Both the position numbers and the translations under genes were made by a program. A stretch of DNA of 25,955 nt from a virus (lineage: Duplodnaviria; Caudoviricetes), in IMG/VR virus record IMGVR_UViG_3300032024_000071, positions 1 to 25,955 of that record; one strand, given 5' to 3'. Shown piece after piece: positions 1-25,955 of this stretch. Position 1 is the stretch's first letter. The number at the start of each line of letters is the position of its first letter. The notes under the pieces are model-generated. The model did not search any database. It worked only from the letters and a program-made list of their open reading frames with translations, and was not told the origin of the DNA.

Positions 1-2
1 TG

Positions 3-1631
3 ATTACCCTTCCTAGAGTTTTTAAGATCCTAAAGCACTCAGCTACGACCTCTACCCTAAAATGCCCAACCCATGGCAAATTTGATCGTAAGCTGTATGA
101 TATTATCCAGCAGAATACAAAGGTCCCTTGCCTAGACTGTCGTGAAGATATGAAGGATGAAGAATTTAGATCCAAATTAAATATTAAGGGAATAAAACTT
201 TTAACTATTAAGGGCTCTTATTACCGGGTAAAGTGTCTCACCTGTAAGAATAAGTGGACCATAGAAGGAAGAGGTCTACGATCAGGCTGTACTACATGTT
301 CATTGAATAATAAAGGAAAATCTAAGAGAACACCTGTAACTATCTTTAAACAATCATTGTATGATAGGCATGGGGGCACTATAGAGCTGTTGGGTACAAA
401 ATTTACTAAGGCTGCCGATAGGTACACTTTTAGGTGTAAGGTATGTAATCATACCTGGCCCACTAGAGGAAGTAGCCTTGTAAACAAACCGTATTCAGGA
501 TGTAAGATGTGTAGCAGAGTTAAGAAGAATATGGCTGCTACTAAGACAGACTCGGATTTTAGGTTAGATCTAATAGAAAGACATTCAGGCTCAATAGCCC
601 TTATAGGCGGGTATACCGGTTCTAGGAACGTACATACCTTTAAATGCTCTAAAGGCCATACCTGGCCCACTACTGCTGCTCACCTAGTAAAGACTATCGA
701 CACTAGCGGATGCCCTACATGTAATACTAATAAGATAAGTAAAGGGGAAAGGGCCCTATTTAGGTGGGTGAAGAAGTATTGCCCTGACGCACTTCAATCT
801 GTACGTCAGATGAAGCACCCTGTTACTGGAAATCGTTTAGAGTGGGACATTTATATACCGAGTAAAAACATTGCCATTGAATATAATGGGGTACATTTTC
901 ATAGGTACCCCATTAAACCTAGAGACTACCACCGCATGAAGACGGAACTCTCCAGAGAATTAGGGGTTAGGTTGATCCATGTTCCTGATATAGAGTGGAA
1001 TCACAAGAAAAAGGTAGTAAAGAAAACGTTAAAACATGCCCTAGGTATAACGGGTAATAGATATTTTGCCCGTAAATTAGATATTGTTACAAAACTTAAA
1101 TTAACACCTACCTACAGATCATTCTATGAGAAGAACCACCTACAAGGTGCACCCAGGAAAGGTATATCGTATGCTTTATTAGATAAAGATACAAGGGCAA
1201 TCAGAGCCGTTATGACTTTCTGTGCAATCCAATCTGTTAGGGGGACTAGCGCCCAGGTAGGCCACTATGAGCTTATTAGGTATGCCTCACGCGGCAGTGT
1301 TATAGGAGGAGCTAGTAGATTATTTGCTGCCTTCCAGAGAGACTACCTCCCTAAGAAGATACTTTCTTACTCACAGAATGATTGGTTTGATGGCGCCTTA
1401 TATCCCTTCCTAGGCTTCATTAAGACTAAAGAACTAGGTTCAGATTATAGAACTGCCTGGAAAGGTAGACTAAGACATAAATCATATACCCGACGTAATT
1501 CCCTAGAACGAATATTAGGGTCAGCCTTTGACCCTAATATAACAGAGCAGCAAAATCTCATAGATAACGGTATTCCTATTCTATACGATTCAGGTAAAAT
1601 AAAATGGGAATGGGTACCAAACTGTAAATAA
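3..1631 (+). CDS. Zn-ribbon repeat + PD-(D/E)XK (Vsr/DUF559-like, Hef-like) homing-type endonuclease with C-terminal Mom-like GNAT domain; probably 5'-partial
   Basis: The frame is open from nt 3, upstream of the ATG at 150, and encodes one more Zn-ribbon (CPTHG...PCLDC). Three further repeats follow: CLTC..W..GCTTC, CKVC..W..GCKMC, CSKGH.W..GCPTC. Nuclease motif LEWDIYIPSKNIAIEYNGVHFH. C-terminal NHLQG, YELIRYAS, VIGGASRLF, ILSYS and GALYPFLGF. Confidence 0.8.
   Translation: MTLPRVFKILKHSATTSTLKCPTHGKFDRKLYDIIQQNTKVPCLDCREDMKDEEFRSKLNIKGIKLLTIKGSYYRVKCLTCKNKWTIEGRGLRSGCTTCSLNNKGKSKRTPVTIFKQSLYDRHGGTIELLGTKFTKAADRYTFRCKVCNHTWPTRGSSLVNKPYSGCKMCSRVKKNMAATKTDSDFRLDLIERHSGSIALIGGYTGSRNVHTFKCSKGHTWPTTAAHLVKTIDTSGCPTCNTNKISKGERALFRWVKKYCPDALQSVRQMKHPVTGNRLEWDIYIPSKNIAIEYNGVHFHRYPIKPRDYHRMKTELSRELGVRLIHVPDIEWNHKKKVVKKTLKHALGITGNRYFARKLDIVTKLKLTPTYRSFYEKNHLQGAPRKGISYALLDKDTRAIRAVMTFCAIQSVRGTSAQVGHYELIRYASRGSVIGGASRLFAAFQRDYLPKKILSYSQNDWFDGALYPFLGFIKTKELGSDYRTAWKGRLRHKSYTRRNSLERILGSAFDPNITEQQNLIDNGIPILYDSGKIKWEWVPNCK
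450..672 (+). repeat. 16-bp direct repeat CATACCTGGCCCACTA (450-465, 657-672) marking a duplicated Zn-ribbon unit
   Basis: Exact repeat 207 nt (69 codons) apart; both copies encode HTWPT. Confidence 0.85.
1621..1628 (+). promoter_or_regulatory. ACTGTAAA motif copy 1 (putative phage-specific promoter)
   Basis: Recurrent motif 48 nt before the ATG at 1669; overlaps the last codons of the endonuclease gene. Confidence 0.65.
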
Positions 1632-1668
1632 AGTACGTAAGCAACCCTAACTTTAAAGGAAGACCCTA

Positions 1669-2145
1669 ATGACCGAGACCGCCGAAAACACGACTAGAAA
1701 GCCTGTTACTCTGCCAGTAACCCCCTTCATTGACCTAACCGGCCTGCTGGATTTAGTTTCAGGTATTACGTTAATCTTGACCAAAACACCAGATACCTAT
1801 TGGAACGGAGGTGCTGTCTGGAATTTAGATCGAGGTGATGTCTGTATAAGTACTTAAGAAGAAGAAAACAATGTTCTGCATATTGGGGTAACCTTAAACC
1901 CTGATTTGGATATAAGTCTGACAGAGATCCAGCAGTGGGCTCTTGCTGGACTTGCAGCAACCCACAACATAGAAGTTGTTGAATATGTAGATAGAGGTGA
2001 AGAAGAACAATCTAAGGCCTTCAGTGAAGGCGCCGCTGCTTACGCGGACGACCTTCCGTTAGAGGCTAACCCTTATCCTGCCCTATCAGATGAACATGCT
2101 GATTGGTTCCTAGGCTGGAAGGAAGCTGACGAGGAAGACTTTTAG
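1669..2145 (+). pseudogene. Single ~158-codon gene split by one in-frame TAA (1855-1857); C-terminal Rmf/CrpP-like motif
   Basis: ORFs 1669-1857 and 1906-2145 share one frame with no other stop (DVCIST*EEENNVLHIGVTLNPDLDISL). There is an SD (AAGGA) only before 1669. C-terminus AFSEGAAAY...ANPYP......WFLGW. Confidence 0.65.
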
Positions 2146-2181
2146 ACTATGCAACTGATCTAACATACCGCCTAGACCTAA

Positions 2182-2189
2182 ACTGTAAA
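2182..2189 (+). promoter_or_regulatory. ACTGTAAA motif copy 2
   Basis: Intergenic, 47 nt before the ATG at 2229. Confidence 0.65.
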
Positions 2190-2228
2190 CGTACAGTGTT
2201 ATTAATCATAAACTATAAGGAAGACCAA

Positions 2229-2924
2229 ATGAAGACAAACCCATTCCCCGCACTATTCATCTGCCTAAACGTGATCGCTCTGACCGTAATCATGGGGTGC
2301 AGTTCTGATCAAGAGAAATTGGTAGAAAAGCAAAAGCAAACCTGCAAGGTCGATATTGAGAGTGGAAAAGAACCCACAGCGTTCTGTACTAATCTGCTAC
2401 CCGAGTATCGCTCCGTATCCCCTGTTACGCAACAGGTACCTGCCACCCAACAACCTGCCGATCAACAATATGCTCAGCCTGTCCAGTATGCACCACAAGG
2501 TCAGCCGGTGATCGTCAATCAACCTCAACCTGCGGCCAGTACAGATAGTGGGGGTAATATGATCCGGGACATGGCGCTCGGTGGAATGCTAGGACAGGCA
2601 TTTAGTGGCAGGTCAAGTGGGCAATCTTTTGCGGCACAACAACAGCAACCTACTACGGTTGTCCACAAGACAATTATCCAACAGGCGCCCGCAGCTAATC
2701 AACAAGCACCCGTAGCTAAGTCTGTCCCTGAGGTTACGCCCGCTAAGGCCCCCGCTATGGATATGAGCAAACTACATGCCCCTATTCCAGCAGCTGCTCC
2801 CATTATGCCTACTGCTAAACCCAAACAGCCAGCAATGGATATGAGCAAAATGTCTCAATCAGTTCGCCCCAAGCCTGCAGCTCCGATGACCTCAAGAATG
2901 TCTGCACCCAGTAAACGTAAATAG
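2229..2924 (+). CDS. Putative lipoprotein with Gln/Pro/Ala-rich disordered tail
   Basis: SD AAGGA before ATG 2229, preferred over the GTG at 2196. The N-terminus MKTNPFPALFICLNVIALTVIMG-C has a hydrophobic segment and lipobox-like Cys. PAMDMSK occurs twice. Confidence 0.7.
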   Translation: MKTNPFPALFICLNVIALTVIMGCSSDQEKLVEKQKQTCKVDIESGKEPTAFCTNLLPEYRSVSPVTQQVPATQQPADQQYAQPVQYAPQGQPVIVNQPQPAASTDSGGNMIRDMALGGMLGQAFSGRSSGQSFAAQQQQPTTVVHKTIIQQAPAANQQAPVAKSVPEVTPAKAPAMDMSKLHAPIPAAAPIMPTAKPKQPAMDMSKMSQSVRPKPAAPMTSRMSAPSKRK

Positions 2925-2941
2925 GAAGTAGACAACCAGGC

Positions 2942-2979
2942 AAAGGTCGGTCTCTAGACATAGGGATCGGCCTTTTCTT
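2942..2979 (+). terminator. Rho-independent terminator
   Basis: 15-bp stem AAAGGTCGGTCTCTA/TAGGGATCGGCCTTT (3 G-U pairs), GACA loop, ending TTTTCTT, just after a gene end. Confidence 0.8.
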
Positions 2980-2999
2980 ACCTAAGGTCAGACTAAGAA

Positions 3000-3007
3000 A
3001 CTGTAAA
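3000..3007 (+). promoter_or_regulatory. ACTGTAAA motif copy 3
   Basis: Lies just after the terminator, 44 nt before the ATG at 3044. Confidence 0.7.
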
Positions 3008-3043
3008 TGTTTAAATGTAACACCCACTAATCAGGAGAAATTA

Positions 3044-3715
3044 ATGAAGGTACTACCTTATTCAGAGTTTAGAGCTTCTATGAAGGCATCATTAGATGCT
3101 GTCTGTTCAGATCATGAACCAACCATTGTCACTCGTCCCGGAGAACCGGTTGTTATATTATCCCTAGAGGATTATAATATCAGAGTACAGGCGATACATG
3201 TCATCGATGAAACGACCTACCTTATGTCAGGAGAAAACGGAAAACGTCTACTTGAATCAATGTCTCAGTTAAAAGAGCTTGGGGTAGAGACACCCGATGT
3301 TATTGTAATAAACCCAGGCTTGCCTACAGAGGCAGAGTATGACCCAGATAAATTGGTATTTAAAACAACGTTCATAGGACAGGACAACGTTACAGATACA
3401 GGCATAGCGGCACTAGCCCAGGAAGTAGGTCATGCTATAGACGCGGTCTACACTAAGATCATTTGGTCTGTAGGTAATAATGATCGTACTGGAAGGTCTA
3501 TCTTGACCGACAGGCTGGTGACCTTCCTGAGAGAGCACTGTCGTCATGATCTTACCCGAACACCCTTGTTGGATGCATTTCAGGTAGTCTGCGATGAGTC
3601 TAATAATACCCCCAGTCTAATAGATTCCGGCGAGTCGCCTGCTGCTTGTGTCTACTTTGACATTAAAGGTAAACATTATAGGCATGAGGCCTCTGTAATA
3701 ACTTCAGGGGACTAA
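3044..3715 (+). CDS. Phd/YefM-family antitoxin domain fused to a tail-sheath C-terminal-like domain
   Basis: aa 1-78 have the YefM signature (YSEFRASMKASLDAVCSDHEPTIVTRPGEPVVILSLEDYN...ETTYLMSGENGKRLLESMSQL). The C-terminal ND...R..L......FL and FQVVCDESNNTPSLIDSG..VYFD match the sheath gene in this window. SD AGGAG. Confidence 0.8.
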   Translation: MKVLPYSEFRASMKASLDAVCSDHEPTIVTRPGEPVVILSLEDYNIRVQAIHVIDETTYLMSGENGKRLLESMSQLKELGVETPDVIVINPGLPTEAEYDPDKLVFKTTFIGQDNVTDTGIAALAQEVGHAIDAVYTKIIWSVGNNDRTGRSILTDRLVTFLREHCRHDLTRTPLLDAFQVVCDESNNTPSLIDSGESPAACVYFDIKGKHYRHEASVITSGD

Positions 3716-3716
3716 A

Positions 3717-4172
3717 ATGAACGATGCCTCTTATACACACGCCCATGTTATAAGCGATCTGGGTCTCTGCCTAACCGCCTTCCCTGGACGATACTCAGAA
3801 GGAATTATTGTTGCTCTGACGTCTCAACCTGAACACGCTGCTGTTCTTAATGATAACTTCACTGGTGGTAGCCTTGTCTGGGAAACAGTGTCTTCTTTAC
3901 TAGCTCAATTAGAGTGGTTCCCTATTATTTTTGTAGAAAATCATTCTTCTATTATTACCGCATTGGACCAAAAATTAGAAACTATCTCTGTTACCCAGCC
4001 ACTTGATCGTGACTGGAAACTAGGTATTGAGCTTATGTGCTCTATAATAGAACAAGATAGACATCATAATCTAGTTTCCAGTATGCCAAGAGAGTTTACA
4101 CAAAATCTTACAGCCGCCGCTATAGACTTTTTATTTACTGTTAGGGATGCAGATTCCGGAGTAAATAAATGA
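3717..4172 (+). CDS. Hypothetical protein (151 aa)
   Basis: Tightly packed ORF: 1 nt after the previous stop and overlapping the next gene. No recognised motif. Confidence 0.7.
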   Translation: MNDASYTHAHVISDLGLCLTAFPGRYSEGIIVALTSQPEHAAVLNDNFTGGSLVWETVSSLLAQLEWFPIIFVENHSSIITALDQKLETISVTQPLDRDWKLGIELMCSIIEQDRHHNLVSSMPREFTQNLTAAAIDFLFTVRDADSGVNK

Positions 4173-4384
4173 AATGTAGCGGTGTTGACAGAAGGAGCAT
4201 TGCAGAACGATCCGGGTCCGCCTACGCTAGGACCATAAGCCAGACCCTTAATGACAACCCATACCCAGAAGGCAGCAGAGAATCTGATGAGTGGATTAAG
4301 GGATTCACCTTAGAGAAGGAAGCACTGCGTCTATCTAATGACCTATGGAAAAGAGAACGCGAGCAAGTCCTTATTATACAGTAA
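4169..4384 (+). CDS. Small protein with Rmf/CrpP-like motif
   Basis: ATGA overlap with the upstream gene, SD GGAG. The motif NPYPEGSRESDEWIKGF resembles the (C/N)PY...W..G(W/F) core of Rmf/CrpP-fold proteins. Confidence 0.55.
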   Translation: MKCSGVDRRSIAERSGSAYARTISQTLNDNPYPEGSRESDEWIKGFTLEKEALRLSNDLWKREREQVLIIQ

Positions 4385-4413
4385 AATTTCCTACAGGACA
4401 AAGAGATAAGACT

Positions 4414-5115
4414 ATGATAACATTACAACAATCCCTTATAGAAAGATTAACGATCGAGGCCAACCGTGAAGGATTAGCTCGCAGGCTCTTAACAACTCAC
4501 GCAGTCCTTCTAGACCAAGCCTTACCTAAGGCAGCTAGTCTTAAAACTTCCACTGCTAGGTTCAACCCACTCGACCCTCAGGTAAGACCGGACTATCTTG
4601 AATACCTAACTAGGTACTATCAAGAGTCCATTGGGGAAATTCTAGGTAATGAAGACCGTGCCTGGTTACAATCTACTAACATGGTATGTTCCCAAATAGA
4701 GGGAAAATTGAGTAGTTCTATTATTGAGGAAGCTGTAGGTATGCTTATCAAGGTAGGATTTGACCGTGCCGCTATCTCTATAGTAATGGGTATCCATTCT
4801 TACTCTGCACTGGTTATTAGTACAGAACTGTTTGAGGACTTCACACCGCCATCCTACAAGACTGAGATAGCTTCGGGTAACCTAGGGACTTTATGTGAGC
4901 TACCGTTGTATAGCGATTCTTTCCGTCACCCACTGGCTAAGGCTTTATCTAATGAGATATTTGTAGTCGCTAAGGCAGCGGGTACCCTTTACCAAGATCC
5001 ACTAGAGCTACTTACTGCTGAGTCTGGGCAGGTCATTGGAATTAAAGATCAGGTATCTCATATTTTAGCCGGGGTATCTTCTGTGATTAAGATAGTTGAT
5101 AGGTATATCAAATGA
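4414..5115 (+). CDS. Truncated, divergent major-capsid-protein (HK97-fold) paralog
   Basis: Ordered motifs ANREGLARRLL, EDRAW, GKLS, GNLGTL, SDSFRHPLAKAL, EIFVV and SSVIK resemble, from memory, the MCP of RSL1/Lu11/Y3-like jumbo myoviruses (ANRxGFxRRLL, EDRLW, GxLG, SDAYRHPxHKVL, RSVAKG). Start at 4414 avoids the overlap (alternative 4345). Confidence 0.65.
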   Translation: MITLQQSLIERLTIEANREGLARRLLTTHAVLLDQALPKAASLKTSTARFNPLDPQVRPDYLEYLTRYYQESIGEILGNEDRAWLQSTNMVCSQIEGKLSSSIIEEAVGMLIKVGFDRAAISIVMGIHSYSALVISTELFEDFTPPSYKTEIASGNLGTLCELPLYSDSFRHPLAKALSNEIFVVAKAAGTLYQDPLELLTAESGQVIGIKDQVSHILAGVSSVIKIVDRYIK

Positions 5116-5127
5116 CAGAGAGGCTTT

Positions 5128-5361
5128 ATGATGGTAGAGAAATATAGAGTTGTCTTTGATCCAGAAGGCCTACCTGGGTCAGTATGTGAGGTGGTTAAGG
5201 CAAATATATCTGACGTATCTATTGAGACTAGGACCAGCAACAAGCACCTTCTGATAAAGCCTAGGATGCGACGGGTAGTAAGGAAACAAAAGGTCTCCCT
5301 AAACTTTGTCGAAGATACCTGTCTTCCAGTAAGTGACTATTTTAATCAGCGGCTCCGATAA
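5128..5361 (+). CDS. Hypothetical protein (77 aa)
   Basis: GAGG SD, fills the gap between genes on the coding strand. Confidence 0.6.
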   Translation: MMVEKYRVVFDPEGLPGSVCEVVKANISDVSIETRTSNKHLLIKPRMRRVVRKQKVSLNFVEDTCLPVSDYFNQRLR

Positions 5362-5395
5362 AGAACATGAAAATAAGCCTAACCAGGAGGACATT

Positions 5396-5761
5396 ATGGG
5401 AAAGATTATAGTAAACGGAGGCCAGCCTTTAGAGGGTTGTCCTGAAAGCCCAGGAGCTGCAGAACTTTGGGTCAACGAGGCCAATAAGACCAAATCAGCT
5501 AGGGAGCCTAGGTGGTCCTTTGATTGTGGATTCAAGCTAGATTTTGACGGTGCGCTGCTCCGTATCAGTAGCAGGTTTTACCCACCCAAAGAGTATTACG
5601 GGAAAACCTGGGATGGGGAGGTAACGATCTACCTCTCAGGAGAGGAGGTATCCGTTAAGAAGTTCGATGAGAGGACCTTAGAGGAATTGCGAGTAGCAGT
5701 AGAGACCTACCTAGAGGAGGTAACCTTTGTTATTCGGGACACGCTAAAAGAGCACCTTTAA
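5396..5761 (+). CDS. Hypothetical phage protein (121 aa)
   Basis: A strong SD (AGGAGG) before ATG 5396 supports this start over 5333. Confidence 0.75.
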   Translation: MGKIIVNGGQPLEGCPESPGAAELWVNEANKTKSAREPRWSFDCGFKLDFDGALLRISSRFYPPKEYYGKTWDGEVTIYLSGEEVSVKKFDERTLEELRVAVETYLEEVTFVIRDTLKEHL

Positions 5762-5768
5762 CTGTAAA
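5761..5768 (+). promoter_or_regulatory. ACTGTAAA motif copy 4
   Basis: Abuts the upstream stop codon, 49 nt before the ATG at 5810. Confidence 0.65.
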
Positions 5769-5809
5769 CCAACATAGTAACCAATATTAAAATCCAGGAG
5801 AAGAATGAG

Positions 5810-6442
5810 ATGAAAGTTATCGATCTAGACATAAACCCAACAAGTGAACCGTTACCTTTTGGTTCCCCTAACAGCCCTTGGCTGCTCAGAACCTACCTAC
5901 GGTTTCAGATAGGAGCGGACACTGATACTATCTACCTGGTCTCCCTCTACCACAAACTGCCTCTTAAGAAATATTCTTTAAAAGGTCTTCAAGATACTCA
6001 CACTGCAGAGCTGTTCCACGTAAAGAGTAAGGCCGCTGCTATTAAGGAAAGTCTAGAGTGTCAACGGTACATAATGGTTATAGATGCTCTAGGAGCAAGA
6101 GGTGTAAAGCGTACTGTACCCGAGGTTTTTAATCAGGGTGGGGTATATATAAGAGGATATGAGCCACGCCTGGACCATCAGTTAGTATTAAAGATGGGCA
6201 ACAAACAATGGATTATTATGGATAGCCCTTACCACACACCTGAAGAGGGCAACGCCGAGTCTGACGAAGGTTGCTGGAGACATGTGTGGCTAGAGCAGGG
6301 CAGCGATCCTTATTACCCTATGCACACCAGGTGTAGGCTCACTGCTCACAAGGACTCTACTCTAGATCTAGCAAACCTTTCATATAAGGTAGGTGATCTC
6401 AAATTTCTAGATCCCGATCTAGTTACTGACCCAGATCTCTAA
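5810..6442 (+). CDS. Hypothetical protein (210 aa)
   Basis: SD AGGAG, long ORF, no recognised motif. Confidence 0.75.
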   Translation: MKVIDLDINPTSEPLPFGSPNSPWLLRTYLRFQIGADTDTIYLVSLYHKLPLKKYSLKGLQDTHTAELFHVKSKAAAIKESLECQRYIMVIDALGARGVKRTVPEVFNQGGVYIRGYEPRLDHQLVLKMGNKQWIIMDSPYHTPEEGNAESDEGCWRHVWLEQGSDPYYPMHTRCRLTAHKDSTLDLANLSYKVGDLKFLDPDLVTDPDL

Positions 6443-6455
6443 TTAACCTAAGGCC

Positions 6456-6479
6456 AGACAACCAATGTATTGGTTGTCT
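6456..6479. repeat. Perfect 11-bp inverted repeat AGACAACCAAT-GT-ATTGGTTGTCT (operator or hairpin)
   Basis: Intergenic and directly followed by the variant motif ACTGTATA; no U-tract. Confidence 0.75.
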
Positions 6480-6481
6480 TA

Positions 6482-6489
6482 ACTGTATA
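6482..6489 (+). promoter_or_regulatory. Variant motif ACTGTATA (copy 5)
   Basis: 7/8 match, intergenic, 29 nt before the GTG at 6511. Confidence 0.45.
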
Positions 6490-6510
6490 ACAACCCTACT
6501 GGGAGTAACT

Positions 6511-6984
6511 GTGGGCATATACACTAAATTTATCTTCGATGCGACGTTAAGAAAGGACATTCCTGCAGAGATAAGGGAGTACATTAGACATCGCCTTACC
6601 CGACCCGGTGAGGGCGCAGCCTCAACGGAAGCCGTTCCTTTTGATGCTCACCCATTCTTTGATACACCAAGCTGGTACCTCATACTTACGTGGCACAACG
6701 TTAACGGGAATGGGTTTAAGGCCCATTGCGAAGAGACAGATCTGGGTTTAAGAATCCACATCGACACTGAGTTTAAGAACTACGATAATGAAATACGTTG
6801 GTTCTTACTTTGGATAGCACCTATGGTAGATACAACCCAACCGTGTACTAAGTTTATTGAGGTTGAGGATAGCGATGCAGATGAAGAGGACTGTATTCCC
6901 CTGATCTTAAAAATACAAGAGAAGATTACCTTAAATTCAGGTAGGCTAAGCCTTACTGATCTCAACATTTTGGAAGGAGTATAA
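6511..6984 (+). CDS. Hypothetical phage protein (157 aa)
   Basis: SD GGAG with GTG start. The MGIYT...HPFF....W...FKNYDNEI..F..WI.P pattern is reminiscent of a recurrent uncharacterised phage family. Confidence 0.75.
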   Translation: MGIYTKFIFDATLRKDIPAEIREYIRHRLTRPGEGAASTEAVPFDAHPFFDTPSWYLILTWHNVNGNGFKAHCEETDLGLRIHIDTEFKNYDNEIRWFLLWIAPMVDTTQPCTKFIEVEDSDADEEDCIPLILKIQEKITLNSGRLSLTDLNILEGV

Positions 6985-6986
6985 GA

Positions 6987-7229
6987 ATGACACGAAAGAC
7001 AGGTAATACCTGGTCAACTGAGAAGTGCGGACGTTGTGACGATCCTCACACAGGGTACTCAGGAAAGCTCGACGCAGAAGGTGTTGAGTACGTGGTTTGT
7101 GGGTCAACCCACAAACGAATGAATGTTAGTGGAACTGGAGCACAAGCAAACTCATTTGCTTTTTCTGGAGTTTGGACTAAACAAGAAAATTTAACAACAG
7201 GAGTACAAGATGAAAAACACCCTACCTAA
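6987..7229 (+). CDS. Small Cys/His protein, possible Zn-binding
   Basis: SD AGGAG; CGRC..PH and VVCG motifs. Confidence 0.65.
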   Translation: MTRKTGNTWSTEKCGRCDDPHTGYSGKLDAEGVEYVVCGSTHKRMNVSGTGAQANSFAFSGVWTKQENLTTGVQDEKHPT

Positions 7230-7674
7230 CTACCCGACCATCCTTCAGGTATTGGACAGCGAACAGTTTGTAGACAATACTGAAAGCGAAGACATAGAAG
7301 GTCAGGCAGATTACTACGCTAGCCTGACCCTGTTGACGTTTAAACGTATTCAACAAACAGCTGGACAAAACCTGGATATTGGGCTAGCTGTAGAGTTGAC
7401 CAAGGCAGCCTCAAACTTCGCTATCTCAAACTCTATAGATCAACTTACTTCTCGTCTAGACAAAGGTATTGACCTAGGTGTTGAAAATGCTGGACTGGAG
7501 AACGGTCTTGATAACATTTCTATAGCCTTGACCTCCCTTTACGGAGCAATTGCTTCACTTAAGGTCCATCCAGATAAGGTAGCCTCAGCAGGTGAGATGC
7601 GTGACATTGTGGACTCAGGAATAAAAGCGGTAATGGATAATACTGAGGCCTTTAAAGAGCACCCAAAAGATTAA
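7210..7674 (+). CDS. Hypothetical helical protein (154 aa)
   Basis: SD AGGAG, overlaps the upstream gene end. Confidence 0.75.
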   Translation: MKNTLPNYPTILQVLDSEQFVDNTESEDIEGQADYYASLTLLTFKRIQQTAGQNLDIGLAVELTKAASNFAISNSIDQLTSRLDKGIDLGVENAGLENGLDNISIALTSLYGAIASLKVHPDKVASAGEMRDIVDSGIKAVMDNTEAFKEHPKD

Positions 7675-7703
7675 GGGGCTTCACATCTTAGGAAAATATA
7701 CGG

Positions 7704-7976
7704 GTGACTATTTTAGACTTAAATATTCTCCTGCCTTAAGAGAAGGCAGTCTTACAAAACCTATACTCTGAGTGGGAGGCAGCTCACAAGGAGAAGAACT
7801 GGAAACTGGCTGACAGGCTACGGTCACAGCTAAACATGTGAGATGCTAACATAGTTAATGATAAGCTATGGCATCCTCACTCTGAACAAAACCTTAATAG
7901 GCAGAGAAGGGCATTCCTTAGAATGAGAAGGTATAAATGTGCTGTTTATCCCTGGAACCTTTCTGATGTAACGTAA
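7704..7976 (+). pseudogene. Unannotated ~90-codon gene with two in-frame stops (TAA 7737-7739, TGA 7839-7841)
   Basis: AGGA then GTG 7704. Reads MTILDLNILLP*EKAVLQNLYSEWEAAHKEKNWKLADRLRSQLNM*DANIVNDKLWHPHSEQNLNRQRRAFLRMRRYKCAVYPWNLSDVT* and fills an otherwise empty 320-nt gap. Confidence 0.55.
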
Positions 7977-7997
7977 CCTAAGATTAAGGAAAGCGCC

Positions 7998-8285
7998 GTG
8001 AGTAACACAAGTATCTTACCGTTAGATGAACTTATTAAAGAGAAAGAACGGTCTACACAGATCGCTAATTGGCCCAAACCTATCTGCCAACGTTGCAACA
8101 AGGAGATAGATAAAATGACCATAAAGTTTGAGGTCAACTCTCAGACGTATAAGGTGGAGGTCGAATGCCATTTGGGATATGAAATGTATATAGACTTGAT
8201 GCGGTATTTCTTAAGGGCGTTACTGTCATTGAGAGAGGCCAAGCCTTTAAGAGAAATTAAACTACCAGAAGTTGAGAACACCTAA
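7998..8285 (+). CDS. Hypothetical protein with Zn-ribbon-like motif
   Basis: SD AAGGA with GTG start; CQRC...VECH. Confidence 0.65.
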   Translation: MSNTSILPLDELIKEKERSTQIANWPKPICQRCNKEIDKMTIKFEVNSQTYKVEVECHLGYEMYIDLMRYFLRALLSLREAKPLREIKLPEVENT

Positions 8286-8726
8286 ATGAATCTTATTAAA
8301 CAGACTATACTACACGACCCAGAAAACGGTATACACGGAAACTGCTTATCAGCAGTGCTTTCTTCCCTACTCCATATACCTATCTGCGACATACCAGTAT
8401 TTAGCAACGACGATACCTGGGTCAAAGACCTAAATGCCTGGTTACGTCCTTTAAATCTGGCCTACTTATCTTTCGACGGAAGTTCTGATGAGTGGCTAAA
8501 GACCTTAGGTATTGAGGGACTTTATCACGAAATAGGAGGACCCTCTCCTAGGTACGAAGACACTCTACACGCCTGTGTAGGAAAAGATGGGGAACTACTA
8601 TTCGACCCGCACCCAGATAATACCCTGCTTAAAGAGGTAGAATCATTCGGAGTCTTAATAGCATTGAGACCTTGGGAAGTAGTCACGCCTTTAAGAACAA
8701 AACTATTAGGAGATACCCATGAGTAA
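8286..8726 (+). CDS. Putative papain-like (C39-like) Cys-His-Asp fold protein
   Basis: KQT...GNCLSAVLSSLL, HACVG and FDPHP in the order expected for Gln/Cys/His/Asp. Confidence 0.55.
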   Translation: MNLIKQTILHDPENGIHGNCLSAVLSSLLHIPICDIPVFSNDDTWVKDLNAWLRPLNLAYLSFDGSSDEWLKTLGIEGLYHEIGGPSPRYEDTLHACVGKDGELLFDPHPDNTLLKEVESFGVLIALRPWEVVTPLRTKLLGDTHE

Positions 8727-9549
8727 GAAAAGTAAGAAGGAAAAGAGAGTAACACAGGAACAGATTACAACAACCTATACAGAGAAGCCCTTATACAATA
8801 AGGCTCAGCTAAAGTTCTTAGGAGAATGTGCAACTAACCTACGGGGTGAAAAACCACCTATTAAGATCCTCACCTCGTACTACGATAACATCCAAAATAT
8901 CCCTAAGGAGTATATCTTAATTAGTGTTTCTGGGGGAATATCTAAGGCCATAGAAGAGTCAGTAGATCTCTGGGATAGGACACTTGCCCCTTCTCTTTCT
9001 ATTTATGACGAGTATTCCGCTTCTAGAGACCACGTTAGATATACTGAACGATTCACAGCTGAAAGGCTTACGAAAATAAACTGGGAAGATAAGATACGCA
9101 ACTGGGAAGCCTTATTTCCTAACCGAACACTGGTCTTACTTTGTTACGAAAAACCGGATGAGTTCTGCCACAGGCATCTACTAGCAGAAGCCATTTTTAG
9201 ATCGCTGGGTATCACGGTTGCGGAGTTTAGTAACGACTCTTATATAGATTCCGCCTACCTACAGAGGTTGGAAAATAAGGTTGCTCTCGAGTCTATGCAC
9301 GGCTCTGCTCTATGTACTGTGCAGCGTGAAGATCTTATTCAACTGATACAGAACTACAAGGCTCTGTGTCCTACCACACCACCTGTAATACCTGCTGAGG
9401 CACATTCTTTAGAAGTGTTTTCTCTCAATGCCTGTGAAACAAGCCCTTCAGGTAAAGAGGCATACATTGGATTTAAGCTGGAAAATGGTGACTTTCACTT
9501 TATTTCTGTACCCTATACAGGACCGGTAAAGGAACAGGCAGTGACCTAG
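8719..9549 (+). CDS. DUF488-family protein with N- and C-terminal extensions
   Basis: TSYY...ISVS...LAPS...Y.ERF..E.L...LVLLCYEKPDEFCHRHLLAE signature. SD AGGAG. Confidence 0.75.
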   Translation: MSKKSKKEKRVTQEQITTTYTEKPLYNKAQLKFLGECATNLRGEKPPIKILTSYYDNIQNIPKEYILISVSGGISKAIEESVDLWDRTLAPSLSIYDEYSASRDHVRYTERFTAERLTKINWEDKIRNWEALFPNRTLVLLCYEKPDEFCHRHLLAEAIFRSLGITVAEFSNDSYIDSAYLQRLENKVALESMHGSALCTVQREDLIQLIQNYKALCPTTPPVIPAEAHSLEVFSLNACETSPSGKEAYIGFKLENGDFHFISVPYTGPVKEQAVT

Positions 9550-9723
9550 GTCAAACCCACACAAATCACCACCCGAAGGCGGAGATATACATTTCGGAAC
9601 TTCTGGGCCAGGAAGTTCCTTCTGGAGAATTTGGACCCAAACCTTTAGATACAGGCACGTTAAAGCTGGGTAGATAAAGGTTTCTAACTGCCTGGCCCCC
9701 TTTTAATAAATACCGGAGTACCT

Positions 9724-9954
9724 ATGAGCTTAAATTTAGCCTTTATTAAAGGCAACAAAACGATAGACTTTCCCTATCAAACCCAGACTAAGCTAACAAG
9801 GCATGTATTAGCCGCCAACGACAATGCAACCCGACTGGCCTTGATCTCATACCAATTAGATGTTGACGGGTGGGCAGAACCTGCCCGTAAGAAGATGTTG
9901 GCCCAGATCAGCACGTTGCTGAACACTGAAGGAGTACGGCTGACTAGCCTGTGA
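9724..9954 (+). CDS. Hypothetical protein (76 aa)
   Basis: SD GGAG, coding strand. Confidence 0.7.
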   Translation: MSLNLAFIKGNKTIDFPYQTQTKLTRHVLAANDNATRLALISYQLDVDGWAEPARKKMLAQISTLLNTEGVRLTSL

Positions 9955-9962
9955 GAAATTCA

Positions 9963-9970
9963 TCTGTAAA
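9963..9970 (+). promoter_or_regulatory. Variant motif TCTGTAAA (copy 6)
   Basis: 7/8 match, intergenic, 31 nt before the ATG at 9994. Confidence 0.55.
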
Positions 9971-9993
9971 CCCTACATTCTGAGGATGCATAA

Positions 9994-10221
9994 ATGACCA
10001 CACGATCACGTATACCCAATGGGTCTAGACAAAACCTTGCAGAAGCCCTTCGTTATCGAGGAGAGATTTTTCAGGTAGTTAGGAACAATAAGTGGGTAGA
10101 CCTACCTTATGGTAGTCTCAGTGCTCATGAAAAGGCTCAGGCCTATAAGCACGTTAAAGGCTACGTAGAGCCACGACCCGTCGGCATACGGCCAAGAAAC
10201 TCTGGACGGTTCTTCTCCTAG
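9994..10221 (+). CDS. Hypothetical basic protein (75 aa)
   Basis: SD GAGGA; flanked by the motif upstream and a terminator downstream. Confidence 0.7.
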   Translation: MTTRSRIPNGSRQNLAEALRYRGEIFQVVRNNKWVDLPYGSLSAHEKAQAYKHVKGYVEPRPVGIRPRNSGRFFS

Positions 10222-10247
10222 CAACTGAGATCCACAACTAACCAGAC

Positions 10248-10277
10248 AAAGGAGCATTGATAGCTCCTTTTCCTTTT
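10248..10277 (+). terminator. Rho-independent terminator
   Basis: AAAGGAGC-ATTGATA-GCTCCTTT followed by TCCTTTT. Confidence 0.75.
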
Positions 10278-10292
10278 GCTACAGGATATAGA

Positions 10293-10300
10293 ACTGTAAA
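10293..10300 (+). promoter_or_regulatory. ACTGTAAA motif copy 7
   Basis: After the terminator, 43 nt before the ATG at 10336. Confidence 0.7.
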
Positions 10301-10335
10301 GTTATAGACAAACATGAAACAACCTAGGAGTAATT

Positions 10336-11709
10336 ATGCCTCAAGACGTACAAACCCAACCTTTAGCTCTTCCTAAAGAGCATGTCGTAGATCACACAGT
10401 ACAGATCATGGATAAGATCCATGAAATAAGATCCATCTTAAACTCAATGGTCTTTGAAAGGCAAGAGGAGACTGACGGCATTCTCCTCAGTATTTTATCG
10501 GGCGCTAACACCCTATTCTTAGGTGAGCCTGGAACCGCAAAGACTTTCCACATTCAATTAGCCTCGACCTTGCTCGGTCTCTCTAACTTCGATATCTTGT
10601 TGAGTGAGACAGTTAAGCCTGACCAAATATTTGGGCCAACAGATATACCTGCCCTTGCCCAGGGTCGACAGCAGACCAAATATAAAGGCTATGCTCCGGA
10701 CTGTGAGATACTGTTCTTCGATGAAATATTCAAGGCCAACGCAACTGTCTTAAACCCGCTACTCTGGTTAATCAATGAACGCCTGTTCCGCGATGGGGAT
10801 AACGGCATAGTCAAATGTAAGGTAATGTCTACGTTTGCCGCGTCTAACGAGCTACCTACGGACCCTCTGCTGGCGGCACTATACGATAGATTCCTCTTGA
10901 GGTTTAATGTCTCATACCTCAAGAGTGAAGACAACACCAGAAAACTGATAGGTAAATTCCTCAGTAATCCTGATGAGTTCTCCCCCTTACTATCTAAAGA
11001 AGAAGTTATAGAGCTTCGCCGCCTTACCAAGGCTGTTGTACTTCCTGATGATATGAGAGATCTTGCTATGAAGATACGTCGTCAGGTAGAGCACTCTATG
11101 GGCTTTCGGATAAGTGATAGACGGTTTATTCAGACAATTCGTGTCATACAGGCCTCAGCGGTCTTGAATTGTAGGACTGAGGTACATGCTCAAGACATTG
11201 AGGTCATGGTGAACATCTTATGGAATGAGCCTCAGCAAATATCAAAGATACAGTCCCTTGTTTATGCCTCTACATCTGGTGACACGGTTGCTATCTCCAC
11301 ATACGTAGAGCAAGCAAACCTAATACGGGCTACCTTAGGTGAAGGTACAGGTCTTAGAGCAAAGCTGTCTAAATTGGTAAAGCTTCATCGCCTAACCAAG
11401 GCATTCAAGAGCCGGTACGCCGTTAAGGCTGCTGCTGAGATACGAGAGATAGGGAACGTGGTGCAACACCTTCTAAAAGAACGTGAGGTATTTACCGTTG
11501 TTAAGATAGACTCAGGTCCAACCTCGATCCTAAAATTGTCTCATACTACGGCCTCTGTCTGGGCAACCAAAGAGCTTAGATCATTTGGGTTTCGACATAA
11601 GCGTAAGGGCAACTACTGGTATTATTCGGGAAAGGTATCAACACTAAGGGCCACCTTTGCTAAGGCAGGTATTGAATTTAAGATTAGCTCTGTAGACTTA
11701 AAGGTATGA
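10336..11709 (+). CDS. MoxR-family AAA+ ATPase, RavA-like
   Basis: Walker A GEPGTAKT, Walker B ILFFDEIFKA, ASNELP, LAALYDRFLLR and ISDRR, all typical of RavA. SD AGGAG. Confidence 0.9.
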   Translation: MPQDVQTQPLALPKEHVVDHTVQIMDKIHEIRSILNSMVFERQEETDGILLSILSGANTLFLGEPGTAKTFHIQLASTLLGLSNFDILLSETVKPDQIFGPTDIPALAQGRQQTKYKGYAPDCEILFFDEIFKANATVLNPLLWLINERLFRDGDNGIVKCKVMSTFAASNELPTDPLLAALYDRFLLRFNVSYLKSEDNTRKLIGKFLSNPDEFSPLLSKEEVIELRRLTKAVVLPDDMRDLAMKIRRQVEHSMGFRISDRRFIQTIRVIQASAVLNCRTEVHAQDIEVMVNILWNEPQQISKIQSLVYASTSGDTVAISTYVEQANLIRATLGEGTGLRAKLSKLVKLHRLTKAFKSRYAVKAAAEIREIGNVVQHLLKEREVFTVVKIDSGPTSILKLSHTTASVWATKELRSFGFRHKRKGNYWYYSGKVSTLRATFAKAGIEFKISSVDLKV

Positions 11710-13808
11710 CAACTAAGCACGAAAGGTATGAGCAGACTATTAGGTCTGCTCTGTTACGGCTGTCTAAAAAGATTGGTCCTGAGGTACTTGACATACCTGT
11801 TACCGTTGTGTCTTACAAGGAGACAGGTATAGAGGTTGCTGCTACGGATGCCTCATCGATAATGGTTTCGTCTAAGCTGCTTAAACGTGACCCTCTTAAT
11901 CTAGAGGTATACCTAGCCCATGAGATATTTCACGACGTTATCCACGACGATCAGCTTGTACATGAATTTGACTCTTCGGTCTTAAATGAGGCCGAAGACT
12001 ACCTAATCAACTCTTACCTACTAGAGCTCTATGGGTATGATGTTCTAAACGTAGTCTTCCCTGGACTCTACGCTAAGAAGTATACGGGATGGCCTCTTCT
12101 TAAGATAGCTAAGGCTATACAGAAGACAGGTGTTATCAACGATCACTATTTCTCAAATTCGCATAAACATCCTACGATCTTAAAGGTGGCGAATATACTT
12201 AGGAAACAACTAGGTCTAGACACAGTTAAGAGCATTCTTGAGACAGAACTAGATGATACGTTCTCTAAAGAGCTTAAAAAGGCTTATGACACCTTTAATT
12301 TCAGCAACCTTCCTAACGTTAATCCAGAGGTTGCCATTAGCTCTATCTGGACACTGTTCCATTCTCAGAACATTAAATGGAAACCTGAAAACCTAGGTAA
12401 GTATCTGACTCAGACAGAAGCCATACTACTAGGCCCTGCTATAGACAATGAAGAAACTCTAGACGACCCTGAGTTTGCTCTATTCTGTACCAGGCACCTA
12501 TTAGCTACGTTCAATGATTCCGAGTCATTGGTTAAGAAAAAAATATGGGCCGCCCAATGTAAACTAAATAGAGTCGTAACTAGAATCTACTGCCTTGATG
12601 AAGACTTACAATCAATACGTTCTAGAAAAGAGAGAGACGTAGTTAAGGCTAAATTAGGTAAGCTTGCGGCTAGAATGCCGGCCCTTAAGGCTAAATTAGC
12701 CTACCTTAGCTCTCTACCTTCCCTGAAGACGCTGTTACTTCAACCTACAGGAATTCCTGTTAGGGTTTCCAAAAGGTCTATAAGCCTTCGGTCTACATTA
12801 TCTTCAGCCAGGTTGACCTCTGAATATCCAAAGTTTAGCAGGCGGGCCCCCTTGATCGTACTTCTAAGGGCCCTGCAAAAACTAGCAGGTAGCCCTAAAG
12901 CGATAAAGGAGCTCTACGAACAATTTGCAGGTTTTGCTAAAGACTTTGCTGATGAAGAGGAAGAAGAGAACACTGAAGAACATGGTGAAGATGCAGAAGA
13001 CTCTAATGTTACAGGCAAGCAGGCTGGCCCTAATGGAGATAAATCTTCACCTAGGCTACAGGCCTTAGAAACATTGGCCGCAAACCCTAAGGTGTTCAAA
13101 TCAATTCTTAGAAATGCCTTAGAGTTTGGAGAAAAGCTGATCTCTAAATCTACTTCATCTGTATCTGAATCAGGTTTAATAGACAGGACACTTTCCTTTG
13201 GAAACGACCTATCTCGTACGCCTGCGTCTGAACTAGGTCGATTAGGAAACATGTATACCCAATTGTCGTTTCTTGTTGATCTAGCAAATAGCAATCTCCT
13301 TCAGTATGCGGATACAGATCCTAGAAGGTCACCTTTGATACTAGAATTGGACTGCTCTGGGTCCATGACAGGGAAGAGGTATGAACTGGCTGCGGGTTTT
13401 TGTTTCAGTTTGATCCGTAAAATGCAGACTTCTAACAGAGGCTGCGCGTTAATAAAATTTACAGATGAGGTAGATGAGGTGTTTGTTTGGGATGGAAACA
13501 AGGTATCCCTAGCAACGCTCTTAAAAGCTCTGTCCACACCCTCACTCCAAGGTACAGACTTTGATACAGCACTGACCGAGGCATTCTCAGTCCACAGGAG
13601 ACAAGGTTGGGTAAGGTCTCAGGTACTTCTAATCACTGATGGGTATGGCTCGATTTCACCATCTGTACAGGCCCTAAAACCTTCAGGGTGTAAGGTAACG
13701 GCGATCCTAGTCAATAACAGATATTTGGCAGGTGTCGATGAGTGCATCAATGTAGCCCGCAACAACCTAACGATCGAGCTTGTTCGGGTAGGTAACAGGT
13801 TCCTGTAA
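11706..13808 (+). CDS. VWA-domain partner protein (ViaA/CoxE-like C-terminus) with N-terminal HEXXH metallopeptidase-like domain
   Basis: ATGA overlap with the ATPase. VAATD...LAHEIFH..NEAEDYLIN (DUF2201-N-like), an acidic linker, GNDLSR..ASEL, MIDAS DCSGSM, GTDF and LITDG. Confidence 0.85.
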   Translation: MTTKHERYEQTIRSALLRLSKKIGPEVLDIPVTVVSYKETGIEVAATDASSIMVSSKLLKRDPLNLEVYLAHEIFHDVIHDDQLVHEFDSSVLNEAEDYLINSYLLELYGYDVLNVVFPGLYAKKYTGWPLLKIAKAIQKTGVINDHYFSNSHKHPTILKVANILRKQLGLDTVKSILETELDDTFSKELKKAYDTFNFSNLPNVNPEVAISSIWTLFHSQNIKWKPENLGKYLTQTEAILLGPAIDNEETLDDPEFALFCTRHLLATFNDSESLVKKKIWAAQCKLNRVVTRIYCLDEDLQSIRSRKERDVVKAKLGKLAARMPALKAKLAYLSSLPSLKTLLLQPTGIPVRVSKRSISLRSTLSSARLTSEYPKFSRRAPLIVLLRALQKLAGSPKAIKELYEQFAGFAKDFADEEEEENTEEHGEDAEDSNVTGKQAGPNGDKSSPRLQALETLAANPKVFKSILRNALEFGEKLISKSTSSVSESGLIDRTLSFGNDLSRTPASELGRLGNMYTQLSFLVDLANSNLLQYADTDPRRSPLILELDCSGSMTGKRYELAAGFCFSLIRKMQTSNRGCALIKFTDEVDEVFVWDGNKVSLATLLKALSTPSLQGTDFDTALTEAFSVHRRQGWVRSQVLLITDGYGSISPSVQALKPSGCKVTAILVNNRYLAGVDECINVARNNLTIELVRVGNRFL

Positions 13809-13815
13809 CTGTAAA
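13808..13815 (+). promoter_or_regulatory. ACTGTAAA motif copy 8
   Basis: Abuts the VWA gene stop, 41 nt before the ATG at 13849. Confidence 0.65.
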
Positions 13816-13848
13816 TAGACTAATGAAAACAAACCCAATAGGTAAAAC

Positions 13849-14406
13849 ATGAAACAATCTAACAACAGAGCATTACGGGTCTTTCGTCTTCCCGTCTCCC
13901 GTCTTTCAGCCTCGGACGAAATCTATCTGTCTACAGACAGAATTCTTGCTCTTCCTGGAGGATCTTTAGAATTCCTCTACACTGGCGCAGGGAAAATAGT
14001 CCTTAATCCTAAGGTCGACCTAACATGTTGGGAGGAGACTGACGAGGCTGTTCCGGAAATCCTGTATGCCGATTTTGTAGACGTCCTTGAGCTGGAAAGC
14101 CATCCCCGGTACTACGCCTACCCAATCAGTATACGGCCAGACAGTTTAAGAGATGCCCTAGGTAAGGAATTACCGACAAGTACGCAAATACTCTTTTCCA
14201 TTTACAGGAAGTCTACCTTCTCTGCTGTTCTATCTAGAGAAGAGTATCAGGCAGTATACGATGCCTTAATCGGTAGTCCGTATAGTCTGCCAGAGAAATT
14301 TTCACCGTATGTATTTGCTAGGAGAGTTGGTCCTACTGATATAGAGATCACGACTACTAACGCTAAAGACTACCTTGACAACCTTATTGTTACAAACTAC
14401 TTCTAA
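13849..14406 (+). CDS. Hypothetical protein (185 aa)
   Basis: AGGT SD, long ORF on the coding strand. Confidence 0.75.
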   Translation: MKQSNNRALRVFRLPVSRLSASDEIYLSTDRILALPGGSLEFLYTGAGKIVLNPKVDLTCWEETDEAVPEILYADFVDVLELESHPRYYAYPISIRPDSLRDALGKELPTSTQILFSIYRKSTFSAVLSREEYQAVYDALIGSPYSLPEKFSPYVFARRVGPTDIEITTTNAKDYLDNLIVTNYF

Positions 14407-14517
14407 GGAAAAGACATGTGAGAGATAACAGCCTAGGAATCCTTCGATGGTAGGGTATTCTAACAGAGAATATTACTATAGGCTACAATAAACGGTAGAA
14501 ATGCCAGAGGATAAGAA

Positions 14518-15510
14518 ATGAAAATAATTAACCGTAAGGACTTCTTAGCCTTACCTGCAAACACCCTGTTTGCTAAATATGCAAACTGTAACTTTGAAGA
14601 CATTCAGATAAAGGGAGATACCCTAGGTAATGATTTTCAGTCACAAAGCCTTATAACAGTAGAGTCAACAGGCAGTCTACTGAAAAGTGAGGAAACAGGA
14701 GAGTCTTTCTCACTTGACCTTGAGGGTATGGGAAGGGACAGAGAGTTTGAGGATACTCAACTGTTTGCAGTATATGAAGAGCTAGACCTACAGGGTCTAG
14801 CACTGAAACTTTTAAGCCTCAGTCCAAACCTTGTATTAAACCTTATTGTACGCAACCTCCATAAACCTGAGGTAGCTATAGAGGTAAACGTTTTAAATCA
14901 AAAGACAGAGCATTGGGTCACATTAGGCTATGAGCCTGATTTACCTCCAGGGGTCCTTGATACCTGGATCTTACAAGGGCGAGAAGATACCGTTAAGCGG
15001 CGAGGATATACACCGTACATATACCATGTAGATGAGTACCCATTCCTACCTCAGGTAGCTTCTCAGTCTGCAACAGAGGGTATACAGGAAACACCTAATT
15101 ATTTATCCGTAATAGCAGATATCTCCATTGTCTTAAATTCGGTACCTGTTAGGTATGAAGACCAAGTTGCGGTCTGGACAGGTATACCTGTAGTAGAATA
15201 CAATATCAAGACAAATAGCCTATACCTAGGATCTGCAGCCAATCATCCTAAGATTGACCTATTTACTGTCCTGGCAGGTAGGTACGGCATAGCTCTATTG
15301 GATACCGACTGGAAGACTGAATATTCCAGAGAGTTTGGACGGGTATATGGGTACCAGGCATTAGTAAAGGAAATATTTGTAGGTACTACCTCAACAGGTA
15401 CATATCGGATTAGGAAAGAAGGCTTTCCTAATACATTTGATGACGAGTACTCTAGGGAGAACATAGAGTCAATGACCCAAATACTACGTACAAGCTCTTC
15501 AAAAGAGTAG
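14518..15510 (+). CDS. Hypothetical protein (330 aa), probably multi-domain
   Basis: SD GAGGA, long ORF, no catalytic motif recognised. Confidence 0.75.
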   Translation: MKIINRKDFLALPANTLFAKYANCNFEDIQIKGDTLGNDFQSQSLITVESTGSLLKSEETGESFSLDLEGMGRDREFEDTQLFAVYEELDLQGLALKLLSLSPNLVLNLIVRNLHKPEVAIEVNVLNQKTEHWVTLGYEPDLPPGVLDTWILQGREDTVKRRGYTPYIYHVDEYPFLPQVASQSATEGIQETPNYLSVIADISIVLNSVPVRYEDQVAVWTGIPVVEYNIKTNSLYLGSAANHPKIDLFTVLAGRYGIALLDTDWKTEYSREFGRVYGYQALVKEIFVGTTSTGTYRIRKEGFPNTFDDEYSRENIESMTQILRTSSSKE

Positions 15511-15559
15511 ACCAAAATAGGTCACTAAACTAATAACAATAATCGAATAAGGACTACCA

Positions 15560-16471
15560 GTGACAAACGTAGCAGATATAAAAGAAAGTGAAGCGTATTT
15601 ATTTCTCAAGGGATTAAAGAACGCAGGTGTTACCTATACAGAGCTCTACGATAACTGTGAAGGTTATGCAGAACGTTCGGATCTTTCAAGGGATTTAAAC
15701 CGATTAATTCAGTCTAAATTGGTACAGAAGAGAGGGACGCTGTACTGGGATAATGCTCAGGCACCTACAGAGGCCTACTGTCCTGAAGAGGATGCCTCAG
15801 TAGCTACCGCAAAGAAGAAGGTTAATTCCTCTGTACCTGCCCCTGACTACTATGAAGAGGGAGGTTATGTGAAGACGTTAAAAGTTGCTCTAGATACCTA
15901 TAGTGCTGCTAAGGCCCTACCTTGTGAGGAACCAGAACCTGATACGTCTAGAGACACCTCTCTTATAGATACTTCCTTAGAAGGCAAAAAGGTTAAGGAG
16001 CCTCTGAGGGGAAACCTACAGAGATCTAAGAACCATGTTAAGGTAGCCCTACTGTTTTACTATCATAAGGATGAGAAGTTTACCTTTTCGGAGATTACCG
16101 CCCTTACAGGGGTAAAGGATGGAACACTCTATCCAATGATAAAACGTCTACTTGCCCAAGAATACATATATAAGACTGCTGAGAATACGTTTCACTGGAC
16201 ATCGAGATACACATACCCTTTCTCTTCAGTTAAGCCTGAAGATAGTTCGTGGGCTACGTTGACAATAATACCTGTAGATGATACAGCTACAAAGGCCCAG
16301 CAGCAGCAGCTAATAGCGTCCGAAAAACCCCAAGAGGAAAAGGTACCTGAGGTACTAGGAATACCTACTGAAGACTTAACCTTAGCAGGTATAGATTCAG
16401 TCATTGCCCGATATGAAATGGAGATGGCATCTCTTAAAACCCTAAGACAATCCTATGTAGACCGTAGTTAG
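15560..16471 (+). CDS. Tandem winged-helix DNA-binding protein
   Basis: SD AAGGA with GTG start. wHTH1 GVTYTELYD...SDLSRDLNRLIQSKLVQKRG. wHTH2 FTFSEITALTGVKDGTLYPMIKRLLAQEYIYK (PadR/MarR-like GTLYP). C-terminal coiled coil. Confidence 0.65.
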   Translation: MTNVADIKESEAYLFLKGLKNAGVTYTELYDNCEGYAERSDLSRDLNRLIQSKLVQKRGTLYWDNAQAPTEAYCPEEDASVATAKKKVNSSVPAPDYYEEGGYVKTLKVALDTYSAAKALPCEEPEPDTSRDTSLIDTSLEGKKVKEPLRGNLQRSKNHVKVALLFYYHKDEKFTFSEITALTGVKDGTLYPMIKRLLAQEYIYKTAENTFHWTSRYTYPFSSVKPEDSSWATLTIIPVDDTATKAQQQQLIASEKPQEEKVPEVLGIPTEDLTLAGIDSVIARYEMEMASLKTLRQSYVDRS

Positions 16472-16493
16472 ACTAATACTCAATACCTCCTAC

Positions 16494-16518
16494 AAAAAGG
16501 GCGAACGTTCGCCCTTTT
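16494..16518. terminator. Palindromic, probably bidirectional terminator separating the accessory and structural blocks
   Basis: 24-bp perfect palindrome AAAAGGGCGAACGTTCGCCCTTTT (16495-16518) with A and T tracts on both sides. Confidence 0.8.
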
Positions 16519-16552
16519 CCTGCCTGTATCGTATACGATCCCTCGATAATCA

Positions 16553-16564
16553 TAATTTCTAGTT
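16553..16564 (+). promoter_or_regulatory. TAATTT-N-TAG motif (putative late promoter) copy 1
   Basis: TAATTTCTAGTT, after the terminator and 56 nt before the first gene of the structural block. Confidence 0.5.
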
Positions 16565-16608
16565 GAACGCGGAACCACCGCAATTACCTACAATTATCGG
16601 GGACTTCA

Positions 16609-17079
16609 ATGAAACAATCACGTGATCTATTCCTATTGTCTGCACTAGCCTACCGTCAAGGTAAGGTTGCTGATGCTGGGCAACTCTTTGCAGCTGCTAT
16701 GTCTCAACCGGATACTGACGAGTTCCTGAATCTTCTAAACGAAGAGCAGACCGTTACAGCCTCATCCTTATTATCGACCTCACGCTCTATTGAAACCAGC
16801 CTCGAACAGGCTGCGTTGATCTTCACGGAAGCCTTGTCTGCAGATGCTGAAGACGAAGTTATTGTCGGCCTTCCAAGGCACGAAGGTGATGACGAGGAAA
16901 ACTCAGAAGACCTGGACGATATTGGTGACAACCATGAAGGCTGCACAAGCGACGATCAGGCATCTTCTATGCCGGGACTCCCTCTAATACCGAGTAGCCT
17001 GAGCTCTGTGTCTAGCTTACCTCCCTCAACAAAGATAGTATTATCTAATACCTTTAAATCTCCTGTCGGTATTAAATAA
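16609..17079 (+). CDS. Hypothetical acidic protein, probably virion or assembly related
   Basis: First gene of the tail block; helical N-terminus and acidic/Ser-rich C-terminus. Function inferred from position only. Confidence 0.65.
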   Translation: MKQSRDLFLLSALAYRQGKVADAGQLFAAAMSQPDTDEFLNLLNEEQTVTASSLLSTSRSIETSLEQAALIFTEALSADAEDEVIVGLPRHEGDDEENSEDLDDIGDNHEGCTSDDQASSMPGLPLIPSSLSSVSSLPPSTKIVLSNTFKSPVGIK

Positions 17080-17083
17080 GAGT

Positions 17084-17764
17084 ATGGCCTCCCCAGCGCT
17101 CTCCCACTCCGTATTAGAAGATCTTGAGAAAAGTAGCCTTCTCTTGATCTCTCTGATGGGTGTACGAACACTACTTGAGAGAGAACTTCGTCTCAAGGAT
17201 ATGCTCTTAACCTCTGAAGATGCTGCTCTTGCAGAGCTAAAAAGGCGCCAGATGGATCCTCTTACTCTTTCAATAGCCTACCCTTACGGATATTTATCTC
17301 TTTCAGAGCTGACGGCTGTTAAAGACCATATACCCAATAAAAATGTTCGTAGGCATGGCCTACGAATGGGTACCGATGGGGCTACAAAGGCAACGGCCAG
17401 GAAAGGGTACTTGTTCCCTATACTGGTCCAGTTGAGCTTGCACTATCTAGATAACGACCCTGTAAGAACATTCCGAATGGCAGAAGCACTAATAATTTTA
17501 GGTCAGATCGGTCCCTTGGTCTTCAGTATGCACCTAGGTGACGGTATAGAGTTAGAGGTAGAGGTAGAGATTCCTGACTCAGCCTCCATACCAATAGCAG
17601 AGTCAGAAAATACCCATGCCCCTAATGCTCAAGAGATAGAAGTACCTTTAGTTATACATACCTGGGCAGGGTTCTGCAGGGATGTATCCTCAGTAAACTC
17701 AGACCGACCTACAGAGATCAAAATTGAGCTTGCTCCCCATTATCTACCTACAGGCGGTGAATGA
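17084..17764 (+). CDS. Putative virion structural protein (possible tail completion/terminator)
   Basis: 226 aa, upstream of the sheath, with YPYG and alternating beta-strand patterns. The assignment is positional. Confidence 0.55.
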   Translation: MASPALSHSVLEDLEKSSLLLISLMGVRTLLERELRLKDMLLTSEDAALAELKRRQMDPLTLSIAYPYGYLSLSELTAVKDHIPNKNVRRHGLRMGTDGATKATARKGYLFPILVQLSLHYLDNDPVRTFRMAEALIILGQIGPLVFSMHLGDGIELEVEVEIPDSASIPIAESENTHAPNAQEIEVPLVIHTWAGFCRDVSSVNSDRPTEIKIELAPHYLPTGGE

Positions 17765-18129
17765 AAATGGCAATGAAACGTCTACCTACAGATAAGACGG
17801 TCGTAACAGAGTTAAAGATACAACTTGTAGACCAATTCACAAGAAATAGGATCGTTACTGAGACTATAGCGGCCCGCATATCACAGGATCAAGGTCTTAA
17901 GACAGGTGACTCGACAGTAACAGATACTCAGTCTCTGATCTTATCGAACATAGAGGCAATGGTATACATTAATTCTTGGGGCAACTTCTTGCTCCGCCTA
18001 GAGTATGCCGATCAGTCAATACAAGAAGTTCCGTGTACTGGGCTATTCCTGCTGTATGGGAAATTGAAGACAGTAGAGGTCAGAGCAGCCCAGCCGGGCC
18101 CCTTACGCCTGTCATATATCTACGCCTAA
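17761..18129 (+). CDS. Hypothetical beta-rich protein, probably structural
   Basis: ATGA overlap with the upstream gene; sits directly before the sheath. Confidence 0.65.
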   Translation: MKMAMKRLPTDKTVVTELKIQLVDQFTRNRIVTETIAARISQDQGLKTGDSTVTDTQSLILSNIEAMVYINSWGNFLLRLEYADQSIQEVPCTGLFLLYGKLKTVEVRAAQPGPLRLSYIYA

Positions 18130-18138
18130 TAGGTTTGA

Positions 18139-18153
18139 TAATTTGTAGGTATA
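18139..18153 (+). promoter_or_regulatory. TAATTT-N-TAG motif copy 2 (TAATTTGTAGGTATA)
   Basis: 39 nt before the sheath ATG; 14/15 identical to the copy at 25452. Confidence 0.55.
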
Positions 18154-18177
18154 TGTCCCCACACCTAAGGAACTTTT

Positions 18178-19737
18178 ATGTCAAATAGTCACTCTAGTGC
18201 CGGCGTCTACACGGCCGAAAAAGATCAATCTCAACGTGCTGCTAATGCCCCGACCTCGATCGGGGCTATTGTAGGCGAGTCGAATAAGGGGCCAGTAGGT
18301 ATACCTACCCTTATTACAGACACTACTAAATTTACAGACCGTTTTGGGTTTCCTGATGCGAGCTTGTCGTTCTTACATCATTCATCCTTAGCGTTCTTAT
18401 CTGAGTCCTCTAGACTGTACGTGACCCGGGTATCTCCCGGATCAACGTTTGGGGGATGCACAGTTAGTTTGTCTAACAACCTAAACTCCTCTGAGTCTTG
18501 GAATGTTGGACTAGAAGATCCTTCGATCTATGACTTTGCTCCTGATGACCTGTTCATCATTACAGGTATAGACCAAGGCGACTGGACCGATTCTATTAGG
18601 GTAGTCATTTACCCTAATACTCAGGCTAGTGACGGTACGTTCTTCGTTGAAGTCTATCTAGTTAATGTAGGTCGTCCTGTAGAAAGGCATCTAGTCCACT
18701 TGGATTTAGTTAGGGACGGATATGGCGTACAGCTAAATATAGCAGAGTACATCAATAAACGATCTACCTATATAAATGTTGTGCAGAACAATCTTAATGC
18801 AGCATTTGTCTCAACACCTAAAAGACAGCTTATCAACAGTCTTAACTCTGTTGCGATCCACGGTGGGTCGAATGGGGTAGCAGCTACTCCTGGAGATATT
18901 ATCAGAGCTTGGGAGCTGCATCAAGATCCAGAACAGTTAGATGTAAATATCCTGATCAACGGTGGATATACTCATGTTGCTGTCCAGGCAGCTATGACCC
19001 AGTTAGCCGAAGACCGTATGGACTGTATTGCAATTTTAGATACTCCTGCAACAGAGCAGAGTCTAGCTAACGCGATCTCCTATAGACGGAACGACCTTCA
19101 GGTAGATAGCTCGTATGCTGCCTTATACAGTCCAGACTATTTGGTCTTAGACAAGTATAGCGATCGTCGCCTGTACGTACCACCTTCTGGATTTATAGCA
19201 GCAGCGTATGCTCGTACCGACAGAGAGTTTGATACATGGTTTGCTCCTGCCGGTACAAATCGGGGTAAACTGGACGTTTTGGGCGTTCGTTACGACTACA
19301 ACCAAGGTGACAGAGATGCTCTGGTAGACAATCAGGTAAATCCAACCAGGGTAATTCCTGGGGTAGGCATTAAGATCTGGGGGGCAGATACTATGCAAAC
19401 TCAGGCGTCTGCACTATCGAATGTCTCAGTCCGTCGATTGATGCTTTTCTTGGAGAAGTCTTTATCGATTGCAGCTCTTTACTCAGTCTTTGATCCTAAC
19501 GATACCATCTTACGCGCATCTCTTGTAGAGATTTGTGACCGGTTCTTAAAACCTATCAAGGCAGCTCGTGGGCTTTATGGGTTTAACGTAGTCTGCGATG
19601 ATACAAACAATGGGCCAGAGACAATCGCCAGTGGAGATTTGATCTTAGACGTGTATGTAGATCCAGTCTTACCGGCTAAGAGAGTCCTATTGACAGCTAT
19701 CGTAAACAAGACAGGCGCGACCTTCAGCACAGGCTAA
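18178..19737 (+). CDS. Tail sheath protein (T4 gp18-like)
   Basis: SAGVYTAEKD, GPVGIP, LYVTRV, DCIAILD, YAALYSP, VPPSG, WFAPAG..RG, VNP, IWG..T, NVSVRRL, FDPND and VVCDDTNN. Confidence 0.95.
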   Translation: MSNSHSSAGVYTAEKDQSQRAANAPTSIGAIVGESNKGPVGIPTLITDTTKFTDRFGFPDASLSFLHHSSLAFLSESSRLYVTRVSPGSTFGGCTVSLSNNLNSSESWNVGLEDPSIYDFAPDDLFIITGIDQGDWTDSIRVVIYPNTQASDGTFFVEVYLVNVGRPVERHLVHLDLVRDGYGVQLNIAEYINKRSTYINVVQNNLNAAFVSTPKRQLINSLNSVAIHGGSNGVAATPGDIIRAWELHQDPEQLDVNILINGGYTHVAVQAAMTQLAEDRMDCIAILDTPATEQSLANAISYRRNDLQVDSSYAALYSPDYLVLDKYSDRRLYVPPSGFIAAAYARTDREFDTWFAPAGTNRGKLDVLGVRYDYNQGDRDALVDNQVNPTRVIPGVGIKIWGADTMQTQASALSNVSVRRLMLFLEKSLSIAALYSVFDPNDTILRASLVEICDRFLKPIKAARGLYGFNVVCDDTNNGPETIASGDLILDVYVDPVLPAKRVLLTAIVNKTGATFSTG

Positions 19738-19741
19738 TACT

Positions 19742-20176
19742 ATGAGAACAAAAATATCCCTATCAGCAAGGATTGGAGCTGAGCCTACCCAGGCCAAGGT
19801 CTCTGACACTGATGTAAAGACTGCTAAAAATATCTTAAAGACTGCTGCCCGTCAACAGACTACAGAGTCTAAAGACTCGTATAAGCAGGCTGTTAAAGAC
19901 ATTGCAGATTTACGTAAGTCTAAGGACAGGGAAGTTACCCGACTCTCTAAAGAGATAGATAAGTTGAAGGCGCAATTAGATAAAACCTCCTCTAGCTACA
20001 ACCTAAAGATAAGCCGCTTATTGGCGGTCCGTGATAAGGCAGGAGTAAGAGCAGGAGTTATTGTCATACCTAAGGCTATCGAACGACCTAAGGCTGTGCC
20101 TAAGAAGCAGGTAGAATCAAAACCTACAAAGAGACCATCTAAGGGAGATAAGCCTGCAGAGAAGTCTAAGAAATAA
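19742..20176 (+). CDS. Lys-rich coiled-coil hypothetical protein between sheath and tube
   Basis: 144-aa ORF, basic C-terminus, fills the gap exactly. Confidence 0.65.
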   Translation: MRTKISLSARIGAEPTQAKVSDTDVKTAKNILKTAARQQTTESKDSYKQAVKDIADLRKSKDREVTRLSKEIDKLKAQLDKTSSSYNLKISRLLAVRDKAGVRAGVIVIPKAIERPKAVPKKQVESKPTKRPSKGDKPAEKSKK

Positions 20177-20208
20177 CCTTTAAACCTTAACTCTATTTGG
20201 AGAATTTT

Positions 20209-20748
20209 ATGGCCGGTAAACCTACGCTCGGTATGATAAGTACCGCAATTCCAGATCCACTCTTGTCGGATAACTACCAACTGAACTTCCCACAAGTACC
20301 TACAGGTATAGACTCTAAACCTCTATTGATGCAATGCAGAACTGCATCGAAACCAGGTGTTACGGTCAATGCTGTAGAAGTCCAGTTGTTTGGACATACT
20401 GTAGAGCATGCGTCTAATAAGACATTTGGTCACGACATGCAGGCAGAGTATGTTGAGAACAGAAGTATGCAGATACACAATATCCTGGAAACTTGGTCAA
20501 ATATGATCCGAGGAACACAGACTCAGCACGGTGCATTTAAGACCGAATATGCGCGTGATGCCTACCTCACTGTCTTTGATCAGAAAGGTAATGTTGTATA
20601 TGAATACGTGATCGTCAACTGCTGGCCCAGCTCTGTTCCAGATACCTCCTTTGATGGATCTGGATCAAACCTTATTTCTGTAGCTGTCGGCTTTAAGTAT
20701 GACTATTACTACAATAAGACTACCGGTACCGGTAACGAATCTGTTTAA
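20209..20748 (+). CDS. Tail tube protein (T4 gp19-like)
   Basis: SD GGAG before ATG 20209. DPLLSDNYQLNF, ASKPG, TFGHD, LETW, VNCWPSSVPD..FD and FKYDYY; downstream of the sheath. Confidence 0.85.
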   Translation: MAGKPTLGMISTAIPDPLLSDNYQLNFPQVPTGIDSKPLLMQCRTASKPGVTVNAVEVQLFGHTVEHASNKTFGHDMQAEYVENRSMQIHNILETWSNMIRGTQTQHGAFKTEYARDAYLTVFDQKGNVVYEYVIVNCWPSSVPDTSFDGSGSNLISVAVGFKYDYYYNKTTGTGNESV

Positions 20749-20772
20749 CCTCACTGACAAGGAGCTGCTCCT

Positions 20773-21291
20773 ATGGCTGCCCGACAAACTAGCCTTGGCC
20801 TACTCCTAAGCCTGCCAGACCCACTTCTAAGCTTTAAGTGGGTCTGCTCTTACCTTCCGTATGACCATCCTGTCCACTATGTAGAGGCCATAGACTTACC
20901 CTTCAATAACATTGATATTGGAGATAAGTCTCACGTTGCTGCGTCTTACCTATATTATCCGGGCACTCATAATATAAGTGCCTTCAGTATGACGTTCTAT
21001 GAAGATCGCCATGCAAAAAGCCTTAAATTTCTCAATACTTGGAAAAATGATATTAAGGACTTTAAGACAGGCCTGTATATGCTACCTGGGGCAGACAACG
21101 AGTCAGGATTCAAGAAATCTATTACGGTTCAATTGCTGGACAGCGCAAACAATCCAGTAGTTACAGCAAAACTCTTAGGCGTGTGGCCGTCTGATACAGG
21201 TAACCTTGGGCTAAATTATACTGACGCTAACCGTCTAACTATTACCCAGACCTTCAGTATAGATGATGAAGAACTGACATTTCACTATTAA
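20773..21291 (+). CDS. Second tail-tube-like protein (tube paralog or tube initiator)
   Basis: PDPLLSFKW, IDLPF, FSMTFYED, W, VQLLD, LLGVWPSDTG.L.LNY and TFSID are colinear with the upstream tube. SD AAGGAG. Confidence 0.75.
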   Translation: MAARQTSLGLLLSLPDPLLSFKWVCSYLPYDHPVHYVEAIDLPFNNIDIGDKSHVAASYLYYPGTHNISAFSMTFYEDRHAKSLKFLNTWKNDIKDFKTGLYMLPGADNESGFKKSITVQLLDSANNPVVTAKLLGVWPSDTGNLGLNYTDANRLTITQTFSIDDEELTFHY

Positions 21292-21300
21292 GGAAAACTT

Positions 21301-21681
21301 ATGGAAATTAAATTGAACGAATCAACACTAACAGAAAACTTTTTAGCTAAAGGGTTCACTACAGAGCAGGTAACTGAGATCCTAGCATCCCTGTACGAGG
21401 GCCTACCTCTAACTGCCTCAGGCCCCCTAATCATAAATGCAGGTCCTTGTAAGATTAAATTCCTTACCGGGCAAAATGAAGAAGTTACTGACCTAACTAC
21501 TGAGCCTTCTAGGGTATGTGACTTTGAGGTAGAAATTCCCGGAATAGATCCAAACAACATACTTAGCGTTAAGCTACCTGAGCTTAACTACGGTAAGTTT
21601 GACCTTTTAACTCTAGACGTGAGGATATTACCTTTTGGGAATCCCTTCATAAAATGGCCCAGTACCTCGATTAACTCTTAA
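21301..21681 (+). CDS. Hypothetical protein in tail module (126 aa)
   Basis: SD AAGGA; fills the gap. Confidence 0.7.
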   Translation: MEIKLNESTLTENFLAKGFTTEQVTEILASLYEGLPLTASGPLIINAGPCKIKFLTGQNEEVTDLTTEPSRVCDFEVEIPGIDPNNILSVKLPELNYGKFDLLTLDVRILPFGNPFIKWPSTSINS

Positions 21682-21702
21682 TAACAATAAAAGGAAGACC
21701 AA

Positions 21703-22497
21703 ATGCAGGCAAATGAAAAACAAATGGCAGATATTCTGTCAGATCCAGACTGGTTAGACATAGGCAACTTGCCGTCCAACTTTTACCCTTACGATTTTAA
21801 GATACTGTACATAAAACCTTTTACGGCAAAGCATTTACGTCTTTTGTCTAAAACGGTGGTCACTAAGGATATTAGTTATCAAAAGCGGGCAGTAGATTTG
21901 GTTATCTCACAGGACGTAAATAAGATCTCTATAGGTGATTACTACTACCTTCTAGAGTGGTTAAAGGTTCATAGCTCTCCAAAGACCCCCCTAACCGTTG
22001 AGTGGCATTGCCAAGAGCAGCGCCTAAAACATAAGGATACAGGAGAGTATATCCTAAATGATCCTAAGAGTCTAGAGATCGCCCGTGCAACTGTAGACCC
22101 TGCGGACTACATCCTTGAACCGTGTGGGTGCCATTGTACCGAGTCCTTGCACATGGCAGATCTGGAAATTATCCAACTACCTGAAGAAGATTGGGCAGGT
22201 CTTCCAGAAGGATTTGACTTTCCAAGGGTAAACATACTAGCAGACCAGCAGGCAGCTCTGCTAGACTCAGAGTTAAACATGATTGTAGGTGCAGCCTCTT
22301 GGGTTGCAGGTAACTCATTTGCAGAAAAGGTTAAAACCTTAGAAGATAGCCTTACCTTGGATATGTTCTACACTGCCCAGGCACTGAACGATACTATTAA
22401 TCATGGTATATCTCGGACAGCGGTACTTCATTGTAGGGAATGCCGAGCTGAGCATACGACTAAGCTTGCTATTGATACAGCATCTTTTTTCCGATAG
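21703..22497 (+). CDS. Tail/baseplate-hub assembly chaperone (T4 gp26-like)
   Basis: LPSNFYPY...YIKPFT, GDYYYLLEWLK, Cys pairs including CRECRAEH, and a terminal FF; directly before the tape measure. Confidence 0.7.
   Translation: MQANEKQMADILSDPDWLDIGNLPSNFYPYDFKILYIKPFTAKHLRLLSKTVVTKDISYQKRAVDLVISQDVNKISIGDYYYLLEWLKVHSSPKTPLTVEWHCQEQRLKHKDTGEYILNDPKSLEIARATVDPADYILEPCGCHCTESLHMADLEIIQLPEEDWAGLPEGFDFPRVNILADQQAALLDSELNMIVGAASWVAGNSFAEKVKTLEDSLTLDMFYTAQALNDTINHGISRTAVLHCRECRAEHTTKLAIDTASFFR
22485..22491 (+). other. Putative -1 programmed ribosomal frameshift heptamer T TTT TTC
   Basis: In-phase X XXY YYZ heptamer one codon before the chaperone stop; the -1 frame is open for 56 further codons. 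Confidence 0.7.
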
Positions 22498-22661
22498 GCT
22501 CTGATCAGCAAATACTAGACATGCAGTATGAACTTCTTAAGTTCCGGGGCCAACAGCCTAATGACGACATGCCTAGTATGACCCTGATGTATAATTACTC
22601 TAAATGCAAGAAGGAACGGGAAGAGGCTGCGGCTGCGGCTAAGAACCAACCTCGTAGATAG
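22485..22661 (+). CDS. -1 frame extension of the tail assembly chaperone (lambda gpGT-like; missing from the ORF track)
   Basis: Reads FFPIGSDQQILDMQYELLKFRGQQPNDDMPSMTLMYNYSKCKKEREEAAAAAKNQPRR*. The internal ATG at 22521 has no SD. Confidence 0.65.
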   Translation, partial: FFPIGSDQQILDMQYELLKFRGQQPNDDMPSMTLMYNYSKCKKEREEAAAAAKNQPRR

Positions 22662-22736
22662 AGTAGGAATACGGTGCTTGCAGCGTACGGCTTGCAGAGC
22701 CAATGAAACATAATTGTACAAATCTGGTATAGACCA

Positions 22737-25421
22737 ATGACCCAGCGCTCTTACATTCAAGATATTTTAGATAAACGTAAGGCCAAGCTTAGTGACCTTA
22801 GGGAAAACGATAACGATGCGTACACCCAAGAGCTCCTTGAGAGCTTGGATAGGAACCTAGCTAAGATAGGCAAAACTCTTGAGTCCTCTACATCTAAGGT
22901 AGCCTTAAAGCCTGGACGTAAATCTCCTGAGCAGCTAGTTCAAGAGAAACTTCTAGGAATAGCAAAGACTACCCAGGTTAGACAGGACCTAGACCGAGCA
23001 TCCAATAAGGTAAAGGTTACGGCCGATGCTAGGGCCGCATCCGATACTTCAGACCATCTATCTCAATTAAAGACCACGCTCCAAATAGCGGGGATTAGGT
23101 CACAGAAGCAGCTGGACTCTATAATAGTCCAGCTAAAGAAGCTTAATAAGAAAGGCGGTTCAGGCAGTGAAGACAAAAGTCTTATAGAGACTGCCTGGGA
23201 TAAGCTCACTGGTGGTAAGGACGACGAACATCGGTCAAGGAGTAGACGAGGTAGGAATGGTAGAGGTAGTGTACGCCCACCTAGACCTAGCGTACGTGAA
23301 GGAGGTTCTCCTAGATTACGGTCACCGTCTAGGCTTTCAGGAACTAACCTACCGGAGGTCCGCCCTTCTGCAGGCCGCAGTGTCTTTGCTACAGCTAGAG
23401 ATAAATTAGGTAGTGTTGTTTCTAGCGGTCGAGAACGTATAGGTGGAGCGATAGACGGGGCAGCAGGGGCAGCCCGGTCAGTATCGCCTGGTCTCACCTC
23501 AATGGCAGAGAGCATACCTTTAGGCAAAATTGGTTCAGGAATGGCCTTGGCCGAAGGTGTATATAATGTAGGGTCAGAGCTCCTGTCAGATAGACCTACG
23601 GATGAGAAGGTCTCGAATATTGCCAGTGCGGGTATTGAGGCAGGTAAGGGCTGGGCAGGAGCAGAAGCAGGTGCCGCAGCAGGGGCGACCTTAGGATCTA
23701 TTGTAGGACCAGTAGGAACTGCTGTAGGTGGGGCGGCCGGAGGTATACTCGGTGGAATTTACGGACCTGAGGCTATCGACGCTGTGGTAGGTAGCCTCAA
23801 ACAGTCCGTAGCAGATTCAGGAATGGGTGACACTATAGGTAGGGCTGTTGCAATCCCTATGAGTCTTATAAGCGATGATGCTAGATCTGCCCTGGTTCAC
23901 GATTTTAAAACAAAGATCATACCCGCACTTAGCCAACCCTTTAATTCTGTAGAGTCTACTCTTGAAGGTTGGGGTACTGACACTGATCACCTGGTCAATA
24001 AGATGGGTGACTATACAGATGCCCTAGAAGCGGGAGGTAAAACAATATTCCAGGCAGCTACCTCAGGAAGTAAGGATCTTATAGAAGGATTACTATCTGC
24101 AGGGAAGACCCTCTTTGGAGGCGCTAAAGACGCAGTAGGAAAGATAGCTAAAGGTTATAACGAAGGCGGTATCTCAGGTGCTGTAGGTGCAGCGGATTCC
24201 GCTGCTTCCGGAATGAGAGAGAGTGCGACCTCTGCTGGACAGACTGTAGGGTCAGCTGGCTCAAAGGCGGCTAGCCGAGTAGCCGAGGGCGTAGACAGTG
24301 CAGGCCATGACCTAAAGTACGCGTCCGATAAAGGTAGTGCAAGTGCCTTAGAGCTGGCTATGGGGTTCTCTGCCGATAAAGGCTTTAAGGGAATGTCTGA
24401 TTCACAGTCAAAGGCCTATGCCGGTAACGTGATGAAGACTGAAAGTGGAGGTAAACTGGGTATAGAGAACCAGTATGGATTTGCAGGCCAGTATCAGTTT
24501 GGGGCAGACGCTTTAGCTGATAATGGACTTATAAACAAGGACAAGTTGTCTGTAGCCAAGAAGCTTGCAGGCGACCAGTGGTACAAGGGAGGTAAACATA
24601 AGGAATTCATGGCCGACAACTCTAACTGGACTAATGAGGGAGGTAGGGACGCGTTCTTAAAAGATAAGAAGTTGCAGGACAACACGTTTGTAAAGTATAC
24701 AGATAAGAACATTGCAGCCGGGTACAAGAGTGGAGCACTCTCAGAGTCATCTACCCCTGAAGATATTGCAGGGTATGCTAAAGCAGCCCATCTAAAAGGA
24801 TCTGGAGGTGCTAATAAGTTCTTCTTAGAAGGAAAAGATTCGGCAGACGCTAATGGTATGAGGGTAAGTACATACGCTAAAGGTGCCTCTGATTCCATGA
24901 ACATGCTTTCGACTAAGGTAGACGATGAGAAATCAAAGGGAGCCTTAGGAAGCGAAGGTAAGCCAGTAGGTTCCATAGTACCTACTACAGGGGCATCGGT
25001 GGCCGTAGCAACAGGTCCTGCACAGGCACCACCTACTACAACCGCTAAGTTAGGTCTTGTCTCAGAGTCAGGTCAAGAGCAGAGTTTGGCCCAAATGTCG
25101 GCAGCGTCGACCTCAAAACTACCTACGGCCAAGGCAACCCAATCACCTGTAGTGACCGCCTCTAGGGACCAACCTTCGGCCGAGCTACCTGTAGCGACAG
25201 CAAAGGCAACCCCATTGTCTATGGCGAGTGCAGGTCTTCCTCCTGAGGTACAAAACGTTAATGTAACAAACCCTGCACCTGCTCAAGACCAACAGAGTTC
25301 CGGAGGAAGACCTGCAGGTAATTCACAGATTGCCTCGTCTAGTGCCTCGATAGAGCTGGGTGACATACCTGTAAGGATAGACGATTTTGGACTCGTCTTA
25401 ATTAATATGGGCCACGGTTAG
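22737..25421 (+). CDS. Tape-measure-like tail protein with lysozyme-like (lytic transglycosylase) domain
   Basis: 894 aa: N-terminal coiled coil, Gly/Ala-rich helical region, then KTESGG...FAGQYQFG...QD..F..YT...AAHLKGSGG...DANG (about 24425-24880). Follows the chaperone gene. Confidence 0.8.
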   Translation: MTQRSYIQDILDKRKAKLSDLRENDNDAYTQELLESLDRNLAKIGKTLESSTSKVALKPGRKSPEQLVQEKLLGIAKTTQVRQDLDRASNKVKVTADARAASDTSDHLSQLKTTLQIAGIRSQKQLDSIIVQLKKLNKKGGSGSEDKSLIETAWDKLTGGKDDEHRSRSRRGRNGRGSVRPPRPSVREGGSPRLRSPSRLSGTNLPEVRPSAGRSVFATARDKLGSVVSSGRERIGGAIDGAAGAARSVSPGLTSMAESIPLGKIGSGMALAEGVYNVGSELLSDRPTDEKVSNIASAGIEAGKGWAGAEAGAAAGATLGSIVGPVGTAVGGAAGGILGGIYGPEAIDAVVGSLKQSVADSGMGDTIGRAVAIPMSLISDDARSALVHDFKTKIIPALSQPFNSVESTLEGWGTDTDHLVNKMGDYTDALEAGGKTIFQAATSGSKDLIEGLLSAGKTLFGGAKDAVGKIAKGYNEGGISGAVGAADSAASGMRESATSAGQTVGSAGSKAASRVAEGVDSAGHDLKYASDKGSASALELAMGFSADKGFKGMSDSQSKAYAGNVMKTESGGKLGIENQYGFAGQYQFGADALADNGLINKDKLSVAKKLAGDQWYKGGKHKEFMADNSNWTNEGGRDAFLKDKKLQDNTFVKYTDKNIAAGYKSGALSESSTPEDIAGYAKAAHLKGSGGANKFFLEGKDSADANGMRVSTYAKGASDSMNMLSTKVDDEKSKGALGSEGKPVGSIVPTTGASVAVATGPAQAPPTTTAKLGLVSESGQEQSLAQMSAASTSKLPTAKATQSPVVTASRDQPSAELPVATAKATPLSMASAGLPPEVQNVNVTNPAPAQDQQSSGGRPAGNSQIASSSASIELGDIPVRIDDFGLVLINMGHG

Positions 25422-25451
25422 GTCGTCGAGATTGAGATATTCTATACATTG

Positions 25452-25466
25452 TAATTTATAGGTATA
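25452..25466 (+). promoter_or_regulatory. TAATTT-N-TAG motif copy 3 (TAATTTATAGGTATA)
   Basis: Intergenic after the tape measure; 14/15 identical to the pre-sheath copy. Confidence 0.55.
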
Positions 25467-25543
25467 ACGAGAGGAAAAGGCCGGCCAGCCCTGTTGTTCC
25501 GTGAGAACTTCTACTTTCGTTATATCCCTTAACTCTCACGGAG
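25461..25543 (+). promoter_or_regulatory. Structured 5' leader (two interleaved helices) of the GIY-YIG gene
   Basis: 25461-25473 pairs with 25514-25526 (13 bp, 2 G-U). TCCGTGAGA (25498-25506) pairs perfectly with TCTCACGGA (25534-25542), which covers the GGAG SD. Confidence 0.55.
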
Positions 25544-25552
25544 TATCTCACA

Positions 25553-25955
25553 ATGTCCAACACAATTTCGCCTAATTCCCCTATTTTCTACGTATATGCC
25601 TTAATGGATGGACGTAAGCCAGGACCCTATTACTACGGTAACTGGAAATTTGATTACGAACCTTTTATATAGGTAAAGGTAAGAATACTAGGTGGAAGAC
25701 GCACTTTATAGAGTCAAAACAGCGTACCTTAGAGAAGTGCGTAAACCAACACAAGACCCGGAAAATGAGACAGATTCAAAAGCAGGGGTACGAGGTTCCT
25801 GTACGTATAGTAAGATACAAATTAGTAGAGCAGGCGGCCTTCGATCTTGAAATAAAGCTGATTGGTAAGATCGGAAGAGCTGATCTTAAGTTAGGGCCAC
25901 TCACCAATAAGACAGTAGGTGGTGACGGTATGGTAGGTCAGGTAGTTTCTAAGAA
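25553..25955 (+). pseudogene. GIY-YIG (LEM-3-like) homing endonuclease, frameshifted at 25663-25666; 3'-partial
   Basis: MSNTISPNSPIFYVYALMDGRKPG...EPF stops at TAG 25670-25672. The -1 frame continues YIGKGKNTRWKTH...AFDLEIKLIGKIGRADLKLGPLTNKTVGGDG to the window end. Confidence 0.8.

Follow-up and report, generated by a model that had tools for sequence, protein, structure and literature searches.

What might an antitoxin module fused to the end of a tail sheath protein, and a compact relative of a major capsid protein, be doing together in a small gene unit that lies outside the tail genes? The DNA comes from an uncultured giant phage, and the window, by which we mean the whole stretch of 25,955 nucleotides that was analysed, makes up about 9% of its genome. 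Judged from its sequence, the region 3044-5761 belongs to a PaBG-like giant myovirus and forms a unit of six genes. The unit and its borders are composed as follows.

2942..2979, + strand: terminator-like hairpin (15-bp stem, then TTTTCTT) that closes the preceding lipoprotein-like gene.
2999..3007, + strand: copy of the promoter-like motif AACTGTAAA, 45 nt upstream of the start of gene 1.
3044..3715, + strand: gene 1, 223 aa; residues 1-86 YefM/Phd-type antitoxin module, about 87-119 linker, about 120-223 sheath C-terminal-like module.
3717..4172, + strand: gene 2, 151 aa, no family; starts one base past the stop of gene 1.
4169..4384, + strand: gene 3, 71 aa; carries an NPYP..W..GF patch resembling the RMF/CrpP-family ORF at 1906-2145.
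4414..5115, + strand: gene 4, 233 aa; compact, diverged homologue of HK97-fold major capsid proteins; the frame is open from 4345, which would give 256 aa.
5128..5361, + strand: gene 5, 77 aa, no family.
5396..5761, + strand: gene 6, 121 aa, no family; alternative GTG start at 5333.
5760..5768, + strand: next copy of AACTGTAAA, overlapping the stop of gene 6 and 50 nt upstream of the next gene start (5810).

The gaps between the six reading frames range from -4 to 34 nt. A Shine-Dalgarno-like sequence, read by eye, is found ahead of five of the six starts, with a weaker purine-rich stretch before the start of gene 4 at 4414. The hairpin has a folding energy of -26.7 kcal/mol (z -3.9) and none of 200 shuffled sequences was as stable. 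Exact copies of AACTGTAAA occur six times in the window, always on the + strand, where 0.39 would be expected; none of 100 shuffles had as many as six. With two further copies containing one mismatch the motif is situated 30-50 nt upstream of eight starts. These counts bear out the claim of the earlier note that six closely packed genes lie between the hairpin with the motif copy at 2999 and the motif copy at 5760. The unit is placed among motif-led non-structural genes outside the tail module. Homing-endonuclease-like genes are also present near the unit. Generic sigma-70 sites are not enriched (12 found, 18.7 expected), and the window has no Rfam match. The motif AACTGTAAA is also found 5′ of the MoxR gene of a MoxR-vWA pair, and in the available part of a survey of jumbo phages this gene pair is proposed to be a chaperone for virion assembly (PMC7824862). 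The motif therefore does not establish an "early" timing of the unit.

Gene 1 had been described as an antitoxin-sheath fusion, and both of its parts were confirmed. Residues 1-49 match the Pfam family PhdYeFM_antitox (PF02604) with an E-value of 7e-13 (48.6 bits, cut-off 29.8), and E. coli YefM (2a6q) aligns with residues 1-79 at E 2.4e-8, an alignment that also takes in what follows the dimerisation core. The NCBIfam equivalog model for YefM, NF008499, gave E 5.8e-11 but its score of 42.4 bits falls below the cut-off of 121; going by these profile matches gene 1 is therefore a member of the Phd/YefM family and not a YefM ortholog. An adjacent cognate toxin such as YoeB, Doc or the like was looked for, and neither gene 2 nor any other scanned ORF of the window shows a toxin family.

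The C-terminal part of gene 1 was compared with an alignment of sheath proteins, and hhalign reported a probability of 93% and E 3e-7 over 50 columns, corresponding to sheath residues 439-488. The same match was obtained in a local hmmsearch (E 1.7e-5), and two sheath PHROGs match at E 0.003-0.012. The window contains a sheath gene of its own.

18178..19737, + strand: tail sheath gene; residues 439-488 (probably to about 515) are the counterpart of residues 144-198 (to 223) of gene 1.

This gene belongs to phrog_23 (E 9.8e-93) and its product is 43% identical to the PaBG sheath; used as a query against viral contigs it retrieved six loci, all of them at most 38% identical. In the pairwise comparison with this sheath 12 of 22 residues of gene 1 are identical (E 8e-5), a score reached by none of 2000 shuffles. 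Only about 55-100 C-terminal residues of the 519 residues of the sheath align, and the full sheath architecture, i.e., the N-terminal arm and the outer and inner domains of about 500 residues, is absent from gene 1. The sheath-like part is closer to the sheath of another phage (locus L015, 31%) than to the window's own (22%). An AlphaFold2 model of gene 1, computed with an alignment of six sheath C-terminal segments, reached a pLDDT of 44.4 and a pTM of 0.37 and leans towards the sheath fold because its alignment held sheath fragments. When this low-confidence model was compared with the PDB, Foldseek placed T4 gp25 on top (5iw9, E 7.9e-3, probability 0.99; another gp25 row, 5iv5_BD, with an rmsd of 3.2 over 79 columns), and further rows were a type VI secretion system (T6SS) baseplate chain (6gj1_D, probability 0.95), a phage sheath (9f4a_SA, 0.92) and IraD (6od1_B, 0.89).

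Gene 4 is related to the PaBG-type major capsid protein by BLASTP (26% identity, E 3e-11), by hhalign (probability 95%, E 2.1e-8, 180 columns) and by a local hmmsearch with the capsid family (E 3.9e-9), and all 11 tblastn matches fall under capsid genes (PaBG with E 9e-5). The match to NF042927 (E 9e-5) is below the cut-off, and the capsid PHROG model phrog_2522 alone gave E 0.074. The homology to the capsid protein is confirmed, but a fragment, as it had been called, gene 4 is not, as it spans nearly the whole mature protein with internal deletions. Nothing in gene 4 corresponds to residues 1-96 of the major capsid protein, i.e., the propeptide, and the E-loop region is gapped, the E-loop being placed by the order that elements of the HK97 fold usually have and not by a structure. 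Of 71 family-invariant columns 26 are kept, 35 are substituted and 10 are gapped (R134-E169, Q183, G345, W346), and the family motifs EDRxW, GxLGTL and DxFRxP are retained. Both propeptide and E-loop region would be required of a protein that builds a shell with the HK97 fold. For the capsid protein of PaBG a loss of about 20% of the mass on maturation is given in the accessible part of its description (PMC7412058).

The AlphaFold2 model of gene 4, with an alignment of 30 capsid proteins, is likewise of low confidence (pLDDT 45.1, pTM 0.30); its best Foldseek rows are capsids with E 0.17 or worse, and the ESM Atlas returned nothing for this gene. Neither of the two models, of gene 1 and of gene 4, has a PDB row that reaches E 0.001. 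Since both models have such low confidence (pLDDT 44 and 45), no argument can be built on surfaces or interfaces.

Both genes had been taken for paralogs of the phage's own virion proteins. This agrees with the alignment of gene 1 with the window's sheath, but gene 4 cannot be called a paralog of the phage's own capsid protein because the window, covering this small part of the genome, holds no capsid gene. The ORFs 14518-15510 and 15560-16471 were considered as capsid gene and rejected, showing no similarity. Gene 4 was also rejected as the real capsid gene or part of a split one: its identity is 26% whereas the top 120 of 287 capsid protein matches, those that were listed, are at least 56% identical to that of PaBG, most of the invariant residues are lost, and the window has no further capsid pieces.

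The small ORF of gene 3 had been read as an Rmf-like peptide, which is only partly upheld. There is a weak likeness to an ORF located further upstream.

1906..2145, + strand: RMF/CrpP-family ORF, 79 aa, related to gene 3 and located upstream of it in another motif-led unit.

This ORF matches Pfam RMF with E 6.4e-7 (29.8 bits, cut-off 27.9), and Rmf_CrpP_fam (2.2e-5) and Rmf_like_phage (0.0044) below their cut-offs. Gene 3 shares 12 of 33 residues with it (pairwise E 4e-5; E 0.003-0.004 in the all-against-all comparison), but gene 3 itself matches no Pfam or NCBIfam model, the RMF/CrpP models PF04957 and NF041886 included, and no phage sequence. Genes 2, 5 and 6 gave no significant match in Pfam, PHROG, PADLOC, NCBIfam or phage-record searches, and the ESM Atlas model of gene 2 (pLDDT 0.37) has only generic helical-repeat-like look-alikes. 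The suggestion that these three neighbours, starting at 3717, 5128 and 5396, are further virion mimics had to be given up: their similarity to window ORFs, PaBG ORFs and phage records does not rise above chance.

Are these genes functional or in decay? Scored with the phage's own codon table all six frames have 0.10-0.24 bits per codon and negative values in both other frames; twelve reference genes used for comparison have 0.11-0.33. The chance of a random open frame of 233 codons is about 8e-7. A metagenome run of a different study (X3) contains variants of two of the genes: gene 1 differs by 22 substitutions and the in-frame loss of 3 nt, gene 6 by 12 substitutions, and neither has a stop codon or frameshift. 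The contig for gene 1 (3103-3542) bridges the junction of its two modules. For gene 6 omega is 0.24 (p 0.023, 65 codons), weak evidence of purifying selection; for the C-terminal part of gene 1 it is 0.47 and not significantly below 1 (p 0.12). Because of the open frames, the phage-like codon usage and the independent variant of the gene 1 fusion, the genes of the unit look functional rather than decayed. Further relatives are scarce. A blastn search with 3000-5800 gave no match among 50,697 phage records. In viral contigs gene 1 has a single locus with a match of 13 residues (L002, E 1e-3), and gene 4 and the neighbouring ORF 6511-6984 have none; a word-based search of 5.8 billion proteins returned for genes 1 and 4 only each gene itself. 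The sole locus for gene 4 in the metagenome scan (L018) was discarded as a chance match, lying antisense to a bacterial topoisomerase gene. The relatives being so few and distant, synteny and conservation across phages are not usable for this unit. Among the public runs checked for the unit no RNA run was found to hold it.

A capsid, portal, terminase or tail protein is the trigger for many of the defence systems of bacteria. Our preferred reading, which we put forward tentatively, is that genes 1 and 4 encode soluble, non-assembling binding proteins which would act in the infected cell and not in the virion, possibly, and of the conceivable uses most likely, in counter-defence. The unit would be transcribed from the promoter-like motif AACTGTAAA, which it has in common with seven other non-tail units. 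If infection releases a YoeB-type toxin of the host, the YefM module of gene 1 would neutralise it, and the sheath-end and capsid-derived modules would attach to the usual binding partners of sheath and capsid subunits, with host proteins recognising sheath and capsid as the preferred targets. The functional-looking genes, the capsid copy having neither propeptide nor E-loop region, the non-structural location and the antitoxin partner domain, antitoxins being a known means of counter-defence in phages, are compatible with a decoy. In the literature searched neither a sensor of tail sheath nor a phage counter-strategy by harmless look-alikes of virion proteins was found described, and PADLOC reported no defence or anti-defence family but only two rows at chance level (E 0.024-0.035).

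As a clue to counter-defence we note that gene 1 aligns with YefM over residues 1-79 and that the window ORFs scanned contain no toxin family. The accessible text of one report treats YefM ORF54 of cyanophage S-CREM1 as an orphan antitoxin gene of a phage and proposes phage-borne orphan YefM genes as devices against toxin-antitoxin systems (PMC9964418), and orphan antitoxin-like enzymes of phages act against DarTG1, according to the part available of another (PMC11825919). Gene 1 resembles these, as far as they are described there, in being an antitoxin-family gene without toxin, a kind of gene with proposed or demonstrated use against host toxin-antitoxin defence; it differs by an extra C-terminal part of about 137 residues which ends in the sheath-derived module. 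No second fusion of this type was found in a protein search limited to proteins of near length.

A somewhat unlikely alternative is that both proteins are modulators of assembly or poison subunits. The sheath end of gene 1 would dock on sheath subunits by the strand-exchange contacts typical of this part of the sheath and gene 4 would enter capsomers via its retained central domain, whereby either the phage's own subunits are held until baseplates and proheads are ready or the assembly of a co-infecting related phage is spoiled. It is the conserved C-terminal end of the sheath that is kept in gene 1, gene 4 keeps its three capsid motifs, and the closer kinship to the L015 sheath than to the own one fits a device aimed at competitors. 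T4 gp25, the initiator of sheath polymerisation, is among the top Foldseek rows; these rows, however, come from the low-confidence model with its sheath-biased alignment and do not reach E 0.001. Moreover, the antitoxin half of gene 1 has no evident role in assembly, and the capsid protein of this phage and a likely second sheath gene are encoded outside the window. E. coli IraD would be an example of such a fold serving regulatory protein binding outside of a tail. Like T4 gp25 and T6SS TssE, gene 1 would, going by its predicted model, be a small protein with a fold resembling the inner end of the sheath (5iw9, 6gj1_D); unlike gp25 it has sequence kinship to the sheath and is located outside of baseplate genes, and the rows are at E 0.008 or worse with a model of low confidence.

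Quite unlikely in our view is that gene 1 is a transcription factor whose Phd/YefM module sits on DNA, possibly on the TGTA-containing AACTGTAAA, while the sheath-like module senses free sheath. The timing of the genes would then be coupled to tail assembly, and gene 4 and the others would be unrelated accessory genes. YefM operators have a TGTACA core. The link between the motif and such operators consists of only four shared letters, and the alignment of gene 1 with YefM extends beyond the DNA-binding core, so that it looks like a complete antitoxin. On the other hand AACTGTAAA is strongly over-represented in the window and, with the two one-mismatch copies counted, precedes eight starts, the partner toxin is absent from the window ORFs scanned, and a few transcription factors among 224 jumbo phages use Phd DNA-binding domains, as stated in the available part of the survey (PMC7824862).

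We regard it as very improbable that genes 1 and 2 are a toxin-antitoxin pair carried by the phage, in which gene 2 would be a new toxin and which would serve phage-phage exclusion or the control of the host. The order with the antitoxin first and the spacing of one base would fit, and new toxins often are without family as gene 2 is, but adjacency alone is weak evidence, gene 2 has no signal of a toxin family, and its low-confidence look-alikes are only of the helical-repeat type. Most improbable are non-functional leftovers of old duplications or of recombination of structural genes with accessory DNA, for which the lack of a usable relative of gene 1 or gene 4 in viral contigs and protein search, the extreme divergence from the parent families, the omega of the gene 1 C-terminal part and the homing-endonuclease-like genes nearby might speak, and which are countered by long open frames despite 26% identity to the parent family, phage-like codon usage in the right frame only, the in-frame indel of the independent variant, ribosome-binding sequences ahead of five of the six starts (weaker for gene 4) and the retained family motifs.

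If genes 1 and 4 are indeed off-virion binding proteins, they can be set beside other extra copies of morphogenesis proteins. The T4 vertex protein gp24, a paralog of the capsid protein, is full-length, forms part of the shell and has its gene in the head module. Gene 4 would likewise be a second HK97-fold capsid copy in one phage genome, the own capsid gene being outside the window here, but in contrast to gp24 it has neither E-loop region nor propeptide and is located among non-structural genes. In the part of the report available, gp117 of SPN3US and its phiKZ-like counterparts are described as a truncated and diverged paralog of the prohead protease, called "cryptic" (PMC5694885). As portrayed there, gp117 is, like genes 1 and 4, a shortened and strongly diverged extra copy of a morphogenesis protein in a giant phage which is only detectable by profiles. 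Its parent, however, is a protease and its family is common to several related phages, whereas the parents of genes 1 and 4 are sheath and capsid with no usable relative, and one of the two copies, gene 1, is fused to an antitoxin module.

The nearest named phage, PaBG, contains with PaBG_00291 an orphan gene of 224 aa among small hypothetical genes, in which the sheath C-terminal motif F-x-V-[VI]-C-D-E-x-N-N-T was detected (local hmmsearch E 5e-5, hhalign E 1.8e-6). Together with the unit this suggests that shortened copies of virion proteins among accessory genes recur in large phages; decoy, assembly control and phage-phage interference are candidate roles for this class of genes. It is unlikely, though conceivable, that large phages quite generally make non-assembling mini-copies of their own capsid and sheath, gathered here in a single transcription unit and once joined to an antitoxin, which pre-occupy host immune sensors responding to these virion proteins, a strategy of trigger mimicry of which PaBG_00291 would be a further case. 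The unit itself offers two clean and small test objects, the fusion of YefM with a sheath end and a capsid protein without propeptide and E-loop region. PaBG_00291 agrees with gene 1 in its length class, in the sheath motif and in the relative position of this motif, but it has no antitoxin module and outside the motif the two proteins show no similarity.

The interval 3044-5761 is filled by six plus-strand open reading frames (genes 1-6) separated by gaps of -4 to 34 nt, as expected of the six closely packed genes that an earlier note had described. The boundaries proposed there also hold, since a hairpin (2942-2979) and then a copy of the motif AACTGTAAA at 2999 precede the unit, the next copy lies at 5760 and none directly precedes a gene from 14518 onward. 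The relevant features are the following.

Features of the unit and of the remainder of the window
1620, 2181, 2999, 5760, 10292 and 13807, plus strand: exact copies of AACTGTAAA
1669, about 2226, 3044, 5810, 6511, 9994, 10336 and 13849: starts preceded by AACTGTAAA, two of the copies with one mismatch
2942-2979: hairpin upstream of the unit, 15-bp stem, -26.7 kcal/mol, z -3.9
3044-3715, plus strand: gene 1, 223 aa
3717-4172, plus strand: gene 2
4169-4384, plus strand: gene 3, 71 aa
4414-5115, plus strand: gene 4, 233 aa, frame open from 4345 (256-aa form)
5128-5361, plus strand: gene 5
5396-5761, plus strand: gene 6
10336-13808: MoxR-type AAA+ ATPase (Pfam bpMoxR, E 2e-41), then a 700-aa vWA protein
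18178-19737: tail sheath gene (phrog_23, E 9.8e-93)
Right half of the window: contractile-tail module with the sheath gene, two tube genes, baseplate-like proteins and a hub/lysin

The six exact copies of AACTGTAAA all lie on the plus strand, compared with 0.39 expected, and none of 100 shuffles reached six. When two one-mismatch copies are counted, the motif is found 30-50 nt 5′ of eight starts. The copy at 2999 comes after the hairpin, that at 5760 shares bases with the gene 6 stop codon and the copy at 2181 belongs to the palindrome ACTGTAAACGTACAGT. No copy stands immediately upstream of the genes from 14518 onward; one-mismatch copies occur inside the genes 14518-15510, 15560-16471 and 21703-22497, and another past the last gene at 25640. 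The motif probably serves as a promoter or operator specific to this phage. Early activity cannot be claimed for it, since a copy also stands before the MoxR gene of the MoxR-vWA pair. According to a proposal in a survey of jumbo phages, this pair is a chaperone system for virion assembly in the group containing Pseudomonas phage PaBG (PMC7824862). The N-terminus of the 700-aa vWA protein matches an HNH-endonuclease PHROG. Within the unit, ribosome-binding sequences can be read 5′ of five of the six starts, with a weaker stretch before the start of gene 4 (4414).

Gene 1 combines two modules. Its residues 1-49 match Pfam PhdYeFM_antitox above the gathering score (E 7e-13), residues 1-79 align with Escherichia coli YefM (2a6q, E 2.4e-8) and its best phage match is a YefM-annotated gene of a Pseudomonas phage (48% identity, E 2e-12). 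The C-terminal part is, as judged from several sequence comparisons, related to tail sheath proteins. Twelve of 22 residues are identical to residues 466-487 of the window's sheath (pairwise E 8e-5), and the score of this local alignment was reached by none of 2000 shuffles. Two sheath PHROGs match (E 0.003-0.012), and hhalign against a seven-sequence sheath alignment gave a probability of 93% (E 3e-7), the 50 aligned columns corresponding to sheath residues 439-488. Among the 27 phage records returned by tblastn at E ≤1, 24 are annotated as sheath, one is unannotated and two are antitoxin-like, the single sheath E-values being weak (0.02-0.8). In a multiple alignment gene 1 is colinear with the sheaths from about residue 120 to its end. 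In this alignment it resembles the sheath of an unrelated phage from IMG/VR more (31%) than that of the window (22%).

The fusion is no assembly artefact, since a contig of the metagenome run X3, which comes from a different study, bridges both modules (3103-3542). A word-based near-length search of 5.8 billion proteins returned gene 1 alone, and no other protein with this architecture was found. The AlphaFold2 model of gene 1 is poor (pLDDT 44); in its best-modelled stretch, residues 145-220 (pLDDT 50-63), two helices are followed by three strands. Foldseek ranks first T4 gp25, which initiates sheath polymerisation (probability 0.99, E 7.9e-3), followed by a T6SS baseplate chain, a gp25-like protein, a phage sheath and IraD. 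Neither these rows nor those obtained for gene 4 count as evidence separate from the sequence comparisons, because the alignments used for modelling included the parent families.

The window (25,955 bp in IMG/VR) is a fragment of a giant phage, as its CheckV completeness is only about 9%. The nearest named phage is PaBG (258 kb), with 43% identity in the sheath. In a tblastn search of the PaBG genome at E 0.01 only 8 of 34 window ORFs found matches, and the closest IMG/VR sheaths (6 loci) are at most 38% identical to that of the window; the kinship to PaBG is distant.

A tblastn search with gene 4 against 50,697 phage records hit 11 records, all under major capsid genes, with PaBG as the best match (E 9e-5, 26% identity over 183 residues). 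Pairwise BLASTP against the PaBG capsid protein gave E 3e-11, hhalign against 30 family members a probability of 95% (E 2.1e-8, 180 columns) and a local hmmsearch E 3.9e-9. An NCBIfam model for HK97 capsids matches residues 23-54 in the 256-aa form, under its cut-off (E 9e-5). The PaBG capsid family is uniform, the best 120 of 287 hits being 56-100% identical to the PaBG protein, and by this measure gene 4 is an outlier. It covers positions 97-368 of the major capsid protein, with nothing matching the first 96 residues; 26 of the 71 family-invariant columns in this span are kept, 35 are substituted and 10 are gapped (R134 to E169, Q183, G345 and W346). The mass of the PaBG capsid protein drops by about 20% on maturation (PMC7412058), and the profile of the family aligns with the solved 280-residue capsid protein 6wkk from profile position 78. 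Given these two facts and the absence of residues 1-96, gene 4 looks like a mature-form capsid protein minus one internal stretch, which from the usual order of elements in the HK97 fold would be the E-loop. The AlphaFold2 model is poor (pLDDT 45), and the structures that Foldseek ranks best for it, HK97-fold capsids and encapsulins, have E-values of 0.17 or higher. In the literature searched we found no capsid copy without propeptide and E-loop region among non-structural genes.

The place at which PaBG has its capsid gene corresponds in the window to 14518-16471, 5′ of both the PaBG_78 homologue and the sheath gene. Here the window has two unrelated ORFs of 330 aa and 303 aa, the latter with weak winged-helix matches; the synteny of the head-tail junction is broken. 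No second capsid homologue is present elsewhere in the window, and the real capsid gene must be located in the missing 91%. Hence, where the earlier note saw a capsid paralog, homology to the PaBG-type capsid protein is confirmed and paralogy to the phage's own capsid protein is likely.

Scanning all PaBG ORFs with a sheath profile retrieved the two known sheath genes and PaBG_00291, an orphan of 224 aa surrounded by small hypothetical genes (PaBG stretch L010, 41632-42306), which has at residues 159-190 the sheath C-terminal motif also seen in gene 1 (FDVICDERNNTEASIA). The match is seen with hmmsearch (E 5e-5), hhalign (probability 90%, E 1.8e-6) and phrog_23 (E 0.039). For PaBG_00291 we found no antitoxin domain, no similarity to gene 1 outside the motif and no relatives of its own. 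PaBG_00050 (stretch L006, 27524-27985) showed a weaker sheath-profile match (E 0.007). Diverged short copies of virion proteins in giant phages have a published precedent: gp117 of SPN3US and relatives, the nearest case found, is a truncated, diverged paralog of the prohead protease (PMC5694885), and genes 1 and 4 resemble it in this respect. The homologies of gene 1 to sheath and of gene 4 to capsid proteins are real.

The remaining genes gave less. Gene 3, which had been taken for an Rmf-like peptide, matches no family model in Pfam or NCBIfam; the resemblance is to the window ORF 1906-2145 (79 aa), with which it has in common an NPYP..W..G patch (12 of 33 identical, pairwise E 4e-5; E 0.003-0.004 in an all-against-all comparison). 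This ORF belongs to Pfam RMF, the family of ribosome modulation factors (29.8 bits, cut-off 27.9), and also touches NCBIfam Rmf_CrpP_fam and Rmf_like_phage, both under their cut-offs. It is an RMF-like protein carried by the phage in a motif-led unit separate from that of gene 3. Genes 2, 5 and 6 had no match in Pfam, PHROGs, PADLOC or NCBIfam, nor to PaBG ORFs or ORFs of the locus, and genes 2 and 6 none among PDB sequences; against the phage records the sole row was a chance match of gene 6 (E 0.5). The suggestion that these neighbours are further mimics thus finds no support.

The finding is concrete, recurrent and testable, and both plainer and more exciting readings of it still stand. Tentatively, we favour the possibility that the products of the unit are off-virion binding proteins for host takeover or counter-defence. 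The YefM module of gene 1 would neutralise a YoeB-type toxin, as proposed for orphan phage YefM genes (PMC9964418), and the sheath-end and capsid-derived modules would bind the partners of those virion proteins. If, as the earlier note supposed, non-assembling mimics occupy host sensors before the true late proteins appear, these partners would be the sensors. The main rival, which we hold to be rather unlikely, is that the same modules, through the contacts from which they derive, control or sabotage assembly, be it the phage's own or that of a competitor. That gene 1, with its Phd/YefM-type N-terminus and sheath-like end, acts as a Phd-type transcription factor that senses sheath protein through a second domain is improbable. 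Quite improbable is a toxin-antitoxin pair of genes 1 and 2, to which gene 1 would contribute the antitoxin and the unmatched gene 2 the toxin.

It is very improbable that the genes are inert remnants: with the phage codon table the six frames score like bona fide phage genes, with negative scores in both other frames, and a frame staying open over 233 codons would arise by chance with a probability of about 8e-7. Among the public runs none of RNA contained the stretch. Variant contigs were available from run X3, whose study is not that of the probable source runs X1 and X2. In these, gene 1 shows 22 substitutions in 19 codons (7 synonymous, 12 not) and an in-frame 3-nt deletion, and gene 6 shows 11 changed codons (6 synonymous, 5 not). 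Omega (Nei-Gojobori) is 0.47 for the C-terminal part of gene 1 (p 0.12) and 0.24 for gene 6 (p 0.023), and none of the 66 YefM-module codons covered is changed, compared with 22 changes in the remainder (Fisher p 1e-4), all these figures coming from small samples and single low-depth contigs. The contrast between the YefM module and the rest points to a mosaic history or to very different constraint.

Other parts of the window also vary or are of note. Upstream of the unit lies a lipoprotein-like gene (2226-2924) with an N-terminus that resembles a signal peptide ending in cysteine (…VIMGCSS) and a long low-complexity body rich in Q/P/A; it looks hypervariable between strains, since around 2424-2943 the contigs of X3 either become divergent or end (loose ends). 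A 493-aa protein (150-1631) matches PHROGs annotated as HNH endonuclease or homing endonuclease (E 2.7e-86) and is a possible driver of local mosaicism. In one X3 contig just 13 other letters separate 8259 from 8731, so that the relative in that sample is without the gene 8286-8726, a homologue of PaBG_00227, which adjoins the PaBG prohead protease. The interval 8719-9549 encodes a 276-aa protein with a DUF488-N3a domain (E 2.4e-12).
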